Source: Candidatus Staskawiczbacteria bacterium (GTDB lineage: Bacteria; Patescibacteriota; Minisyncoccia; Minisyncoccales; Staskawiczbacteraceae). Taken from it: 64,000 nucleotides of DNA. The notes below the pieces were generated by a model. It worked only from the letters and a program-made list of their open reading frames with translations. It made no database searches and had not been told where the DNA came from. How positions within the stretch are numbered: the first letter of the stretch is position 1; the number at the start of each line of letters is the position of its first letter. The DNA lies in contig JAPLYZ010000007.1 in NCBI GenBank assembly GCA_026395295.1, positions 66,518-130,517 on the forward strand, written 5' to 3'. Both the position numbers and the translations under genes were made by a program. Positions 1-64,000 of this stretch are shown piece by piece.

Positions 1-10
1 ATGTTATTTT

Positions 11-1339
11 TTATTTTTTAATTTTTTCTTTGCCCGTCAAACGGGACATTTCTTCTACGACCTTGTCGAGTTTTATTTCCTTTTGGATTCCCGTGTCCAT
101 ATCCCGCAAAGTGATGAAATCTTCCAACGCTTCTTTCTGACCAAAAATTAAAACCCATTTTATATTTAATTTATTAGCTGTTCTCAGCTGGGTTTTCAAA
201 GAATCTTTTGAAAAAGATTCTGCTACAGGAATCTTAGCTGACCTGAATTCTTCAAACAACTTCATACTTTTTCTTTTAGCTAACTGGCCTAATTGAGCTA
301 AAAATATTTTTGGCGGGCCGGATACTGCGTCTTTGCTAAAAGAAGTTTTCATCTCCCTGCTTTTCATTAACGCGACTATTCTTTCGATGCCGGCTGCAGA
401 ACCGCATCCCGGGACATCTCTGCCTCCCAGCATTTTTGACAAATTGTCGTACCTTCCTCCACCAATTAAGGTGCCCACAGCTGTTTCCGGATCATCGGCC
501 GAGCCTTCGGGTTTTGTCTTATCAACAATTTCAAAAACTGTTTTCGTGTAATAATCCAAACCGCGAACCAAATAAGGATTCAAAGTATATGGTAATTCCA
601 ACTCGTCTAAGAATTCCAGAACTTCTTTAAAATGAGCGTGGCAAGCCTCGCAAAGATGATCAATTACCTGAGGCGCTCCGGCTTTCACTCTCTGGCATTT
701 TTCTTCCTTGCAGTCTAAAATTCTTAATGGGTTTTCTTTAAGTCTTCTCTGACAATCAGAACACAAAGATGAGCGTTTTGATTTCAAGTAGCCCATTAAA
801 ATTTTTCTGAAATATGGCCTGCATTCCGAGTCTCCGATGGAATTTACCTCAATGGTTAAATTTTTAAATCCCAACTCTTTCAAAACGTCGTAGCTCATTT
901 GGATTATCTGTCCATCTATAGAAGGAGATGAGTCGCCTATGGCTTCAAACCCAAACTGGTGGAATTGGCGGAATCGTCCTGCCTGAGGTCTCTCATACCT
1001 GAAGAACGGACCAGTATACCAAAGCTTTACAGGCTGAGGCAAATTGTGCATTCCGTGCTCTAAATAACTTCTCATCACGCCGGCTGTGCCTTCTGGTCTT
1101 AAAGAAACCATGTCGCCTCCTTTTGTCCTGAAAGTATACATTTCTTTGCCCACAATATCTGTGTCATCTCCAACCGCTTTTTGAAAAACTTCCGTGAACT
1201 CCAAAATCGGAGTTTCAATTTTCTCAAAACTATAATAATTGGAAACAGATTCAACTGTTTTTTGAATCTTTTTAAAATAGGCCTGCTCCTGCGGTAAAAC
1301 ATCGTGCATTCCGGTTAAGCTTTGATATTTAATTTTCAT
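11..1339 (-). CDS. hisS: histidyl-tRNA synthetase
   Basis: Class II aaRS motifs (MYTFRTKGGDMVSLRPEGTAGV, GPFFRYERPQAGRFRQFHQFGFE); 442 aa. Confidence 0.9.
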   Translation of the reverse strand: MKIKYQSLTGMHDVLPQEQAYFKKIQKTVESVSNYYSFEKIETPILEFTEVFQKAVGDDTDIVGKEMYTFRTKGGDMVSLRPEGTAGVMRSYLEHGMHNLPQPVKLWYTGPFFRYERPQAGRFRQFHQFGFEAIGDSSPSIDGQIIQMSYDVLKELGFKNLTIEVNSIGDSECRPYFRKILMGYLKSKRSSLCSDCQRRLKENPLRILDCKEEKCQRVKAGAPQVIDHLCEACHAHFKEVLEFLDELELPYTLNPYLVRGLDYYTKTVFEIVDKTKPEGSADDPETAVGTLIGGGRYDNLSKMLGGRDVPGCGSAAGIERIVALMKSREMKTSFSKDAVSGPPKIFLAQLGQLAKRKSMKLFEEFRSAKIPVAESFSKDSLKTQLRTANKLNIKWVLIFGQKEALEDFITLRDMDTGIQKEIKLDKVVEEMSRLTGKEKIKK

Positions 1340-1362
1340 AATTTTTAATTAAAAACTCCAAA

Positions 1363-2004
1363 TTAATATGTGGGGCGAGAAATTTCTGACAAAGAATTTA
1401 TTGGCAAAAGTCTCAATGACGCTTTGCCGATTATATTTTGTTTCATAACAACTCCCCACATTCTCGAATCATAGGAACCATTTCTGTTATCTCCTAAAAC
1501 AAAATACTGGTCTGATTTTAGGGTTACGCGCTCGGGCGACAGCGAAAGATTATAACCGTTTGACGAGCCATATGTTTTTAAGCTGTCGGGCAAATATTTT
1601 TCGCTCAAAATTGTTGTTTTACCGTCTTTGGTTATTTGAACCGCGCCATTAGTTATTTCAATTGTCTCTCCCGGCAGTCCAATAAGCCTTTTAACAAAAC
1701 GCTGACCGGCGTATCCTGGTATAAAACCTGCATTAAAAACAATAACATCTCCCCTTTGAGGCTCGGCAAATCTGTATGAAATTTCATCAATAATCAAGTA
1801 ATTCCCGTCTTGGAGGTTAGGCGTCATTGACTCTCCTTTAACAATAAATGGCTGAAAAAGAAAATACCTGATGGGCGCTACTATTATAAAAGCAATAATT
1901 GCTATCTTAGCAAACTCCCAGATAAACGGAATATATTTCTGGGTCATTTCTGTTTTAAAGCTCTTTTTCTCTTGATTTATTTCCTCCATAGCTTTTTTAT
2001 GCAT
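1363..2004 (-). CDS. lepB: signal peptidase I
   Basis: N-terminal TM segment, GESMTPNL catalytic Ser box, GDNRNGSYDSRMWG box. Confidence 0.85.
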   Translation of the reverse strand: MHKKAMEEINQEKKSFKTEMTQKYIPFIWEFAKIAIIAFIIVAPIRYFLFQPFIVKGESMTPNLQDGNYLIIDEISYRFAEPQRGDVIVFNAGFIPGYAGQRFVKRLIGLPGETIEITNGAVQITKDGKTTILSEKYLPDSLKTYGSSNGYNLSLSPERVTLKSDQYFVLGDNRNGSYDSRMWGVVMKQNIIGKASLRLLPINSLSEISRPTY

Positions 2005-2099
2005 TATGTAGTGTATTTTATCACATTTTCAGAGGATTGCAAGCCCCCTGCGCCGGGTTGATGTCAATGTTAAAAAGTGCTACAATACCAAAAACAAAT

Positions 2100-2681
2100 A
2101 TGATTATAATAATAGGGCTGGGCAATCCCGGCGAACAATATAAAAATACCCGGCACAATGTCGGGTTTAACGCGATCGATAAAATCGCCACGAATTTTAA
2201 ATTTCCAATTTTCAATTTCCAATCAATTTCCAATTCAGAAATTTCTCAAAGTGAAATCTTGGGCAAGAAAGTCATGCTGGTCAAGCCTCAAACATTTATG
2301 AATGAGTCGGGGAAATCTGTAAAAAAAATACTATCAAAAAATAAAGACCAAGTTTCAAATATAATAGTCATACATGATGACGTTGACTTGCCGGTAGGTA
2401 AAATAAAAATTGTAGAAGAAAGAGGTTCAGCCGGACACAAGGGAGTTGAATCAATAATACAAAACATTGGAAACGACGGCCTAATAAGATTTCGCATCGG
2501 CATCGAATCAAAACAGTCCCGTGGTTCGGACTACAGGACTGAAGCAAAAGATATTGTGCTAAAAAATTTCTCAAAAGAAGAACAAAAATTAGTGGCTGAA
2601 ACTATTCAAAAAACAGTTGACGCCCTCGGTTTCTTTGTTGAACAAGGACTAGAAAAAACTATGAATGAATACAATAAGTGA
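2100..2681 (+). CDS. pth: peptidyl-tRNA hydrolase
   Basis: Internal start MIIIIGLGNPGEQY...TRHNVGF matches the Pth N-terminus. The ORF track starts further upstream at 2037. Contains a low-complexity segment encoded by TTTCCAA repeats. Confidence 0.85.
   Translation: MIIIIGLGNPGEQYKNTRHNVGFNAIDKIATNFKFPIFNFQSISNSEISQSEILGKKVMLVKPQTFMNESGKSVKKILSKNKDQVSNIIVIHDDVDLPVGKIKIVEERGSAGHKGVESIIQNIGNDGLIRFRIGIESKQSRGSDYRTEAKDIVLKNFSKEEQKLVAETIQKTVDALGFFVEQGLEKTMNEYNK
2194..2236. repeat. TTTCCAA(T) heptamer repeats inside pth coding sequence, encoding NFKFPIFNFQSIS
   Basis: atttccaa recurs three times with 3-4 nt spacers, in the coding-strand orientation. Confidence 0.6.
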
Positions 2682-4635
2682 AATAAATCAGTTACTGATA
2701 ACCGGCATTACCCCTTATTTTTTAGATAAGGAGTTTTTTTGGTTTCAAGAACATCTCCAAGAGGTGTTAGACGCGAGACATTCTCAAAATTTTTTTGAGG
2801 ACAATATAATTTTTTTGGAAAAGGATCACAGTTTCCAATTTTCACAATTTTTGAGAAAACTTGATGAAATGGGGTATGAAAGAGTTTTTAAGGTTTCTGA
2901 CCCCGGCGAATTTTCCCAACGTGGAGGCATAATTGACGTTTTTCCCATAAATTTAGCTAATGCTGTGCGTTTAGATTTTTTAGGAAACGAGGTTGATGGC
3001 ATAAGTCTGCTACCTATAAAAATTGACGACGAAAAAAAGGCAAAGGAACTGTTAAAGAAAAAATTAAAATCGCAAAAAATATTCTCTGAATTAAAAGGAT
3101 TAAAACCGGGAGATTATCTTGTACATCTTGATCACGGAATTGGAAAATTTACAGGCATAGAAAAATTTCAAACCGCAATTTCTGTGTTTCAGGAGTACTA
3201 TGTTCTAGAATACGCGCAAGAAGACAAGCTTTATGTGCCAGTTGGCTTAGAAAGAAAATTATCGAGGTACGTGGGGTTCCATGACCCAAAAATTTCGAGG
3301 CTGGGGTCTTCTCTGTGGCAAAAAACAAAACGAAAGATAAAAGAAGATGTTGAAAAATTAGCCAAAGAACTCTTGCAACTGTATGCGCAAAAAGAGATTA
3401 CAGAAAGAGCCCCTTATATAGAAGACAAGGAGCTTGAATCGCAACTTAAGTCCGGATTTATATTTCAAGAAACTCCCGACCAAACTCAAACGATAGAAGA
3501 TATTAAAGACGATTTACAGAAAACAAAACCAATGGACAGAATTGTTTGCGGAGATGTTGGATTTGGCAAAACAGAAGTGGCATTGAGAACGGCTCTGCTG
3601 GCTTGCGCCAACAACAGGCAAACAGCCCTAATATGCCCAACCACAATTCTGGCAAATCAGCACTTTAACTCTTTCAAAAAAAGGTTTGAGAAATTACCGG
3701 TCAGGGTTGCCTTGCTTTCAGGACTCCAGACAGCTTCAGAACAAACGAAGATTATAAAAGATTTGAAAGACGGTAAAGTAGACATTTTAATCGGCACCCA
3801 TCGACTTTTGTCAAAAGACGTGGATTTTAAAAACTTGCAACTTTTGATAATTGATGACGAGCAGAAATTCGGCGTTAAACAAAAAGAAAAACTAAGGCAA
3901 ATGAAAACAAGCTTAGACGTCTTGAGCCTGTCGGCCACCCCAATTCCCCGAACAATTTATTTAGCTCTTTCTTCTTTTAAAAACATAAGCCTAATGCAAA
4001 CTCCGCCAATTGGCAGACAGACTATAAAAACAGAAGTTTTGCCGTACAGTGAAAAAGCAATAAAAAAAATAATTGGCGCAGAGCTGAAAAGAAAGGGCCA
4101 GGTTTATTTTTTGCACAACAGGGTCCAAACTATTGAGGCGAAAGCAAAAGAGTTGGAAAAACTCTGCCCTAAATCGAAAATCAGTTTTATACACGGAGGA
4201 ATGCCAGAAAAAAAATTGATAAAAATAATGGACGAATTTCAAAAAGAAAAAACAAACGTGCTGGTTGCCACAACAATTATTGAGAACGGATTGGATCTGC
4301 CAAACGTAAATACAATTATAGTGGAAGACGCCACGCGACTTGGACTTTCTCAGGCGCACCAGATACGAGGCAGAGTTGGCAGGTCTGGAACGAAAAGTTT
4401 TGCTTACTTTATGTTCAGCGAAAAATCGCTGACGCCTTTGGCGAAAGAAAGGTTGAAGGCCCTGGAAGACGCGCAGGAATTGGGAGCCGGGTACAGAATC
4501 GCGATCAGAGACATGGAATTGAGGGGCGCCGGGAATATTTTAGGCAAAGAGCAATCAGGCGCCATAAACAGAATTGGCTTAAATTTATACAGCCAGATGA
4601 TATCAGAAGCAGTGGAGAAATTTAAGGTCTCCTGA
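2665..4635 (+). CDS. mfd: transcription-repair coupling factor, N-terminally short form
   Basis: Helicase motifs GDVGFGKTEVA, DEQKFGV, SATPIPRT and a C-terminal Mfd TRCF-like segment. Only about 290 aa precede motif I, so the UvrB-homology region appears absent. Confidence 0.8.
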   Translation: MNTISEINQLLITGITPYFLDKEFFWFQEHLQEVLDARHSQNFFEDNIIFLEKDHSFQFSQFLRKLDEMGYERVFKVSDPGEFSQRGGIIDVFPINLANAVRLDFLGNEVDGISLLPIKIDDEKKAKELLKKKLKSQKIFSELKGLKPGDYLVHLDHGIGKFTGIEKFQTAISVFQEYYVLEYAQEDKLYVPVGLERKLSRYVGFHDPKISRLGSSLWQKTKRKIKEDVEKLAKELLQLYAQKEITERAPYIEDKELESQLKSGFIFQETPDQTQTIEDIKDDLQKTKPMDRIVCGDVGFGKTEVALRTALLACANNRQTALICPTTILANQHFNSFKKRFEKLPVRVALLSGLQTASEQTKIIKDLKDGKVDILIGTHRLLSKDVDFKNLQLLIIDDEQKFGVKQKEKLRQMKTSLDVLSLSATPIPRTIYLALSSFKNISLMQTPPIGRQTIKTEVLPYSEKAIKKIIGAELKRKGQVYFLHNRVQTIEAKAKELEKLCPKSKISFIHGGMPEKKLIKIMDEFQKEKTNVLVATTIIENGLDLPNVNTIIVEDATRLGLSQAHQIRGRVGRSGTKSFAYFMFSEKSLTPLAKERLKALEDAQELGAGYRIAIRDMELRGAGNILGKEQSGAINRIGLNLYSQMISEAVEKFKVS

Positions 4636-4676
4636 AATTTTATGCTATTATAAATAAGTATTAACAAAAAAAACAC

Positions 4677-6725
4677 ATGAAAAGCTTAGTTATAGTTGAG
4701 AGCCCGACAAAGGCGAAGACAATTCAAAAATTTTTGGGAAGCGACTTTATTATCAAGTCGTCTTTTGGACATGTCAGAGATTTGCCCAAAAGAGAGCTTG
4801 GCGTTGATGTTGAAAACGGATTTCAACCAAAATATGTTATACCGACAAAGGCAAAAAAAGTTGTTGCTGAACTGAAAAAAGAATCAGCCAAGGCAGACAC
4901 CACCATACTGGCGACCGACGAAGACCGCGAGGGTGAATCAATTGCCTGGCACTTGCAAGAGGCCCTAAAATTAAAAGATCCTCAAAGGATTGTGTTTCAT
5001 GAAATTACCAAACCTGCAATAGAAAAAGCTCTTGAGAAGCCGAGGCATATTGATATGAATTTGGTCGATGCGCAACAGGCAAGACGCATTTTAGACAGAA
5101 TTGTGGGATACAAGATTTCGCCATTTCTATGGAAAAAAGTTGCCAAAGGTCTCTCGGCCGGTAGAGTACAATCAGTTGCCGTAAGATTAGTTGTAGAAAG
5201 AGAAAGAGAAATTGAAAAATTTGTCCCGACAGAATACTGGTCAATTGAAGCATTGCTAAAAAAGTTGGACAAAAAATTTAACGCCCTGTTGATAAAAAAA
5301 GACGATAAACCTGTTGAAAAGCTGGAAATTAAGAATAAAAATGAAGCAGATAAAATTTTACAAGATTTGAACAGCGCCGATTATATTGTTGAGTCTGTAG
5401 AAAAAAAGGAAACAAAAAGGTATCCTGCTCCCCCGTTCACCACAAGCACTTTGCAACAAGCGTCTTGGCAAAGATTTAAATTTTCGGCAAAAATGACAAT
5501 GTCCTTAGCTCAAAGGCTCTACGAAGAAGGAAACATTACCTATCACAGAACCGATTCATTGAATCTTTCTGAGATGTCTCTGGGTGAAGCCCAAAATTTC
5601 ATCACCGAAAAATATGGTCAAAATTATTGGGCAGGAAAAATAGTAAAATATAAAACCAAAGATAAGGGAGCCCAAGAAGCCCATGAAGCAATCAGACCGG
5701 CTTATGCCGACAAAACTCCCGAATCGCTAAAAGGCTTGGATGCCAGACAATTAAAGCTCTACACTTTAATTTGGCAAAGATTTATCGCCTGCCAAATGGC
5801 TCCTGCTATTTTCGATTCTGTTTTAACGGATATAAAAGCCCGTTCGACAAGCTCAGGACAAGCCGAAAGCTACACTTTCAGGGCCAACGGACAAACAGTG
5901 AAGTTTGATGGATTCTTGAAGGTTTACCCAACGAAAACCGAGGAAACAGAATTGCCCGACTTGGAAAAAAATGACAAATTAGATCTTTTGAAATTAAATT
6001 CTGTCCAGCATTTCACAGAACCGCCGGCAAGATACACGGAAGCCAGTTTGGTGAAAATTCTAGAGAAACACGGCATAGGCAGACCATCAACCTATGCGCC
6101 AATCATTTCCACCATACAAGACAGAAATTATGTCAGTAAAAACGACCAAAAAAGATTCTTTCCAAGCGAAATGGGAATAATAGTCAACGATGTTTTGGTA
6201 AAAAACTTCCCGGAAATTGTTGATGTTGATTTTACGGCAAAAATGGAAAAGGAGCTAGACGAAGTGGCTGACGGCAAAGACACATGGGAAAAAACTTGCA
6301 AAGATTTTTATAAACCATTCGCCAAAAATTTAGAGGAAAAATATAAAGAAGTGGTAAAATCCGATTTGATAAAAAAGACAGACAAGGTTTGCCCTAAGTG
6401 CGGAGCTCCCTTAATTGAACGGCTTGGGAGATTTGGCAGATTCTACGCCTGTTCAAAATTTCCGGAGTGCAAACACACAGAATCAGTTGAAGGAGACCCC
6501 GATACTTTGAATATAACCTGCCCAAAATGCAAAGAAGGAAAAATAACCGGAAAAAGGACCAGAAAGGGAAAAACATTTTATGGATGCGACCGTTTTCCAA
6601 AGTGCGACTTTGCTTTGTGGGATAAACCCATAAACGAATTTTGTCCGAAATGCGACTCTTTATTGATACAGAAAAGCAAAAACAAAATAAAGTGCTCAAA
6701 TAAAGAGTGCGATTATGTCAAATGA
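4677..6725 (+). CDS. topA: DNA topoisomerase I
   Basis: Toprim N-terminus MKSLVIVESPTKAKTI, catalytic core, C-terminal Cys4 zinc ribbons. Confidence 0.9.
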   Translation: MKSLVIVESPTKAKTIQKFLGSDFIIKSSFGHVRDLPKRELGVDVENGFQPKYVIPTKAKKVVAELKKESAKADTTILATDEDREGESIAWHLQEALKLKDPQRIVFHEITKPAIEKALEKPRHIDMNLVDAQQARRILDRIVGYKISPFLWKKVAKGLSAGRVQSVAVRLVVEREREIEKFVPTEYWSIEALLKKLDKKFNALLIKKDDKPVEKLEIKNKNEADKILQDLNSADYIVESVEKKETKRYPAPPFTTSTLQQASWQRFKFSAKMTMSLAQRLYEEGNITYHRTDSLNLSEMSLGEAQNFITEKYGQNYWAGKIVKYKTKDKGAQEAHEAIRPAYADKTPESLKGLDARQLKLYTLIWQRFIACQMAPAIFDSVLTDIKARSTSSGQAESYTFRANGQTVKFDGFLKVYPTKTEETELPDLEKNDKLDLLKLNSVQHFTEPPARYTEASLVKILEKHGIGRPSTYAPIISTIQDRNYVSKNDQKRFFPSEMGIIVNDVLVKNFPEIVDVDFTAKMEKELDEVADGKDTWEKTCKDFYKPFAKNLEEKYKEVVKSDLIKKTDKVCPKCGAPLIERLGRFGRFYACSKFPECKHTESVEGDPDTLNITCPKCKEGKITGKRTRKGKTFYGCDRFPKCDFALWDKPINEFCPKCDSLLIQKSKNKIKCSNKECDYVK

Positions 6726-8493
6726 TTTAGAAAAAATATTAAAGCAACTGACCGATAAAGCCCACCCCGTCATACGACGGGGTGCCCCATCGAATGATGG
6801 GGCAAAATTGATTTCTACGGCTTTTGAATTCGCGACACAAGCGTATAAAGAAAAAAATAGGCTGTCCGGAGAAAATTATATTTTTCATGCCGCAAGAGTC
6901 GCCTTGATGCTCGATAAAATGAACCTTGACTCAACGACAATTGCTTTTGGAATACTCCACGACGTTTTAGACGATACTCCTACCTCTGCCAAAAAAATAG
7001 AAATAAAAGAGATTGAAAAAAAGTTCGGGAAAGAAATGGGCCACTTGGTTGAGAAAACCTCAGAGTTAAGCAGGGTGAGATATTCTCTCATAATTGGAAT
7101 GAAAGACAAAAAGGCTTTTACAAAAGAGAAAGCTGAAAATCTGAGGAGAATGTTTCTTGCAATATCTGGAGACCTGAGAGTTGTCCTAATAGAGCTTTTA
7201 TCAAGATTAGACGGGCTAAACTTGTTGCACTATCTGCCGGAAGATAAACAAAAATTATTCTCTCTTGAAACTTTACAAATTTTCGTGCCGGTGGCTAACA
7301 GACTTGGCTTGTCTGAGATAAGAAGGAAGCTTGAAGACTTAGCCTTTTCTCATCTGTTCCCGGATAGGTTCAAGTGGCTGAAAGAAAACATCAAGAGCCA
7401 GTATGAAGAACGAGAAAAATATTTGAAGAAATTTATTCCTCGGCTAAAAAAAATATTGAGAAAAGAGGGGGTAAAAATTCTCGACATAAATTACCGTGCA
7501 AAATCTTATTGGAGCGCCTATCAGAAATTAATGAAACACCAGATGAACTTTGACGAAGTCCACGACTTGCTTGCGCTAAGAATAATTACGGCCGATGTTG
7601 AGAGTTGCTACAGGGTGCTAGGCATAATACATAAGCATTTTAAACCTATATCCGAAGAAATAAACGACTACATAGCGAAACCAAAGCCCAATGGTTACCG
7701 ATCGCTGCATACAACAATTTTCTCCAATGAAAACAAGATAACTGAGATTCAGATAAGAACAGATGAAATGCACAAAGAGGCAGAGTATGGTGTTTGCGCC
7801 CACTGGTCTTACAAAGAAAAAATAGACCTCAAAAAAGAAGGAAAAAACTTTGAGTGGGTGGAATCTGTTCCGGAGTTTTGGAAAACCTTTAAAATAGACT
7901 TTTTCGCGAATCAAGTTTTTACTTTTACCCCAAGAGGAGACATTGTTGTACTTCCCAAAAATTCAACTCCAATTGATTTTGCTTATGCGGTTCATTCAGA
8001 GATTGGAAATCATTGCGAATCCGCAAAAATAGACGGAAAAATTGTCCAGCTCGATAGCATCTTAAAAAACGGAGATGTGGTGGAAATATCCATTAATAAA
8101 AATAAAATCCCGTCAAAAGATTGGATGCGGTTTGTCAGAACATCTCTTGCGAAATCACATATAAAAAAGATAACAGGAGAAGACAAACCCGGCTTCAGGT
8201 TCCCATTACCGGAATTCATAAGAAAAAGAATCACAGAATTTTCCGAAGCCTCCAAAAAAAGACAGCAGGAGAGACAAAAAGCCAAAGAAGGAACTCCAAA
8301 ACAAATATATTTGGCAGGGCAAAAAGGAATGCTGACCCACATTGCCAAATGTTGCAATCCCCAGCCCGGCGACAAGGTTAGCGGGTATCTAGCCCAAAAC
8401 AGATCCGCTGTTTTGCACAAAACATCCTGCGACAATTTCAAAAAAATAGCTGAAAAATTCCCGGGGAAAATTGTCGACGCTTCATGGCAATAG
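6715..8493 (+). CDS. rel: bifunctional (p)ppGpp synthetase/hydrolase Rel/SpoT
   Basis: HD hydrolase domain (HAARVA...HDVLDDT), RelA/SpoT synthetase domain (YRSLHTT), TGS domain. The N-terminus carries an in-frame double-hairpin repeat. Confidence 0.85.
   Translation: MSNDLEKILKQLTDKAHPVIRRGAPSNDGAKLISTAFEFATQAYKEKNRLSGENYIFHAARVALMLDKMNLDSTTIAFGILHDVLDDTPTSAKKIEIKEIEKKFGKEMGHLVEKTSELSRVRYSLIIGMKDKKAFTKEKAENLRRMFLAISGDLRVVLIELLSRLDGLNLLHYLPEDKQKLFSLETLQIFVPVANRLGLSEIRRKLEDLAFSHLFPDRFKWLKENIKSQYEEREKYLKKFIPRLKKILRKEGVKILDINYRAKSYWSAYQKLMKHQMNFDEVHDLLALRIITADVESCYRVLGIIHKHFKPISEEINDYIAKPKPNGYRSLHTTIFSNENKITEIQIRTDEMHKEAEYGVCAHWSYKEKIDLKKEGKNFEWVESVPEFWKTFKIDFFANQVFTFTPRGDIVVLPKNSTPIDFAYAVHSEIGNHCESAKIDGKIVQLDSILKNGDVVEISINKNKIPSKDWMRFVRTSLAKSHIKKITGEDKPGFRFPLPEFIRKRITEFSEASKKRQQERQKAKEGTPKQIYLAGQKGMLTHIAKCCNPQPGDKVSGYLAQNRSAVLHKTSCDNFKKIAEKFPGKIVDASWQ
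6765..6803. repeat. double-hairpin repeat element (copy A) inside rel coding sequence
   Basis: CCCCGTCATACGACGGGG + GCCCCATCGAATGATGGGGC. A related copy lies at 54045-54086 with compensatory stem changes. Confidence 0.6.
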
Positions 8494-8503
8494 GCTCGGG
8501 TAA

Positions 8504-8532
8504 TTGAAAACTGGCGAAAAACATGATAGATT
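8504..8532 (+). promoter_or_regulatory. sigma70-like promoter upstream of tRNA-Leu 5' fragment / GIY-YIG / tRNA-Leu unit
   Basis: TTGAAA -N17- TAGATT, about 9 nt before the G that starts the tRNA-like sequence at 8542. Confidence 0.35.
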
Positions 8533-8541
8533 ATAAGCAAT

Positions 8542-8605
8542 GCCGAGGTGGCGGAATTAGCAGACGCACGGGACCTGCCTGCCGGCAGGCAGGCTCAAAA
8601 TCCCG
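8542..8605 (+). other. partial duplicate of tRNA-Leu 5' half (acceptor, D-arm, anticodon stem/loop) with a 20-nt palindromic hairpin inserted in the anticodon loop
   Basis: 8542-8574 is identical to 8851-8883. A 20-nt CTGCCTGCCGGCAGGCAGGC insertion sits between loop positions 32 and 33, followed by TCAAAATCCCG. The T-arm and acceptor 3' strand are missing. Confidence 0.6.
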
Positions 8606-8613
8606 ATACGCAT

Positions 8614-8850
8614 ATGTACTATGTCTATATAATAAAAAGTGAAAAAAGGAATTATAATTACGTTGGAATTACCAACAATCCCGAGCGACGGATAAAAGAA
8701 CATAATCGAGGATATAATAGAATAACTAAGCCCTATAAACCTTTTAAAATAATATTAATTGAGAAACATTTTGATAGAACCGAAGCCAGAAAAAGAGAAA
8801 AATTTCTAAAATCTGGATATGGCAAAGAATACGTTAAAGGCATCCAATAA
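8614..8850 (+). CDS. GIY-YIG nuclease family protein (UPF0213/YhbQ-like)
   Basis: YYVYIIKSEKRNYNYVGITNNPERRIKEHN...KPFKII, a GIY-YIG motif; 78 aa from the internal ATG. The ORF-track start at 8548 lies inside the tRNA fragment. Confidence 0.8.
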   Translation: MYYVYIIKSEKRNYNYVGITNNPERRIKEHNRGYNRITKPYKPFKIILIEKHFDRTEARKREKFLKSGYGKEYVKGIQ

Positions 8851-8934
8851 GCCGAGGTGGCGGAATTAGCAGACGCACGGGACTCAAAATCCCGCGACAG
8901 CAATGTCATGAGGGTGCAACTCCCTCCCCCGGCA
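8851..8934 (+). tRNA. tRNA-Leu (anticodon CAA), type II with long variable arm
   Basis: Cloverleaf folded by hand: acceptor GCCGAGG/CCCCGGC (one A-C mismatch), anticodon loop CTCAAAA, long variable arm. The T-loop TGCAACT is non-canonical with G at position 55. Discriminator A; CCA not encoded. Confidence 0.75.
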
Positions 8935-8936
8935 CA

Positions 8937-8976
8937 ATCAAAAAGCGAGTCATCACCATTTGACCCGCTTTTTATT
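8937..8976. terminator. hairpin + T-run between tRNA-Leu and the convergent MBL-fold gene (bidirectional terminator candidate)
   Basis: AGCGAGTCA..TGACCCGCT stem followed by TTTTTATTT. Confidence 0.4.
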
Positions 8977-8983
8977 TGATTCA

Positions 8984-9751
8984 TTAAGCAGTATATTCTT
9001 CTAAAGGGTTGGGCAGGATTATTTTTAATCCGGTTGAAGGGATTGCTTCTTTTACTTTTTTCCTTGTTTCGTCATTGAACGCTCTTTTGAAGTGAGCCAA
9101 CGCCAAACATTTTACATTCTGCCTTTTTGCCATTTCAAATACATCAACAGCCGCAACGTGCCCCTTAATTCTTTGGTCAAACATATAGCATTCGTGCATT
9201 AAAATATCAGCATTTTTATAAATCTTCTCGGTCCCCTCATCAAATGGTCCGTCCCCGCTGTAACAAACAACCTTATTGCCGCCCGCCTTGCCACGAGGCA
9301 GGTCATCAATCCTGATGGCAAGATTGTAGGCTGTATGACCGGTCTTGGCAAAAGATAATTTTAAATCGTTAAACTGAATTTCCTTACCATCCTCTGCCAT
9401 TATAAAATTTATTTTAAAACCATAGCTATCTATGCCAAAGTAAGCGTGCTGGCATAATCTTTCAATGTCTGCCTTAACCTGCTCAGAACAAATTATTGCC
9501 AGATCTTTTTTTCTTTCTTCCTCAAGCATACGACCCAAAAGAGCCGGAATTCCAAACAAATGGTCAGAGTGCCTGTGGGTAATATACAAAGCGTCAACCA
9601 AAGAATGATCCTGCGTATATTTCCACAGCTGCCGGACGGCAGAATCTCCGCAATCAAGCATTAACGCGGTGTTTTCTGATAAGACTAAGTGCGAATGATT
9701 GGGGTACCTTTCGTCAAAAGCCTCCCCTGTTCCTAAAAAAATTACTTTCAT
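8984..9751 (-). CDS. MBL-fold metallo-hydrolase
   Basis: HRHSDHLFG metal-binding motif; beta-lactamase fold signature. Confidence 0.7.
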
Positions 9752-10992
9752 TTTGGTAAAGGAAATTTTTTACATAATTTTTTTATTTCTTCCCTGACTT
9801 TTTTTACCGAATTTTTATTTGAAACAACCTCGTTTATCCAGCCGGCTATTATTTTCATTTCTTTTTCTTTCATTCCTCTTGTTGTAATTGCCGGGGTGCC
9901 CATTCTAATTCCCGAAGGCTTAAAAGGCGGAGCCGGGTCAAATGGAATACTATTTTTGTTAATTGTAATTCCGGCTTCTTCTAACAAATCTTGAGCTTCC
10001 GGTCCCGCAATATTCTTATTCCTCAAATCAATCAAAATTAAATGATTATCAGTTCCTCCAGAAACCAAGTTAAATCCGTATTCTTTTAATTCTTTAGCAA
10101 GGGCTCTGGCATTTTTAACTATTTGCTTGGCATATTTTTTGAACGCCGGTGTTGAAGCCTCTTTTAGGCACACAGCAATTCCTGCAATCTGATGCATGTG
10201 AGGTCCGCCTTGTAACCCGGGAAAAATTGCTCTATCTATTTTTTTTGGCAGATCAGGGTCTTTTTCAACTCCTTTTTGAGTTACCATAATCATCCCGCCC
10301 CTTGGCCCACGCAGAGTTTTGTGAGTTGTTGTTGAAACAATGTGTACATAAGGTACCGGACTTGGGTGAGCGCCTCCTGCAACTAATCCTGCAATGTGAG
10401 CTATGTCAGCTGCCAAATAAGCTCCAACGGAATCAGCAATTTCGCCCAATCTTTTCCAATCAAAAATTCTCGAATAAGCTGTTGCTCCAACAAAAATTAA
10501 TTTCGGCTTTTTCTCTTTCGCCAATTTTTCAACCTCATCATAATTTATCAAACCGGTTTTTTCATCAACTCCATACTGGACCGAATTATAAAACTTAGCG
10601 GAAAAATTAACTTTCCAGCCATGAGTTAAATGCCCGCCCATTGGCAAAGCCATGCCCATTATAGTGTCACCAGGCTCGCAAACAGCCATATAAACCGCTG
10701 CGTTTGCCGGCGAACCAGAATAAGGCTGAACATTTACATGCGCAACGCCAAATAATTTTTTTGCCCTATCTTGGCACAAATTTTCCAAAATATCGTAATA
10801 CTTTAATCCCGCATAATATCTTTTTCCCGGGTAACCCTCTGCATATTTGTCGGTGAGCAAAGAACCCAATGCCTCCCGCACAGCCGGAGAAGAATGGTTT
10901 TCTGAAGGAATCATTTCCAGAGACGTTTTTTGCCTCTCGGTTTCCAGCTCAATTAATTTTGCCACTTGCGGGTCCTGTTTTTTTAATTTCAT
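9748..10992 (-). CDS. glyA: serine hydroxymethyltransferase
   Basis: [20 protein letters not shown]-Lys region [13 protein letters not shown]. Confidence 0.9.
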
Positions 10993-11552
10993 GGTCGTAA
11001 AATATTAATTTTATTATTCGTTAAATCTATTATGGTTGAAGACTTGTTTTCTGACAAATTACCTGCGTCGACTATTGTAATGTCTTGATTTTTAAATTGC
11101 TCTAAAATATCTGCTATTTTAACAGTGGCTGGCTCGCCCGAAATGTTAGCCGAGGTCTGGGCAATTGGTTTGCCGAACTTTTCTAAAATTAAATTCAACA
11201 GCTCATATTTTGGAATTCTAATACCAATTGTTTTGTCTTTATAAACCAATTTTGGAAGACTGCTGTTTTTAGCTTTTAAAATTACCGTATTTTTATTATC
11301 TTTCAAAAATTTTTCGTGCCTACTTTCTACAAAAGCCATCTCTTTGGCAGCCTCTATTTCCTTTACAAAAACTCCTAATGGCTTTGATTTGTCTCTTTTT
11401 TTTATTTCAAAAATTTTTTTAACAGCTTCTTCATTCTCTGCATCGCAAATCAGTCCATACACAGTGTCAGTTGGCAAGACTAAAACTGCCCCGTTTTGCA
11501 GAGCAGTAATTATTTTGCTTACATTATTTTTGTTCCCCTTTATTATTTCCAT
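10989..11552 (-). CDS. tsaC: L-threonylcarbamoyladenylate synthase (YrdC/Sua5 family)
   Basis: LPTDTVYGL...KPLGV YrdC domain. Confidence 0.8.
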
Positions 11553-12282
11553 CTTCTAAAAATTTAGACATTTTTTCGATATCCTTTGGCTCGCCAAAAT
11601 CTAACCAGTTATTATTTATTTCTATCACCCTTACCTTTTTTTCTTCAGCCAAAAGAGAAACAGCATCTGTGAGTTCATACTCTCCTCTCGGCGATTTGTT
11701 TACTTGAAAAACCTTATTAAAAATCTCATAGGTAAACTTATATAATCCTACATTTACCAAATTTCCCGCATATTCTTTGGGTTTTTCAATTATTGTCTTC
11801 AATAAATTACCTTCTGCTATTAAGACTCCGTATTTTTCTGGATTGTCGTGAACCAATCCGGCAACATAATTATAACCATCGTCAATGTTTATCGCCTTCA
11901 AGTCTTCTACTGAAAACAAATTATCGCCCGAAATAAACAAAAATTGCTCATTGCCAACAAAATTTTTAATTTCTTTCAGCATTAACGGACAAGCAGTGCC
12001 ATACTTATCTTCGGGTTTAAATTCTTTATTTTGGTCTGCAAACTTTATTGTAAACTCTCCAGACACAGGGGCCGTGTAGTTTTTGATAGATTTTTCTACC
12101 AATTCCTTTTTGTAACCTGCCACTATTATTATTTCTCTATAGCCGGCTTTGAAAAGGTTGTCTAAAACGTAAAACAAAAACGGTTTTCCACTAACTTCAA
12201 TCAGATGCTTGGGCTTATCATCAGTTAAGCTCAGCATGCGCTTTCCCCTGCCTGCGGCCGCAATTACCACTTTATTGACCAT
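11524..12282 (-). CDS. sugar-phosphate nucleotidyltransferase
   Basis: N-terminal AAGRGKRM (GxGxR) NTP-transferase motif. Confidence 0.7.
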   Translation of the reverse strand: MVNKVVIAAAGRGKRMLSLTDDKPKHLIEVSGKPFLFYVLDNLFKAGYREIIIVAGYKKELVEKSIKNYTAPVSGEFTIKFADQNKEFKPEDKYGTACPLMLKEIKNFVGNEQFLFISGDNLFSVEDLKAINIDDGYNYVAGLVHDNPEKYGVLIAEGNLLKTIIEKPKEYAGNLVNVGLYKFTYEIFNKVFQVNKSPRGEYELTDAVSLLAEEKKVRVIEINNNWLDFGEPKDIEKMSKFLEDGNNKGEQK

Positions 12283-12844
12283 ATCCTAGTTCTAATGCTT
12301 TAATATTCATTTCTCTGTATTTTTCCGGAATAACGTTTTTTATCGCTTGTAATACAGACTCTTTTTTCAATGGCATTAACTTCCTGCTTATGGCGTATCC
12401 CAAAAGGTAAACGCTGGAAAGCACTTGGTTTCCAAGTTTGTCCTTGCATATTTCTGAAGCTTTCACTAAATTCAATTTATCTTTTGGTAATTTGTTCAAC
12501 TCATCTAAAATTTCCTGCTCTTTCATAGAACCAATAAAAGGCGAGTTGAACATATTTATTAAAAATTTTGTTTGCGAGCCTGCCAATTCAACAGATCTTA
12601 AACCTTCCAAAAGTTCCTGCCCGATTACCAGGTCTGCCTGACCCTTGTAGACCAATGGAGAATAAACTTTTTTTCCAAATTTTATGTGGGCTTGGACGCT
12701 TCCTTCTCTCTGCGAAAGGCCATGAAGCTCTGAAGATTTTACGTCATAGCCATTTAAAAATGCAGACTCTGCAATAATGGCAACAAGAGTAACAATTCCT
12801 TGTCCGCCAACCCCTTTTATCAACATGTTAAAATTTTTAACCAT
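12272..12844 (-). CDS. iorB: indolepyruvate:ferredoxin oxidoreductase subunit beta (2-oxoacid:Fd oxidoreductase gamma-like)
   Basis: GVGGQGIVT motif; about 190 aa; directly downstream of iorA. Confidence 0.7.
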   Translation of the reverse strand: MVKNFNMLIKGVGGQGIVTLVAIIAESAFLNGYDVKSSELHGLSQREGSVQAHIKFGKKVYSPLVYKGQADLVIGQELLEGLRSVELAGSQTKFLINMFNSPFIGSMKEQEILDELNKLPKDKLNLVKASEICKDKLGNQVLSSVYLLGYAISRKLMPLKKESVLQAIKNVIPEKYREMNIKALELGYGQ

Positions 12845-12846
12845 AA

Positions 12847-14484
12847 TTATTCTTTAGCTGCTTGTTGGCGGCGAGCTAACAAAGCACAAATTAATTTACA
12901 AACTATTACCGACACCTCGTCTTTTTCCAAAAATTCTTTTATTGTTGCGTCCAGCTCTTTGATGTTTGAAGGGTCCAGCACTTTAACATTTTTAACTCCG
13001 CAAGCCTTGGCAATATCTGCTATTTGCAATTCCTCAGCATCTTTGCCCATTAAATTTTTGCCCATGCCCGGATTGTTCTGATGCCCGGTCATTGCAGTTA
13101 TTCTGTTATCTAAAACAATAAGTATAGGGCTTGATTTGTTGTATACTGTATTAATTAAAGCTGGTATGCCGGCATGGAAAAATGTGCCGTCACCCATTAA
13201 GCTGATAACTTTTTGCCCGGTAGCTTTACTAACGCCATGGCTTATTCCTAGTCCGGCTCCCATAGCAAATTCATAGTCTTGCGTATTGTGAGGCGGATAA
13301 CCGGCAATCATATAACAACCAATGTCTCCTCCAAATACTGCATTAGGCGCTATTCTTTTGAGCGCGGCTATTGTGTACAAATGAGGACAGCCTTGGCACA
13401 ATTTTGGATAACGTCTTGGCGCTTTTGCGATAGATGCGCTCTCCTTGCTAAGCGTAAATTTTTTGCCGGTGATTTTAGATAAAGCTAACTCAATTTTCCC
13501 TGTGTCCAACTCGCCAATAACTGGCAACAAGTCTTTGCCGAATATTTGAAGTTTCGGGTTTGCCTCTTTAGCAATGGCCTTTATTTCTTTTTCTAAATAT
13601 CCGTCCAGCTCCTCAACAATTAGAACCTTTTTCAAACCCTTGATAAACTTTGCAATTTTCTTTTCTGTCAAAGGATAGAACAACCCCAGTTTCAAAACAG
13701 GCGCGCTCAGTTGCATTTCATCTAACGCCTCTAAGGTGTGCAAATGCGCCACTCCGCTTGTGATAATTCCAAGTTGGGGGGACGTCCGACGTCCGCTTAC
13801 TTTATTTAATACCGAAGATTTTTCCGCAAAAGCGCTAATTTTTTCTGTTTTCTCCAACAACTCTGCTTTCATTTCCAGAACTCTTGGAGGCATTGTGCAA
13901 AACTGCTTTGGATTTTTGACGAAGTCACCCCGCGTAGCTTTAGCAGAGTGGGGTTCTTCAAAATCAACTATCATTTTTTGGTGGTTAACTCTTGTAGTGG
14001 TTCTTAGAATAACCGGCGTATTAAACTTTTCAGAAATTTCAAATCCAAGTTTTGTAAAATCATAACACTCCTGCGGGTCGGCGGGCTCTAACATGGGAAT
14101 ATGGCTTAAATACGCGTAAGCCCTGGAATTTTGCTCTGTCTGCGCCGAACTCCAGCATGAAGGATCATCAGCCACAACAATAACCATTGGCGCTTTAGTG
14201 CCTGTGTAGGCTAACGGCAACAAGGAATCTGAACAAACATTTATTCCAAAACTTTTCATATTTACCAGAGATTTTAATCCTGAAAAGCTCGCTCCGATAG
14301 CTGCCTCTAATGCAACTTTTTCGTTGGTTGACCACTCGGCGTAAACACCATTCTTCTCGGCGATTTTTCCAAATTCATCTCCAATTTCAGCTGAAGGACA
14401 CCCAGGATAGCCCGAGACAAATGACACCCCAGACACCAGAGCCCCTTTGACTATTGCTTCATTACCTAATAATATTTTTTTCAT
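12847..14484 (-). CDS. iorA: indolepyruvate:ferredoxin oxidoreductase subunit alpha
   Basis: Pyruvate-flavodoxin oxidoreductase N-terminus, CQGCPH, TPP-binding GDGTFFHAG...DNRITAMTGHQ. Confidence 0.8.
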   Translation of the reverse strand: MKKILLGNEAIVKGALVSGVSFVSGYPGCPSAEIGDEFGKIAEKNGVYAEWSTNEKVALEAAIGASFSGLKSLVNMKSFGINVCSDSLLPLAYTGTKAPMVIVVADDPSCWSSAQTEQNSRAYAYLSHIPMLEPADPQECYDFTKLGFEISEKFNTPVILRTTTRVNHQKMIVDFEEPHSAKATRGDFVKNPKQFCTMPPRVLEMKAELLEKTEKISAFAEKSSVLNKVSGRRTSPQLGIITSGVAHLHTLEALDEMQLSAPVLKLGLFYPLTEKKIAKFIKGLKKVLIVEELDGYLEKEIKAIAKEANPKLQIFGKDLLPVIGELDTGKIELALSKITGKKFTLSKESASIAKAPRRYPKLCQGCPHLYTIAALKRIAPNAVFGGDIGCYMIAGYPPHNTQDYEFAMGAGLGISHGVSKATGQKVISLMGDGTFFHAGIPALINTVYNKSSPILIVLDNRITAMTGHQNNPGMGKNLMGKDAEELQIADIAKACGVKNVKVLDPSNIKELDATIKEFLEKDEVSVIVCKLICALLARRQQAAKE

Positions 14485-14489
14485 ATTTC

Positions 14490-16952
14490 TTAAATAACTA
14501 TGTTAATTAATTTATTGGGGACAAAGATTATTTTTACGGGCTTTTTATCACCCATCAAATTTTTTATTTTCTCTGATTTAAAAACTATCTTCTCTATTTC
14601 TTTTTGCGAAAGCCCGACATTGGCAATTATCTTATCTCTTACTTTACCATTTATCTGAACTATTAAAAGTATATTTTTTTCTTCAATTAATTTCTCGTCG
14701 TACTTCGGCCATTTTTGTTCGCAACACATTTCTTTGAACCCAGCATTACGCCAAAGTTCTTCTGCCAGGTGAGGGGCGAAAGGAGATAAAATTGTTAAAA
14801 AATCTGCTATGTCTTTCTTCTCTAAACCGATTTCCGAAACTTGCCATACATTTACAAATTCCATCATAGAACTTACAGCAGTATTGAATTTCATCAGCTC
14901 AATATCTTCCCCGACTTTCTTGATTGTTTTGTGCAAAAGTTTTTTCAAACTTTCTTCTGTCTTTGATGACAGATCCTTCTTTGTGACTAAATTATAAACT
15001 TTTTCAATAAATCTTCGGCAACCCACAACTCCTTTTGTGTCCCACGGAATCATTTGTTCAAAAGGGCCCATAAACATTTCGTAAAGGCGCAAAGTGTCGG
15101 CTCCGAACTGTTTCACAACTGTGTCAGGATTTATAACATTGCCCTTTGACTTTGACATTTTAATTCCGCCCTCTCCTAAAACCATTCCATGAGAAGTTCT
15201 TTTTTTATATGGCTCCGATCCAATTGAAGTTGACACAGCTCCAATATCCCACAAAAACTTAAAAATAAATCTTGAATACAAAAGGTGCAAAGTTGTGTGC
15301 TCCATTCCGCCATTATACCAATCAACCGGCATCCAGTATTTTGATAATGCTTCATCAACCAATTTCTTGCTGTTTTTTGGATCAACATATCTCAAATAAT
15401 ACCAGTTTGAACCTGCCCAGTTAGGCATTGTGTCTGTTTCTCTCTGAGCCAAACCTCCACATTTAGGACACTTAACCTCAACCCATTTTTTAATCAAAGC
15501 AAGCGGAGACTCTCCTGTGTCTGTCGGCTTGTATTTCTTAACGTTCGGCAATTTCACCGGCAAGTCTTTTTCGTCAACCGGCATCCAGCCTGCCTCAGCC
15601 GAACCGCCCATTGAAGCGCACTTTTTGCAATAAATCATTGGTATGGGCTCGCCCCAATAATGCTGGCGGGAAAAAACCCAGTCTCTCAGTTTATAACTTA
15701 TTTTCGGCTGAGCCAAACCCTTGAACGCCAGCCACGTTATTATTTTTGGTCTGGCTTCGGCTGACTTTAATCCATCAAACTGCGCCGAGTTATACAAGGT
15801 TCCTTCCCCTTCAAAAGATTCCTCTAAATTTTTTGTTTTTTGAGCCAAGACCTCATCATCGGGTCTTACAGAAGTCCTCAAGGGTATGCCATATTTTCTC
15901 CCCATTTTAAAATCTCTCTTGTCGTGAGCATCTGCAAAAACCGCGCCGGTACCGTACTGCTCTAAAACAAAATCAGCGACCCAAACCGGCATTTCCTCAT
16001 TGGTTGCCGGGTTTCTGACCGTAATTCCTTTCAGTTGCACGCCGGTTATTTCCTTGTCCTGATTTGTCCTGTCCATATCAGAAACATTTTTTGAGTCTTC
16101 TCTGTATTTGAAAACTTCATCTATATTTTCAATCTTGTTTTTGTATTTACCTATAAAACTATGCCCGGGCGATAAAATCAAAAAAGTTCCGGAAAAAATT
16201 GTATCAATTCTGGTTGTAAAAACTTCTATAAACTCTTCCACTCCTTCAACGGGAAACTTGACCAAAGCTCCGTGCGATTCGCCAATCCAATCTTTTTGCT
16301 GTGTTTTAATTTTTTCCAAATAATCAACCGAGTCCAAGTCCCTGATCAATCTTTCAGCATAGTTGGTAATTTTTATCATCCACTGGTCTTTTTCCCTTTT
16401 CTCAACTTTCGTCCCGCACCTTTCGCAGTTTCCCGCAACAACCTCCTCATTAGCCAAACCAATCTTACACGAAGGGCACCAGTTAATTGAAATTTTCGCT
16501 TTATAAGCCAAACCATTTTCAAACAGCTTCACAAAAATCCATTGAGTCCATTTGTAGTACTTCGGGTCGGTTGTATTTATTTCTCTTGACCAATCAAAAG
16601 ACAGCCCCAAACTTTTCATCTGACGCCTGAAATTATCTGTATTCTTTTTTGTAACAACAGACGGATGAACACCTTTTTTAATGGCGTAGTTTTCTGTTGG
16701 CAAGCCAAAGGCATCCCAGCCCATTGGATACAAAACATTATAGCCCTGCATCCTTCTTTTGCGGGCAATTATGTCAAAAGCAGTAAAACTCCGGCAATGA
16801 CCCACATGAAGCCCATCTCCCGAGGGATATGGAAACTCCACCATAAGATAGTATTTCTTCTTCTTAGAGCCGTTTTTTGCCTTAAAAACACTGGAGCCAT
16901 ACCACTTCTCCTGCCATTTTGCTTCAATTTTCCTCGGATTATACTTTGCCAT
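14490..16952 (-). CDS. leuS: leucyl-tRNA synthetase
   Basis: HVGHCRSF (HIGH-like), KMSKSKGN, editing domain; 820 aa. Confidence 0.9.
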   Translation of the reverse strand: MAKYNPRKIEAKWQEKWYGSSVFKAKNGSKKKKYYLMVEFPYPSGDGLHVGHCRSFTAFDIIARKRRMQGYNVLYPMGWDAFGLPTENYAIKKGVHPSVVTKKNTDNFRRQMKSLGLSFDWSREINTTDPKYYKWTQWIFVKLFENGLAYKAKISINWCPSCKIGLANEEVVAGNCERCGTKVEKREKDQWMIKITNYAERLIRDLDSVDYLEKIKTQQKDWIGESHGALVKFPVEGVEEFIEVFTTRIDTIFSGTFLILSPGHSFIGKYKNKIENIDEVFKYREDSKNVSDMDRTNQDKEITGVQLKGITVRNPATNEEMPVWVADFVLEQYGTGAVFADAHDKRDFKMGRKYGIPLRTSVRPDDEVLAQKTKNLEESFEGEGTLYNSAQFDGLKSAEARPKIITWLAFKGLAQPKISYKLRDWVFSRQHYWGEPIPMIYCKKCASMGGSAEAGWMPVDEKDLPVKLPNVKKYKPTDTGESPLALIKKWVEVKCPKCGGLAQRETDTMPNWAGSNWYYLRYVDPKNSKKLVDEALSKYWMPVDWYNGGMEHTTLHLLYSRFIFKFLWDIGAVSTSIGSEPYKKRTSHGMVLGEGGIKMSKSKGNVINPDTVVKQFGADTLRLYEMFMGPFEQMIPWDTKGVVGCRRFIEKVYNLVTKKDLSSKTEESLKKLLHKTIKKVGEDIELMKFNTAVSSMMEFVNVWQVSEIGLEKKDIADFLTILSPFAPHLAEELWRNAGFKEMCCEQKWPKYDEKLIEEKNILLIVQINGKVRDKIIANVGLSQKEIEKIVFKSEKIKNLMGDKKPVKIIFVPNKLINIVI

Positions 16953-16992
16953 AATTATTTATAATAGCAAAGTTCTTTTGTGCAGTAAACTC

Positions 16993-17022
16993 TTGACGCC
17001 GTCATAGAGATTATGCTATAAT
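16993..17022 (+). promoter_or_regulatory. sigma70-like promoter giving an apparently leaderless transcript for ORF 17029
   Basis: TTGACG -N18- TATAAT; the ATG lies 7 nt downstream of the -10 element. Confidence 0.4.
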
Positions 17023-17028
17023 TTTTAT

Positions 17029-17316
17029 ATGCACTTTAACAACTACACCATTCGGAGAATAATGAAAAAACGAAGCGTCAAATTAATATTCCGCTGGTCA
17101 ATACTAATCTTCATATCCAGTCTAACCTGGTATCTACTCTCGGGTGACCCCGTTCCCGTGCATCTCCTTGTTGGAGCACTCTGGGTCTGTCTAGTTTGCA
17201 CCATAGACATTGCTTTAACGGCGTTTATGGGATTCATTCTGCTAGGCTTCTTCTGCTGGCTCGCCTCACCAAATTCATGGAGAACAATCTATCACTGGCT
17301 ACTAGCCATAGATTGA
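17029..17316 (+). CDS. small membrane protein, hypothetical
   Basis: 95 aa with 2-3 predicted TM helices; promoter upstream and terminator downstream. Confidence 0.4.
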   Translation: MHFNNYTIRRIMKKRSVKLIFRWSILIFISSLTWYLLSGDPVPVHLLVGALWVCLVCTIDIALTAFMGFILLGFFCWLASPNSWRTIYHWLLAID

Positions 17317-17334
17317 TCAAGCCGAATAATTTAA

Positions 17335-17370
17335 AAGACTGTCGATAATCGTCGGACAGTCCTTTTTTTT
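17335..17370 (+). terminator. rho-independent terminator
   Basis: GACTGTCGA..TCGTCGGACAGTC hairpin followed by TTTTTTTT. Confidence 0.55.
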
Positions 17371-17430
17371 GTTCCAAAAATTACATTACAAACAACTTTG
17401 TAGATACTTTTTCACACTTTCTTACAGATA

Positions 17431-17460
17431 CTTTTTAATTTGCGACCGCAGAATAAAAAG
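17431..17460. repeat. palindromic repeat family P36, degenerate copy (core GCGACCGCAGAA)
   Basis: CTTTTTAATTTGCGACCGCAGAATAAAAAG. The core is the reverse-complement form of TTCTGCGGTCGC. Confidence 0.5.
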
Positions 17461-17484
17461 TATTCAACATATCTTACACTTTTC

Positions 17485-18057
17485 TTAGACTTTAAAAAAT
17501 TTTCTGAATTCTTTGTCGTCTCCTATGTCCTGTGAAATTACCAGCTTAGCTTCTTTGCCGTTTAACCCAAAAAAAGATTTTAACAAATTCACTTCTTTTG
17601 CGCAATCGTATGGATTAATCCAAGCGCTTTTCTGAAATAATTGAAAACCCAACTCTTTTAACTTCCCTCTCAGAGCTTCTCTATACGTTCTTTTCATCTC
17701 AGCTATATCAAATAATAGAATCCTCCATTTACCATCCCACTTTTTTGGTTTTATAATTCTTAAATCGTCTATCTGTAGCCAACCAGCTTTCTTTTTACCT
17801 CTCTCTGTAAGAGAAATATATATTTGGTTATTTTTCTCATAAAAATTAACGAACCCCCGCTCCTTCAATTTATAAAAAGTATCATAAACCTTTTTATGAG
17901 GATATTTTCTAAATTTCTTAAAACTCCGCGCAAGATTAACGACAAAAAATGGAGAGGTTGCCGCGATTACTACCATTCCTCCGATTATTAAAAATCCTAA
18001 TACATCTTTTACAATTTCCGACTTAGGGCTTGAAAAATAATTTCTGTATTTATTCAT
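17485..18057 (-). CDS. PaaX-like winged-helix transcriptional regulator with N-terminal TM anchor
   Basis: KWDGKWRILLFDIAEMKRTYREALRGKLKELGFQLFQKSAWINP matches the PaaX middle-domain signature (WDGKW...GFG...W..P). An upstream wHTH-like segment is present; the PaaX C-terminal domain is absent. Confidence 0.5.
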   Translation of the reverse strand: MNKYRNYFSSPKSEIVKDVLGFLIIGGMVVIAATSPFFVVNLARSFKKFRKYPHKKVYDTFYKLKERGFVNFYEKNNQIYISLTERGKKKAGWLQIDDLRIIKPKKWDGKWRILLFDIAEMKRTYREALRGKLKELGFQLFQKSAWINPYDCAKEVNLLKSFFGLNGKEAKLVISQDIGDDKEFRKFFKV

Positions 18058-18084
18058 ATTTTAATTATATCACAACAATCCAAA

Positions 18085-18120
18085 ATACGCCAAATTCTGC
18101 GGTCGCAGAATTTGGCGTAT
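18085..18120. repeat. palindromic repeat family P36 copy (perfect 17-nt arms)
   Basis: ATACGCCAAATTCTGCGGTCGCAGAATTTGGCGTAT, about 30 nt upstream of the PaaX-like gene start. Confidence 0.7.
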
Positions 18121-18143
18121 TCTAACTAGTACAAACATGCATA

Positions 18144-18986
18144 CTAAATGCGAAACAATTTTTTGGCGTTATCCGTGGTTTTATCCGCGACTTCTTGAAA
18201 AGTCATACCCTTTAAGTCTGCTATTTTTTGGATAACGTGTTTTACAAAAATCGGCTCATTCCTGCCAGCCTCCGCCAAAGCTACGGCGGCCAAGGGCGTT
18301 AGATAGGGGCAATCTGTCTCAACCAAAATTTTGTCCAGCGGAGTTTTTTCAATCACCTCCTTCAAATCCAATTTATCAATTATTCCATTAATGCCTAAGT
18401 AAAAACCTAGTTCCATATATTTCTGCGCCTCTGCCCAATTGCCGGTAAAACAATGAATCGTGCCTATAACTTTTTTGTTTGCCAAAATTTCTAACACGTC
18501 TTGATGCGCCATGCGACAATGAATGATCACAGGCAAGTTTAATTCTTCTGCCAATTCTAACTGTTGTATGAAAACTTTTTTCTGTTTCTGCTTAAATTGT
18601 TCTGTTTTGGTTTTACTTTTTGGTTTGTAATAGTAGTCTAAACCAATCTCGCCGATTGCTACCACCCGCCTTCGCCCTCCGGGCTTCGGCAGGGCAAGCT
18701 TTTTATAATTTTCGTAATTAAATTCTTCGCCAAGCGGTTCAAACGCGCCCTCCTCTTCGTCCATTCTTAATTTCAGTAAGTCTGTTTTTATATGGATAGG
18801 ATGCATTCCAATTGCAGCAAAAATTCCTTCATTCTTTTCAGCCAGTTCAACAGCTCTCTTTGAAGTTTCATATTTTGTTCCAACATCAATACAAAGCAAG
18901 CCTGCTTGTTGACAGCGTTTTACAACCTCCTCCCTATCAGCATCATACGCTTTGAAATTTAAATGACTATGCGTATCAATTATCAT
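18144..18986 (-). CDS. tatD: TatD family hydrolase
   Basis: MIIDTHSHL start; conserved His/Asp metal ligands. Confidence 0.85.
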   Translation of the reverse strand: MIIDTHSHLNFKAYDADREEVVKRCQQAGLLCIDVGTKYETSKRAVELAEKNEGIFAAIGMHPIHIKTDLLKLRMDEEEGAFEPLGEEFNYENYKKLALPKPGGRRRVVAIGEIGLDYYYKPKSKTKTEQFKQKQKKVFIQQLELAEELNLPVIIHCRMAHQDVLEILANKKVIGTIHCFTGNWAEAQKYMELGFYLGINGIIDKLDLKEVIEKTPLDKILVETDCPYLTPLAAVALAEAGRNEPIFVKHVIQKIADLKGMTFQEVADKTTDNAKKLFRI

Positions 18987-18988
18987 TT

Positions 18989-20458
18989 CTATTTAGCAAT
19001 TCTGGGAAACAAGTTCTCTGCTTTTTGGGTATCAACGGCCTTTTTTATTTTTTCGGCGGTTTCGGGTAAAAATGGTTCAAGCAGAACTCCAATTTCTTCT
19101 ATGGCTAAAAATAAATCGTTTATGATTTCTAATTTTTTTGCCTGCCCTGAGCTTGTCGAAGGGGTCTCCCACAATTTTTCTTCGTTTATGTATTTATCGC
19201 AAGCGCTTATAATTTCCCAAACAGCTATAAGCGCCTCGTTGAATTTGAAACTCTCCACCGCCAACTTATATTTTTTTTGTTCTTCTTTTATCTTTTTTTG
19301 TAAATTGAAATTTGAAAATTTATTGGAAATTGGAAATTGGAAATTGGAAATTTTCGTTGCTATTCCCAGCACTCTCGCCACCAAATTGCCTATGCCGCCG
19401 GCCAGGTCTGAATTGTATCTTTGTTCAAACTTTTCATAAGTAAAATCGCCGTCTTCCGTTGGAAGAATTTCTCGCAACAAATAATATCTAACTGCGTCAA
19501 CTCCATACTTTTTGACCAACTCAAACGGGTCAACCACATTTCCCAGGCTTTTAGACATCTTCTGCCCGGCAACATTAATAAACCCGTGCACAAAAATTGT
19601 TTTTGGCAATTCCAACCCGGCTGACAAAAGCATCGCCGGCCAAAAAATAGTATGAAATTTCATTATATCTTTTCCTATGCAGTGAACATTTGCCGGCCAT
19701 AATTTTTTAAATTGATCTGTTTCTTCTTCATATCCTATGGCCGAAATATAATTCGGCAAAGCGTCCATCCAAACATATAGGTTCTGCGAGGGGTCTTCAG
19801 GCACCGGCCAACCCCAATATTTATCTTTCATCCTTGAAAAACTAACATCTTCCATGCCCTGTTTTAACATGGACAAGGTCTCATTTTTTTTACCCTCCGG
19901 AACAATTTCCAGCTCTCCACTATTAATCCTTTTTTCAATCTCCTTTGTGTATTTTGAAAGCCTGAAAAAATAGTTTTCTTCTTCAACCAGTTCCAATTTT
20001 TTTAAATGTATCGGGCATTTTCCGTCTATTATTTCCCGATCCGTTTTGAAGGCTTCGCATCCCGGACAATAAAAGCCTTTGTACTTTTTCTTGTAAATAT
20101 CTCCACTTTTTTCTAATTTTTTCCAAAGCTTCTCCACTGCCGGCTTATGCCTGACTTCATCGGTTGTTCTGATAAAATCGTCGTTTGAGACGTTCAAAAC
20201 TTTAACAATATCCTTAAACTTTCCGGACATTTCGTCAGCAAAATCTTTGACATCTCGACCGGCTTCTCTTGCCACTCTCAATGTTTTAATCCCATGCTCA
20301 TCAGTGCCGGTTAAGAAAAAAACATCTTCTCCTAAACCTCTGTGATATCTGGCTAAAACATCTGCCTGAACCGCTTCCAACGCAAAACCAATGTGCGGAG
20401 GCGCATTTGTATATGGTATACTGGTAGTAACGTAGAACTTTTTGCTTTTATTTGTCAT
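18989..20458 (-). CDS. metG: methionyl-tRNA synthetase
   Basis: PYTNAPPHIGF (HIGH), KMSKSLGN, Zn knuckle CPGC..C. Contains two in-frame repeat insertions. Confidence 0.9.
   Translation of the reverse strand: MTNKSKKFYVTTSIPYTNAPPHIGFALEAVQADVLARYHRGLGEDVFFLTGTDEHGIKTLRVAREAGRDVKDFADEMSGKFKDIVKVLNVSNDDFIRTTDEVRHKPAVEKLWKKLEKSGDIYKKKYKGFYCPGCEAFKTDREIIDGKCPIHLKKLELVEEENYFFRLSKYTKEIEKRINSGELEIVPEGKKNETLSMLKQGMEDVSFSRMKDKYWGWPVPEDPSQNLYVWMDALPNYISAIGYEEETDQFKKLWPANVHCIGKDIMKFHTIFWPAMLLSAGLELPKTIFVHGFINVAGQKMSKSLGNVVDPFELVKKYGVDAVRYYLLREILPTEDGDFTYEKFEQRYNSDLAGGIGNLVARVLGIATKISNFQFPISNKFSNFNLQKKIKEEQKKYKLAVESFKFNEALIAVWEIISACDKYINEEKLWETPSTSSGQAKKLEIINDLFLAIEEIGVLLEPFLPETAEKIKKAVDTQKAENLFPRIAK
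19145..19164. repeat. intragenic 21-nt element (CCCTGAGC-NN-GTCGAAGGG) in metG, encoding ETPSTSSGQAKK
   Basis: One of four copies, all in the same orientation relative to the coding strand. Confidence 0.65.
19300..19353. repeat. TTGGAAA heptamer tandem repeat (x4) inside metG, encoding NFQFPISNKFSNF
   Basis: ttggaaattggaaattggaaattggaaatt; the coding strand reads TTTCCAA. Confidence 0.65.
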
Positions 20459-20483
20459 AATGTATTAATTATAACATTTTTTT

Positions 20484-20933
20484 ATGATTTTGCTCGTACA
20501 CCTGCTATTTGGTGCCGCAATTGGGTCTGCAATAAAAAACATTCCGCTGGCGATTATCTTGGCTTTTTTAAGCCATTACTTTTTGGATCTTTTCCCCCAT
20601 ATTGAGTATCCTATTGAAAATCTCAGAAAAAAGCAATGGGATAGGGTGGCAACCGAGGTTTTAAGCATATTCCTAGATTTTTGCTTAGGAATTTTAATTA
20701 TTATTTTTCTTGCCAAAAATCAGCTCTTTGTTTATGTCTGCGCCCTTTTAGCAATAATTCCAGACGGGTTAACGGTTTTAAGTTATCTTTTCCCAAACAA
20801 AGTCTTCACGCTACACGATATTTTCCATAGGCAAAAAATTCATTTTTTAAAAGATAAAAAAATCTCCAATTTTTGGAGAATCACAAGCCAAATTTTAGCG
20901 GCTATTATTTCTATCGCGATATTAATTTCCTAG
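20484..20933 (+). CDS. hypothetical membrane protein
   Basis: 149 aa with 4 predicted TM helices; no recognised motif. Confidence 0.4.
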   Translation: MILLVHLLFGAAIGSAIKNIPLAIILAFLSHYFLDLFPHIEYPIENLRKKQWDRVATEVLSIFLDFCLGILIIIFLAKNQLFVYVCALLAIIPDGLTVLSYLFPNKVFTLHDIFHRQKIHFLKDKKISNFWRITSQILAAIISIAILIS

Positions 20934-21964
20934 TCAGATTCAAAATTGCCCTCTCTTCTTTTTTCTAAGAACTCTTTCACAAACTCAAAAATAATTCCAA
21001 AAACAGGAACCGCAAAAATCGTTCCTAAAAATCCAAACAATTTGGCTCCTACAAGTAAAGATATTAAAACCAAAACTGGCGGCACGTCTACCAGTTTTTT
21101 CATTAAAAGCGGAGTTAAAATTTTATTGTCAATTTCCTGTATTATAAACACTGCTATTAAAATATACAGCACTGTAAGCCATGAGCCAGATGAAACGGCT
21201 ATGAATACAATTAACAACACAGTGGTTATCCATGGTCCTATATATGGCACAAAATTTAAGACTCCGGAAATCAAAGCCAAAATAAAAGCGTATTTTACCC
21301 CGAAAATAAAGAATACGACAAACGAGGCCACTCCCACAAAAAGACAGGAAAGAATTCTTGCGCCAAACCACCCGGAAACTTTGTTTTGAGCTCTTTGGAA
21401 AAGCGTTACAATATTTTCTTCAAATCTTTTTGGGAATACAAGCGTCAAAAATTTCTCAAAGGCCTTGTCTTCCAAAGAAAGAAAAAAGGCAGCTGTTAAA
21501 ATAAAGGCAGTGGAATACAATCCCCCAAAAAACGTTGCCACAGCGCTCATAACTCCCTTAGAGCTCTGGGCAAGACCTCCCACTAAAAGTTTAGTAAAAT
21601 CGTCAAAGGCTTTTGCTGTGTCAATTCCGGTTTGCTGTAAAATTGGGCTGATCTGCTCGAAGTAATCTGGCAAATGCTGGGATAGTTGCTTAAGTTCTGC
21701 GATGAAGAGCGGAGCTGTCAGATAAATTAAAATCCCTAAAATGCCAAAGATTGAAAGATAGACAAACACAACTGCCAAAATTTTCGGCACCCAGAACTTT
21801 TGCAAAAAATCAATCGCCGGCGCCAGCAAAACAGATATTGCCAAGGCAAAAAAGAACCAAAGGGCAATTTCCTTGGTCAAATAAATAAAGTAAAAAACAA
21901 AAATCGCTAAAAATATCTTAGCTATTGTCTGCCATGAAACGTCTAAAACCTGTTCTTTTTCCAT
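20930..21964 (-). CDS. AI-2E family transporter (UPF0118/PerM-like)
   Basis: 8-TM architecture and AI-2E family-like sequence. Confidence 0.75.
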   Translation of the reverse strand: MEKEQVLDVSWQTIAKIFLAIFVFYFIYLTKEIALWFFFALAISVLLAPAIDFLQKFWVPKILAVVFVYLSIFGILGILIYLTAPLFIAELKQLSQHLPDYFEQISPILQQTGIDTAKAFDDFTKLLVGGLAQSSKGVMSAVATFFGGLYSTAFILTAAFFLSLEDKAFEKFLTLVFPKRFEENIVTLFQRAQNKVSGWFGARILSCLFVGVASFVVFFIFGVKYAFILALISGVLNFVPYIGPWITTVLLIVFIAVSSGSWLTVLYILIAVFIIQEIDNKILTPLLMKKLVDVPPVLVLISLLVGAKLFGFLGTIFAVPVFGIIFEFVKEFLEKRREGNFESD

Positions 21965-21966
21965 TT

Positions 21967-23244
21967 TTATAGTTTTAATAACTGCTCCAGCTTGGAAGAA
22001 TCTTTTTCTTCCACCGGGCCAACGACAGCTAAATTGAGTTTCTCTGGAACAAAAATATCTTCTGCTACTTTCTTTATATCATTTATAGAAACCTCGTCAA
22101 TCTTCTTAAATTTTTCTTCGGGCGTTAAGATATTTTTTTCCAGTAGTTCTTGAGCTCCATAAAAAGACGCTTGATGGTCTGACGAATCCAAGGACAAAGA
22201 TGTAGTTCCTTTCAGATAATCCTTTGCTTTCTGCAATTCTTTTTCTGTAATTTTTTTGTCTCTCAAGTCTCTGTACTCCTGCAAAATCAATCCCATGGCC
22301 TTCTCCAAGTTTTTATGGTCAATGCCAGCCTGAGTAACCAAATATCCCGTGTCGGTTGAGGTGTCGGTTGAGGTGTGTATTGAATATGCTAATCCATTCC
22401 TCTCCCTTACTTTTATAAAAAGACGAGAGCTCATGTTTCCTCCCAAAATAATAGAAAGCAAAGCTAGAGCGTATCTCTTCTCATCAAATAAATTGTAAGC
22501 CCGAACTCCCAAACAAAAATGCGTCTGGTCTGTTTTTTTGTAGTGCAATAAAACTTTTGGCTCTTTCTGAATTTCTTCCGCTTTATTTTTTCCGGTTGTC
22601 TTGGCTTTTTGTGCTTTCCCAAAATAACTTTTAATCTTTTCTTCCGCTTCCTTTGACTTAACTCCTCCTGCAACACAAATTATTACGTTTGACGGAGAAT
22701 AATGAGATTTGTAATAATCCAAAACCTTTTTTCTGTTGAAGCTCAATATATTTTCTTTTTCTCCTATCACCATCCATCCTGCAGGCTGGTCGTCATACAA
22801 AAGCTTTTCCCAAAGGTCGCCAACATAAGCTGTCGGGGTGTCTAAATACATATTCATCTCCTCAATTATCACTCCTTTTTCTCTTTCCATTTCCTTTTCG
22901 TCAAACTTGGAATTCAAAAATATATCAGAAATCCAGTCTAATGCAACGCCAAAATGCTTCTTATCAACTTTCGCCCAAAAACCAGTGACTTCTTTAGAAG
23001 TAAAAGCATTATACTCTCCGCCAACTGAATCTAGGGTCTCGGAAATTTTTAAAGTGTTTGGTCGTTTTTCTGTTCCTTTAAAAAACATATGCTCTAAAAA
23101 ATGAGAGATGCCGTTTATGTCTTTTGTTTCGTATTTAGATCCGGTCCCAACCAATATCAAAACCGTGACAGAGTTAGCATTTTCCATCGGAATTGTAATC
23201 ACCCTTAACCCGTTATTTAATATTGTCTTATTATATGAGTTCAT
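21967..23244 (-). CDS. M16 family zinc peptidase (insulinase-like)
   Basis: HFLEHMFFKGT inverted zinc motif (HxxEH). Confidence 0.8.
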   Translation of the reverse strand: MNSYNKTILNNGLRVITIPMENANSVTVLILVGTGSKYETKDINGISHFLEHMFFKGTEKRPNTLKISETLDSVGGEYNAFTSKEVTGFWAKVDKKHFGVALDWISDIFLNSKFDEKEMEREKGVIIEEMNMYLDTPTAYVGDLWEKLLYDDQPAGWMVIGEKENILSFNRKKVLDYYKSHYSPSNVIICVAGGVKSKEAEEKIKSYFGKAQKAKTTGKNKAEEIQKEPKVLLHYKKTDQTHFCLGVRAYNLFDEKRYALALLSIILGGNMSSRLFIKVRERNGLAYSIHTSTDTSTDTGYLVTQAGIDHKNLEKAMGLILQEYRDLRDKKITEKELQKAKDYLKGTTSLSLDSSDHQASFYGAQELLEKNILTPEEKFKKIDEVSINDIKKVAEDIFVPEKLNLAVVGPVEEKDSSKLEQLLKL

Positions 23245-23914
23245 TTTTATAAAATGGAAGCATTAATCTTATTTTTAATATCTCAAACATCATTTTTAAT
23301 CTCAAAACAAACCCCCTGAAAAATCCCCACTTCTCTTCCTTTGTTACCACTTTTAAATTATCCAAAACAACATATTTAACCGTCGAGCCCTTAATTCTGC
23401 AATAGTAGTTAAGACTTGGCTCAACCGCAAACCCTTGTAAAAATTTATCGGGAATCTTTTCAAACAGTCCTCTTTTTATTGCCCTTTCTCCTCCAATGGC
23501 CATTAAAGGGTCGAGAGTGGCAATTAATCTTGGCAGACCCAATAAACGATCTCTTATCCCAACGCACATACCTACATCTTCCTCAAGCATCGGCTTTACC
23601 AGTTTGGAAATATGCTTTTGAGACAAACCAACCAAATCAGCATCAAAAAAAACAATAATTTCAGCGTCAGTTTTTTCCAGCCCAGCCTTCATCGCGTTGC
23701 CTTTGCCACTTCCGCCTATCTTCGGCAATTTCACAACTTCTGCCCCTAATTTTTTACCAATTTCCGCAGTTCTGTCGGTTGAGCCATCGTCCACCAAAAT
23801 AACCCTATCTAAAACTTTCGAATTTAGAAGAACTTTCAAAACTTTTCCGACATTAGCCTCTTCATCTAACGCCGGCACAATGGCCGCAATCTTTTTTTTA
23901 TTTGATTTTACCAT
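23231..23914 (-). CDS. glycosyltransferase family 2 (polyprenol-phosphate sugar transferase-like)
   Basis: IVPALDEE...LVDDGSTDRT GT2 signature; DAD motif. Confidence 0.75.
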   Translation of the reverse strand: MVKSNKKKIAAIVPALDEEANVGKVLKVLLNSKVLDRVILVDDGSTDRTAEIGKKLGAEVVKLPKIGGSGKGNAMKAGLEKTDAEIIVFFDADLVGLSQKHISKLVKPMLEEDVGMCVGIRDRLLGLPRLIATLDPLMAIGGERAIKRGLFEKIPDKFLQGFAVEPSLNYYCRIKGSTVKYVVLDNLKVVTKEEKWGFFRGFVLRLKMMFEILKIRLMLPFYKNELI

Positions 23915-25220
23915 CTAAAAATGCTGGCAAGTCTTTTATTTTTATTCTTTCCTGTTTCATGGTGTCTCTGTCTCTGACTGTTACGTCGTCATTCTTCAAA
24001 GTATCGAAGTCAATTGTTATACAAAAAGGAGTTCCAATTTCGTCTTGGCTGTAATAACGCTTGCCAATGTTCCCCCTGTCGTCAAAAGCAACTACAAAAT
24101 TTTTCTTCAAATCATGAAATACTTCTTTAGCTTTTTCTACCAACTCAGGCTTGTTTTTCAAAAGAGGAAAAACCGCAACCTTATACGGCGCCAATTTCGG
24201 TTTTAATTTCAAAACAACTCTTTCGCCATCCTCCGCATACGCATCGCAAAGCACAGCTAAAACCGACCTATCAACCCCGAAAGTCGGTTCAACAACATGA
24301 GGATACATTTTTTCTCCTGACTCAACGTCTTCATATGGCGGCTCTTTGAAATGATTTTTCAAATCAAAATCTGTGCGGTAAGCTAAGCCATATAATTCCG
24401 ACCTGCCGAAAGGATAATCATATTCTATGTCAATTGTTCTTTTGGAATAATGCGCCCGGTTTTCAGGAAGACACTCGCAATCATGAAGATTTTTCTTTTC
24501 AATGCCCAGTTCGTCGGTCGTCCAAGCCCACATTTCTTTCTGCCATGTTTCAAAAACTTTTTCCCAATCTTCAGCCTTAATAAAATATTCAATCTCCATT
24601 TGTTCAAATTCTCTTGTACGAAAAATGAAATTGCCGGGAGTTACTTCGTTTCTAAAAGCCTTGCCTATTTGCGCAATCCCAAAAGGAATTTTTCTTCTGG
24701 TTGTATCCAACACATTTTTAAAATCAACAAACATCGCCTGAGCTGTTTCCGGGCGAAAGTACACGGTGCTTGCGCTGTCTTCGGTCACACCCAAAAAGGT
24801 CTTCAACATTAAATTAAATTGTCTCGGTTCGCTCAGTTTTCCTTGGCAATCAGGACATTTAATGCTTTTATTAAATTTTTTCGTTTTTTCATAGTCAGGG
24901 TCAATGTGGTCAGCTCTAAATCTTCTTTTGCATTTTTCGCATTCAACCAGCGGGTCGGAAAACTCTTTAAGATGCCCCGAAGCTTCCCAAACTTTTGGGT
25001 TCATAATCAAGGCCGCGTCAATTCCCACCATGTCGTCTCGCTGATGGACAAAACGCTCCCACCAAAGATTTTTTATGTTATTTTTCAGTTCAACTCCCAA
25101 TGGGCCATAGTCAAACGAATTAGCCAATCCGCCATAAATTTCCGACCCGGGGAAAATAAAGCCCCGTCTTTTGCACAAAGACACAATTTTTTCTATTTTT
25201 TCCAAACTATTTTCTTTCAT
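23898..25220 (-). CDS. glyQS: glycyl-tRNA synthetase (class II, alpha2 type)
   Basis: RGFIFPGSEIYGG, FRNE, and class II motifs. Confidence 0.9.
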   Translation of the reverse strand: MKENSLEKIEKIVSLCKRRGFIFPGSEIYGGLANSFDYGPLGVELKNNIKNLWWERFVHQRDDMVGIDAALIMNPKVWEASGHLKEFSDPLVECEKCKRRFRADHIDPDYEKTKKFNKSIKCPDCQGKLSEPRQFNLMLKTFLGVTEDSASTVYFRPETAQAMFVDFKNVLDTTRRKIPFGIAQIGKAFRNEVTPGNFIFRTREFEQMEIEYFIKAEDWEKVFETWQKEMWAWTTDELGIEKKNLHDCECLPENRAHYSKRTIDIEYDYPFGRSELYGLAYRTDFDLKNHFKEPPYEDVESGEKMYPHVVEPTFGVDRSVLAVLCDAYAEDGERVVLKLKPKLAPYKVAVFPLLKNKPELVEKAKEVFHDLKKNFVVAFDDRGNIGKRYYSQDEIGTPFCITIDFDTLKNDDVTVRDRDTMKQERIKIKDLPAFLDGKIK

Positions 25221-25343
25221 GGTATCTATTTTTTTAATTTAGTTTATCTTACCTCTTAAATCGCCGAAATTCAACCTTTCACCCTCTTCAAAACAAAAAG
25301 CGAGCCGAATGATAAAATTGTCTCGCCTTAGTCTAAAAGCCAG

Positions 25344-25379
25344 ATACGTTTAATTCTGCGGTCGCAGAATTAAACGTAT
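25344..25379. repeat. palindromic repeat family P36 copy (perfect 17-nt arms)
   Basis: ATACGTTTAATTCTGCGGTCGCAGAATTAAACGTAT, just downstream of the hss stop codon. Confidence 0.7.
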
Positions 25380-25405
25380 TTGATGTTTTTACTATTTTTT
25401 TTATT

Positions 25406-26854
25406 TTATGGTAAAGTTAGAAAGTTTTTGAATTGCCAGGGGTCTGGGTCGGGCGTGCTTGCCGGGTTTTCCGGAAAGAAAACCGTCCTGCTTTTCAGAG
25501 GGGTCCAATCGCTTGCTTTGGAAATTAAATTTCCCAAATATGGTTTGGCTACTTTTAAAACATAATCGTGTGGCAAGTCTTCGGGCGAGCAAAGTCCTTT
25601 TTTAGGATTATCAATCATCCATTCTATGGCCCCCAAAAGTCCGGCGGCAACCTGCAAAGTTGTGGCATTCTTACCCTTAATTATTTTTCTTGTTTGCTCA
25701 ATGCTTAAAGAAGTTCCTGTCCACCAAGAATTGTAATCGTGCCCCATTAAAAATGCCCCCAAAATGTCTTTGCCCGAAGTTATGTCATCTGTCATTGTTC
25801 TTAATTTCGGTTGCATTATATATCGCCGGGCTTTTAATTCCACCAAAGACGAAAGAGCTTCGTGACAAGGCATATAAACATAATGAACAGTTGGTCTGTA
25901 AATGGCTTTTCCGCTTTGATCTCGCACAGTAAGCCTGTCCGAAATTCCAAAAGCTTCGCCGTGCCTGACAATCATTCCTTCTATTTCGCCAACCTCCGGA
26001 ACCCAAGACCTTGCCCAAGTATTTATTCCCATTCTGGCTAAAAAAATCTGGTTGTCGGGACCAATAACAGGTTTCTCGGCCAGCAGGGGCAATTCTTTTT
26101 CGTGCGTACCCCAGCCCATTTCCGAGGGAGCTGTTCCTTCTTCGTGAAACCCCGGGATAGACCAAGTGTTCACAAACTCATTTACCTGCTTTGGTTTGTT
26201 TGTAATTTGAGTATCTCTCTCCGAGCAATGAATAACCTTCACCCCAAGTTTTTGCGCCAGCCTCGGAAAATCTTTTTTATTTTTATATTCAAGCAATTCT
26301 TCTAAGTCTTTGCCTAGAATCTTTTTATCTTTGACCAGCTTGTCGGCAATATCCAGCAATCCCTTTTTCACAAAGTGCGATATTAACCCCGGGTTTGCGC
26401 CGTGGTCAATAACTGCTGTGGCTGAATCTTTCGGCCAAGTTTTTATCATTTCCCTCAAGCTCATCTGACGGGAATGCAAAGTTTTGCTGTAAACAGTCGG
26501 CAAATTGTTGGTGTCCCATAATTCCACGGAAGTATTTATGTATAAATTGTTGTGGTCATGGCACCATTTTATAATGTCATCTGCTCCTATGTTCCAGGCA
26601 AGGTCTATGACAAATCCGTTATCGCCGGCGTACTTTGTCATCACAGCATTTAAATTCTCTGGAGTAATCCTTTTTCTGTAATACTTCAAGCCCTTTTTTG
26701 TAAAAGGTTTCAATTGCTCCAATTTATTTTCAAAATCAATTATGGTTATATTTTTCAATGGAACATCCACGTGTTTTAAAAATAGAGGAAGCGTGCACTG
26801 TGCGACTGCGCCATAACCTAAAATTGTAATTTTTCCGTTAAATTTTTTGGACAT
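25406..26854 (-). CDS. hss: homospermidine synthase
   Basis: Aligns along its full length with bacterial HSS (ITILGYGAVAQCTLPL; DHGANPGLISHFVK; ERDTQ...VNTWS..GF; C-terminal DPWQFKNFL). Confidence 0.85.
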   Translation of the reverse strand: MSKKFNGKITILGYGAVAQCTLPLFLKHVDVPLKNITIIDFENKLEQLKPFTKKGLKYYRKRITPENLNAVMTKYAGDNGFVIDLAWNIGADDIIKWCHDHNNLYINTSVELWDTNNLPTVYSKTLHSRQMSLREMIKTWPKDSATAVIDHGANPGLISHFVKKGLLDIADKLVKDKKILGKDLEELLEYKNKKDFPRLAQKLGVKVIHCSERDTQITNKPKQVNEFVNTWSIPGFHEEGTAPSEMGWGTHEKELPLLAEKPVIGPDNQIFLARMGINTWARSWVPEVGEIEGMIVRHGEAFGISDRLTVRDQSGKAIYRPTVHYVYMPCHEALSSLVELKARRYIMQPKLRTMTDDITSGKDILGAFLMGHDYNSWWTGTSLSIEQTRKIIKGKNATTLQVAAGLLGAIEWMIDNPKKGLCSPEDLPHDYVLKVAKPYLGNLISKASDWTPLKSRTVFFPENPASTPDPDPWQFKNFLTLP

Positions 26855-26855
26855 T

Positions 26856-28046
26856 TTATTCGTTTATGTGAATAATTTTTGCAGGAGGAAAACCATTAAA
26901 ATTTGTTGCTGACGCATTCGAATATGCGCCGATGTTCTCCTGATAAATCAAATCTCCGTCTTCTAATTTTGGCAAAAAAGCATCTTTTGAATTGTGTATG
27001 TAAGAATTTTCCGAAAGTTCGTCTAAGCCATCGCAGGTCTGGCCAAAAACTTTGCACTTGATTTTTTCACCTTTTTTGAATGTTTCTAGGTTTGGTTCAA
27101 AATGGTCATATATAATAGCTGAAAAAGTATGATAAACTCCATCATCAATATGATAACAAGGCATCTCGGTTGAATGTTTCGCAAGAACAACTTTTGAAAT
27201 TGCTGTTCCGGCATTAGCCACCAAAAACCTGCCGGGCTCGGCAATTATGGCTGTATTTTCTCTTGGGAATAATTTATCGAGTTCTCTGTTTATCATTTCA
27301 GTCAATTTTCCAAAACAATTTTCATTTCCATTATACTGCGCGGGGAATCCTCCTCCTATATCCACGATTTTTATGGCGTGGTCAGAAGTTCTTTTTTCCC
27401 CAATTTCGAGTCCTCTTTTTTCCGCTTCCGCAAAAACTTCCGCCACAGACCTTAGCGCTTTTATAAAATTATCCGGATTATTGCATTGACTTCCGGCATG
27501 AAAACTTATGCCCTCAACCTCCAACCCTTCTTTGATTGTCTCCCCTATCAAATCCACCGCCAATTTTGGGTCAATACCAAATTTATTGGAAAATTTTACA
27601 ACAGAACCTTCGTCGCAAACCTTCAAACGCAATAATAATCCCGCATCGGGGCAGTGCTTTTTTATTTTTCTCATTTCTTCAACGCTGTCGTAAGTTAAGA
27701 GCGGTTTGTATAAATTCAAAACATGCAAAGAGTCGGGCTTCTTTACCGGATTAGCATAAATAATCTTATTCCAAATAAAATCTTGCAAGGCTTCCGGCTC
27801 GAGATACTTTACCATATTAAAAACAAGATTGAATTCAGGAAGCGATGCCACGTCAAAGCTGGCTCCCATGTCATACAAAGTTTTTATTATCTTCGGCTCT
27901 GAATTTGCCTTAACGGCAAAATAAACCTGCACCCGAGGAAGTTTTTTTCTAAACTCTGAATAATTTTTTCTTATTTTATCGTGGTCAATAACCAGCAACG
28001 GAGTCTCGTGCTCGTTAACTAAACTTTCAATTTTTTTTCTGTCCAT
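26856..28046 (-). CDS. ornithine/lysine decarboxylase (PLP-dependent, alanine-racemase fold)
   Basis: FAVKANSEP...GASFDVAS PLP-Lys motif; GGGF motif. Confidence 0.8.
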   Translation of the reverse strand: MDRKKIESLVNEHETPLLVIDHDKIRKNYSEFRKKLPRVQVYFAVKANSEPKIIKTLYDMGASFDVASLPEFNLVFNMVKYLEPEALQDFIWNKIIYANPVKKPDSLHVLNLYKPLLTYDSVEEMRKIKKHCPDAGLLLRLKVCDEGSVVKFSNKFGIDPKLAVDLIGETIKEGLEVEGISFHAGSQCNNPDNFIKALRSVAEVFAEAEKRGLEIGEKRTSDHAIKIVDIGGGFPAQYNGNENCFGKLTEMINRELDKLFPRENTAIIAEPGRFLVANAGTAISKVVLAKHSTEMPCYHIDDGVYHTFSAIIYDHFEPNLETFKKGEKIKCKVFGQTCDGLDELSENSYIHNSKDAFLPKLEDGDLIYQENIGAYSNASATNFNGFPPAKIIHINE

Positions 28047-28164
28047 TAATTTTTAATTTTAAATTTCTAAATTATTTTATTCTACTCTTTCCAAAATTAA
28101 ATTTCAATATCATTTTTATCCGTATAAAAAAATTCCCAATGTTCGGCAAAGCGTTCACTGGGAC

Positions 28165-28743
28165 TTAAGTCTTTCTTTTTTTAGAAGCTATTTCCAACAA
28201 TTTCTGCTTAGCATGCTCGTATTCCCCGTCAAGAATGGCTTTTATCTCCGGCTCAATTTTATCCCAATCTCTCGCCAGTTTTTCGGCAAGTGTTTGGTAC
28301 ACCGCCACCTCTAAAATTCCCCGGTCTTCCACCTGGACCCGCCACAGCTCCTCCAAATTTCCGAAATGTTCTATTGCGTCCGCCGCCGCTACACATTTCG
28401 CTTCAATTGTTTGAAATGCAATCCTTTGGCTTCCACGATGAGAATAAACGGCGCTTATTATTGGTCCTATCAACGGCAAGGGACATCCGCACTTAAGCAG
28501 AATCGGCCCAGCTTCTTGCGCTCCGGTAATATGATGGTTTTCCTTTCCATATTTCGCCGCTCCCACGTCGTGAAGAAGACCTCCTGCTTCAGCGACGAAC
28601 TTATCTCCCTGCATTTTTCCCGCAAAGTCTTTTGCATATTGCGCGACCCGTTGAGCGTGCCGCCAAATAAAAAGTTTGTAGTGAGGGCTGGACAGGTAAA
28701 TCGGTTTTACTTCCCTTCTTATTCTTCTGATGACGCATTCCAT
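28165..28743 (-). CDS. HD-domain phosphohydrolase
   Basis: H..HD motif (LLHDVG); higher GC than neighbouring genes. Confidence 0.6.
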   Translation of the reverse strand: MECVIRRIRREVKPIYLSSPHYKLFIWRHAQRVAQYAKDFAGKMQGDKFVAEAGGLLHDVGAAKYGKENHHITGAQEAGPILLKCGCPLPLIGPIISAVYSHRGSQRIAFQTIEAKCVAAADAIEHFGNLEELWRVQVEDRGILEVAVYQTLAEKLARDWDKIEPEIKAILDGEYEHAKQKLLEIASKKRKT

Positions 28744-28878
28744 AGTCAGCTCCTTTCTGTAAATTATTTTTTAATGTGCATTGAATTTATATTACATCGT
28801 TAAAACAATTTGTCAACAAACCGCACCCAAAAAATCGGCTCAAATGATGGAAATAATACGCCTTAGTCTCAGAGTCAA

Positions 28879-28914
28879 ATACGTTTTATTCTGCGGTCGC
28901 AGAATTCAGCGTAT
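28879..28914. repeat. palindromic repeat family P36 copy (imperfect arms)
   Basis: ATACGTTTTATTCTGCGGTCGCAGAATTCAGCGTAT, upstream of the HD gene. Shares the CGCCTTAGTCT flank with the 25344 copy. Confidence 0.65.
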
Positions 28915-28990
28915 CTGATATTTTCAATTGTTAATTGATTTATTTTGCTTTCTTAAAAATCAAATTTCCATTTATTGCTTTCGATCATAT

Positions 28991-29400
28991 AAAAAAATGC
29001 GCACGTCCTTTTGGTCGTGCGCTTTGTGCCAACTTGGAATGTTTCATCCTTCGCGAGACAGTCGGCGTGCCTATGGTCAGAAGACCATCCGTTGTTTCCC
29101 ATAAAAGCGTGAGCTCATACGGGTGATAAAATCCCTGTTCTCGGGGGTACAGCGGCGATTCCCTAAAAAGCAAAACCACTTTGTTCCTTGCGCATCTGTC
29201 CCTACCTAGTATGGAGGTATCAGCGCAAAATTCTGCTTTTCTGAAGAACAGCACCCACATGGCAGCACGGGTTTTCCCTTTTTATACCCGAAGGGTTCCC
29301 CGTGTGTGGGCTTTGAGCATACCAGGATTTTAGCGGGCGATGATATATCTCATAGGCATATCCTTTCTTGTCAAAGAGCAAACCATTTGCTCCGTACCTT
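28991..29400 (-). ncRNA. unassigned structured ncRNA candidate (GC-rich island, no plausible ORF)
   Basis: About 50% GC in a roughly 37% GC genome. Candidate promoter TTGACA -N17- ATTATA near 29430 on the minus strand. Clean terminator GCGCACG..CGTGCGC + T7 at 28991-29022. Only spurious ORFs cross it. Confidence 0.35.
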
Positions 29401-29484
29401 TATAATAATCCTAATCCCTATTTTGTCAAAACAAAAACCCAAAAGAATAACTTCGGACTTTGTTTCTAGAAAAATAAACCTTTT

Positions 29485-31146
29485 TTATTGGACGATGCCG
29501 CCGCCGGAGTTGGCAAAGTCATCTGGCAAGCTTGTGGTTATTCCAGAATCTTGGGCCGTGATAGTTGTATTTGTAAACTGGTTTTCTCCTGAAATTTGAG
29601 CCTGACCTATAAGAGGCGCCTGTGATCCTTTTTGCGAATTGGTCGGAGTAAGAGAAACTTGGAAAGAAAGAGAAATTGGGTCACCGGTCACCCCTGTTCC
29701 AGCCTGCACATCGCCAACTGACCAAACAATTTCGCGACTGGCTGAATCAAAAGAAAAATTTGATAACTCGTCCTGCGGCATAATTTTTCCGGTCAAACTT
29801 ACATTTGCCGGCAGAATTGCTTTTAACTTAACGTTTTTGGCGTCGCTGAAATAATTTTTAATTTCCCAATTTATTGTGTAAGTGGTTGCTTTGCCTGCCT
29901 GCGGAGGAATTGGTCCGGAATTGGAAATGTCGGAGCTCTGATAATATGCTCTTTGAGAAATCACCAACCCTGAGCTTACTTTTATTGTGAACTTTTGGGT
30001 TATCTGAGAAATATTTACTTCGTCAGTAATAACAGTGTTACTTGCGTCAATCGCCGACGAACTCCAGTTGTCTTTCACCTTCACGTTAAAATCAACTTCG
30101 CCTTGCTGCTGAACAGCCAAATGACTTAACTGCGAAGACTGGCTGTGGTCCCAAATAATCATGTTATCATTTTGCTGGACTTGACCTCCCGCCTCGGCTT
30201 GCAAAGTAGACAAATCCAAAGCCGGGCTGTCAATTTTTGCCACCAAAAATAAATCTTCAAAAGGGGTTGACCCAACATTGGTGAAAAAAATCTGATAATG
30301 AAGGGTCTCGCCGGGTTTGGCAACATAAGAAGATGAACTATTAACCAGCTGGGAAATAAACAGCAACGGCTGTATTGCCTGCGCAGTAACGCTGGCTTCT
30401 TTCACAACAATAAAACTTCCGTTCTGCCACATTCCCAGTTTCGCCGAAAAAATTAAACTCTGGCTGGTAGCTGCCGAAATTCTGCCCGAGATTGTAATTC
30501 TTCCTCCTTGCGCCTTGTTCAAGGTTTGCAGTTTCCATTCTAAATTATCCAAAGACTTCGGGTCAGATGATATAAAATCAAAACCGGGCATAGGGTCAAC
30601 TTTTATGCTCAAATTTTCCAGCGGATAGTTTACATTGGAAAAATAATTAATTGAGTACTGTAAATTTTTTCCTTGCTCCACCTTAGTTGGCAAATCGAAA
30701 TCCAAAGTAATAGGGCTTGCATCAATTTTAGTTATAAAAGTTGTGTCCGACTCGTAGGTGGCTGTTATATTTTTGGGCACATAAGAAAGCGATGCTTTGG
30801 CGGTTTTCAAATCTCCATCTTTGCCCAAAAGTCTGGCTTTAATTTTTACCGACTCCTGACCTCCAGGATATATATCTTTTAAACTCTGCACAAACATTGT
30901 CCTGCTGTCTTCGGTCAGAGAGTTGTCCGGCAAAATAAAAACTAACTTCGCTTTCTCTAAAACAAAGTTGCCGTTATTTTTGTATTGCACTGTATATTCT
31001 ATCTCGTCTCCTATTTTGGCTGTGCTGGGCCCAAAAATTTCCAGCCTCAAAATTTCTTTTGAAAACATACTGCTCTTGTAATACAAGAACACCGCCAACA
31101 CCACTATTATAATTATAAACAAAATTAAAAGTATTTTTTTCGCCAT
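29485..31146 (-). CDS. cell-surface protein with N-terminal TM anchor and DUF11-like (CARDB-like) repeats
   Basis: Signal-anchor followed by repeated beta-rich modules (Y.I...N.G pattern). Confidence 0.55.
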   Translation of the reverse strand: MAKKILLILFIIIIVVLAVFLYYKSSMFSKEILRLEIFGPSTAKIGDEIEYTVQYKNNGNFVLEKAKLVFILPDNSLTEDSRTMFVQSLKDIYPGGQESVKIKARLLGKDGDLKTAKASLSYVPKNITATYESDTTFITKIDASPITLDFDLPTKVEQGKNLQYSINYFSNVNYPLENLSIKVDPMPGFDFISSDPKSLDNLEWKLQTLNKAQGGRITISGRISAATSQSLIFSAKLGMWQNGSFIVVKEASVTAQAIQPLLFISQLVNSSSSYVAKPGETLHYQIFFTNVGSTPFEDLFLVAKIDSPALDLSTLQAEAGGQVQQNDNMIIWDHSQSSQLSHLAVQQQGEVDFNVKVKDNWSSSAIDASNTVITDEVNISQITQKFTIKVSSGLVISQRAYYQSSDISNSGPIPPQAGKATTYTINWEIKNYFSDAKNVKLKAILPANVSLTGKIMPQDELSNFSFDSASREIVWSVGDVQAGTGVTGDPISLSFQVSLTPTNSQKGSQAPLIGQAQISGENQFTNTTITAQDSGITTSLPDDFANSGGGIVQ

Positions 31147-31270
31147 AGTTTTTTATATGTTAAATTCGTTATTTTTTTGTATAGCTATTGACAAGGACAT
31201 ATAAAATGATAACATTAACTTACTAAACGTGGGGCGGATTCTATATGAGTCCGTCCCATTTACTTTTACT

Positions 31271-31921
31271 TTATTTTTTCTTATCTTCCATTTTCAGCAT
31301 ATATTTCAAATATTCAAAATCCCTAAAATTGCTTCCTGCGAACTGACGAATTTCTCTGGCAGTCCTTGGTCCTCTGGCTAAAACTACAACTTCTTTTTTC
31401 TGCTCTCTCAGATATTTCAAAACCGGTAAAAAATCACCATCGCCAGATAAAACTATAATCTTATCAAAATTATCCATTTCTTTCATCAGATAAAAAGTCA
31501 TGTCAACATCGCAATTTGCTTTCCTCTTGCTTACTAACATCTGTTGGTCTTCGTCATAATCATAATATAATTTTACCGGCTTTAAATGCAACTCATAGCC
31601 GAAACTTTTTAATTTCGAATAAAATTTTATCCTCTTTAGATGCCGATTTATCAATATCAATTTTACGTCATCAAGTTTATCGCTTTTGTTTTTTATCTTG
31701 TCCAATAAATGTCTTGCCACATCTTCAATCGGCACAGTATCTTGAAGTAGATAATTATAGTTGAAATCATATATTTCCGCCCCGCCAAAATACAACGCCC
31801 TTGATATACCATATTTTTCTTTCAAGTAATTCAAAAGCTTCTGATAGTCAATTTTCCAGCCTAAACTTTTCTCCCCGCCATAAAAAAGATTAGAAGCATC
31901 AATAAAAACAAACGTCCTCAT
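31271..31921 (-). CDS. NYN domain (LabA-like PIN-related) protein
   Basis: FIDASNL..., LSGDGDF acidic motifs typical of NYN/LabA. Confidence 0.7.
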   Translation of the reverse strand: MRTFVFIDASNLFYGGEKSLGWKIDYQKLLNYLKEKYGISRALYFGGAEIYDFNYNYLLQDTVPIEDVARHLLDKIKNKSDKLDDVKLILINRHLKRIKFYSKLKSFGYELHLKPVKLYYDYDEDQQMLVSKRKANCDVDMTFYLMKEMDNFDKIIVLSGDGDFLPVLKYLREQKKEVVVLARGPRTAREIRQFAGSNFRDFEYLKYMLKMEDKKK

Positions 31922-31954
31922 ATTTTTATTCTACTGCACTTTAACCAAAAAAGC

Positions 31955-31985
31955 GAGCTTAAGCTCGCTTTGTTAAGCTCTCTTT
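31955..31985. terminator. palindromic hairpin flanked by A- and T-runs (bidirectional terminator candidate)
   Basis: AAAAAAGCGAGCTTAAGCTCGCTTTGTT. Confidence 0.4.
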
Positions 31986-32148
31986 TATTCGTTAACCTAA
32001 TCTCAATTCCATTATTGCATAGAATTTATTAAAAGTAAAAAAAGAAGCGGTCTTCCACAAGGTGAGTTGTGAAAAACCGCTTTTTGGCCGCGAACGAAAG
32101 ATTCAAGGAATAAGAATTCGAAAGAATCAAGCGTTTGAGGCTTGAGGG

Positions 32149-33147
32149 TTACTGCGAGACGAACCCCGACGCAGAGCCGAAGTTGTCGCTCGGGCTGGAC
32201 ACATCGTCCGCGCCGAACTTGGCCTCGACGCTGAAGCCGAAGTACGGAGCGTGGCCGAACCGACCATCGCAGTCATCGGAGAATTCGTCGCCGGCCATGT
32301 CCATGTCCAGCTCTTCCCAGCGAACGAGGCGTTCCGGATGAACCAGAACGATTGAGCCTCCAGCGACGCTGGTAAGGCCGTACTCGCCCTTGGTGAAAGA
32401 TTCGCGTGCGAGACCGACGCAGTATCCGCCCCAACGCTTACCGAGCTGGCAAGCCTGAATACGGAAATCGCCTTGCTGTTGGTCCCGCATCTTCTGCATA
32501 ACTTCCCGAGTGTGCTGAGAGACGCGGATGTGAGCCGCGTCAATCTGGTTTTCGCGCCAGTTCGTGAACGAACGCGATTCGGCAATCTTCTGAAAGATGA
32601 GCTGCAGCGCCCGGCAGTACATCTCGGCGGGGTCTTTGACCTCGGGAAAATACTTTCGGGATAGCGCATCCTCCCACGGAACAAGGAATGCTCCTTCCAC
32701 CCAATTAGGTAGTGCGATTTTCTGCTGCACGTCCCTGTAGTAGCGAAACGCAGGTTCGGGGTCGAACCCGGGAAAATGCCGAAGCATCACCTCTGCCTGT
32801 TGCTGCATGGATTTGGGACCCTTGTACTCGCGCGGATAGTCGTAGGCCGGCCGAACCTTCTTACCCGCGTACTTGCTCTGTGGAGCGCGATGCTCCTCTA
32901 TCCAAGTAGCGATGTGTTCGGAGAGGCCAGGCGTGTCGTTAATACGCTGAGCTTCCCCTTCTGTACCATCTGACAAGCCGGCTTTATCGTAAGCGGCTGT
33001 CACGATTGACACGAACTTGAGACCTTTCGAGTCCCGTGATGTGACTGACGGAGCCAATTTTTGCATCGGAGCCATCCTTTCTACCGCGTTAAACGCGGTT
33101 TTCAATGTGCGTGTTGCGAATGCCCCGCAACAGGGCGTCCTAAACAT
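32149..33147 (-). CDS. hypothetical protein on a GC-rich (about 58% GC) foreign-looking segment
   Basis: Sharp GC and codon-usage shift (GC3-rich codons) confined to the ORF body. Putative extended -10 TGnTATAAT at 33166-33176 (minus strand). Terminator hairpin + T-run at about 32033-32079. Start is ambiguous (33147 or 33075). No recognisable family. Confidence 0.5.
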   Translation of the reverse strand: MFRTPCCGAFATRTLKTAFNAVERMAPMQKLAPSVTSRDSKGLKFVSIVTAAYDKAGLSDGTEGEAQRINDTPGLSEHIATWIEEHRAPQSKYAGKKVRPAYDYPREYKGPKSMQQQAEVMLRHFPGFDPEPAFRYYRDVQQKIALPNWVEGAFLVPWEDALSRKYFPEVKDPAEMYCRALQLIFQKIAESRSFTNWRENQIDAAHIRVSQHTREVMQKMRDQQQGDFRIQACQLGKRWGGYCVGLARESFTKGEYGLTSVAGGSIVLVHPERLVRWEELDMDMAGDEFSDDCDGRFGHAPYFGFSVEAKFGADDVSSPSDNFGSASGFVSQ

Positions 33148-33190
33148 TGTGTTCAGTATGCATTTATTATATCAAATAGTGGTTTTTATG

Positions 33191-33955
33191 TCAATGGTGA
33201 TAATTATTTTTGGAGGAATGGCCGGACAATATGTAAGCATAATAATTTTCGGAAACGTTTTCAAATAATTTTTGGCTGGACACCTCAATTTTTAATTTTG
33301 ACAGCATCTGCCAATCCTTCTTAAAAATCAATCTGAAAATTTTCACGATATCAGAATTTATCTTGGTCGCAGAGGCGTCGTGTCCTAAACACTTTTTGCA
33401 AATAGTCCCGCCAATTTTATCGGAAAAATAGATTGCGTATGGATTAAGTTTCTGCTGACATATATTACATTTTTCCACCTGAGGATGGTAACCCAACAGA
33501 GAAAGGAGACTCCACAAAAAATAATAATACAAAGCTTGGAACTTGGAACTTGGAACTTGGAACTTATCCAGCGTGGTAAATGTTTCGTTTAATAAGTTGA
33601 AGACATTTTCATCTTTTTGCTCGCCTTTTATAAAATTATCTAAAACTTCGCCTATTCTATTGGCAGTTTTAAATTTTTCTAAATCCTGCCAGACATTATT
33701 GAATTTTTCTGTTGCCACCGCATCTGTGAGAGTCTTTCGCGTCTTGCCCTGTATAAATTCTATCTCCGACATAAAAAAAATATCAATCCCGCTTCTTAGC
33801 TTAGAGGCTGTTTTCCTTATAGCCTTGCCAAAAATTTCCAGCCTGCCGAATTCTTCGGTAAAAACAGAAAAAAACCTGTCCGACTCGCCCATGTCGCTTT
33901 TCTTAAAAACAAAAGCTCTTGTTTTATATTTTAAAGCCATGCTATTTGATGCCAC
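33191..33955 (-). CDS. recO: DNA repair protein RecO
   Basis: OB-fold N-terminus and Cys4 zinc motif (CNICQQK...CKKC). Contains an in-frame heptamer repeat. Confidence 0.8.
   Translation of the reverse strand: MASNSMALKYKTRAFVFKKSDMGESDRFFSVFTEEFGRLEIFGKAIRKTASKLRSGIDIFFMSEIEFIQGKTRKTLTDAVATEKFNNVWQDLEKFKTANRIGEVLDNFIKGEQKDENVFNLLNETFTTLDKFQVPSSKFQALYYYFLWSLLSLLGYHPQVEKCNICQQKLNPYAIYFSDKIGGTICKKCLGHDASATKINSDIVKIFRLIFKKDWQMLSKLKIEVSSQKLFENVSENYYAYILSGHSSKNNYHH
33534..33564. repeat. CTTGGAA heptamer tandem repeat (x4) inside recO, encoding KFQVPSSKFQ
   Basis: cttggaacttggaacttggaacttggaactt; the coding strand reads GTTCCAA. Confidence 0.65.
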
Positions 33956-34991
33956 CGATTTTTTTTAGAAAATTTACTTCTTTCCTAATCTTAGAGTGCT
34001 CTGTGGCATTTTTAGCGCCAGACATTTTCTGATTTAGTTTTCTGATGCCTTGTTTCAAATCTGCCTTAGAAATATTACTCCCGAAATCAGAAGAAAACAC
34101 GTTCTCAATCAACTTCTCTCTTTCCATAGGACTTAACGTAAGCCCGGCCTGCTTTGCCGCCTTCCATATCTTAGTGTCTGTTTCCATTTCGTGCTCCAGT
34201 TTTAATTTAGAAACTTCAGATTTGCCCTCAAAAATAGACTGATCTGTGCTACCGGGGTGAATTGTTGATAGTTTCGTCCTGGCGCCAATTACCACATCTT
34301 GGCGCGCCACATTTTGATGCATAGAATGGGAACCCAATTTATCTTCTACAAAACCTGGCTTTTGAAGGTCTTGCTCGCCATGATCAGCGCCAATCACCGA
34401 TGCCGGAATAGACGCTGTCGGATTATGTCCTGGAATTGGAATTTTTATTCCCTGGATTGACCCCTGTGCTCTATTACCTTCCTGCGGACCAGAAGCGTTA
34501 TTGGCTCGCGATGGCATTTTCGATTCTAGCGATTCTTCATCTTGTACTTGTTTCGATTTCAGCTTACCAAGACTTTCTGAAATATCCTTCTTTTCTTTTT
34601 CCTCATAAGTTTTTACAACATCCTTCTCTTTTTCAGCAGATGCCTCGGCATTAGCGGGCGGTTTTTTCTCGCCGGCGTTAAAACTCCCCAGAGAATCTCC
34701 GCCGGAAACCTTTGGCGCAGGATTATTATTTATCTGTTCTTGATCTTTTGGCTGATGCAACCATTCTGTGCTCTGTTTTTTATTGAACTTAGCTTTTTTA
34801 ACATCTGCGCCAAATATCTTAATAATAATTTTCCTCAAAGCTTTTATAATTTTAGAAATGATTATAAAAACAACCGAGATGATAATTACGGCTGCAACTA
34901 AAAATATAGACAAAAATATTAAGTTGTCTCTGTTGGAGAGATCAATATTTTTTAATATTGAGAAATCAATTGCCATTAATAATTTTGACAA
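33942..34991 (-). CDS. hypothetical membrane-anchored protein with long low-complexity region
   Basis: N-terminal TM helix; K/E/S/G-rich disordered body; no recognised motif. Confidence 0.4.
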   Translation of the reverse strand: MSKLLMAIDFSILKNIDLSNRDNLIFLSIFLVAAVIIISVVFIIISKIIKALRKIIIKIFGADVKKAKFNKKQSTEWLHQPKDQEQINNNPAPKVSGGDSLGSFNAGEKKPPANAEASAEKEKDVVKTYEEKEKKDISESLGKLKSKQVQDEESLESKMPSRANNASGPQEGNRAQGSIQGIKIPIPGHNPTASIPASVIGADHGEQDLQKPGFVEDKLGSHSMHQNVARQDVVIGARTKLSTIHPGSTDQSIFEGKSEVSKLKLEHEMETDTKIWKAAKQAGLTLSPMEREKLIENVFSSDFGSNISKADLKQGIRKLNQKMSGAKNATEHSKIRKEVNFLKKIGGIK

Positions 34992-37863
34992 GGCGTTTAG
35001 CGCCAGTGGCGTCTGCGTTCCCTTTTGCAGAAATTTCTGTTGCTCTGAATTCTTTTAGTAAAAATTCTTTATTTTTTTCTATCAACAGTTTTTCTTTTTC
35101 CGGAACAACTAGCTCAACAGATATTTTATCTTGTGGCACCAAGTTCTGCGCCTTTCTCTCAGCTTGAACTAACCTTATTATCTCTCTTAGAATTCCCTCG
35201 TTCTCCAGCTCTTCTGTAATATTCAAATCCAGTTCCACCTCATTTTTAATCTTACCATCGAAAATAATTTCTTTAACATTCACCTCATCTTTAATCAACT
35301 CTAATAATTCTTCACCCAAAACTTTTAACTTTATACTTTTAACTTTCAACTTCGCCAACGGCTGTTTAACTTTTATCCCTTTGGCGGTTCTTTCAGCTAA
35401 AGCCAAATTAACAATTTGCCTTACTTCTTCCATTTTATTTTCTAAATCTTTATCAATTTTTTTCTTATCGAACTTTGGCCACTCACACAAATGCACAGAC
35501 TCTGGCAACTTATCTACTTTCAAATCCTGATAAACTTGTTCTGCAAAAAATGGCATCACCGGAGCCGACAGCTTGGCAGTATTCAAAAGAATATAATAAA
35601 AAGTGGCAATGGCTTCATCTTTTTCTGGGTTGTCTTCGTGCAATCTTTTCCTGGATCTTCTAATATACCACAACGATAAATCGTTTATGAAGAAATCCTC
35701 TAAATTAGAGACAAACCTGGCGATGTCATATTTGTCTAAATTAATCCCTGATGCATAAATCAAACTATTTATCCTTGAGATAATCCATTTGTCTAAAATA
35801 TTCTTTGATTTTGTTTTCAAAAATTTCTCGGGGTTTCCACTTGCGGTCATCTCCTCTTTTTTTACATAAGTGTTGAAAAAAACATATGAATTGTACAAAG
35901 TCATCAATTTTCTTTTTGTTTCCTCAGCCACGTTGTAGCCAAACCCAAGATTTTCGGCCGGGTTTTGTTTGGCATAAAGCCATCTCATTGGGTCAGCTCC
36001 AATTTTTTCCACCGCGTCGTCAAACCAGATGGCGTTTCCTTTGGACTTGTGCATTTCCTCTCCTTTTTCGTCCTTAACAGAAGCATAACCAAAAATTGTT
36101 TCTGTGGGCTCCTTATCCTCTAAAACAGCCGACATTACCAGCAAAGAATAAAACCAATTTTTAAACTGACCCGGGAAAGATTCACAAACCAAATTCGCCG
36201 GAAACCATTTCTTCCAATATTTTTTATCTCCAAAATATTTCATTGTGGAGAAAGAAACAATGCCGGCGTCTAACCAAGGGTTTCCAACGTCTTCAACTCT
36301 TGAAACAATCTCTCCGCATTTCTTACACTTTATTTTTACATTATCAATAAATGGCTTGTGTGGAGATTTTCCTTCAAACTGATCCCATCCTTCAACGGCC
36401 CTCTTTTTTAATTCTTCCTTCCCGCCAACCACCTCAAAATTCCCGCATTTCTTGCATTCAAAAACCGGCAAAGCCAGCCCCCAATATCGATTCTTTTTGG
36501 AAATCAGCCAGTCGTGCATATTTTTTAGCCAATCCAGTTCTCTTTCTTTTCCAAATTCCGGTATCCAGTTTATTTTTTTTGTTATCTCAACCAGCGACTT
36601 TCTGATTTTATCCATAGAAATATACCATTCATCAGCCACCTTCCAAACTAATTCTGTTTTGCATCTCCAGCAGGCAGGGTATCTGTGTTTATATGAAAAA
36701 ATTGAAAAAAGAAAATCCTGATTGCTCATGAAATAATTCAAAATTATTTCTGGATGCTTTTTAGCATTTTTCCCGGAAAATTCGCCAAGCCCTGTCAGAT
36801 AATCTGCGCTATCATTAATAACTGAAATTACGGGCAAGCCTAATTTTTTGCCAAGCCTAAAATCTTCTCCTCCAGCGCCGGGGGCCATGTGCACCATTCC
36901 GGTTCCTTCTTCTGTTGATATGGGCATAATCAAAGAATCGGTTAAAACAACTGAATGAAATTTTTCTGGATTTTCTTGTCTTGCCGTTTCAACAACTGCC
37001 AAACTGTCAAAAATAGTTTTGTAATGCAATCCTTCCAGCGACTTTCCCTTTTCTGTATTCAAAATTTTATAACTTTTTTCCTTAAAAACCGTTTTTACCA
37101 AAGCATCAGCTACCCAATATTTTTTATCTGTTAGCTTCACCAGCGAATAATCAATTTTTTTATCAACTGCAACCGCAACATTAGCCGGAATTGTCCAAGG
37201 AGTTGTTGTCCAAACTAAAAGATACTCCTTTTCTCGCCCAACTATGGGCAACTGCATTATTATAGACTCGTGAACCAGCTCTTTGTAGTCCTCGGTCAAA
37301 ATTTCGTGTTGCGAAATTGCTGTTTCACATCTTGGACACCATGGCACAGAATCATGTCCTTTGTAAACTAATCCTTTCTCGTGACAAACTTTCAAAAAGT
37401 GCCAAATAGCATAGTTATTTTCGTCAGACATCGTGTAATACGAATTTTCCCAATCCATCCACTGGCCCAGCCTAATTGACTGCTGAGTCTGAATTGCCGA
37501 ATATTTTCTTACCCTCTCTTTGCATTTTTCAACAAATTTATCAATTCCATAAACCTCAATGTCCTTCTTATTTTTAAATCCCAGTTCTTTTTCAACTTCA
37601 ACTTCAACCCAAAGTCCTTGGCAATCAAATCCGTTTTGATACCTCTCATCAAACCCTTGCATTGCCTTGTATCTTTGCAATAAATCCTTATAAGTCCTTC
37701 CCCAAGCGTGGTGCACGCCCATTGGGTTGTTGGCAGTAATTGGCCCATCTAAAAACGACCAGGGCTTTCCCTTTTTATTTTTTTCTCTCAGTTTCTCAAA
37801 AATCTTATTCTCCTCCCAAAACTTTAAAACTTTTTTTTCTTCCTCTGGAAAATTATACGCCAT
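34966..37863 (-). CDS. ileS: isoleucyl-tRNA synthetase
   Basis: HIGH-type motif (PMGVHHAWG), KMSKSKGN, editing domain; 965 aa. Confidence 0.9.
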   Translation of the reverse strand: MAYNFPEEEKKVLKFWEENKIFEKLREKNKKGKPWSFLDGPITANNPMGVHHAWGRTYKDLLQRYKAMQGFDERYQNGFDCQGLWVEVEVEKELGFKNKKDIEVYGIDKFVEKCKERVRKYSAIQTQQSIRLGQWMDWENSYYTMSDENNYAIWHFLKVCHEKGLVYKGHDSVPWCPRCETAISQHEILTEDYKELVHESIIMQLPIVGREKEYLLVWTTTPWTIPANVAVAVDKKIDYSLVKLTDKKYWVADALVKTVFKEKSYKILNTEKGKSLEGLHYKTIFDSLAVVETARQENPEKFHSVVLTDSLIMPISTEEGTGMVHMAPGAGGEDFRLGKKLGLPVISVINDSADYLTGLGEFSGKNAKKHPEIILNYFMSNQDFLFSIFSYKHRYPACWRCKTELVWKVADEWYISMDKIRKSLVEITKKINWIPEFGKERELDWLKNMHDWLISKKNRYWGLALPVFECKKCGNFEVVGGKEELKKRAVEGWDQFEGKSPHKPFIDNVKIKCKKCGEIVSRVEDVGNPWLDAGIVSFSTMKYFGDKKYWKKWFPANLVCESFPGQFKNWFYSLLVMSAVLEDKEPTETIFGYASVKDEKGEEMHKSKGNAIWFDDAVEKIGADPMRWLYAKQNPAENLGFGYNVAEETKRKLMTLYNSYVFFNTYVKKEEMTASGNPEKFLKTKSKNILDKWIISRINSLIYASGINLDKYDIARFVSNLEDFFINDLSLWYIRRSRKRLHEDNPEKDEAIATFYYILLNTAKLSAPVMPFFAEQVYQDLKVDKLPESVHLCEWPKFDKKKIDKDLENKMEEVRQIVNLALAERTAKGIKVKQPLAKLKVKSIKLKVLGEELLELIKDEVNVKEIIFDGKIKNEVELDLNITEELENEGILREIIRLVQAERKAQNLVPQDKISVELVVPEKEKLLIEKNKEFLLKEFRATEISAKGNADATGAKRLVKIINGN

Positions 37864-37870
37864 TTTTTTA

Positions 37871-38863
37871 TTATTTTTTATCTTCTATTTTTATAGCTCT
37901 TGTTTCTTCGCCTAATTTCCTGAATGCTCCTTTGCCATAGGTTTTCTCTACCAAACGAGCAACCCTTAACCTTTTACCGGTAAAATACGCTTCTGCAAAA
38001 ACATTAAAAACATCTTCTCTCGTTTGAAATTGTTCAGGATTTTTTAGCTGAATATCTTTCATCATTCCCTTTAACTTTTTCCGTTCCTCGCGATATGCAT
38101 AAGGTCTGCCCGCTGTAGATTTTTCTTTTGTTACAAATAGACTGGCTACAACCCCTGGATTAACTCTAACTGTCGCGCTAAAACTATCTCTTTCCCGTAT
38201 ATCGTCTGCCAACACTGAAATTGATCCAAAATATTCTTTATCAAATCTTTTTGTAAGCTCTTCTGTAACAGCCTCATTGATACCCTTAAAATAGTCTTCT
38301 TCTGCTTTCGTCGTCGATACAAATCCTTCAACCCTACTCGATATTTTTCCATCTTTAGAACCATAATTAGCAGACTGGAAAGCATTAAAATGTATCAGCT
38401 CATGAGCCACTCTTTGGGCAAAATATAATCTACTTTCCATTTCAGGAAGAATAAAGATGGAAACTGCCTGTTTATAAGGACGGTACCGCCCTCCAACCTT
38501 ATTTTTAGCATTATCAATCTTTTCTCTTTGCTCTTCCGTTAATTCACTCAAATCTACCTTATCAAAGTCTATAATATGAACATGCTCAGGCTTTATAGGT
38601 GCTGGATCACCTCCATATTTTTCAATAAATTCAGGAATGCAAGATGAAATTTGACTTATTATCTCCAATTCTTCTGGGCTTTTCTCTCGCTCTATCCCGT
38701 AGGGAGCTTGTTTGTCGAATAATTCTGTTTTAACGTTTTTTAAAATTGTTTTTTCCTGTCCCCGCGAAACACCGACAACCCTCATCAAGCCCGAAGTTCT
38801 TTCTGGCTTTTGCTCTTCCGGCTGTGGTTCTTCTTCGAAATGTTCGCCTGGCTCTTTTAACAT
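37871..38863 (-). CDS. hypothetical protein with HExxH motif (putative metallopeptidase)
   Basis: VAHELIHF motif; otherwise unassigned. Confidence 0.35.
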   Translation of the reverse strand: MLKEPGEHFEEEPQPEEQKPERTSGLMRVVGVSRGQEKTILKNVKTELFDKQAPYGIEREKSPEELEIISQISSCIPEFIEKYGGDPAPIKPEHVHIIDFDKVDLSELTEEQREKIDNAKNKVGGRYRPYKQAVSIFILPEMESRLYFAQRVAHELIHFNAFQSANYGSKDGKISSRVEGFVSTTKAEEDYFKGINEAVTEELTKRFDKEYFGSISVLADDIRERDSFSATVRVNPGVVASLFVTKEKSTAGRPYAYREERKKLKGMMKDIQLKNPEQFQTREDVFNVFAEAYFTGKRLRVARLVEKTYGKGAFRKLGEETRAIKIEDKK

Positions 38864-38935
38864 AAATTTTATTTTCTATTCTTTATTATCTCAGGTTATC
38901 ATACGATAACCAACGTTTTATATTGCAAATTGCAT

Positions 38936-38973
38936 ATAGTAAGTTTTTTGGCTCGAGCCAAAAAACTTACTAT
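38936..38973. terminator. perfect 38-nt palindrome after the phosphatase gene (terminator/operator candidate)
   Basis: ATAGTAAGTTTTTTGGCTCGAGCCAAAAAACTTACTAT. Confidence 0.45.
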
Positions 38974-38977
38974 TCTG

Positions 38978-39676
38978 TTATATTAAATCTTTCAATGACT
39001 TTAAAATTTTACCCTTGCCTTGCCTAAATTCTCTCTCGCTAATTTTGACTCTTCTCAACAAATTTCCGTCATCCTCTTTTTTATACGGATTAAGCTCTAT
39101 TAATTCGCCTTTTGTGACTTTTTTCTCTTGAAGAATCTTTTTCAGTTTTTCTACGTCTTTCAAAACAGAAGCGTCTATAATTTTTGCCCGCAAAAGCATA
39201 AGAGGGGCTTGGTGGCTGACAACCAAAATGTTTTTGCTTCTATATTTCTCGTTTATTTCTTTGAAAAAATCAAACACTCTTTTAACAACCTCTGTATAAT
39301 TTTCCCCGCCCGGAGTTTTATTTTTTATCCTATCTATGTCTGCTAATCCCGGACCCTTAAAATATCTTACAAATTCATCAACTGGCTTAGAATTAAAAAT
39401 TCCGACATCAATTTCTCTCAAGCGCTTATCAAAAATCACTTTTAGCCCCAGCTTTTTTGCAACAATCTCTGCTGTTTGTTCTGTTCTTAGTAAATCTGAC
39501 GCAAAAATCAAATCAATATTTTTTGCTTTCAATTTCTCGGCCTCTTCTTTTATTTTTTCCTTGCCATTTTTTGTAAGTGGATTTTTGAACTTCTCCGGCC
39601 AAGAGGAAACAACATCTTTGACATTTGACTTCGCCTCTCCATGCCTCAACAAAAAATACTTGTTATTAAGTTTCAT
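38978..39676 (-). CDS. histidine phosphatase family protein (phosphoglycerate mutase-like)
   Basis: LLRHGE catalytic RHG motif; SHQ. Confidence 0.7.
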   Translation of the reverse strand: MKLNNKYFLLRHGEAKSNVKDVVSSWPEKFKNPLTKNGKEKIKEEAEKLKAKNIDLIFASDLLRTEQTAEIVAKKLGLKVIFDKRLREIDVGIFNSKPVDEFVRYFKGPGLADIDRIKNKTPGGENYTEVVKRVFDFFKEINEKYRSKNILVVSHQAPLMLLRAKIIDASVLKDVEKLKKILQEKKVTKGELIELNPYKKEDDGNLLRRVKISEREFRQGKGKILKSLKDLI

Positions 39677-39680
39677 TTTA

Positions 39681-41378
39681 TTACATTCTATTCAAAGTTT
39701 TCATCCCCAACAGCCATAAACCGTTTTCCATAATCCGAGTAAATGCGATGGTCAGCGCCACCCTATAAGGCGATGTCTCTTTTTCGTCAACAATTTTATT
39801 CTCCGCATAATAAGTATTAAATGTTGCGGCAAGTTCCGTCAGGTACAGCGAAACATAGTGAGGCTCATAACTTTTACCGGCTTGTACCACAATATCTGGG
39901 AAATAGCACATTATTTTTTCCAACTGAGTAATTTTTTCCGGCGCATTCTTAAAGGATGCTTTTAGCCCCTGTTCTTTGGCTTTCCTTAAAACCGACTTCG
40001 CCCTCGCATATGAGTATTGTAGGTAAGGACCCGAATCGCCCTCAAAAGAAATTGAATGTTCAAAATTAAAAATAATATCGTGTCCTATCGTCTGTTTTAA
40101 AATTGAATACTTTATGGCGCCTATAGCAACATCTTCAATAATTTCTTTTTTTTCTTTTTCTGACAATTCTCTGTCTTTTATTTTTTCTCTTACCAATTCT
40201 TCAACTTTTTCTATTAAAGATTCTCCGGTTATAACTTTCCCCGTGCGAGATGACATCTTTCCTTCGGGCAGCCTCAACATTCCATGACCGATATGTTTTG
40301 TTTTCTCTGCGAGCTTTGGTAAAACTTTATCCATTGCACAAAGCATCACCTTGAAATAATCATTCACCTCATTTCCGGTGACAATCACCGATTTGTCATA
40401 AGCATATTTTTCATACTTTATTTTCGCCAATCCCAAATCTTTTGCCTCGTACGTGGGTAAGCCATCCGAATTGATAAACACCCTTGTGTGTAAACCATAT
40501 TTTTCACCTTTAAAAATAATCGCTCCATTCTCTCCCTTCTCAAAAATTCCATCTTTTAACCCTTTCTCAACGATTTTTTTACCCAAATCGGCGACCTGGC
40601 TCTCAAAGATGAAATAGTCAAATTCTGTTCCGAGTTTTTTATAAATCTCGTTAAAATACTTTAGACTTACTTTTTTGCCTTCGTTATAAAGTTTATTTAT
40701 ATTTTTATCGCTCTTCTCAAATATTTTTTTATTTAATTCTGTTATTTCTTTCTTGGATATATCACTACTTTCGTATGCTTCAGAACCAAATCTATATGCT
40801 GTCCCCCAGATATGAACCATATCTGTCAGAGTGTCATTCTTTCTAATAAAATGACTGTTTTTTTCCATTTGTATCGCACCCCAAACCGCTTTTGCAATGC
40901 TAATTCCCACGTCTGACTGATAACAAGCTCTCTTTACTTTGGCTCCCTGAAATTCAAAGATACGAGATAATGATTCGCCGATAGCATTGCTCATCAGGTG
41001 TCCGATATGGAACTCTTTCAGTATGTTCGGGTCCGTGTAATCAATAATAATTTTTTTACTCTTTAATTCGTTTCCTTTACCAAAATCTTCATCTATATTT
41101 TTCAAATTCTCTATAAAAACTTTATCAGAAACAAAAAAATTAATGAAACCATTCGCCACTTCAATCTTCTCAAAAAAATCTTGCTTGCCAATCTTTTCTT
41201 TTATTGAATTGGCGACCTCAGAGGGATTCTTTCCTAATTTCTTAGCCAAAATCAGCGCGACATTTGTTGAGTAATCGCCATTTCTTTTGTCGCTGGGAAC
41301 TTCAACTGAAAAATCGCTGACTTCATTAAAGTCCTTAACAACCTCCTTAATTAAATTTATTATTTTTGCTTTTAACAT
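39681..41378 (-). CDS. argS: arginyl-tRNA synthetase
   Basis: HIGH-region HIGHLMSNAIG, catalytic core, DALR anticodon-binding C-terminus. Confidence 0.9.
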   Translation of the reverse strand: MLKAKIINLIKEVVKDFNEVSDFSVEVPSDKRNGDYSTNVALILAKKLGKNPSEVANSIKEKIGKQDFFEKIEVANGFINFFVSDKVFIENLKNIDEDFGKGNELKSKKIIIDYTDPNILKEFHIGHLMSNAIGESLSRIFEFQGAKVKRACYQSDVGISIAKAVWGAIQMEKNSHFIRKNDTLTDMVHIWGTAYRFGSEAYESSDISKKEITELNKKIFEKSDKNINKLYNEGKKVSLKYFNEIYKKLGTEFDYFIFESQVADLGKKIVEKGLKDGIFEKGENGAIIFKGEKYGLHTRVFINSDGLPTYEAKDLGLAKIKYEKYAYDKSVIVTGNEVNDYFKVMLCAMDKVLPKLAEKTKHIGHGMLRLPEGKMSSRTGKVITGESLIEKVEELVREKIKDRELSEKEKKEIIEDVAIGAIKYSILKQTIGHDIIFNFEHSISFEGDSGPYLQYSYARAKSVLRKAKEQGLKASFKNAPEKITQLEKIMCYFPDIVVQAGKSYEPHYVSLYLTELAATFNTYYAENKIVDEKETSPYRVALTIAFTRIMENGLWLLGMKTLNRM

Positions 41379-42131
41379 TTAGCTAATTACTGTGCCTATA
41401 AACGGCTTGTTATTTAAAAAATCTTCTAACCGCTCTAAATTTTTACCATTAATCATTATGACTTTTAGTTTTAACTGAGCCGCCAATTTTGAAGCTTTTG
41501 GGTCAAACGGCATTGAAAGGCCTGGTATCCATTTATCGCCCACAATTCTTTCAAAATTTTTCCAATCAATATCTTTTAGGGGCTTAGCATCGGGAAATTG
41601 AAGTGGATTCTTGTCATACACATAATCAACATTTGTAAGGTTAATTATGGTTTTTAATCCGTAATTTTTGGCTGTTAAAACAGAAACGTAATCGGTTGAC
41701 CAGCCGGGCTTGTATCCTGCGCCAACTATAATTTCCTTGGTGGTTTTTATTTTCTTTTTCGGGTCTGTAACAATTTTAGGATAAGAATAGCCGGAAAATA
41801 ACTGTTTTACAACTTCTGCGTTTAATTTTGTAACATCAATTCCAATCCAATCTCTTTCATTAGACTTTGCGCCAAATTCCAAAAGAGCTTTTTGATATGC
41901 TCTCGCAATTTTCCCTCCACCAACCAAGACAAAGAATTGTCTTGCCCTGAGCGGAGTCGAAGGGCTATCCCCGATATATTTACTAAGAGAGTGCCGGAAA
42001 TTCTTCAAAAATCCTAAATCAATCTCATCTGGCGCCACCAACGACCCTCCCAAAGATATAATTATTGTTTCCCTCGCCCCGCGAAGCGGGGTACCCTTTG
42101 GGTCGGAAGTGGGGTTTTTTACATTATCCAT
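41379..42131 (-). CDS. pyrH: UMP kinase, archaeal-type (amino-acid kinase family)
   Basis: IIISLGGSLV, VLVGGGKIAR, LTNVDYVYDKNP match archaeal-type PyrH. Extra in-frame segment DSPSTPLRARQ relative to homologues. Confidence 0.65.
   Translation of the reverse strand: MDNVKNPTSDPKGTPLRGARETIIISLGGSLVAPDEIDLGFLKNFRHSLSKYIGDSPSTPLRARQFFVLVGGGKIARAYQKALLEFGAKSNERDWIGIDVTKLNAEVVKQLFSGYSYPKIVTDPKKKIKTTKEIIVGAGYKPGWSTDYVSVLTAKNYGLKTIINLTNVDYVYDKNPLQFPDAKPLKDIDWKNFERIVGDKWIPGLSMPFDPKASKLAAQLKLKVIMINGKNLERLEDFLNNKPFIGTVIS
41945..41965. repeat. intragenic 21-nt element (CCCTGAGC-GGA-GTCGAAGGG) in pyrH, encoding SPSTPLRARQ
   Basis: Shares the TTGTCTTGC upstream flank with the polX copy. Confidence 0.65.
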
Positions 42132-42191
42132 AATAAAATTTTAGCACATATCCGCATAAAATTAAAGTTTTTGTCTTCCATTCGATTAATT

Positions 42192-42250
42192 CAAACTATC
42201 AACCTCGTGTCAGGTTAACATTATGTTAACCTGAATTAATTTGATAGTGG
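42192..42250. promoter_or_regulatory. nested palindromes in the pyrH-argS upstream region
   Basis: CAGGTTAACATTATGTTAACCTG flanked by CAAACTATCAA / TTGATAGTG. A further palindrome TTTTTTCACGTGGCGTGAAAAAA lies at 42307-42329. Confidence 0.4.
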
Positions 42251-42442
42251 TAAGATTTTTGTCGTTCGGCAAAAAACCTACCATTATCTTTTTCGTTATT
42301 TTCATATTTTTTCACGTGGCGTGAAAAAATACCCATTGTAGTTTCTTCATGTTGTTTGTTCTGTCTAACAAAGCAGTGCGATATCAAAAGGATGACAAAG
42401 CTGAGCCATGCAAAAAAAGAGCACCTACTTAATTTCGGTGCC

Positions 42443-42856
42443 TTACTTGGTAACGGAGGGCATTCCCATGAGGATTAAAATTTCTCGTAACTCCCGTATA
42501 GACTTTTTCCCCATGTTCCGAGCCTTAATCAATTCCATTTCTGTTGTTTCGGCTACATCCTTTACGGTCCAGCACGCGATTCGGTGCAGTGCATTGCGTA
42601 TCCTCGTAGATACGGGCAGGTCGTCGATAGACAGGTCTCCCACTTTTCCGTTCTTAATCGCACGTTGCAATCGACTCATTCGTTCGATAATTAGTTCACC
42701 TTCCCCGATCAATATAGTAACACGCGATTCCGATATGCAAAATCGCTTGCCGATTTTTCCAAGACTCTTACCACTTTTGCGCAACCTTAGAATAGCTTTT
42801 ATCCGTCCATCGGACACCAGATTAATCTTAGCTTCACTGAATCTTATTATTTTCAT
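42443..42856 (-). CDS. putative transcription regulator: sigma-70 region-4-like HTH fused to RNA polymerase alpha C-terminal-domain-like (HhH) domain
   Basis: N-terminal half ILRLRKSGKSLGKIGKRFCISESRVTILI resembles sigma region 4.2. C-terminal half DDLPVSTRIRNALHRIACWTVKDVAETTEMELIKARNMGKKSIRELREIL aligns with the alpha-CTD DDLELTVRSANCLK...LLKTPNLGKKSLTEIK. GC is higher than flanking DNA. Confidence 0.5.
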   Translation of the reverse strand: MKIIRFSEAKINLVSDGRIKAILRLRKSGKSLGKIGKRFCISESRVTILIGEGELIIERMSRLQRAIKNGKVGDLSIDDLPVSTRIRNALHRIACWTVKDVAETTEMELIKARNMGKKSIRELREILILMGMPSVTK

Positions 42857-42958
42857 TCCTATCCTTATTATACAGTTTAAAGTGCTACATAATACATAGC
42901 ATATAAAGAGTACGATGTCAATATTTTCTGAAATGCAAATAAATGATAATCTTAATCA

Positions 42959-43405
42959 ATGAAGATATTTAGTGAAAATAAAAAAGCGGGGTTTGATTAT
43001 GAAGTCCTGGAAAGGTTTGAGGCAGGGCTGGTTTTGTTTGGCCAAGAGGTAAAATCCATAAAAACCGGACATATAAATTTATCTGGAGCTTACGTGAGTT
43101 TGGCGTCAGGCGAGCCTTTTTTGGTGGGGGTAAAAGTGCCTCCCTACCAGCCAAATAATGCCGGAGCCGGCTACAACGACGAACGTCAAAGAAAGCTTCT
43201 TCTAAACAAAAAAGAGATTGATTATTTGCAAGGAAAGACAAAAGTTAAGGGTTTTTCGCTTATACCCTTGAAAGTTTACGAAAAGAGTGGTAGGATAAAG
43301 CTCGAATTCGGATTAGCCCGCGGTAAGAAGAAATTTGATAAAAAAGAGAAAATAAAAAAGAGAGACGTGGAAAGAGAGGTTAATCGCGAATTATCAAGGG
43401 AGTGA
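42959..43405 (+). CDS. smpB: SsrA-binding protein
   Basis: FDYEVLERFEAGLVLFGQEVKS... canonical SmpB sequence. Confidence 0.9.
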   Translation: MKIFSENKKAGFDYEVLERFEAGLVLFGQEVKSIKTGHINLSGAYVSLASGEPFLVGVKVPPYQPNNAGAGYNDERQRKLLLNKKEIDYLQGKTKVKGFSLIPLKVYEKSGRIKLEFGLARGKKKFDKKEKIKKRDVEREVNRELSRE

Positions 43406-43751
43406 ATGTTTCGATGGATAGTTTTTTTGAGTAAGGCAAGTTGAGCTTTCTTGGGGCTCGTTAATATCCGGGAAAAAACATAATTGCTAATTTATTTAAC
43501 TTTAATAAGCAACCAGCGTTAGCTTTCGCTTAATGCTGCATCCTTACCGTTGACTCCTAATAAACGGACCAAGGGTGTTATATTATTAGGATAGGCATTT
43601 CATTTCTCCGGTGACTTGCCGAAACTAAGGAGATAAGGCGTTAAAAATTTTGTTAATTCTTTATTTAACGTTCGAACACCAGAATTAACTAAACTTGTAG
43701 AATTGCTTTCAAAAACTTTTCAGACGCGAGTTCAATCTCGCCACTTCCACA
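43398..43751 (+). ncRNA. ssrA: tmRNA (ssrA)
   Basis: 5' GGGAGUGAAUGUUUCGAUGG resembles the tmRNA 5' end. 3' tRNA-like end GACGCGAGTTCAATCTCGCCACTTCCA, with acceptor GGGAGTG/CACTTCC pairing. Tag ORF 43486-43533 encodes ANLFNFNKQPALAFA*. Overlaps the smpB stop codon. Confidence 0.7.
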
Positions 43752-43782
43752 CTTCGACAAACTCAGTGTAAACCAAAAAACT

Positions 43783-44289
43783 TTGGATAAAATTTTAATC
43801 AACAATTTCATAAGGGCAAAAGAGGTACGGGTTATTTCAGAAACCGGCGAACAGCTGGGAGTTATGAATATCTTTCAAGCAATTGATTTGGCAAAATCAA
43901 AAAGTTTGGACTTAATCCAAGTTACAGAAAAGGTTGAACCGCCAGTTTGCAGGATTGGAAATTACGGAAAATATCTTTATCAGCAACAAAAAAAGGAAAA
44001 GAAAATGACAAAACCCAAGGGCGGAGACTTGAAAGAAATAAGATTAACTTTTAACATTTCACCCCACGACATGGAAGTAAGGGCAAAACAAGCTAAAAAA
44101 TTCTTAGACGATGGCGACAAAGTTAAAATAAATATGTCGCTAAGGGGCAGAGAGAAAGCAATGGGCGGATTTGCCACAGAAAAAGTAAAATTATTTTTAG
44201 GAAATTTAAATTCGTTAATACCAATTAAAACAGAGAGAGAATTAAAACGTGAACCCAGAGGTTTCACAATGATTGTCTCTAAGCAATAA
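43783..44289 (+). CDS. infC: translation initiation factor IF-3
   Basis: INNFIRAKEVRVI...; the C-terminal domain is conserved. Confidence 0.85.
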   Translation: MDKILINNFIRAKEVRVISETGEQLGVMNIFQAIDLAKSKSLDLIQVTEKVEPPVCRIGNYGKYLYQQQKKEKKMTKPKGGDLKEIRLTFNISPHDMEVRAKQAKKFLDDGDKVKINMSLRGREKAMGGFATEKVKLFLGNLNSLIPIKTERELKREPRGFTMIVSKQ

Positions 44290-44290
44290 T

Positions 44291-44479
44291 ATGAATAAGA
44301 CTAAAAAAGCCTTGATAAAAAGGTTCAAAATAACAAAAAACGGCAAAATTTTAAGACGAGCAACCGGCCAAAACCATTATAGATCAAAAAAAACCGGCGA
44401 GCAGAGGAGAAAAGGTCGCAAATGGATACCTCTAGCAAAAAACGAGGCGCAAAAATTAAAAAAGTTTTTAACCAAGTAA
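44291..44479 (+). CDS. rpmI: 50S ribosomal protein L35
   Basis: MNKTKKALIKRFKITKNGKILRR; internal start used. Confidence 0.8.
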   Translation: MNKTKKALIKRFKITKNGKILRRATGQNHYRSKKTGEQRRKGRKWIPLAKNEAQKLKKFLTK

Positions 44480-44480
44480 C

Positions 44481-44834
44481 ATGTCAAGAGTCAAAAGAGC
44501 TGTGCTTGCCCGCAAACACAGAAAAGGCATAATGAAACATGCCAAGGGCTACAGGCAGGCAAGAAAATCAAAATTTAAAGCGGCAAAAGACGCATTAAGA
44601 CATGCGTGGACTTATGCATACAGAGACAGAAAAAATAAAAAGAGAACTTTCAGGAATTTGTGGAATTTGCAGATCAATGCGTTAGCAAGACAAAACGGGA
44701 TCACGTACAGCAGGCTGATGGAGGGCTTAAGAAAGAAAAGCATAGAATTAGACAGAAAAGTTTTGTCTGAATTAGCAAACGATTATCCCGAAGTGTTTAT
44801 AAAAATCGTAGAAGAAGTACGTTCAACCAAATAG
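44481..44834 (+). CDS. rplT: 50S ribosomal protein L20
   Basis: MSRVKRAVLARKHRK...; infC-rpmI-rplT operon order. Confidence 0.9.
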   Translation: MSRVKRAVLARKHRKGIMKHAKGYRQARKSKFKAAKDALRHAWTYAYRDRKNKKRTFRNLWNLQINALARQNGITYSRLMEGLRKKSIELDRKVLSELANDYPEVFIKIVEEVRSTK

Positions 44835-44908
44835 AAAACAAAAAAAGAACCGCTTCCTGAAAAGGGGGCGGTTTTCGTTTGTGTTATATCCATAAATCAC
44901 GCCAAAGT

Positions 44909-45196
44909 TTAGCCTGATGGATACCTTATCGTTGTGAATATTTCAAGGTTCCTGAATGCGCGACTCAGCAGGACCGCTATCTCTGACTCGGTTACTGGGA
45001 AAAAATAGAAACTGGCTGCTGTTGCAGAATATCTTGATCCGCTCCAGCGAAGATGTCGAACAACATCGTGCGCTTCTTTGGTAAACACATAGACCTCCGC
45101 TCCAAACAGGGGCATTATCTTAACAACTAAATCATACCCATTAGACATTGATATCTCGCAATCTCCCCAGACGTTTTTCATTAGAAGAGCTCTCAT
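44909..45196 (-). CDS. hypothetical small protein (compositionally atypical, about 46% GC)
   Basis: 95-aa ORF with no recognised motif; convergent with rplT. Confidence 0.3.
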   Translation of the reverse strand: MRALLMKNVWGDCEISMSNGYDLVVKIMPLFGAEVYVFTKEAHDVVRHLRWSGSRYSATAASFYFFPVTESEIAVLLSRAFRNLEIFTTIRYPSG

Positions 45197-45306
45197 TTTT
45201 GCCTCCTTCTCAAATCAATAGGTGTATCATCATATCTCTTACTATCACATTTTTTGCTCTAAGTAAACAAAAAAACGCCACTGCGTCTATAATTTTTAAT
45301 TGGGCA

Positions 45307-45792
45307 CTATCTTTCAATTTTTATAATGAAATCATTTGCCTCTTTCAATAATTTTTTTGAATTTTTGAACGTTGTTTTCTTAATTGCCTCGGCAATGGGC
45401 AACCATAAAAATCCTGAATGCTCAGAAGAAATTTTAATTTCTTTGGTTTTTGTTTCTGCAGCAAAAAATGCCACCAATTTAAAAACCCATGGAGTTTTCC
45501 CTGCCTTTCTGTCTGCTTCAGAAACATTTTCTTTATATTGTCTGAAAAAATATTTCATATACTTTTTGAAACCCGGAATAAGTTTTAAATCTTTGATGCC
45601 GGTTTCTTCTGCCACCTCTCTTCTTACGGTCTCTTCCTCGGTCTCTTTTCCTTCAATGTGCCCCTTGGGAAACTCCCAATGACCCGACCCGTAATGCAAA
45701 AGTAAAAAATATCTTTTATATTTTTTACCCTGAGCCGAGTCGAAGGGCTCGTCTCTGAAAATTATAGCTCCTGCTGATTTTTCTTTAGGCAT
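45307..45792 (-). CDS. NUDIX hydrolase
   Basis: Nudix box GHWEFPKGHIEGKETEEETVRREVAEETG. Extra in-frame segment DEPFDSAQGKK. Confidence 0.75.
   Translation of the reverse strand: MPKEKSAGAIIFRDEPFDSAQGKKYKRYFLLLHYGSGHWEFPKGHIEGKETEEETVRREVAEETGIKDLKLIPGFKKYMKYFFRQYKENVSEADRKAGKTPWVFKLVAFFAAETKTKEIKISSEHSGFLWLPIAEAIKKTTFKNSKKLLKEANDFIIKIER
45728..45748. repeat. intragenic 21-nt element (CCCTGAGC-CGA-GTCGAAGGG) in NUDIX gene, encoding EPFDSAQG
   Basis: Different reading frame through the element than in the other three copies. Confidence 0.65.
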
Positions 45793-47570
45793 TACTTAAA
45801 AAATTCTAATAATTTTTCTACGGACAACGTGTTTATTATATCTGCTTTTTCTGCCCAGCCACGATGTGCTTGACCAATTCCATATTCCATCAAATTCAAC
45901 TGTTCTTTATTGTGGCTGTCTGTGTTTATTATCATCTTTAATCCATGCGTTTTGGCTCTTCGAATGTTGAAACCATTCAGATCCAATCTCAAGGGCGAGG
46001 AATTAATTTCTAAAATTGTGCCATTTTCCTTGGCAACTTCTAAAATTTTATCAAAATCCATTTGATATTCGTCTCTTTTTCCAATCAGCCTCCCGGTTGG
46101 ATGGCCAAATATATCAACATTACGGTTCTTTATGGCTTTTATTATTCTGGCTGTCATTTTTTTCTTTTCCATTTTCATACCTGAATGCACGCTGGCAATA
46201 ACATAATCTAATTTTTCTAAAATTTCGTCCTTCGCATTAAGCGATCCGTCCAACATTATGTCTGCCTCGCACCCATGCAACACTCTAAATTTCAAATTTT
46301 GTTTTTTAAATTTTGCATTTAGCTCTTCTATTTTTTTATGCTGTTTTAGAATTTCTTTTTCGTCTAGCCCATTGGTCACTCCCAAAAATTTCGTATGGTC
46401 GGAAATTCCCACATATTCATAGCCTAAATCCATTGCCGAACGAACCATTTCTTCAATTGAATCTTTTCCGTCGGAAGCAACCGTGTGGCAGTGCAGGTCG
46501 CCCTTTATATCTTTTTGTTTAATCAAAACAGGCAACGAACCGTTTAAAACAGCTTGAATTTCTCCATCGTCTTCGCGCATTTCCGGAGCTACAAAAGAAA
46601 GTCCAATTGCTTTATAAACATCTTCCTCGGTTGCCCCCGCTATTTGTCTTGCTCGCCCTGAGCCTGTCGAAGGGTTCCCTTCGAAAACTCCGTATTCAGA
46701 AAGTTTTAACCCTTTCTCAATGGCAATTTTCCGCGTGCTAATGTTGTGTTCCTTGGAGCCTGTAAAATATTGTAAAGCCGAGCCAAAACTTTCTCTTTTC
46801 ACCATTCTCAAGTCCACATCAAAGCCAGCTTTAAGCCTTACAGAGCATTTTGTAGAACCTTCTGCCCAAATTTTTTCAACCTCGGGCAAGCTAACAAAAA
46901 AATCAGCTGTTTTTTTAGGATTTTCCGACACCACTAAAATATCGATGTCTCCAATTGTCTCCTTCTGTCGTCTTACCGAGCCGGCAACGCTCACTTCTTT
47001 TATTTCCTTTCTTGCCCTTAAGCTCTCCTCAATAATTTTTACAGTCGGCATAATATCTCCAAGCAAAAACCTGCCTTTACTCCTCTTCAAAAATTCCAAC
47101 CCTTGCAAAATATTCTGCTCTGTTTTTTCTCCAAAACCAAAAAGCGGAGATATTTTATGGGCTTTAGCGGCTTTTCCCAAATCTTTCAAATCTTTAACTC
47201 CCAGTTCCCGATAAAGAACTTTTATTTTTTTAGGACCAAGGCTTTCAACCCTCAACAACTCGTCAACCTTCAGGGGTAACTTTTTTTTGAGCTCTTCCAA
47301 GCTTTTTATTTTTCCGCTTTTTAAATATTCCTCAATAGCTTTGGCAATTCCTTCGCCAACTCCCGGAATTTCTTGCAAACCTTTAATTCCTTTGCTTCTG
47401 TAAATTTCGCCAACATCCTCTTTCCAGTTATCTAAAGATAACGCCACTTTTCTGTAAGCATAGGGCTTAAAATCCACGCCTTCTATTTCCAAATAATCAG
47501 CCATTTCAAAAAATATTTTAGATAATTCCTGATTTTTCACCCCGTTAGAAGTCTTCTTTTTATTTTTCAA
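45792..47570 (-). CDS. polX: DNA polymerase X family protein with C-terminal PHP domain
   Basis: HhH motifs, pol-beta nucleotidyltransferase GSVRRQKETIGDIDILV, PHP domain DLHCHTVASDG. Confidence 0.85.
   Translation of the reverse strand: MKNKKKTSNGVKNQELSKIFFEMADYLEIEGVDFKPYAYRKVALSLDNWKEDVGEIYRSKGIKGLQEIPGVGEGIAKAIEEYLKSGKIKSLEELKKKLPLKVDELLRVESLGPKKIKVLYRELGVKDLKDLGKAAKAHKISPLFGFGEKTEQNILQGLEFLKRSKGRFLLGDIMPTVKIIEESLRARKEIKEVSVAGSVRRQKETIGDIDILVVSENPKKTADFFVSLPEVEKIWAEGSTKCSVRLKAGFDVDLRMVKRESFGSALQYFTGSKEHNISTRKIAIEKGLKLSEYGVFEGNPSTGSGRARQIAGATEEDVYKAIGLSFVAPEMREDDGEIQAVLNGSLPVLIKQKDIKGDLHCHTVASDGKDSIEEMVRSAMDLGYEYVGISDHTKFLGVTNGLDEKEILKQHKKIEELNAKFKKQNLKFRVLHGCEADIMLDGSLNAKDEILEKLDYVIASVHSGMKMEKKKMTARIIKAIKNRNVDIFGHPTGRLIGKRDEYQMDFDKILEVAKENGTILEINSSPLRLDLNGFNIRRAKTHGLKMIINTDSHNKEQLNLMEYGIGQAHRGWAEKADIINTLSVEKLLEFFK
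46656..46685. repeat. intragenic 21-nt element (CCCTGAGC-CT-GTCGAAGGG) in polX, encoding NPSTGSGRARQ
   Basis: This copy is extended into a perfect palindrome TCGAAGGGTTCCCTTCGA. Confidence 0.65.
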
Positions 47571-47634
47571 AAACTTCTGTACTTTTTATTTAATTTTTCC
47601 CCGTCCGACTTCTAACGGGGTTCATTTTTCTAAT

Positions 47635-48279
47635 TTACGGCTCTACAACTGGTTTTTCTCCGGAAAAAATAACGAAATGACCATCTCTGGCAAAAACGTG
47701 CTTCCTTATCGAAAACAATAAAATTGCGGAGACTATCGTGAGCGCACTTACACAAATAAAAAGAGTGTGGAATCCTGCAATAGATACTAAAAGACCGCTC
47801 AGCCCCCCTGCTATGCCAGCCCCTGTGCCAATTGAAGAAGTTTCCATGCCCCATTCAAAAGCTTCTTTCCCTTTATCTATATGACGAGTGAATATGGCCA
47901 ACCAAGAAGGAAGAGTCATAGCCATGCCTGCGGCATAAATAACCTGAAGCAAATAAATGTGCCATGGCACAGTGGCAAAAGTATAACCTATTGGGATCAA
48001 TGATATTATAAACATTCCTATAATCATTGACCAAAAATCATCCTTTTCTCCGTGGTGCTTATCTAGATAAATGGCTATTGGTATTTCAAAAAATGATTTT
48101 GGTATCCAATAAAAAAGAGCAGCTAACCCTGCTATCTCTGCCGCCTGCAAGGGGTTGCCACGAGTGATGTTCTCTAAAATAAAAATTGCGAACACCGGGG
48201 ACAAAAGACCCCACCCTAAATTTATGAAAAGATCGCTTATTATTAGTGTTTTTATAACCTTGTTGATAATTTTTGCCAT
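47635..48279 (-). CDS. MFS-like membrane protein (short, about 6 TM)
   Basis: Hydrophobic 6-TM pattern, MFS-like loop; possibly a truncated transporter. Confidence 0.45.
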   Translation of the reverse strand: MAKIINKVIKTLIISDLFINLGWGLLSPVFAIFILENITRGNPLQAAEIAGLAALFYWIPKSFFEIPIAIYLDKHHGEKDDFWSMIIGMFIISLIPIGYTFATVPWHIYLLQVIYAAGMAMTLPSWLAIFTRHIDKGKEAFEWGMETSSIGTGAGIAGGLSGLLVSIAGFHTLFICVSALTIVSAILLFSIRKHVFARDGHFVIFSGEKPVVEP

Positions 48280-48363
48280 TTTTTTACTTTTAATGTTATT
48301 ACAGCATTATACTATAAAACAATTAAACAAAAAACCCCGAAAAGGGGCTTTGTGCTTGTTTCA

Positions 48364-48981
48364 CTATGGGTGGAACTTTTTAGCTATCTCATCAACGAAT
48401 TCCAAAGAAACAGGATCGTCGAAAAATTCTCTTGCCCATTCCCACCAAGGACCTTTGGGCGGATTTTTATACTTTTTATGGTATTCCATCGCCTGCAAAA
48501 AATTTTCCAACCTGTCGGCTTGTTTGAAAAATCTTCCCTCTTTTGTCAAACCTTTCTCATAATCAAGCCAAAGGTGTCTGATTTCACTGCTTAACTCCCT
48601 GGGCAAATCTTTTATAATTTTTTCTAAAGAAGCCTTTTCTTTCTTATATTTCTTTTCTTTTAATCTAGTTCTTTCCTTTTCAGACAATCTCGGCCATGTC
48701 TTCATCAACTCCTTTCTTTTCTTAGCATCTTTCGGCAGAATGGAGTCATACGGGGTTGTGTCTCCGGCATAAACTTCACAAATGTCGTGTATCAACGCAG
48801 TTTTCAGAACTCTTTCTATATTGAGTTTTTGTTTGCTACCCAAAATCCAGGCCATCAAAGATGCTCTAAAAATGTGATCGGCGATGCTCTCCGGATTTTT
48901 AATGTCATTTATCACCCATCCACGCCGGGGCATATCTTTTAGCTTGCCGACTTGATTGAAAAAATTAATTAAATCTTTCAT
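48364..48981 (-). CDS. HD-domain 5'-deoxynucleotidase-like hydrolase (YfbR-like)
   Basis: HIFRASLMAW...LIHDICEVYAGD HD motif. Confidence 0.7.
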   Translation of the reverse strand: MKDLINFFNQVGKLKDMPRRGWVINDIKNPESIADHIFRASLMAWILGSKQKLNIERVLKTALIHDICEVYAGDTTPYDSILPKDAKKRKELMKTWPRLSEKERTRLKEKKYKKEKASLEKIIKDLPRELSSEIRHLWLDYEKGLTKEGRFFKQADRLENFLQAMEYHKKYKNPPKGPWWEWAREFFDDPVSLEFVDEIAKKFHP

Positions 48982-48989
48982 TTTGGCAA

Positions 48990-49466
48990 TTAGCTAATTT
49001 CGTATTTTATGTTTTTTATTTTATATGATATTTCCACCGGCGAAGAAATAACCACCTCATCTCCAATTTTATGACCCAAAAGAGCCCTGCCAACAGGAGA
49101 CTCGTTACTAATTTTTCCCAAAGCCGGGTTTGCCTCAAGCGTTCCGACAATCAAAAACTCGTCTTTTTGCCCATCCACGGCAATTTTAACTTTCGCGCCC
49201 AGTCCAATGACTCCTTGCTTGTCTTTTGGCGGATTTTTTATTAATTCATGATGCCCCATAATATTCCCCAACTCATCAATCCTTGCCCTCAAAAAACCGA
49301 TGTCTTCCTGGAAACTTACAAACTCGGGATTTAAATCTTCTGACTCTAAAATTTTCGGCGCTTCTTGCCCTAAAGATTTTTTCCGCTCAAAATCTACAAG
49401 CTCTTCGTATTCATTTTTGAGCTCCTGCAATTTCGCCTTTGTTATGTAAAAAATTTTTCCCTCCAT
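48990..49466 (-). CDS. greA: transcription elongation factor GreA
   Basis: N-terminal coiled coil, C-terminal FKBP-like domain GKISNESPVGRALLGHKIGDEV. Confidence 0.85.
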   Translation of the reverse strand: MEGKIFYITKAKLQELKNEYEELVDFERKKSLGQEAPKILESEDLNPEFVSFQEDIGFLRARIDELGNIMGHHELIKNPPKDKQGVIGLGAKVKIAVDGQKDEFLIVGTLEANPALGKISNESPVGRALLGHKIGDEVVISSPVEISYKIKNIKYEIS

Positions 49467-49524
49467 AACATTATATTATTATCCTATATTATTCCGTGAG
49501 CTTAGAAAAGTCAACTCCCGTTTT

Positions 49525-50814
49525 TTATAACAAGGTTTTTTGCTTCAAAATTTTGCTTTTGCTTTTTAGCCTATTTCCATCTGCAAAAATTTTGATTTTT
49601 CCGTAAACTCCATCGTACCCGGGCTCAATTAAAACTTTTCCTTGTCGCATGCTTAAAACAGCTTCTGCAATCTCGGGCAAAGACTCTTTGGTGATTTCTT
49701 TTTCTGTTGATTCCAAAAGTATCTTAAATTCGCTGCCTAAAGTTTTTATCAAATTGTTGTAATGTCTCAAAACTTCTTTCCCTGCCACAGAAACTCCAAT
49801 TGACTCGGCGATTATTTCATTTAAGGGAATTAGACTTTTGAATGGAATTGCATTTTTCGGGACAAATCCTTCGGGTCTGTCAGCTAATTCCTCAACCCTG
49901 TTCAATACCCCAATTACCAGGGGCTTTGCGCATTTTGGGCAAATATTATTATATTTTTTTGATTGTTGCGGAGTCAGGCTCAAACTGCACAATCTGTGGC
50001 CATCATAGTGGTATTTTCCTTCTTCCGGAAAAAATTCCATTGTGTAAAGAAATTTTTTGCTGTCTTTAAACTTAATGGCTTCTGCAATTCCCTGATAACT
50101 TAATTCTGTGTCAAAAACATTTGCTTCCCTGCCAATTTTCTGCGGAGAATGAGCGTCGCTGTTGGAAATTAAAGTTATTTTGTCCAGTTGAGACAACCTC
50201 CAGTTCATTTTAGGGTCTGACGAAAGCCCTGTTTCAATTGCATAAATGTATTTTGTGTATTCATCAAAACATTCTTCCAAAGAATTAAATCCGGATTTTG
50301 AACCAAAAACAGCAAACCATGGCGTCCAGGCGTGAGCAGGCACCACCAGACAATTTTCATCAGCATCTAAAACAATTTTTGCCAATTCTTTTGCGTCTAA
50401 TCCTAAAATTGGTCTGCCATCTGAATGCAGGTTTCCAATTTTGTTTAATTTTTCATTTATTTTTTCAACAACTCTTACAGATGGGGCAAAAACAATAATA
50501 TGAACCTTCCTGACTTTGTTATTTTTTTTATAAATACAGCTGATTTCCGATGTGAGTAAAAATCTAGTAGCAAAATTATCATCAAATTGTCCCGCCTTTG
50601 GCGTGATCTGACTGTGGCGGGAAAAAAGACCCCGCTCAGCGGGGTTCAATTCTTTCTTTATGCTCTCAAACCATTTAGGGTGGGTAAAGTCGCCCGTGCC
50701 CAAAACTTTAATCCCCTTTATCTTCGCCCATCTGTCCAAATTTTCTAAATCCATAGACGGCGAAGTCGCCCTGGAATATTTTGAATGTATGTGAAAATCT
50801 CCAATAAACTTCAT
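49525..50814 (-). CDS. endoQ: endonuclease Q-like PHP-domain nuclease
   Basis: DFHIHSKYSRA, LGTGD, PAHAWTPW, SNSDAHSP, Zn finger CPKCAKP, PGYDGVYGKIKI. Aligns along its length with archaeal EndoQ. Confidence 0.75.
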   Translation of the reverse strand: MKFIGDFHIHSKYSRATSPSMDLENLDRWAKIKGIKVLGTGDFTHPKWFESIKKELNPAERGLFSRHSQITPKAGQFDDNFATRFLLTSEISCIYKKNNKVRKVHIIVFAPSVRVVEKINEKLNKIGNLHSDGRPILGLDAKELAKIVLDADENCLVVPAHAWTPWFAVFGSKSGFNSLEECFDEYTKYIYAIETGLSSDPKMNWRLSQLDKITLISNSDAHSPQKIGREANVFDTELSYQGIAEAIKFKDSKKFLYTMEFFPEEGKYHYDGHRLCSLSLTPQQSKKYNNICPKCAKPLVIGVLNRVEELADRPEGFVPKNAIPFKSLIPLNEIIAESIGVSVAGKEVLRHYNNLIKTLGSEFKILLESTEKEITKESLPEIAEAVLSMRQGKVLIEPGYDGVYGKIKIFADGNRLKSKSKILKQKTLL

Positions 50815-51296
50815 ACCTTTATGCTACTTTTTTCAATTAAACTTAGTATTACATGACCCAGTTCTTTTGTTTCTATCAAAAATTTTGAGTATTTGCTTTT
50901 CTGTTTAAAGTCCAGAGGCGCTTCAAATCTTAAAAAACCCTGGGCAACTTCGGCAATATCCTTGAATTGCAAACTGGGCACCAGCCAGATATAATTACCA
51001 AGCTTCTGTCCAACCTCGTCAAAATAAGCAAAAAGCATGTAAAAGTTCTTGTCGGCCTTAAAACCCTCTTGCTGAAAATCTTTTATTAAAATTTCCTCTT
51101 TAGCCGGTCCGGCGAGAATATTGATTTTTAAGTGAGCCTCCCTGCCTTTCTCCTTGTACTCTCCTCTTTTCTCTACAACTAAATCAGCTCCGAAAAGACT
51201 TTTTTCCGGCTTAAAAATCACAAGCCGTCCGTTAACCCCGGAATTAATGCAATCAATCACCTTGTCTTCTATTTCCTCTTGTATGTTGTCTGCCAT
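50811..51296 (-). CDS. hypothetical protein co-transcribed with endoQ (4-nt overlap)
   Basis: 161 aa, no recognised motif. A possible nuclease-like acidic motif (GADLVVEK) is weak. Confidence 0.3.
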   Translation of the reverse strand: MADNIQEEIEDKVIDCINSGVNGRLVIFKPEKSLFGADLVVEKRGEYKEKGREAHLKINILAGPAKEEILIKDFQQEGFKADKNFYMLFAYFDEVGQKLGNYIWLVPSLQFKDIAEVAQGFLRFEAPLDFKQKSKYSKFLIETKELGHVILSLIEKSSIKV

Positions 51297-51299
51297 ATA

Positions 51300-51602
51300 T
51301 TATATTTTGAAAACGCGATACCCTTCGTGCACCTTCTCCTTTATTTTCATACCAACTCCGTCTCCTTTCTTGCCGGACTTAACCTTTTCATGATCAATTT
51401 GAAGAGACTCAACCTCTTGTTCGAAATCTGTCTCTTGCCCGCCCACAACTCTAATTGTGTCTCCAACCTTCAACGGAGCCGACAAATCAATAACCGCCAC
51501 TTCAATCTCGGAGAAATAATGAGTAATTTTTCCTATTAATTTCCCCTCTTTATCTTTTTTTGCTATTTTTTCAATTGATTTTTTTACTATTTTCTTTACC
51601 AT
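51300..51602 (-). CDS. hypothetical small beta-barrel-like protein
   Basis: 100 aa, K-rich N-terminus; no recognised motif. Confidence 0.3.
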   Translation of the reverse strand: MVKKIVKKSIEKIAKKDKEGKLIGKITHYFSEIEVAVIDLSAPLKVGDTIRVVGGQETDFEQEVESLQIDHEKVKSGKKGDGVGMKIKEKVHEGYRVFKI

Positions 51603-51926
51603 AATTTTTTAGTTTATTTTATTAATATGACCTTTACTCTTATCTTATCACTCTATAAAAATTTTTCAAACACAAAACACCAGTTTTGACTGGTGTTCTC
51701 TGGTGAGGGGGTTAATAACCTACAACGAGTTAGTGTTTTTCCTCGAGTCTAAATTCGGACAATGAATTCAGTTATATACTTTTTTTCACCTTCGTTGCAG
51801 GCTACTGTGTCCTTGAGAATAATTCTCGCACCCCCTCATAAATGCCATTGTATTATAAAATGCCTTAATGTCAACAGGGAACAGGTTGATGAGTATTAAC
51901 CTGACATTTTTTATCCTTCCATAAAA

Positions 51927-53051
51927 TTATTTTTCCATTAAGAACAGGTATTCTTGGTGCGCGCCATCACTGTTTACCCATTCGTTTGTCCAGCGCATGT
52001 TTGCCATTACATTTTTTCTATAGTCTATCTCTATCGCTTTTAATAATTTCCCCGATTCGCTTATAATGCCATTTAGTTCTTCCTTTGTGGCTCTGCCACC
52101 AGAGCTGTATGATAATAAAATATAATGCGACTTGGTCTCTTTTATCAATCTACGCAACGCTTTCATTGCGATGAATGAACCGTCCGTATCTCTTCTAAAC
52201 TCTTCAAAAACAGAACCTGCGACTTGGTCTCTGCTGTCTTCCCTGCGATTAGCTTTTCCAAAAACAACCGGCTTATCGTGTTTTATTATTGTTGTCCAAA
52301 TATGATAATAGGAGGCATAGCGCACTCTGCTCGGCGGCATTTTTTCGTTGTTTGAACCGTATGGAGGGTCAAAATAAACGAAATCAAATTCATTATTTTT
52401 TATTGTTTCGAAGATATCTCCTCTCGTAACTTTATGCTGGTCGTTATTTACAAGCCTGTTTGGTAATTTTAAAACCATATCTTTATATGAACGAGGAGAC
52501 CATTTTGATAAATAGGCGACATAATGTCCGAGCGTACTGTCAACAGAGTCGAGGGCGCGAATTAAACTTGTAAGAATTACGCACTTATCCTCCCAATTTA
52601 AATTCAATTTTTCAATTTCGTCTCTAATAGCGTCTAATTTTCTGGTATTTTTTGCCTGAAATGGTTTTTTTTCTCCCTCTTTTCTTGCCCCATAATGCTC
52701 TGTATACCAGCCGTCGTGACCCTTCAAATTATTTAAATTGTCTATAATTTCTTGATAAAACTTATCCGGTTTTTTTGATAACAAATAGCAAGTAGCAAAA
52801 ACCTCAGACCAGGTCGAAATATCGCTCGACGTCGTGTTGTATCCTAACTTTGCGAATGCCTGAGAGACGCGAGTGGACCCGCTGAATCCATCTAAAACAT
52901 TTTTTACTCCATTCAATCCATTTAAAATTTCTACAATGTAGGGTAAAATTTTTAATTTTGAACCGGCATATTTTATCCCCTCTGTTTTTGGGGTTGCTAA
53001 AATTGTTCTCCCGTAAATATTTAATTGCCGGCTCAGTTGCTGGTTTGTCAT
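51927..53051 (-). CDS. N6-adenine DNA methyltransferase (Dam/D12 class)
   Basis: KYAGSK (motif I-like) and DPPY (motif IV). Confidence 0.8.
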   Translation of the reverse strand: MTNQQLSRQLNIYGRTILATPKTEGIKYAGSKLKILPYIVEILNGLNGVKNVLDGFSGSTRVSQAFAKLGYNTTSSDISTWSEVFATCYLLSKKPDKFYQEIIDNLNNLKGHDGWYTEHYGARKEGEKKPFQAKNTRKLDAIRDEIEKLNLNWEDKCVILTSLIRALDSVDSTLGHYVAYLSKWSPRSYKDMVLKLPNRLVNNDQHKVTRGDIFETIKNNEFDFVYFDPPYGSNNEKMPPSRVRYASYYHIWTTIIKHDKPVVFGKANRREDSRDQVAGSVFEEFRRDTDGSFIAMKALRRLIKETKSHYILLSYSSGGRATKEELNGIISESGKLLKAIEIDYRKNVMANMRWTNEWVNSDGAHQEYLFLMEK

Positions 53052-53920
53052 TTGTTAAAATTATTTTTCAATTTATCAATATCTTTCTGTAAAATTTCGC
53101 TTGCTAACTTATGACCCTCCTCTGTGCTGTTGAGCGCAAGACTAAATAATCTTACCAATATTTTATTGTGTGAATAATTTATCCATCCGTTCGTAAGCGA
53201 ATCAAAATAGAAAATGGCATTTTTGGTGTGCGTCCAAAGACCTCTTTGCAGGGCGTTAGCCGATGCTCCGCCATATCTTACCTCGCAAATATAATTCCCT
53301 TGGTTATCTAAAAACATAAAAATTGGGTGCTTCCTTCCTTTGCCGGCGACCACTTTATTCAAATTTTTATCAAATTTTTGTTTTTTATCAATGAAAATAA
53401 TCCTGTCAGTTTTCTGCGCCGCTTTTTTATTATCAAAAATTATTATATTGCAAATCTGCTTTTTTTCGTTATAAATAAGGGGCATAACGTTTATTGAACC
53501 AAAATCTTTAAATTCTTCTGATTTAAAAATTGCCTCAATCTGTTTCTTGCCCTTGATGTCCTTCCCCTGTTTCATCAGGAAAGGAAACATTTTCTGTTCG
53601 CTATCTGTTGAAAGTTGCAATGGTCCGTCTCCATACGCCTTCAAGCTTATGGGAAATTCAGCTTTTGTAATTTCATTTATAATCATAATGTCTTCTTCGT
53701 GCTCTTTAGCCCTGAATAAATCCTTGCCCACATGAATACTTTTATAGTCATACATAAACTGATTTATAAACTCAGCAATGCCGATTTCTGCCAAATCGCC
53801 GTGGGTTTTATTTCCTATTAGTCGCATTGTAAAAATATTAGATAAAGTATTTATTACTAATTTATGATTTTTACTCGCCAATAGTTTAAACCTATTTTTA
53901 AATTCTTCGTATTCTTTCAT
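53048..53920 (-). CDS. putative type II restriction endonuclease (cognate of the adjacent methyltransferase)
   Basis: 4-nt overlap with the MTase gene; 290 aa. No family assignable by eye. Confidence 0.45.
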   Translation of the reverse strand: MKEYEEFKNRFKLLASKNHKLVINTLSNIFTMRLIGNKTHGDLAEIGIAEFINQFMYDYKSIHVGKDLFRAKEHEEDIMIINEITKAEFPISLKAYGDGPLQLSTDSEQKMFPFLMKQGKDIKGKKQIEAIFKSEEFKDFGSINVMPLIYNEKKQICNIIIFDNKKAAQKTDRIIFIDKKQKFDKNLNKVVAGKGRKHPIFMFLDNQGNYICEVRYGGASANALQRGLWTHTKNAIFYFDSLTNGWINYSHNKILVRLFSLALNSTEEGHKLASEILQKDIDKLKNNFNK

Positions 53921-54044
53921 ATTTTTTTATTTAAAATATATTACTTTATTCTATCCCTAAAAAAGAGCGCTTTCAAGCCCGACGCCATTCGGGTCAAAAG
54001 CGTCGCATCTGACCCGAATCATCTTTAAAACAAACCTGTGCCCT

Positions 54045-54086
54045 CAACAGGAATCGCCCAGTCATACGACTGGGCGCCCTATCGTA
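54045..54086. repeat. double-hairpin repeat element (copy B), intergenic next to tRNA-Arg
   Basis: GCCCAGTCATACGACTGGGC + GCCCTATCGTATGATGGGGC. Compensatory G-to-A / C-to-T changes relative to copy A preserve the first stem. Confidence 0.6.
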
Positions 54087-54095
54087 TGATGGGGC

Positions 54096-54168
54096 GAACC
54101 ATTAGTGTCCCCGAGCTGATTTGAACAGCTATTTTTTCCTTCGGAGGGAAATGTTCTATCCAATTGAA
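54096..54168 (-). tRNA. tRNA-Arg (anticodon CCG)
   Basis: Acceptor GTCCCCG/CGGGGAC, D-arm GTTC..GAAC, anticodon loop CTCCGAA, T-arm AGCTG-TTCAAAT-CAGCT, discriminator A. Confidence 0.8.
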
Positions 54169-54182
54169 CTACGGGGACGAAA

Positions 54183-55082
54183 TCAAAAAAACAAAGTTGC
54201 CAAATATCCCATTATGGAGAACAAAGCAATTGGAGGAAGAGCTGGAATCGGTTCTTTTTCCTTCATAAATATGTAATAGCTGAAAAATAAACCAAACAGC
54301 GAAAATAAGGCAATAATTAACGACTTGGAAAACCCAAAAGGAATTACTGAAACCGCCAGTAAGCTTGGGAAAACAACGTCCCCTCCGCCTAAAATCATAA
54401 AATTTTCAGAATACTTTTCGGGCCGCTTAATTTCTTTCAAATTACTCGAAAAAAACCTAAATGCTTTCGGAATTATAAACCCTAAAATAACCTTTTTCTC
54501 AATCATCTCCTTAAGCATCGCAACCATATGTTTAGTCTTATAAACCGCAACGAAATCGTAAACAGAAAAAATTAACAAAAGCGCCACCACAACCGCAGGG
54601 GCAAACCCCAGCCCAAAAAAACCGGCGGCTCCGGCCAATCCTAGAATCACTAAAACATCATGCACCCAAACAGATGGCGCTTCTAGCCACAAAGCCATCA
54701 AAATTCCCATTATTAAGATAGCAACAAAAACCGGCATAAATAAATTTAAAACAGTCATTCCTCCCCAGAAAACAGTTATAATAAAAATTCCTTTATAAAT
54801 TACTTCCTTAAACTTATTTATTTTTTTGTTATTATACAAGGCAAAAATTAAAACAAAGAACATTACAAACAAAAAAGAAAATAAAAAATCCTGCAAAGAA
54901 TTTTGCGGCAGATAAATTTTCTGCGCTTGGGCTAATTTGTCCAACTTAAAGGCTGAAACAACAGACAAAACAGAAGTTAGTAAAAATAACCCGCCCTCAA
55001 TTAAAAAAACTTTCCAAAATTGCTTTTGATTTTCTGCTTTATTTTTTTTATCTCTTATAATTTTCGGCAATTTATATTTCAT
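54183..55082 (-). CDS. presenilin/signal-peptide-peptidase-like intramembrane aspartyl protease
   Basis: Multi-TM protein with YD (SVYDFVAVY), GxGD (LGGGDVVFP) and PAL (IPALPP) motifs in the canonical order. Confidence 0.5.
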   Translation of the reverse strand: MKYKLPKIIRDKKNKAENQKQFWKVFLIEGGLFLLTSVLSVVSAFKLDKLAQAQKIYLPQNSLQDFLFSFLFVMFFVLIFALYNNKKINKFKEVIYKGIFIITVFWGGMTVLNLFMPVFVAILIMGILMALWLEAPSVWVHDVLVILGLAGAAGFFGLGFAPAVVVALLLIFSVYDFVAVYKTKHMVAMLKEMIEKKVILGFIIPKAFRFFSSNLKEIKRPEKYSENFMILGGGDVVFPSLLAVSVIPFGFSKSLIIALFSLFGLFFSYYIFMKEKEPIPALPPIALFSIMGYLATLFF

Positions 55083-55181
55083 ATATAATAGTATATTCTA
55101 CCGCGTCCCTCCGAAGCTTTCAAGCGAAGGGGGATCAAAAAACCGCCTCAATGAAAAGACGGCTTTTGAAAATAACATTTT

Positions 55182-56126
55182 TTAAACTCTGGAAAAACGC
55201 GTGAAGCCCGAGCAGGGGATAATCTCAATACCTTGTTCTTCCAACTCGTCCATAAATAAATTCACTCCCAAAGAATCCGAAGACATGTGCCCGGCTATAA
55301 CAACATTTATATGGGCTCCTTCAGCTTCTTTTTTATGTTCCTCGGAAATATGCATTCCAACAACTGTGCCAACTCCTGCCTGGGCCAGTTTCTCATAAAG
55401 TTTGGAAGAACCTTCTGTGCCCCCGGTAATTTCGGTCAAGGCAATTTTTCCGCAATGATTTTCCGGACTGCCCACAAAAATTTTCGGACCAACTCCAATT
55501 TTCATCGCCTCTTTATATTCGGGAATTTCTTTTAATGCTTCAATTAGCTCGCCGACTTTTTCTATTTTTTTGCCCTCAATAAAATTTTTCAAAAATTTAG
55601 CGGCTAAATTATCGCAAGGGGTGTGAGAGTTCATTAAGTTAACTTTCATAAGTCGCGCCGCGTCAACTGTCCGCTGGTGGTTTGAAGAATTCACTCCTCT
55701 GGCAACTTCGGAAATTCTTTCCCTCATCATTCCTTCGGCAACATTAATCGGCACTCCATAATGATTGTAAACATCTGCCTGCAACTCCATAACATCTGCA
55801 AGTTTTGCCAATCCTTTTCCCATTGGATGGTGGGCAATAACTAAATCAATATTGCCCAATTCTTTGGCAATTAAAACTTCCTCGGGTCCAATGTCTATTC
55901 CAACCAAAACTTTTTTGATTTCTTTATCATCGGCAACATTATAAACCCCCGAATCTAAATATGGGTTTTCCAAGGCGTCTTTATCAAACTCCTGCTTCTC
56001 CTTTTCCGACATTTTTTCAAACTTATTCTTTTTTGCATCCAAAAGCTTCTGCGCGCCATCTCGGCCCCTGAAGTCAGAGTCCATGCCCAGCTTAATTGAT
56101 AAATTTTGGATATCTTGTATCTTCAT
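55182..56126 (-). CDS. Nif3-family dinuclear metal centre protein
   Basis: VIAHHP motif, C-terminal His ligands. Confidence 0.6.
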   Translation of the reverse strand: MKIQDIQNLSIKLGMDSDFRGRDGAQKLLDAKKNKFEKMSEKEKQEFDKDALENPYLDSGVYNVADDKEIKKVLVGIDIGPEEVLIAKELGNIDLVIAHHPMGKGLAKLADVMELQADVYNHYGVPINVAEGMMRERISEVARGVNSSNHQRTVDAARLMKVNLMNSHTPCDNLAAKFLKNFIEGKKIEKVGELIEALKEIPEYKEAMKIGVGPKIFVGSPENHCGKIALTEITGGTEGSSKLYEKLAQAGVGTVVGMHISEEHKKEAEGAHINVVIAGHMSSDSLGVNLFMDELEEQGIEIIPCSGFTRFSRV

Positions 56127-56128
56127 TT

Positions 56129-56290
56129 TTACACTTTTTCTTTTATTATTTTAACAGGATTAAGCTTTACATACATTTCTTTAATGGCTTCTTCCTGTTT
56201 TTTTGCATCCCAAAACTGGCGCCTTATTTGCGCTTTTTGTGAGCGAATAAATATCCTTATTGACTTTGGAAACTTTTTGTGTGTTTTCAT
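56129..56290 (-). CDS. rpsU: putative 30S ribosomal protein S21 (N-terminus may extend upstream)
   Basis: KVRIHKN...PKSIRIFIRSQKAQIRRQFWDAKK loosely matches S21 KVREN..ALRRFKRS..EVRRREFYEKP. Start is uncertain. Confidence 0.35.
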   Translation of the reverse strand: MKTHKKFPKSIRIFIRSQKAQIRRQFWDAKKQEEAIKEMYVKLNPVKIIKEKV

Positions 56291-56333
56291 ATTTTTGTGT
56301 ATTCTCACCTTACCATAGATTAAGGAAAAGAGC

Positions 56334-56365
56334 AAAAAAACTGGACTCTACGTGAGGTAGGGTCC
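56334..56365 (-). terminator. rho-independent terminator immediately upstream of the putative rpsU start
   Basis: GGACCCTACCTCACGTAGAGTCC + TTTTTTT on the minus strand. Confidence 0.5.
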
Positions 56366-56419
56366 ATTGTTCGCGCCTTTTACAGCGCTTTTGTTGCAAT
56401 GTGCAACCCATTGCTCGGG

Positions 56420-56518
56420 TCACATGCCGGTAACGATCGCGCTGGTCCAACTGGCGCCGTTGATAATCGCCGTAACCGATGCCTGACTCCGAAGAGTCCA
56501 TTTATTGATCTTCATCAT
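56420..56518 (-). CDS. candidate 32-aa small ORF / leader peptide in the GC-rich intergenic region
   Basis: RBS GAAGGAAAGGAAC 5 nt before ATGATG; encodes MMKINKWTLRSQASVTAIINGASWTSAIVTGM; followed by the terminator. Not in the ORF track because it is under 60 aa. Confidence 0.25.
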   Translation of the reverse strand: MMKINKWTLRSQASVTAIINGASWTSAIVTGM

Positions 56519-56688
56519 ACGTTCCTTTCCTTCGTACTGCATTCATTGCAGGTTAGAGGGCTGCCATAAGCAATTGAGGCAGCCATAGCCATAAAACTCC
56601 AAAATTAATTAGGGACTTATGGCTACAACTGCCAAAATAAAATTGTTAAAGAGCTATTTACTTTTAATTTATTTTATCAAAAAGCCAA

Positions 56689-57891
56689 TTACCTTGTCAA
56701 GCTTTCAACAGCTTCTCTGGCTATTTTTCTGTCGTCCCAAGGAATTTTCTTACCATTTTCTATACACATCCATGGCTCTGACCCTTTTCCGGTTATCACA
56801 ACAACATCCCCTGGCTTAGCCAGCTTTATAGCTTTTTTAATCGCCTCCCTGCGATCTAAGATTATTTGGTGTCTGGAATTTGCCCCGTCAGCCGACAGGG
56901 CGCTTTCTATCTCTTTAATGATAGAAAGCGGGTTTTCGTCGTATGGGTCTTCATTGGTGATTATAATTTTTTTGCAATATTTCTCTGCAATCTGGCCTAA
57001 TATTGGCCTCTTCCATTTGTCCCTTCCTCCTCCACAACTCCCTAAAACACAAATCAAATTTTTGCCTTGGAAAGTTTTATAAACCGCCTCAAGCTGAGCC
57101 GGCGTATGAGCATAATCCACAACAACCCCAAATGGTTCTTTTGCTACAACTTCCATTCTTCCGGAAATCACTTTCGCTTTTTCCAAGGCGCGCTTGCAGG
57201 TTTCCAAATCAATGCCATAGGCTTTTGCAACCGTAATTGCGGCCAAAGCGTTTAAAACATTGAAATCCCCAAGTAAATTTAATCTTAGCCCAACTTTTTC
57301 TGCATCTTTTGCCGAAAATCCAATTTTTTGTTTTGCCGGAATGTTCCAAAAGTATTTTGAATTTTCGTCATCGGTGTTTATAACATGAATATTTTTTGTG
57401 GCGTGAAACAATTTTAGCTTTTCGTTTCTATAATTTTCAAAACCGCCATGGCTCTCAATGTGCTCGGGGGTTAAATTGGTAAAAACAACCGCGTCAAAAT
57501 TTATAAACTTATGGCGAAATTGCCTGATGCCTTCTGATGTAACTTCCAAAACAACATATTTACAGCCGGCAGTTTTCGCCTGCCTTAAAAATTTCCGAAC
57601 CACAAATCTGCCGGGCATTGTCATTTTATATTTATTCTCCCATTCTTTTTCGCCAACCTTAAACCTTATTGAAGACGCCGAAGCCACCTTGCTTCCAGAC
57701 TCTTCTAAAATTCTGGTAATAAAATCAACTGTTGTAGATTTTCCGCTGGTGCCGGTAACTCCAATTATTTTCAGCGATTTGTCCATGCCAGGGAAACCAA
57801 AAAGCACAGCTCCCAAAAAAGCCAAACAAAAATGGTAGAACCTCAGCAAAAACTTTGGTATAAATTTTTTAATTACCTCTTTGGCGCTCAT
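56689..57891 (-). CDS. Mur ligase family protein (MurE/MurF-like)
   Basis: GVTGTSGKSTT P-loop, TNLTPEHIESHG, DYAHTP motif. Confidence 0.65.
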   Translation of the reverse strand: MSAKEVIKKFIPKFLLRFYHFCLAFLGAVLFGFPGMDKSLKIIGVTGTSGKSTTVDFITRILEESGSKVASASSIRFKVGEKEWENKYKMTMPGRFVVRKFLRQAKTAGCKYVVLEVTSEGIRQFRHKFINFDAVVFTNLTPEHIESHGGFENYRNEKLKLFHATKNIHVINTDDENSKYFWNIPAKQKIGFSAKDAEKVGLRLNLLGDFNVLNALAAITVAKAYGIDLETCKRALEKAKVISGRMEVVAKEPFGVVVDYAHTPAQLEAVYKTFQGKNLICVLGSCGGGRDKWKRPILGQIAEKYCKKIIITNEDPYDENPLSIIKEIESALSADGANSRHQIILDRREAIKKAIKLAKPGDVVVITGKGSEPWMCIENGKKIPWDDRKIAREAVESLTR

Positions 57892-57944
57892 ATTGTTAAT
57901 TTATCACAATAAACGAATAAAAAAAAGCCAGTCATATGACCGAC

Positions 57945-58391
57945 CTACGATTTGGCTGAAGCCGACAAATAAAGGAGCCCCTTTTTCAAACCTTTTACCA
58001 CGGAGCCCAGGCTGGCATCAATCAAGTTCTCGGAACATTCTTCTCCACTGCAACGAAGCTGACCGTTAAAAAACGCAACTCTGACCCGAGCAAGAGACTT
58101 GACGTCACCGTTGGAGTGCTCCTCATGAACCCTGCGCTCAACGAGACTCATGCTCGCCACCGCCGGGAAAAAAGGAGCGAGTGTATTTCTCATGGCAATG
58201 TCTATCACCTCAATCAACACCTTGCCGTCGGCGACTCCCCGCACTACTATCGCCTTTTTGCCCTTTGCTTTCACCGCGACTTTCACGACCACCTCCAGCG
58301 AACTTGTCTGTTTCCCCCCGGAAAAAACTCCTACCCCGTGGACGCTGTATCCAATGACCTTAAAAGACTCATACACTGTTTTCATAATCAA
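57945..58391 (-). CDS. hypothetical protein (about 50% GC, compositionally atypical)
   Basis: 148 aa with no recognised motif. Codon usage differs from neighbouring genes. Confidence 0.3.
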   Translation of the reverse strand: MIMKTVYESFKVIGYSVHGVGVFSGGKQTSSLEVVVKVAVKAKGKKAIVVRGVADGKVLIEVIDIAMRNTLAPFFPAVASMSLVERRVHEEHSNGDVKSLARVRVAFFNGQLRCSGEECSENLIDASLGSVVKGLKKGLLYLSASAKS

Positions 58392-58454
58392 TTCTTTCCA
58401 TATCTTTTTTCAAACAACTGCTGTTAATTTACTCTGAACTGGCGCTTTTGTCAA

Positions 58455-59009
58455 TTATTTTCCAAGCAACTTCAAGGCTTGCTTTATTCGTTCCTCCGGG
58501 TCTTTGCTGGAAACTCGGCTTAACGCGTCTTTTGCTTGCTGTTTGGAAAACCCAAGTTGCGTCAACGCGCTTTCGGCTTCGTCAGCTGAACCTTTTTTTT
58601 GCCCCAACATTTTTATTTTCCCCGTTAGCTCCAAAATTATTGTCATAGCTTTTTTAGAACCAATGCCCGGAATGCCCTCAAAAATTTTCTCGTCTTGTTT
58701 TAAAATTCTGTCTTTTATTTTATCTAAAGAACCAAGAGCCGAAATGTCTAGGGCCGACTTTGGCCCCACCCCGCGAATGTCCATTAATGTTTCAAAAAAT
58801 TCCAGCTCGTCGTAGGTAAAAAATCCGTATAAATCTAATGCCTCCTCTTTAACATTCTGAAATGTAAACGCCTTGATTGTCTCGCCAATTTCGGGTAATC
58901 TTAATAAGTTCTGGCGGTTTAGAAAAACCTTGTAGCCAACACCGGCCACTTCCAAAATTATAAACTTATCTTTCTTTAATATGATTTTTCCCTGCAAATA
59001 GCTTATCAT
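58455..59009 (-). CDS. ruvA: Holliday junction DNA helicase RuvA
   Basis: MISYLQGK start, HhH pairs (GVGPKSA; IPGIGSKKA), C-terminal domain III. The ORF track extends spuriously upstream of this start. Confidence 0.8.
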   Translation of the reverse strand: MISYLQGKIILKKDKFIILEVAGVGYKVFLNRQNLLRLPEIGETIKAFTFQNVKEEALDLYGFFTYDELEFFETLMDIRGVGPKSALDISALGSLDKIKDRILKQDEKIFEGIPGIGSKKAMTIILELTGKIKMLGQKKGSADEAESALTQLGFSKQQAKDALSRVSSKDPEERIKQALKLLGK

Positions 59010-59016
59010 TAATATA

Positions 59017-60969
59017 TTGTATATGAAGTTCCAACTAAAATCAAAATTCCACCCCACCGGCGACCAGCCAAAAGCCATAAAACAACTGGTGAAAAATTTA
59101 GAATCTGGAGTAGAAGCCCAGGTGCTTTTAGGCGTAACCGGCAGTGGGAAAACCTTTACTATGGCAAAGGTAATTGAAAAAATGCAAAAACCAACTTTGG
59201 TTATTTCCCCCAACAAAACCTTGGCGGCCCAGCTTTACCAAGAATTCAAAGAGTTTTTTCCCGACAATGCGGTCCACTATTTTGTTTCTTACTACGATTA
59301 CTATCAGCCCGAGGCCTACATCCCGCAATCAGACACATATATAGAGAAGGATGCAAAAATCAATGAAGAAATTGACAGGTTAAGGCATGCGGCGGTCCAA
59401 GACGTTACAACAAGAAAAGATGTTATTGTGGTTGCCTCGGTTTCCTGCATTTACAACATTGGCTCGCCTGAAAACTATGAGAATATCTCGTTGGAAATAA
59501 AATTAAAGCAGGGAATTAAAAGAAAAGATTTTTTAATTTTGTTGAGTAATCTGCAGTACCAAAGAAATGACATTGACTTCAAGCCCGGGTTTTTCCGCGT
59601 TCGCGGAGATATTGTTGAAATTTACATTGTCACTGGCGAAAAAATCCTAAGAATAGAATTTAACGGCAATATAATAGAAAAAATTTCTGAAACAGAACCC
59701 GGCTTAATTTCCAGCTACAAGCTACAAGATAAAAGCTACAAGCTCTTCCCTGCTCATTTCTGGGTAACTCCGCAAGACAAAGTCAACATCGCCATGAATA
59801 ATATAAAATTAGAATTGGACACAAGATTGAAAGAACTGAAAAACCAAAATAAATTACTGGAAGCGGAAAGATTGGAGCAAAAAACAAGCTATGACTTAGA
59901 GATGCTTAAAGAAACCGGCTGGTGCCATGGCATTGAAAATTATTCAAGCCACATGGAATTCAGAAAACCAGGTGAGGCGCCGTTCTCTTTGGTTGATTAT
60001 TTCGGATATTTTAATCCTAAGAACTTTTTGCTTTTTATTGATGAGTCGCACATTTCGGTTTCACAAATTCGGGCTATGTCAGTCCAAGACAGAATAAGAA
60101 AACAAACTTTAATAGACTTTGGATTCCGCCTGCCCTCGGCAATAGACAACAGGCCCTTAACTTTCAGCGAGTTTGAAGAAAGACAAAACCAAACAATTTA
60201 TGTGTCGGCCACTCCGGCCAATTTTGAACGGCAAAAAGCCGGTGAACATATTGCAGAACAGCTGATAAGACCAACCGGTTTGTTGGAGCCGTCAATTGAA
60301 ATCAGAAAAACCGAAAATCAAATTAAAAACTTGGTAGAAGAAATAAAAAAACAAGTTTCTAACAAACACCGAACACTGGTTGTTACCCTAACAAAACGAC
60401 TGGCAGAAGAAATTTCCGACTATTTAATTGAGAAAGGAATCAAAACTCAATACTTGCATTCGGAAGTTAAAACAATGGAACGGCCAGAAATTTTAAAAAA
60501 TCTTAGAGAAGGAAAATATGATGTGCTGGTTGGAATAAATTTGTTAAGAGAGGGCATTGATCTGCCCGAAGTTTCGCTGGTGGCCATATTAGACGCTGAC
60601 AAAGAAGGATTTTTAAGAAATGAAACAACATTGATACAAACAATGGGCAGGGCAGCCCGCCACATAAATGGCAGAATAATTTTGTATGCCGACAAAGAGA
60701 CTCTCTCAATGAAAAACGCCATTAACGAAATAAACAGAAGGAGAAAAATCCAGGAAACCTATAATAAAAAAAATAATATAACTCCTAAAACAATTATTTC
60801 GGGCATACGAGATTGGAGTTTCTCAAAAAAAGAAGAAGTTGCCGATGAGTTCGGCTTTGTGAACGACAAAAAACTTTTAGAAAAAGAAATGAAATTAGCG
60901 GCCAAAAATTTAGACTTTGAACGCGCCGCCGAACTCCGCGACCTAATTGAGAAACTAAAAACAAAGTAG
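59017..60969 (+). CDS. uvrB: excinuclease ABC subunit B
   Basis: GVTGSGKTFT Walker A, beta-hairpin region, C-terminal UVR domain (FERAAELRD). Confidence 0.9.
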   Translation: MYMKFQLKSKFHPTGDQPKAIKQLVKNLESGVEAQVLLGVTGSGKTFTMAKVIEKMQKPTLVISPNKTLAAQLYQEFKEFFPDNAVHYFVSYYDYYQPEAYIPQSDTYIEKDAKINEEIDRLRHAAVQDVTTRKDVIVVASVSCIYNIGSPENYENISLEIKLKQGIKRKDFLILLSNLQYQRNDIDFKPGFFRVRGDIVEIYIVTGEKILRIEFNGNIIEKISETEPGLISSYKLQDKSYKLFPAHFWVTPQDKVNIAMNNIKLELDTRLKELKNQNKLLEAERLEQKTSYDLEMLKETGWCHGIENYSSHMEFRKPGEAPFSLVDYFGYFNPKNFLLFIDESHISVSQIRAMSVQDRIRKQTLIDFGFRLPSAIDNRPLTFSEFEERQNQTIYVSATPANFERQKAGEHIAEQLIRPTGLLEPSIEIRKTENQIKNLVEEIKKQVSNKHRTLVVTLTKRLAEEISDYLIEKGIKTQYLHSEVKTMERPEILKNLREGKYDVLVGINLLREGIDLPEVSLVAILDADKEGFLRNETTLIQTMGRAARHINGRIILYADKETLSMKNAINEINRRRKIQETYNKKNNITPKTIISGIRDWSFSKKEEVADEFGFVNDKKLLEKEMKLAAKNLDFERAAELRDLIEKLKTK

Positions 60970-61033
60970 ACATTTTGTGGTTTCATTTATTAGGAGTATA
61001 ATAAATGAATAGAAATTAACTAAATAAAAAAAT

Positions 61034-61603
61034 ATGGAAAAAATTTCGTCAGGAAAAACAGCCTCTCTAATTTTTAGCTCGGTGGTTTTTTGTTTCGCGG
61101 TTGTCTCTCTTTCCTTTGCCGCGTGGCAAGGACCGCAAGGAGTTCCGCCAGCAAACAATGTTTATGCCCCGATAAACATAAGTGCGAATGCGCAAGGCAA
61201 GCTGGGAAACTTAGGCATTGGCACAGCAAGTCCGCTTGAAGCGCTTCATGTTGTTGGAAATGTGAAAATAGGCGGCGCTAATAAACAATTAATTTTTAAT
61301 TCTTCTTCTGATGTCCCTGCTTGGAATTCAGCGGCAATATCAGCTTATGATGAGGGCGGTAACTATAAAGCTTCACTAAAATTCTTTACTAACTCTGGCG
61401 GAGGAAACACCAATTTGTCGGAAGCAATGAGAATAACCAGCTCTGGCAATGTTGGCATTGGAACAACAACGCCAAGCAAAAAACTTGAAATAGTTGGCGG
61501 ACCAACCAAAACAACCGGCGGGTTAATTATTGAAACAACAACATCAGACCCCGGCGCCCCGGAAACAGGCAGAATGTGGCTAAGAACAGACATCAATAAT
61601 TAA
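61034..61603 (+). CDS. secreted protein with tail-fibre-like G/T/S-rich repeats
   Basis: Signal peptide; repeated GN(V)GIGT(A/T)SP..LE(V/I)VG modules. Confidence 0.4.
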   Translation: MEKISSGKTASLIFSSVVFCFAVVSLSFAAWQGPQGVPPANNVYAPINISANAQGKLGNLGIGTASPLEALHVVGNVKIGGANKQLIFNSSSDVPAWNSAAISAYDEGGNYKASLKFFTNSGGGNTNLSEAMRITSSGNVGIGTTTPSKKLEIVGGPTKTTGGLIIETTTSDPGAPETGRMWLRTDINN

Positions 61604-61625
61604 AAAATTATTAAAACAAAAAACA

Positions 61626-63098
61626 ATGTCCAAAAAAAATAATCTAATTTTATTTATTTTTACAGTTTTCTTTGTTTTTTCTTTTGCCACAATTTCTGCC
61701 CAAATCGCCAATCCGCCATCACCACTCGAGATCCAAAACAGAGCTCGCGAGTCTGGACAAACGAGATTTGCGCAATATGGTAATGAGGTAGAGCAATTTG
61801 GTACACCCCAACAAAAAGCCGCATTAAACATTCCCCAGCCGCCAACAGGTTCTAATTTTCCTAAAGACACGTTCAATTGTTTTGACTACTATCATTTTGG
61901 AAGCGTTCAAACCACATTAACGGCCCAGAGTTTCAATTTTAACCCCGGGGACACTATAACTTTCAGCGGACCAATAACCAACCAAAATGATTATCCAATT
62001 GTAGATGGCCAATTATATATAAAAATTTTGAGAAGCAGGGGAACAACAAAAGACATTAACGGGCCCGATGTTGTTGACCAATTTGTTGCAATTGACAACA
62101 TCACAATACCTACCAAAGGAAAATCGCCTGTTTCTTTTTCGTGGAAAGTTCCAACTTCCTTAAGCGCTGGCGAGTATAAAATAGCCAGCTTTTTTACAGT
62201 TGCTCATAAATTCAATCTTCTGGGTTTGAGTTTCACTAACGATGTAATAGGAAATACTTTTGATTTTAATGTAAGCGGAACAAAATCTAATGTTCAATTT
62301 GACGAGGCAGGGGTTGCAATAAACAATTCTCCATATTTTTTCGCGGCTTTTCCACCAAACATTCCAAGCCAAAACCCCGCAATTGTTTCGGCGAAGATAA
62401 ATAATTCCACAAATAAAGATGAAACCGTTGACATAACGTGGAAATTATACAGCTGGGACAGCGCAGACCCTTCCAACTTAATCAGAACCGCCACAGCAAA
62501 AGCCACCATAAAAGCCAACTCGTCCAATAATGTCCAAATAACTATTCCTGAAAACACTGAGCCGGTTTATTATCTGGTTGGAGAATTAAATTACAAAGAT
62601 TCAAAATCCATTCTTGATATTCGTTTTGTCAGACCCGAAAATGACAAGTTAAGAATAAACTTTCCGTCAATTATGAGCTTCCCGATAAAAAAGGGCGCAA
62701 ACTCCACAATGTTTTCCTGTCTTTACCACTCCGGCAATCCGGGACAATCTGACCTCAACGGGAAGTTAGTTCTTAATCTTGCCAACGCCAGCAAAAAAAC
62801 CATTGCCACATACACCTATGACGGACCAATTACCGGCATGATGGCTGTTAAAAAAGACTTTGTGACAAAAAGCAACCTTGACCATTTCTTCTTAACTGCC
62901 CAAATTTTTCATTCTGACAAATTGGTTGACCAAGCCACATTAGAATACGATTGTAACAAAATTGATTCCAAATTATGCAATCTTAAAAATGAAAGTAATA
63001 TAAATATTTATATAATTATCGGAATAATTATTTTGTTGGCAATAATAATTAGCGCAATTGTTGTGTTTGTCAAAAGGAAACAAAACAGTGAAAAGTAA
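61626..63098 (+). CDS. cell-surface protein (signal peptide + C-terminal TM anchor)
   Basis: N-terminal signal peptide, beta-rich body, C-terminal IIIGIIILLAIIISAIVVFVKRK anchor. Confidence 0.4.
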   Translation: MSKKNNLILFIFTVFFVFSFATISAQIANPPSPLEIQNRARESGQTRFAQYGNEVEQFGTPQQKAALNIPQPPTGSNFPKDTFNCFDYYHFGSVQTTLTAQSFNFNPGDTITFSGPITNQNDYPIVDGQLYIKILRSRGTTKDINGPDVVDQFVAIDNITIPTKGKSPVSFSWKVPTSLSAGEYKIASFFTVAHKFNLLGLSFTNDVIGNTFDFNVSGTKSNVQFDEAGVAINNSPYFFAAFPPNIPSQNPAIVSAKINNSTNKDETVDITWKLYSWDSADPSNLIRTATAKATIKANSSNNVQITIPENTEPVYYLVGELNYKDSKSILDIRFVRPENDKLRINFPSIMSFPIKKGANSTMFSCLYHSGNPGQSDLNGKLVLNLANASKKTIATYTYDGPITGMMAVKKDFVTKSNLDHFFLTAQIFHSDKLVDQATLEYDCNKIDSKLCNLKNESNINIYIIIGIIILLAIIISAIVVFVKRKQNSEK

Positions 63099-64000
63099 AA
63101 ATTATATTTCAATTTTAATAATTGTTTTAATTGCAACCGGATTATCGGCCTCTGTTTGCTTGGCCACCACCTACCCTACCACAAAAAGCCAAGTGTGGAC
63201 TAATACTGACCCTAACGCACTGGCTTTTGCTTGGTGGGGACAATGGCTGGCGGGATTAAATTCAAGAACCGTTAATATAACTTACAGTGTTGGCGTAAAA
63301 AATCTCACAACGGGCGATAACGTCAGCAATGGTGGCACAGTAAATGTAGGAGATCAACTGCTTCTCAGCTTCACGCCTCATGCATATACTGATATTAATT
63401 GGTTCAGTAGCGGATACACTTTTTCCGGATCAACGGGTATACCATATGACAGCCCATTTGGAAAATGGGATAACTTCTGCACTAATATTTATGGAAATTT
63501 AGTGCCGTGCGGAGGATTCTCGGCATGTGGCAATAATGATTTTGTTCAACGTGTCAACACATGTGGTTGCGACATCAACGTGTATGCTTCTCTTGTGATA
63601 GCCCCTCCTACAGAAACTATCACTGACGCCGACAGCTCGGGGGGAATGGTGTGCGGAAATTTAACAACTACTGCAGACGGCGGGACTATGACCTGCACGG
63701 TAACAATCGCCGGCACAATAAATCCGACATTTAATTTTAATTCTACTGTCGGACGGTATTATTATAGCTTCCAAGATTTGGGCGTAGATCCCGATCCCGG
63801 CTACTGGACCTACGCCGCGGATGGTATACACTACTGCAGTCTTAAAATCGGAAAGGGAAAATGTTTTGATAATTATACTGGATATGGCTTCAGTTCATAT
63901 GCTATGGCAGCAATAGGTCATCCGGTTGCTTTCAGCTCTTGTGCGGGCAATAGTTACGTTGGCCTTAATAGATATGATCTTAATGTCCCCGCTCAAACAA
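63088..64000 (+). CDS. secreted Cys-containing protein, partial (runs off window end)
   Basis: GTG start overlapping the previous stop; signal peptide; no stop codon before 64000. Confidence 0.35.
   Translation, partial: MKSKNYISILIIVLIATGLSASVCLATTYPTTKSQVWTNTDPNALAFAWWGQWLAGLNSRTVNITYSVGVKNLTTGDNVSNGGTVNVGDQLLLSFTPHAYTDINWFSSGYTFSGSTGIPYDSPFGKWDNFCTNIYGNLVPCGGFSACGNNDFVQRVNTCGCDINVYASLVIAPPTETITDADSSGGMVCGNLTTTADGGTMTCTVTIAGTINPTFNFNSTVGRYYYSFQDLGVDPDPGYWTYAADGIHYCSLKIGKGKCFDNYTGYGFSSYAMAAIGHPVAFSSCAGNSYVGLNRYDLNVPAQT

Follow-up and report, generated by a model that had tools for sequence, protein, structure and literature searches.

The GC-rich island that separates recO from a NYN-domain gene in the window (the whole 64-kb stretch of DNA analysed here, part of a 162.7-kb contig) is very probably a partial cassette of a diversity-generating retroelement (DGR). 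It carries the target gene of a Patescibacteria-wide protein family together with its promoter, leader, 3' spacer and terminator, and it appears to be an orphan copy whose GC-richness is not a foreign mark. The initial annotation had read the same island quite differently, as a gene recently acquired from a high-GC donor and given local expression signals.

Architecture of the GC-rich cassette

The compositional break at the island is sharp. GC content is 0.571 in the ORF at 32149-33147 (minus strand) as compared with 0.384 across the whole window, and the 1-kb bin at 32001-33000 (GC 0.550) stands out with z = 7.1 as the sole outlier of 64 bins, the remaining 63 having a mean GC of 0.382, a standard deviation of 0.024 and a maximum of 0.443. 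The 300-nt windows flanking the ORF return to a GC of 0.30-0.36, in accordance with the claimed fall to about 35%. The reported shift in GC3 and codon usage holds as well, because GC at codon positions 1, 2 and 3 is 0.62, 0.43 and 0.67 in the window gene versus 0.44, 0.33 and 0.38 in the flanking ORFs.

In AT-rich genomes, GC-rich stretches are often RNA genes or misjoins, and long antisense ORFs do occur in the target family, both of which would fit an artefact in the form of an assembly chimera or of a GC-rich structured RNA with a long ORF arising by chance. However, both GC boundaries are 100% identical in six independently assembled contigs (six runs, two accession series), with the identical stretch extending from 33564/33776 down to 28889-32073, and this agreement over both junctions excludes the chimeric assembly for which a check had been advised. 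The six assemblies were located by exact-sequence look-up and are consensus sequences, in which minority variants are invisible. A chance ORF is further contradicted by hundreds of sequences in which ~300 aa are conserved at the protein level and synonymous sites are saturated. As for a structured RNA, the mRNA body folds no more stably than expected (z = +0.06 and -1.1) and a search of Rfam gave no match. We therefore assign an artefact of either kind next to no probability.

The cassette is made up of the following parts.

33166..33194, minus strand: promoter, consensus sigma-70 (TTGACA, 17-nt spacer, TG-extended TATAAT; 12/12 match)
33067..33160, minus strand: structured 5' leader with three hairpins, 52% GC (fold z = -3.1)
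33081..33075, minus strand: Shine-Dalgarno GAAAGGA at the 3' end of the leader, before the ATG
32149..33066, minus strand: CDS of the DGR variable (target) protein, 305 aa plus stop, 57% GC, with its start ATG at 33066
32151..32285, minus strand: variable region (VR), the last ~45 codons, homologous to the template repeats (TRs) of relatives
32127..32145, minus strand: inverted repeat TCAAGC..GCTTGA directly after the stop, in the position of the post-IMH inverted repeat of DGR targets
32036..32082, minus strand: intrinsic terminator, 16-pair stem plus T-run (hairpin and T-run at 32082..32045; 3' segment fold z = -4.1)
31988..32148, minus strand: 3' spacer, 37% GC, homologous to the VR-TR spacer of complete cassettes

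The 332-aa ORF proposed previously is too long. The N-termini of homologues, the Shine-Dalgarno sequence and the conserved structured leader all point to the ATG at 33066 as the start codon, so that the protein has 305 aa, and the first 27 codons of the longer reading frame are 5' leader RNA. The hairpins of this leader are kept in relatives, with compensatory substitutions in hairpins 2 and 3. No hydrophobic segment was obvious by eye at the N-terminus of the window protein. At the other end, the acidic motif EELDMDMAGDEFSDDCD is indeed present, as had been pointed out; its reading needs correction, since it is conserved in the family and leads into the hypervariable C-terminal region.

The gene does have its own promoter and terminator. 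The promoter, matching the consensus at 12/12 positions, is stronger than had been described, and the terminator consists of the expected hairpin and T-run. What does not hold is their description as local signals. Nucleotide homology to the cassettes of relatives (L090-L095, L077 and L006) spans 33194 to 31988, that is, from the -35 hexamer, where the promoter forms the left edge of the conserved cassette, to ~160 nt past the stop codon. Because this homology includes both the promoter and the terminator, they are part of the mobile unit and not local additions. In blastn comparisons with L090, L091, L092 and L077 the homology ends at 31988, and in the relatives the TR, Avd and RT come after the point matching this position; in L092 the TR starts ~230 nt further. 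Promoters matching at least 11/12 consensus positions were found upstream of 44% of family members versus 7% of other genes in the same loci. Just behind the stop codon, the bases CCTCAAGC, which hold the 5' arm of the inverted repeat, are conserved in L092. By analogy with the DGR literature (PMC5758913), the inverted repeat of the window may play a role in homing.

A Patescibacteria family of DGR variable proteins

Searches of the window protein against Pfam, PHROGs, PADLOC and NCBIfam, and a PDB sequence-profile search, revealed no significant match, consistent with the earlier statement that it has no recognisable motif. The homology search advised at that time was thus negative for the curated libraries, and it was the genomic context of 291 homologues that identified the family. 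These homologues, ~300 aa in length, were obtained by searching 5.8 billion proteins with the window protein, and the named ones all belong to Patescibacteria (Staskawicz-, Wolfe-, Pace-, Jorgensenbacteria and others). A profile search of 1.84 billion cluster representatives gave 1,908 members at E <= 1e-3 and 734 at E <= 1e-30, and the Patescibacteria-wide family comprises ~1,900 clusters at 50% identity.

We assembled 84 gene-centred regions, consisting of 80 loci from species-representative genomes, three reached via homologues, and the window. Since L003 and L010 are the same genome contig, the distinct loci number 83. Downstream of the gene in L001 come, in this order, a 131-nt direct repeat of the gene's 3' end, bAvd and a reverse transcriptase (RT), and all mismatches between the two repeat copies (18/18) lie at adenines of the downstream copy. 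This arrangement recurs in relatives, where bAvd and RVT_1 genes adjoin the target and the RT carries GNLTSQ and YTDD motifs; an RT lies within ~2 kb in about half of the 84 loci. A canonical ~130-nt TR is present in 35 loci, with 666 of 683 mismatches (97.5%) at template adenines. Furthermore, two sequences of the same strain taken from two samples (L179 and L180) differ at 13 nt in 20,894 bp, all of them within the VR, and this difference is DGR activity in situ. Because TR/VR mismatches at adenines and variation confined to the VR are the behaviour that defines DGRs, the family is a family of DGR variable proteins.

The family alignment is in accordance with this assignment, with well conserved first ~250 residues and hypervariability only in the last ~45. 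The family core (residues ~60 to the end) has a C-type-lectin-like fold; a Foldseek search against the PDB gave no significant match. The ~60-aa helical N-terminus that precedes the core is extra, poorly predicted and missing in many family members. The window protein is homologous over its whole length to demonstrable DGR targets, sharing 46-63% identity over ~300 aa with P0013, P0005, P0051, P0087 and P0097, all five of which lie in complete cassettes. In function and by homology, the window gene is a target of the Patescibacteria-restricted DGR clade, and the window locus is a further example of known DGR targets.

DGRs restricted to this part of the bacterial tree have been described as the 'CPR set' of Wu et al. 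2018 (PMC5758913) and as the 'clade 2' of Roux et al. 2021 (PMC8144416), the latter being Patescibacteria-restricted and having targets without recognisable domains. The family studied here has in common with these sets the host group, the cassette of target, TR, Avd and GNLTSQ RT, the A-to-N pattern between TR and VR, the C-terminal position of the VR, and the absence of a recognisable Pfam or transmembrane domain. Location of cassettes among ribosomal-protein genes is also shared, the L003 cassette lying between rpsJ and rplC, and the same association is found in PMC5758913. The window copy differs in having no TR, Avd or RT within 64 kb, and a family-wide excess of target GC3 over that of its own RT was not found mentioned in the literature searched on these DGRs. 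As a separate observation, an antisense ORF was called in L003 and is not conserved in the window.

Two known targets offer further comparison. TvpA (Treponema denticola variable protein 1, PDB 2y3c), which has an FGE-type C-type-lectin fold, shares with the family a core of ~240 aa and a C-terminal VR, whereas sequence similarity between them is undetectable, the Foldseek comparison is not significant, and our family adds the ~60-aa helical N-terminus. With Mtd of Bordetella phage BPP-1, the prototype target, the family has in common a mechanism that would consist of adenine-specific mutagenic retrohoming into the C-terminal VR of a C-type-lectin fold, as well as an IMH-like conserved 3' end with a downstream inverted repeat (PMC5758913). 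Unlike Mtd, the host is cellular and not a phage, the protein is not a tail fibre, and the target is GC-rich compared with both host and RT, which was unseen in the other 57 of 60 IMG/VR DGR loci.

The neighbourhood of the window copy had led to a different suggestion, namely a toxin, a defence gene or a phage moron coupled to the adjoining NYN nuclease gene. The latter does give weak PADLOC matches (NYN, 2.4e-09; HEC-09, 3.4e-06), and the cassette occupies a hotspot of accessory genes, a variable spot between recO and the NYN gene. In the sister genomes L176, L177 and L178, whose RecO is 70-72% identical, the gene order is IleRS, a hypothetical gene, RecO and a DUF11-type repeat protein, and the interval between RecO and the DUF11-type gene is empty in L176 and filled with unrelated ORFs in L177 and L178. 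No family gene, RT or NYN gene was found within 6 kb in any of the three. The target and the NYN gene are thus lineage-specific insertions in a variable spot, and the inspection of sister genomes that had been recommended identifies the island as an accessory insertion. However, the window protein matches no PADLOC family (0 families) and nothing significantly in PHROGs, Pfam or NCBIfam. The NYN neighbour is not conserved either: such a gene adjoins the family gene in none of the other 83 loci, where three weak matches lie more than 7 kb away, and the conserved partners of the family are Avd, RT and TR. A function as toxin, defence gene or moron is therefore highly unlikely, and we continue with the gene as a DGR target.

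A target copy apart from its retroelement

The window contains none of the partners of a complete cassette. No TR-like repeat was detected in the 64 kb by blastn (word size 7), and neither an RT nor an Avd by tblastn. We compared the VR with the TRs of L092, L090, L091, L077 and L006, to which it is 70-85% identical. Using these heterologous TRs, the differences were found to concentrate on template adenines: against the L092 TR, 12 of 18 mismatches lie at adenines, although A makes up 22% of this TR (binomial p = 7e-5). When the TRs of relatives are compared with one another, divergence spares adenines and falls mostly on non-A positions. Since the mismatches of the window VR prefer TR adenines while TR-TR divergence spares them, we infer that the window VR went through adenine mutagenesis.

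Diversification confined to the VR was observed in the family, between L179 and L180, and not in the window copy at the consensus level, where the VR is identical in the six assemblies and no contig breaks inside it. None of the matches among 5.8 billion proteins combined near-identity with a different VR, the next one being 75% identical. An intermediate state of decay is represented by P0004, a 63%-identical relative that has the target and a 157-aa RT remnant and no Avd. The window copy is probably a frozen orphan.

Based on the cassettes of relatives, we propose the following course of events. The ~130-nt TR downstream of the target would be transcribed, and the adjoining Avd/RT pair would copy the TR RNA into cDNA, making errors opposite adenines only. 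This cDNA would swap out the last ~45 codons of the target and so repaint the ligand-binding face of the C-type-lectin-like domain. The window copy would then have lost its TR, Avd and RT, or have been copied without them, and, now seemingly frozen, it would be expressed like any other protein, its binding specificity fixed.

It is also conceivable that the window gene is a remote but active target, diversified in trans by a complete DGR elsewhere in the genome that recognises the VR by its conserved 3' end and by the hairpin that follows. The Treponema DGR has several non-adjacent targets. Wu et al. count seven of them, and non-adjacent and remote DGR targets are documented (PMC5758913). In our family, 14 of the 28 copies flanked on each side by 8 kb or more have no nearby RT (none within 8-10 kb), so remote targeting could be the norm rather than a sign of decay. 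The window copy would be equipped for such targeting, in that the 3' end of its VR and the post-stop inverted repeat are intact, as are its strong promoter and leader. A search for an RT of the window genome itself gave more than 7,800 matches to a Staskawiczbacteria RT query, the traceable Staskawiczbacteria entries among them being on other accessions or contigs. Against an active target stand a VR that is unbroken and identical across six assemblies from two accession series, whereas the VR of an RT-linked relative differs between two samples, and the lack of a near-identical protein bearing another VR. As the window covers 64 kb of the genome and half of the well-flanked copies are without a nearby RT, we regard diversification in trans as unlikely, yet deserving of appreciable weight, and prefer the frozen orphan. 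Because the window locus has no cognate TR, no RT/Avd pair and no observed diversification, we label the gene 'orphan (or remote) DGR variable-protein gene'.

Composition of the target gene

High GC is common to the entire target family. In all 83 distinct loci the target exceeds its 5-kb flanks in GC content, with a median excess of +0.156 (range +0.011 to +0.278), in hosts whose flanks range from 0.29 to 0.55 GC. Mean GC3 is 0.70 in the target, 0.44 in host ORFs and 0.43 in the adjacent RT; the host-like value of the RT indicates that it is only the target gene, and not the retroelement as a whole, that is compositionally foreign. The GC block has its edges at the start codon and the stop codon. 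GC3 varies little over the length of the gene (0.63-0.74) and is 0.81 in the VR. Codons ending in C or G are strongly preferred (TTC 0.78, TAC 0.80, ATC 0.71, AAG 0.73, CAG 0.77), the opposite of the hosts' usage. Among members with less than 50% amino-acid identity, four-fold sites are 0.34-0.36 identical versus 0.29 by chance. Because these sites are near saturation, the GC bias is a maintained equilibrium and not a relic.

These data bear directly on the high-GC donor, according to which the gene was transferred recently, was fitted with local signals and still carries the donor's signature in its GC content. Such a transfer would account for the sharp compositional contrast and for sister genomes in which the same site is empty of the gene, and a hint of target exchange lies in the fact that the target co-diverges weakly with the RT (r = 0.25; Mantel 166/2000, n = 19), less so than Avd does (r = 0.77). 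However, composition-matched homologues in high-GC genomes were not found: the homologues with names, like almost all of the loci retrieved, are Patescibacteria records, and among the few bins with another label no flank exceeds 55% GC. Nor is the composition transient, since GC3 is still near 0.7 with synonymous sites close to saturation within the family. In addition, the gene lies above host GC in every one of the 83 loci (hosts 29-55% GC), the co-resident RT is host-like in composition, and promoter, leader and spacer travel with the gene. Taken together, the 83 GC-richer loci, the host-like RT and the near-saturated four-fold sites imply that high GC is a maintained property of the family and not a donor signature, making a recent high-GC donor very improbable. 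What remains of the earlier claim is the acquisition of a self-contained cassette, which is absent in sister genomes.

The island resembles classical transferred islands in its atypical GC and codon usage, its presence or absence among sisters and its own expression signals. It differs from them in that the atypical composition is confined to the ORF and common to every family member whatever the GC of the host. Because it is ORF-confined, family-wide and persists despite near-saturated synonymous divergence, composition neither dates the transfer nor identifies its source.

Several candidate explanations of the GC3 excess were considered and rejected. Host translational selection is contradicted by L003, in which the ribosomal-protein and EF-Tu operon genes favour T/A-ending codons (GC3 0.32-0.49) and the target has a GC3 of 0.80. 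Excess RNA structure in the ORF body was rejected, as the body folds no better than shuffles (z values as given above for the mRNA body). A general property of DGR targets was likewise rejected: across 60 IMG/VR DGR loci the GC3 excess has a mean of +0.034 and a median of +0.007, and the large outliers are L097 and L099, which are members of the target family, and L104, an unassigned partial ORF. Simple adenine avoidance does not fit, because third-position T is depleted nearly like A (A, 0.13 versus 0.26 in the host; T, 0.19 versus 0.30). Decay of GC3 in orphans was not supported, the excess being 0.21 in orphans versus 0.26 in RT-linked copies, a difference that is not significant (p = 0.17).

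We tentatively consider that a gene-specific force keeps the target family at ~70% GC3 in genomes of 29-55% GC, be it selection on the nucleic acid, GC-biased conversion or an unrecognised requirement of retrohoming; the possibility is a serious one, if somewhat short of even. Such a force is implied by a block that is delimited by the start and stop codons, has outlasted synonymous turnover close to saturation, and is absent in the RT, Avd, ribosomal-protein genes and other DGR targets. One candidate cause is selection for an abundant, nuclease-resistant mRNA, which fits the consensus promoters, the strong terminator and the hairpins close to the 5' end; bacterial mRNAs gain stability from 5' stem-loops and a low AU content. 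Another candidate is GC-biased conversion in a gene that often recombines or whose alleles are exchanged, which fits the weak co-divergence of target and RT. In the DGR literature searched, no mention of a target-only GC excess was found, and GC deviation of DGRs is taken there as nothing more than an indication of horizontal transfer. Of our findings, only the family's compositional behaviour may be new.

For annotation, a 'hypothetical', foreign-looking gene can now be named as a DGR variable protein, present as an orphan copy, and its start codon can be corrected. With ~1,900 clusters at 50% identity and no Pfam or NCBIfam model, the family merits one. With regard to method, it provides a clear counter-example to dating horizontal transfer, or tracing its source, by deviations in GC or codon usage. 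The orphan copies indicate that diversified binding proteins can persist after their diversifier has been lost or has moved. If the gene-specific force is real, the orphan in the window would be a natural test of whether the GC3 excess decays once the retroelement is gone. The excess in the target alone could inform how these very abundant retroelements or their transcripts work in ultra-small bacteria.

Complete and active DGR cassettes in relatives

A complete DGR cassette of the family, comprising RT, Avd, template repeat (TR) and target, was found at 5947-8900 of a contig from a Paceibacterota genome (L003/L010, the same contig). It is inserted between rpsJ (S10) and rplC (L3), within the ribosomal-protein operon, in agreement with the association of DGRs with ribosomal genes noted by Wu et al. 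2018 (PMC5758913). Separately, two family members are annotated by JGI as 'ribosomal protein S16'.

Comparison of two 20.9-kb loci representing the same strain in two samples (L179 and L180) revealed 13 differences, all of which lie in the variable region (VR); the DGR of this strain is active. Restriction-modification, Vsr and Fic genes are clustered on one side of this DGR, and a prophage-like block with genes for an SU10 major capsid, an adaptor and an amidase lies on the other.

Cassette variation and the conserved core of the family

Across the 42 loci in which an RT gene adjoins the family member, roughly half of the RT frames are short or split, at 122-236 aa versus ~349 aa, as exemplified by locus L001 and by the 157-aa remnant in L093-L095. 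Either the retroelement decays frequently, or the frames were disrupted by indel errors in long-read assemblies.

In seven loci (L012, L029, L030, L043, L046, L069 and L075, inverted in the last), the 3' end of the target recurs as a paralogous second copy ~1.1-1.3 kb from the first. The copies are matches of 200-238 nt whose mismatches are mixed rather than A-specific. Some cassettes thus carry two targets.

Many representatives across the family are ~235-250 aa long and begin at profile position ~57-71. The N-terminal ~60 residues that they lack coincide with the part of the predicted model that has low confidence. The conserved core of the family is therefore ~240 aa.

Leader of the target gene and other features of the window

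The GC-rich target gene of the window is preceded by a conserved leader, and we located several further features:

33067-33160, (-): 5' leader of the target gene, three conserved hairpins
28165-28743, (-): HD-domain gene, GC locally raised (0.46-0.51)
28990-29430, (-): candidate ncRNA stretch, ORF-free, ~400 nt, GC up to 0.50
43398-43752, (+): tmRNA gene
8851-8935: tRNA-Leu(CAA)
54105-54178: tRNA-Arg(CCG)

Hairpins 2 and 3 of the leader show compensatory changes. The leader element GCACAUUG could possibly pair with the SD/first-AUG region, which would occlude the ribosome-binding site, and the leader may play a role in mRNA stabilisation or translation regulation.

The stretch at 28990-29430, downstream of a DUF11-type repeat-protein gene, is a candidate for an unknown small or medium ncRNA. 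It has TTGACA-17-TATTAT at its 5' side and a GC hairpin plus T7 at its 3' end, and its folding gave z = -2.9. No match to Rfam was found, and among the loci compared the sole match to an exact 40-mer from this stretch was the same-strain contig.

The slot downstream of recO

The slot is occupied differently in the window and in two sister genomes (L177 and L178):

31271-31921 of the window, (-): NYN-domain gene neighbouring the target, 32% GC
6808-8901 of L177: ORF of 697 aa, GC 0.48 versus 0.40 for the locus
4716-6116 of L178: ORF of 466 aa, GC 0.48 versus 0.38 for the locus

The NYN-domain gene gave weak PADLOC matches (NYN, 2.4e-09; HEC-09, 3.4e-06), is likewise missing at the same site in the sister genomes and looks like an independent accessory gene. 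The L177 and L178 ORFs, unrelated ones that occupy this hotspot in the sister genomes, are also GC-elevated over their own loci; a Pfam search with them returned no match. Four independent Logan contigs begin at window position 33564, inside recO, and two stop at 32073, inside the terminator hairpin. Since these breaks recur across independent contigs, they suggest that strain-level variants of this region exist in the sampled populations.

Follow-up and report, generated by a model that had tools for sequence, protein, structure and literature searches.

The C-terminal domain of the RNA polymerase alpha subunit (alpha-CTD) is usually regarded as part of RNA polymerase, and alpha-CTD domains also serve as protein-interaction surfaces. 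What, then, is an alpha-CTD-like domain doing in a protein of 137 aa, behind a helix-turn-helix (HTH) segment and encoded beside a series of palindromes in a Candidatus Staskawiczbacteria genome? Here, we address this question for the stretch between smpB and pyrH, which lies within a longer piece of DNA of 64,000 nucleotides that was analysed as a whole (the window) and contains the following features.

39681-41378, minus strand: argS
41379-42131, minus strand: archaeal-type pyrH
42132-42958, no strand: smpB-pyrH spacer of 827 bp, lineage-specific cargo in a hypervariable site, from comparison with relatives
42443-42856, minus strand: gene for the two-domain protein of 137 aa, with an N-terminal HTH and a C-terminal alpha-CTD-like domain, from the ORF list, Pfam, NCBIfam and homologues
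42959-43405, plus strand: smpB
43398-43752, plus strand: tmRNA

The ORF at 42443-42856 is a genuine gene and forms an independent, monocistronic transcription unit. It starts with ATG, has AGGA/AGG 5-10 nt upstream and lies on the minus strand, divergent, as the initial annotation had it, from smpB and the tmRNA (ssrA) on the plus strand. Elements that could begin and end its transcript can be placed on both sides.

42410-42444, minus strand: terminator-like hairpin of the intrinsic type, GGCACC...GGUGCUC UUUUUUU, which overlaps the stop codon of the gene before running into U7
42867-42874, minus strand: putative alternative -10 element of the gene, TGTATAAT, read from the sequence
42893-42921, minus strand: candidate promoter of the gene, TTGACA and TATGTA spaced by 17 nt, likewise read by eye from the letters

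The hairpin is the first in the minimum-free-energy fold of the spacer and was overlooked by a consensus scan because its loop is 11 nt long, and the putative promoter at 42893-42921 was not called by a consensus promoter scan. The GC content of the gene (0.437) is indeed above that of its flanks, as had been noticed earlier, and ranks fifth highest among 56 ORFs, but set against the gene mean of 0.386 (sd 0.041) it gives z=1.25 and is no outlier. The product is strongly basic, with a pI of 10.5 overall, 11.3 for the N-terminal half and 9.4 for the C-terminal half, and its two domains are positioned as follows.

42464-42643, minus strand: RNA polymerase alpha-CTD-like (HhH)2 domain, residues 72-131, from Pfam PF03118, alignment and fold match
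42653-42835, minus strand: helix-turn-helix domain, residues 8-68, from the AlphaFold model and sub-threshold HTH matches

The alpha-CTD assignment, first made from the letters alone, holds at the level of profile, alignment and fold. RNA_pol_A_CTD (Pfam PF03118) matches residues 72-127 with E=5.3e-13 and 48.9 bits, the cut-off being 23.8; the B. subtilis and E. coli alpha-CTDs give gap-free alignments of 56-63 residues with E=6e-8 to 2e-7, identity to alpha-CTDs being 32-36% within residues 72-131; and in Foldseek the AlphaFold model falls within 1.3-2.0 A of solved alpha-CTDs across 62-66 residues, including 1z3e_B (1.4 A across 65 columns; TM-score relative to the target, 0.86), 3gfk_B (1.3 A) and 3n97_B (1.9 A), with DNA-bound complexes (3n97, 3n4m, 9zum) among the matches. 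The model was built from a seven-sequence alignment and has a pLDDT of 85 overall, 82-90 over the alpha-CTD-like domain and 88-94 for residues 11-50; prediction from the single sequence (pLDDT 54) was unusable.

R85, N88, G116, K118 and S119 of the protein align with R265, N268, G296, K298 and S299 of E. coli alpha (chain 6b6h_I), which are the UP-element DNA-contact residues of alpha; the set of five is complete, and DNA binding is predicted. These positions vary in the other six family members, the K298 equivalent being G in P0011 and the R265 and N268 equivalents being L and T in the long subfamily of the family alignment, so that UP-like binding of the canonical kind may be a peculiarity of this member, or may not be the conserved function. 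When compared with alpha itself (PF03118; 1z3e_B, 3gfk_B, 3n97, 3k4g), the fold and contact-residue equivalents are alike, but an HTH precedes the domain where alpha has a flexible linker, and the residue aligned with E. coli E261, through which alpha contacts sigma, is a proline. As no alpha N-terminal domain for dimerisation and assembly is attached, the protein cannot be an RNA polymerase subunit of the usual type. One small family offers a partial parallel, namely NCBIfam NF005841 (PRK07758), a hypothetical family of 95 residues whose profile matches residues 82-127 (E=2e-3, 18 bits against a cut-off of 115); this is apparently a free-standing small protein with an alpha-CTD-type region, and 95 residues leave scant room for a second domain.

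The N-terminal half is an HTH that is at least as LuxR/GerE- and transposase-like as it is sigma region 4-like. In the model, its helices span residues 17-27, 32-39 and 43-68, the last being the recognition helix, which extends into a long linker helix. The initial annotation had named the segment sigma region 4.2, and while the model shows an HTH, the sigma-specific part of that call is weak: Sigma70_r4 (PF04545) reaches 13.8 bits (E=0.043) against a cut-off of 24.1, and LuxR/GerE and transposase HTHs are matched at least equally well. No Pfam family passes its cut-off on this half, where HTH_23 gives E=3e-3; HTH_23, HTH_28 and HTH_29 are the leading sub-threshold hints across the family, and LuxR/GerE (PF00196), absent from the Pfam list of the 137-aa protein (E<=10), reaches 13.1 bits against 23.5 in P0011. 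Sigma region 4 (PF04545 / PF08281) scores 16.7-17.6 bits against 24.1-25.7 in the homologues P0011 and P0029. With a family profile of residues 14-67, the best natural PDB match is the PAI subdomain of the Sleeping Beauty transposase (E=3e-4), followed by SdiA, NarL and GerE (E=1.5e-3 to 0.02), all of them weak, and then by PDB sigma factors (0.03-0.1). Among the Foldseek matches there are also phage proteins whose names refer to sigma region 4 or to an ECF sigma factor; they superpose at 0.8-2.0 A on 51-62 residues, with E=0.18-0.5, and the half of the model that they cover is deduced from these names. Set beside sigma-70 region 4, the segment is an HTH with an LxxIGKxFxISxxRV pattern; unlike sigma factors, the protein has no region 2 or 3 (no Pfam match to Sigma70_r2 or Sigma70_r3), and unlike LuxR/GerE proteins and transposases it has no receiver, ligand-binding or transposase catalytic domain.

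HTH (8-68), short linker and alpha-CTD (72-131) follow one another in a single chain that has no alpha N-terminal domain, which bears out the earlier description of a free-standing two-domain fusion. The family is very rare, comprising seven clusters among 5.8 billion proteins. Six full-length homologues, 29-35% identical and of the same architecture, were found by exhaustive HMMER and profile searches; a word-indexed single-protein search returned only the protein itself, and a single-protein search of GTDB species representatives found no homologue. M1 and K2 are invariant in seven of the seven members, and the dN/dS of 0.28 between P0011 and P0151 indicates that the family is under purifying selection. 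Gene neighbourhoods differ from member to member and look non-mobile, and as they are not conserved they give no hint of function.

The domain pair itself is not a rarity. Among 120 related non-RpoA alpha-CTD proteins, Pfam places Sigma70_r4 at E<=1e-5 in 20, and this frequency of about one sixth of the sample points to an unstudied design of DNA-binding regulator; in 40 of the same 120, the alpha-CTD is paired with TPR repeats. Several also share the order, region 4 being N-terminal to the alpha-CTD in P0104, P0108, P0024 and P0025, with the unit present twice in P0104. These proteins, together with P0019, differ from the 137-aa protein in their length (238-1133 aa), in often carrying several alpha-CTD repeats and in having a region 4 above the Pfam threshold; they are ~30% identical to it over aligned stretches, and none has a name or, within the paper library searched, a study devoted to it. 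A literature search returned nothing on free-standing alpha-CTD-like proteins or on sigma-4/alpha-CTD fusions, and the interest of the present case lies in a free-standing alpha-CTD in which the five DNA-contact residues are present and to which an HTH is joined.

How the gene came to its position is suggested by comparison with relatives. The smpB-pyrH spacer is 80-89 bp long in four of them (L016/L028, L030, L037) and 134-2807 bp long, with unrelated content, in 14 others, where the cargo includes unrelated ORFs and diversity-generating retroelements; no homologue of the 137-aa gene is found in the spacers of either group. Raised GC is likewise a property of the cargo in most of the longer spacers. 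On this comparison, the gene is accessory cargo, probably acquired horizontally, and the spacer is a hot spot for such cargo, retroelements included, in this clade of the candidate phyla radiation (CPR). The spacer also holds an ORF of 53 aa (42226-42387) with no Pfam match and, between the gene and pyrH, the following elements.

42138-42146, minus strand: extended -10-like element TGCTAAAAT, putative pyrH promoter, 6 nt upstream of the pyrH ATG
42170-42399, no strand: long-range inverted repeat of 17 nt, 82% complementary, with arms at 42170-42186 and 42383-42399 that enclose three hairpins
42210-42234, no strand: perfect 25-bp palindrome TCAGGTTAACAT t ATGTTAACCTGA with 12-bp arms, unique in the window
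42243-42288, no strand: imperfect palindrome of the T-tract/A-tract type, ...GGTTTTTTGCCG aa CGACAAAAATC..., with 22-nt arms, 82% complementary
42305-42331, no strand: perfect palindrome TATTTTTTCACG tgg CGTGAAAAAATA, a T-tract/A-tract hairpin with 12-bp arms and no second copy in the window

The putative pyrH promoter, at whose equivalent position L016 has TGATAAACT, would yield a near-leaderless mRNA. The palindromes that had first drawn attention to the spacer are real, though their enrichment is only modest, with 3 of about 14 long intergenic hairpins falling in 311 of 5575 intergenic bases where ~0.8 would be expected. The spacer folds better than its shuffles (z=-4.5 on the minus strand and -5.6 on the plus strand), both strands folding equally well and without asymmetry, and the arms of the 17-nt inverted repeat pair in the folds of both. 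Within the window, no further copies of the palindromes or of the 17-nt repeat occur beyond chance, and like hairpins stand at other gene ends (17428 and 38936); outside it, a similar hairpin upstream of pyrH in L041/L042 matches the palindrome at 42243-42288 over 20 nt, and in L041 this hairpin stands beside a different cargo gene. The 10-mers shared by the promoter region of the 137-aa gene and the spacer are compatible with chance in A/T-rich DNA. With three different sequences, the palindromes do not form a repeated operator, and the functional tie to the protein that had been proposed is not borne out: the sequences are unique, and like hairpins recur at other places in the window and, with other cargo, in L041. 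Most likely, the palindromes are intergenic hairpins typical of the lineage, and they are probably not operators of the protein itself.

Taken together, we favour, with somewhat more confidence than doubt, the reading that this small, strongly basic product is a sequence-specific DNA-binding protein, most likely a transcription regulator, encoded by an accessory cargo gene whose neighbouring hairpins are probably not its operators. By homology of the domains, the N-terminal HTH would read the major groove, and a long helix would join it to the alpha-CTD-type (HhH)2 domain, which, with the minor-groove residues that alpha uses on A/T-rich UP elements, would add a contact to an adjacent A/T tract, and the two contacts together could define a bipartite site. 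The gene is accessory cargo at the hypervariable smpB-pyrH site of a Parcubacteria-type (CPR) genome, and the palindromes most likely serve to end or insulate transcription in the stretch that separates the inserted gene from pyrH. Against this reading stand the variation of the contact residues in the family, an N-terminal domain that falls below every curated threshold, a model that derives from seven sequences, the use of alpha-CTD domains as protein-interaction surfaces, gene neighbourhoods that vary, and the fact that comparison ties no DNA motif to the protein. If the protein is merely another small HTH regulator, the value of the finding is modest and mainly one of cataloguing.

More far-reaching, and in our view unlikely, is the proposal that the protein mimics the promoter contacts of RNA polymerase, a single chain of sigma region 4 and alpha-CTD sitting on -35 and UP DNA and either competing with the polymerase or pre-marking the promoter. 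The recurrence of the HTH-then-alpha-CTD order with a genuine Sigma70_r4 in other proteins speaks for it, as do the complete set of UP-element contact residues, the sigma-4.2-like motif in the HTH of the family (for example ISKTRIRQLIEKG in P0011) and the presence among the fold matches of 3n97, a solved complex of sigma-4, alpha-CTD and UP/-35 DNA, whose two side-by-side DNA-binding modules those of the 137-aa protein would, by analogy, resemble. The HTH of the present protein, however, lies below the Sigma70_r4 cut-off and is matched at least equally by LuxR/GerE and transposase HTHs; the E261 equivalent is a proline, the contact residues vary in the family, and there is no candidate promoter-like target. 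In its broadest and equally speculative form, which we likewise doubt, the protein would be the smallest representative of a wide and unstudied class of single-chain 'sigma-4 plus alpha-CTD' proteins that copy the -35/UP reading head of the polymerase, and with which accessory or mobile genes might occupy UP-type promoters of A/T-rich genomes, silence them or pre-mark them. Were it true that such proteins read -35/UP-like DNA or hinder recruitment of the polymerase, a new route of promoter control would follow.

It is quite unlikely that the protein has the palindromic spacer as its functional partner, whether in the form of an operator array for pyrH-argS or of a structured non-coding RNA acquired together with the gene. 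Two perfect palindromes and a long imperfect one in 311 nt, the fold z-scores and the position of the palindromes, next to the putative pyrH promoter on its upstream side, could all be accommodated by such a partnership, and in L007 a perfect 36-bp palindrome abuts the next promoter downstream of its own family gene. That palindrome is missing, however, from the close relative L012; Rfam has nothing at gathering score for the palindromic spacer (best sub-threshold E 0.58-0.73); the strands fold alike; and comparable hairpins are present before pyrH in L041, where the cargo is different, and at other gene ends of the window.

The favoured DNA-binding regulator also has to be weighed against a protein-interaction adaptor or decoy, which we hold to be very unlikely, in which the alpha-CTD-like surface would capture factors that dock on RNA polymerase, or the HTH would dock on the polymerase, DNA binding being secondary. 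Spx and CAP dock on alpha-CTD, and such complexes (1z3e, 3gfk, 3n4m) are among the best fold matches; the conserved residues of the family are mostly structural, those that contact DNA being the ones that vary, and the TPR repeats that accompany the alpha-CTD in 40 of the 120 related proteins are themselves protein-interaction repeats. In this member, however, the full set of DNA-contact residues, the very basic character and the HTH argue for DNA, and the monocistronic unit has no co-located partner gene.

Highly improbable is an origin as an accessory of a mobile element, either a remnant or a helper, with the HTH being of the transposase type or the protein acting as a recombination directionality factor, and with the 17-nt repeat at 42170/42383 marking the element ends. 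The transposase PAI subdomain as best natural PDB match and the leading HTH_23, HTH_28 and HTH_29 hints fit this idea, as does a locus that is an insertion hot spot with an imperfect inverted repeat around a 230-bp block; yet no transposase or recombinase catalytic domain is present nearby, the repeat and palindromes are single-copy in the window with no plasmid or phage match, and the family genes lie in different, non-mobile-looking contexts under purifying selection. That the gene is a truncated rpoA paralogue fragment or pseudogene is scarcely credible and effectively refuted, since although NCBIfam RpoA models (TIGR02027, PRK05182) match residues 61-132 (E=4e-12), they match these only, scoring 25-46 bits where 228-523 are required, and the first 70 residues are a confident HTH with no Pfam match to the alpha N-terminal domain (PF01000, PF01193), the ORF is unbroken and has a ribosome-binding site as well as a terminator, and the architecture is shared by six homologues, two of which give a dN/dS of 0.28; rpoA itself is absent from the 64-kb window.

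A phage-like origin, which the initial annotation had raised, is not supported, there being no meaningful match in PHROGs, PADLOC, phage records or plasmids. The PHROGs profile search gave nothing at E<=0.01, and DNA comparison of the 827-bp insert with plasmids and phages revealed no similarity. In PADLOC, the sole match was to the alpha-CTD-like stretch of PglW (E=1e-3), which is no meaningful defence link. Two IMG/VR loci match the alpha-CTD part only, beside a non-HTH N-terminus, and tblastn against phage records recovered rpoA-like stretches only, neither result supporting a phage origin; no kinship of the 137-aa protein to phage proteins was found at the level of sequence. The sole phage hints come from structure, where Foldseek aligns small BFVD phage proteins over most of their length. 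These are annotated 'RNA polymerase, alpha subunit, C-terminal' (A0A6J5QDR9, A0A6J5MNY7, A0A6J7WD60) and are of similar size (128-135 aa), but the identity is low (15-21%, E=4e-3 to 0.19) and the overall rmsd large; as 121-131 columns are aligned, their design may likewise be one of two domains.

The 137-aa protein encoded on the reverse strand at 42443-42856 is made up of an N-terminal helix-turn-helix (HTH) and a C-terminal domain like that of the RNA polymerase alpha subunit (alpha-CTD). The reading frame exists as the initial annotation described it, as do its neighbours smpB, tmRNA, pyrH and argS. The start codon is supported because M1 and K2 are invariant across the alignment of the family (the window protein and its six full-length homologues), and dN/dS between two related family members is 0.28. 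The features of the locus are as follows.

41379-42131, reverse strand: pyrH, an archaeal-type UMP kinase gene
42138-42146: putative pyrH promoter, TGCTAAAAT
42170-42186 with 42383-42399: long-range inverted repeat of 17 nt, surrounding all three palindromes
42210-42234: perfect palindrome with 12-bp arms
42243-42288: imperfect palindrome with 22-nt arms
42305-42331: perfect palindrome with 12-bp arms
42410-42444: intrinsic-terminator-like hairpin and seven U, directly after the stop codon of the window gene
42443-42856, reverse strand: the window protein, 137 codons, ATG start, AGGA/AGG 5-10 nt upstream
42959-43405, forward strand: smpB
43398-43752, forward strand: tmRNA (Rfam)

The hairpin at 42410-42444 looks like the gene's own intrinsic terminator. 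As called by Rfam, the tmRNA gene overlaps slightly with smpB, sharing its last 8 nt (43398-43405); ARAGORN did not report this tmRNA.

An RNA polymerase alpha-CTD domain makes up the C-terminal half. In Pfam, residues 72-127 hit RNA_pol_A_CTD with 48.9 bits (E=5.3e-13), where the gathering score is 23.8, NCBIfam rpoA models match residues 61-132 only, far under their whole-protein cut-offs, and the solved structures that score best are isolated alpha-CTD chains, from B. subtilis and E. coli (E=6e-8 to 2e-7), aligned without gaps over 56-63 residues, so that the 'residue by residue' likeness first proposed holds. In the gap-free alignment R85, N88, G116, K118 and S119 fall on E. coli alpha R265, N268, G296, K298 and S299, the residues through which E. 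coli alpha touches the minor groove of UP elements. E. coli alpha E261 contacts sigma, and the position aligned with it is a proline. Within the family, the full alpha-type set of DNA-contact residues is found in the window protein only, the full-length relative P0011 having G at the K298 equivalent and the long subtype L and T at the R265 and N268 equivalents.

The N-terminal half gave only sub-threshold HTH matches in Pfam (HTH_23, 3e-3; HTH_SB, 0.035; Sigma70_r4, 0.043). A PDB sequence search with a profile of the first 70 residues of the family matched the PAI subdomain of Sleeping Beauty transposase (E=3e-4), the LuxR-type proteins SdiA, NarL and GerE (E=1.5e-3 to 0.02), region 4 of many sigma-70 factors (E=0.03 to 0.1) and also one designed repeat protein. 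Among predicted viral structures, Foldseek found phage proteins whose names are sigma region 4 or sigma factor, superposing at 0.8-2.0 A over 51-62 residues with weak E-values, matches which most plausibly fall on the N-terminal domain; P0011, a more sigma-like relative, has ISKTRIRQLIEKG and is under the Pfam cut-offs too. Since these matches spread over several classes, the domain is a sigma-4/LuxR/paired-type HTH. An HTH is present in the model, but the specific name 'region 4.2' is unjustified, the Sigma70_r4 match being sub-threshold and the transposase PAI and LuxR E-values lower.

A single-sequence AlphaFold model was poor (pLDDT 54), and one built with the seven-member family alignment reached pLDDT 85. 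Here, helices 17-27, 32-39 and 43-68 form the HTH, the recognition helix runs on as a long connector, and four helices at 84-129 make up the second domain, which Foldseek places on solved alpha-CTDs in the PDB (1.3-2.0 A over 62-66 residues), including the DNA-bound complexes 3n97, 3n4m and 9zum as well as Spx complexes.

A word-indexed search recovered the window protein itself only, in Logan assemblies that all belong to a single study (ERR153021xx to ERR153022xx), while exhaustive HMMER over 1.84 billion representatives returned 1373 proteins at E<=1e-3, nearly all through the alpha-CTD part. Full-length relatives are few (P0011, P0029, P0151, P0152, P0153 and P0154; 29-35% identity), and the family has a short subtype of 137-159 aa and a long one (179-182 aa), whose C-terminal extension (…LFREMLNALGHDVRICRRG) is conserved; in P0158, P0159 and P0161 a related extension motif, GYTEGAIGLFREML, follows an alpha-CTD-like domain where no HTH is present. 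Gene neighbourhoods differ among family members and, judging by gene content, the relative loci L007 and L009 seem to come from genomes of the small candidate-phyla-radiation (CPR) type. When 120 of the best non-self hits, each of 700 aa or less, were scanned with Pfam at E<=1e-5, RNA_pol_A_CTD was present in 119, TPR repeats (TPR_2) in 40 and Sigma70_r4 in 20, and none of the 25 commonest families was an alpha N-terminal one. In P0104 a unit of region 4 and then alpha-CTD is present twice (Sigma70_r4 E=6e-24); region 4 lies N-terminal to alpha-CTD domains in P0108, P0024 and P0025 (under the Pfam cut-off in the last), and the two are wider apart in P0005, P0013, P0033 and P0071. A sigma-4-like HTH beside an alpha-CTD is therefore a repeated design, which the window protein represents in minimal form. 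It combines known domain superfamilies in an unstudied architecture; no study of sigma-4/alpha-CTD proteins was found in the literature searched. The hits also include large tandem alpha-CTD-like repeat proteins (P0002, P0003, P0004 and others, with up to 11-12 matched stretches in 806-1031 aa) and many proteins of about 435-460 aa that combine TPR repeats with two alpha-CTD domains; neither group carries a name in the searched libraries.

The best-supported reading is that the window protein is probably a small bipartite DNA-binding regulator. The analysis shows which domains it has, how they fold, that the contact residues are kept, that the protein is very basic (pI 10.5 for the whole chain, 11.3 for residues 1-70, 9.4 for residues 71-137), and that its gene is autonomous and accessory. 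We infer the DNA binding itself, its targets and its regulatory outcome; the HTH would occupy the major groove, with the alpha-CTD-like domain set on an adjacent A/T-rich minor groove. Mimicry of promoter contacts is attractive given the recurrent pairing of sigma-4-like HTH and alpha-CTD, but the HTH class is ambiguous and the contact residues are poorly conserved in the family, and we consider it unlikely. The observation in the initial annotation is confirmed, its interpretation partly supported.

Accessory status emerges from comparison with relatives. By ArgRS, the organism lies near Parcubacteria-type CPR genomes, with L016 at 72% identity and L017 (Candidatus Staskawiczbacteria) at 59%. 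L016 keeps the gene order of the window (PolX, Nudix, rplT, rpmI, infC, smpB, pyrH, argS, histidine phosphatase), with the divergent smpB and pyrH adjoining, 80 bp apart. A further 26 metagenomic loci have pyrH at 59-81% identity, and the divergent pair is kept in most of those with enough upstream sequence.

Length of the smpB-pyrH spacer, which ranges from 80 to about 2800 bp and is hypervariable in this Parcubacteria-type clade (L016-L017, L023-L048)
80-89 bp: L016/L028, L030, L037
134-604 bp: L031, L046, L029, L045, L032
799-1257 bp: L027, L026, L036, L033, L041/L042, L017, L040
about 2750 bp: L024, L035, L038

Long spacers hold unrelated ORFs, mostly GC-richer. L024 has a reverse transcriptase (RVT_1, E=1e-22) to which L035 and L038 have close homologues, and L035 also has a bAvd protein (E=2e-17); together these indicate a diversity-generating retroelement with a probable target gene. 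No relative of the window protein is encoded at these loci (tblastn at 1e-4), and by this comparison of spacer length and content 42132-42958 is exactly the variable insert. The gene is higher in GC than the gene mean (0.437 against 0.386) but is not an outlier (z=1.25), and it fits the GC-richer cargo of most longer spacers. The suggested phage origin is unsupported, because profile and sequence searches of PHROGs, PADLOC, phage records and plasmids gave no match and two IMG/VR matches have only the alpha-CTD part in common, although Foldseek aligns the model with a few small phage proteins, annotated as alpha-CTD, along most of their length.

The palindromes reported beside pyrH are real, and three long hairpins in 311 of the window's 5575 intergenic bases, against about 0.8 expected, are a mild enrichment. 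The spacer folds at -79.7 and -79.4 kcal/mol on its two strands (z=-4.5 and -5.6 against shuffles), with no strand preference pointing to an RNA gene and no Rfam match. Two of the three have a T-tract in the 5' arm, an A-tract in the 3' arm and a short GC core, a type which recurs in the window at 17428 and, where the pyrH-argS-phosphatase gene run ends, at 38936-38973. In L041 three such hairpins (3167-3200, 3243-3266, 3308-3341) lie between pyrH and a cargo gene of another kind, one of these having 20 nt in common with a window hairpin. The three palindromes are mutually different and none has another copy in the window; with the same type beside other cargo in L041, nothing supports their proposed role as the protein's partner, and we think it quite improbable that the spacer is an operator array of the window protein or a co-acquired RNA. 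Most simply read, these are intergenic hairpins typical of the lineage, which would stop transcription, or insulate it, in the stretch from the inserted gene to the pyrH promoter.

This hairpin type (42248-42283 and 42305-42331, among others) is the reverse of the classical bidirectional terminator, and two genomes have it at the ends of genes and ahead of pyrH. The window also has two small families of long intergenic palindromes, one (17428-17463, 18082-18123, 25341-25382) with the core TTCTGCGGTCGCAGAA or a near variant and differing outer arms, the other (6770-6797, 54062-54089) with the pattern TCATACGAC.GGG.GCCC.ATCG.ATGA. In the family loci L007 (990-1230) and L012 (2020-2200), from two related genomes, a strong promoter-like site, TTGACA...TATAAT, comes downstream of the family gene; between this site and a 58-aa zinc-ribbon gene lies a conserved segment that is rich in GC and apparently in hairpins. 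A 36-bp perfect palindrome abuts the -35 element in L007 and is absent from L012. The 5' leader of the family gene (L007 440-495, L012 1470-1525) has a 13-bp perfect hairpin, ATTACGGATTTGA ... TCAAATCCGTAAT, between promoter-like site and ribosome-binding site, for which the window gene has no equivalent.

Other readings are less likely. A protein adaptor or decoy would draw on the alpha-CTD as a known docking surface, and on the TPR repeats beside it in many relatives, and seems very doubtful. A helper of a mobile element, for which the likeness to transposase HTHs and the hot-spot locus speak, is most improbable, there being neither a catalytic partner nor repeat copies. A truncated rpoA fragment is effectively refuted. 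The rpoA gene was not found within the window, and a host alpha subunit without a normal CTD is a possibility.

Elsewhere in the window, pyrH, PolX and Nudix genes carry short GC-rich in-frame insertions absent from the L016 orthologues: in pyrH, N-terminal MDNVKNPTSDPKGTPLRGAR (42072-42131) and internal SPSTPLRAR (about 41935-41975); in PolX, NPSTGSGRAR (within 45792-47570); and in Nudix, PFDSAQGK (within 45307-45792). One contains a CCCCGC/GCGGGG hairpin, and they look like small GC-rich elements placed in coding sequence. A 470-bp GC-richer gap between rplT and the Nudix gene (44835-45306) may be a second small insertion, because the same genes are only 13 bp apart in L016; its 95-aa ORF (44909-45196, reverse strand) has no NCBIfam match. 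Two further reverse-strand ORFs lie far above the mean GC of 0.386, namely 32149-33147 (0.571), without a Pfam match, and 57945-58391 (0.506), with a weak LeuA_dimer match.
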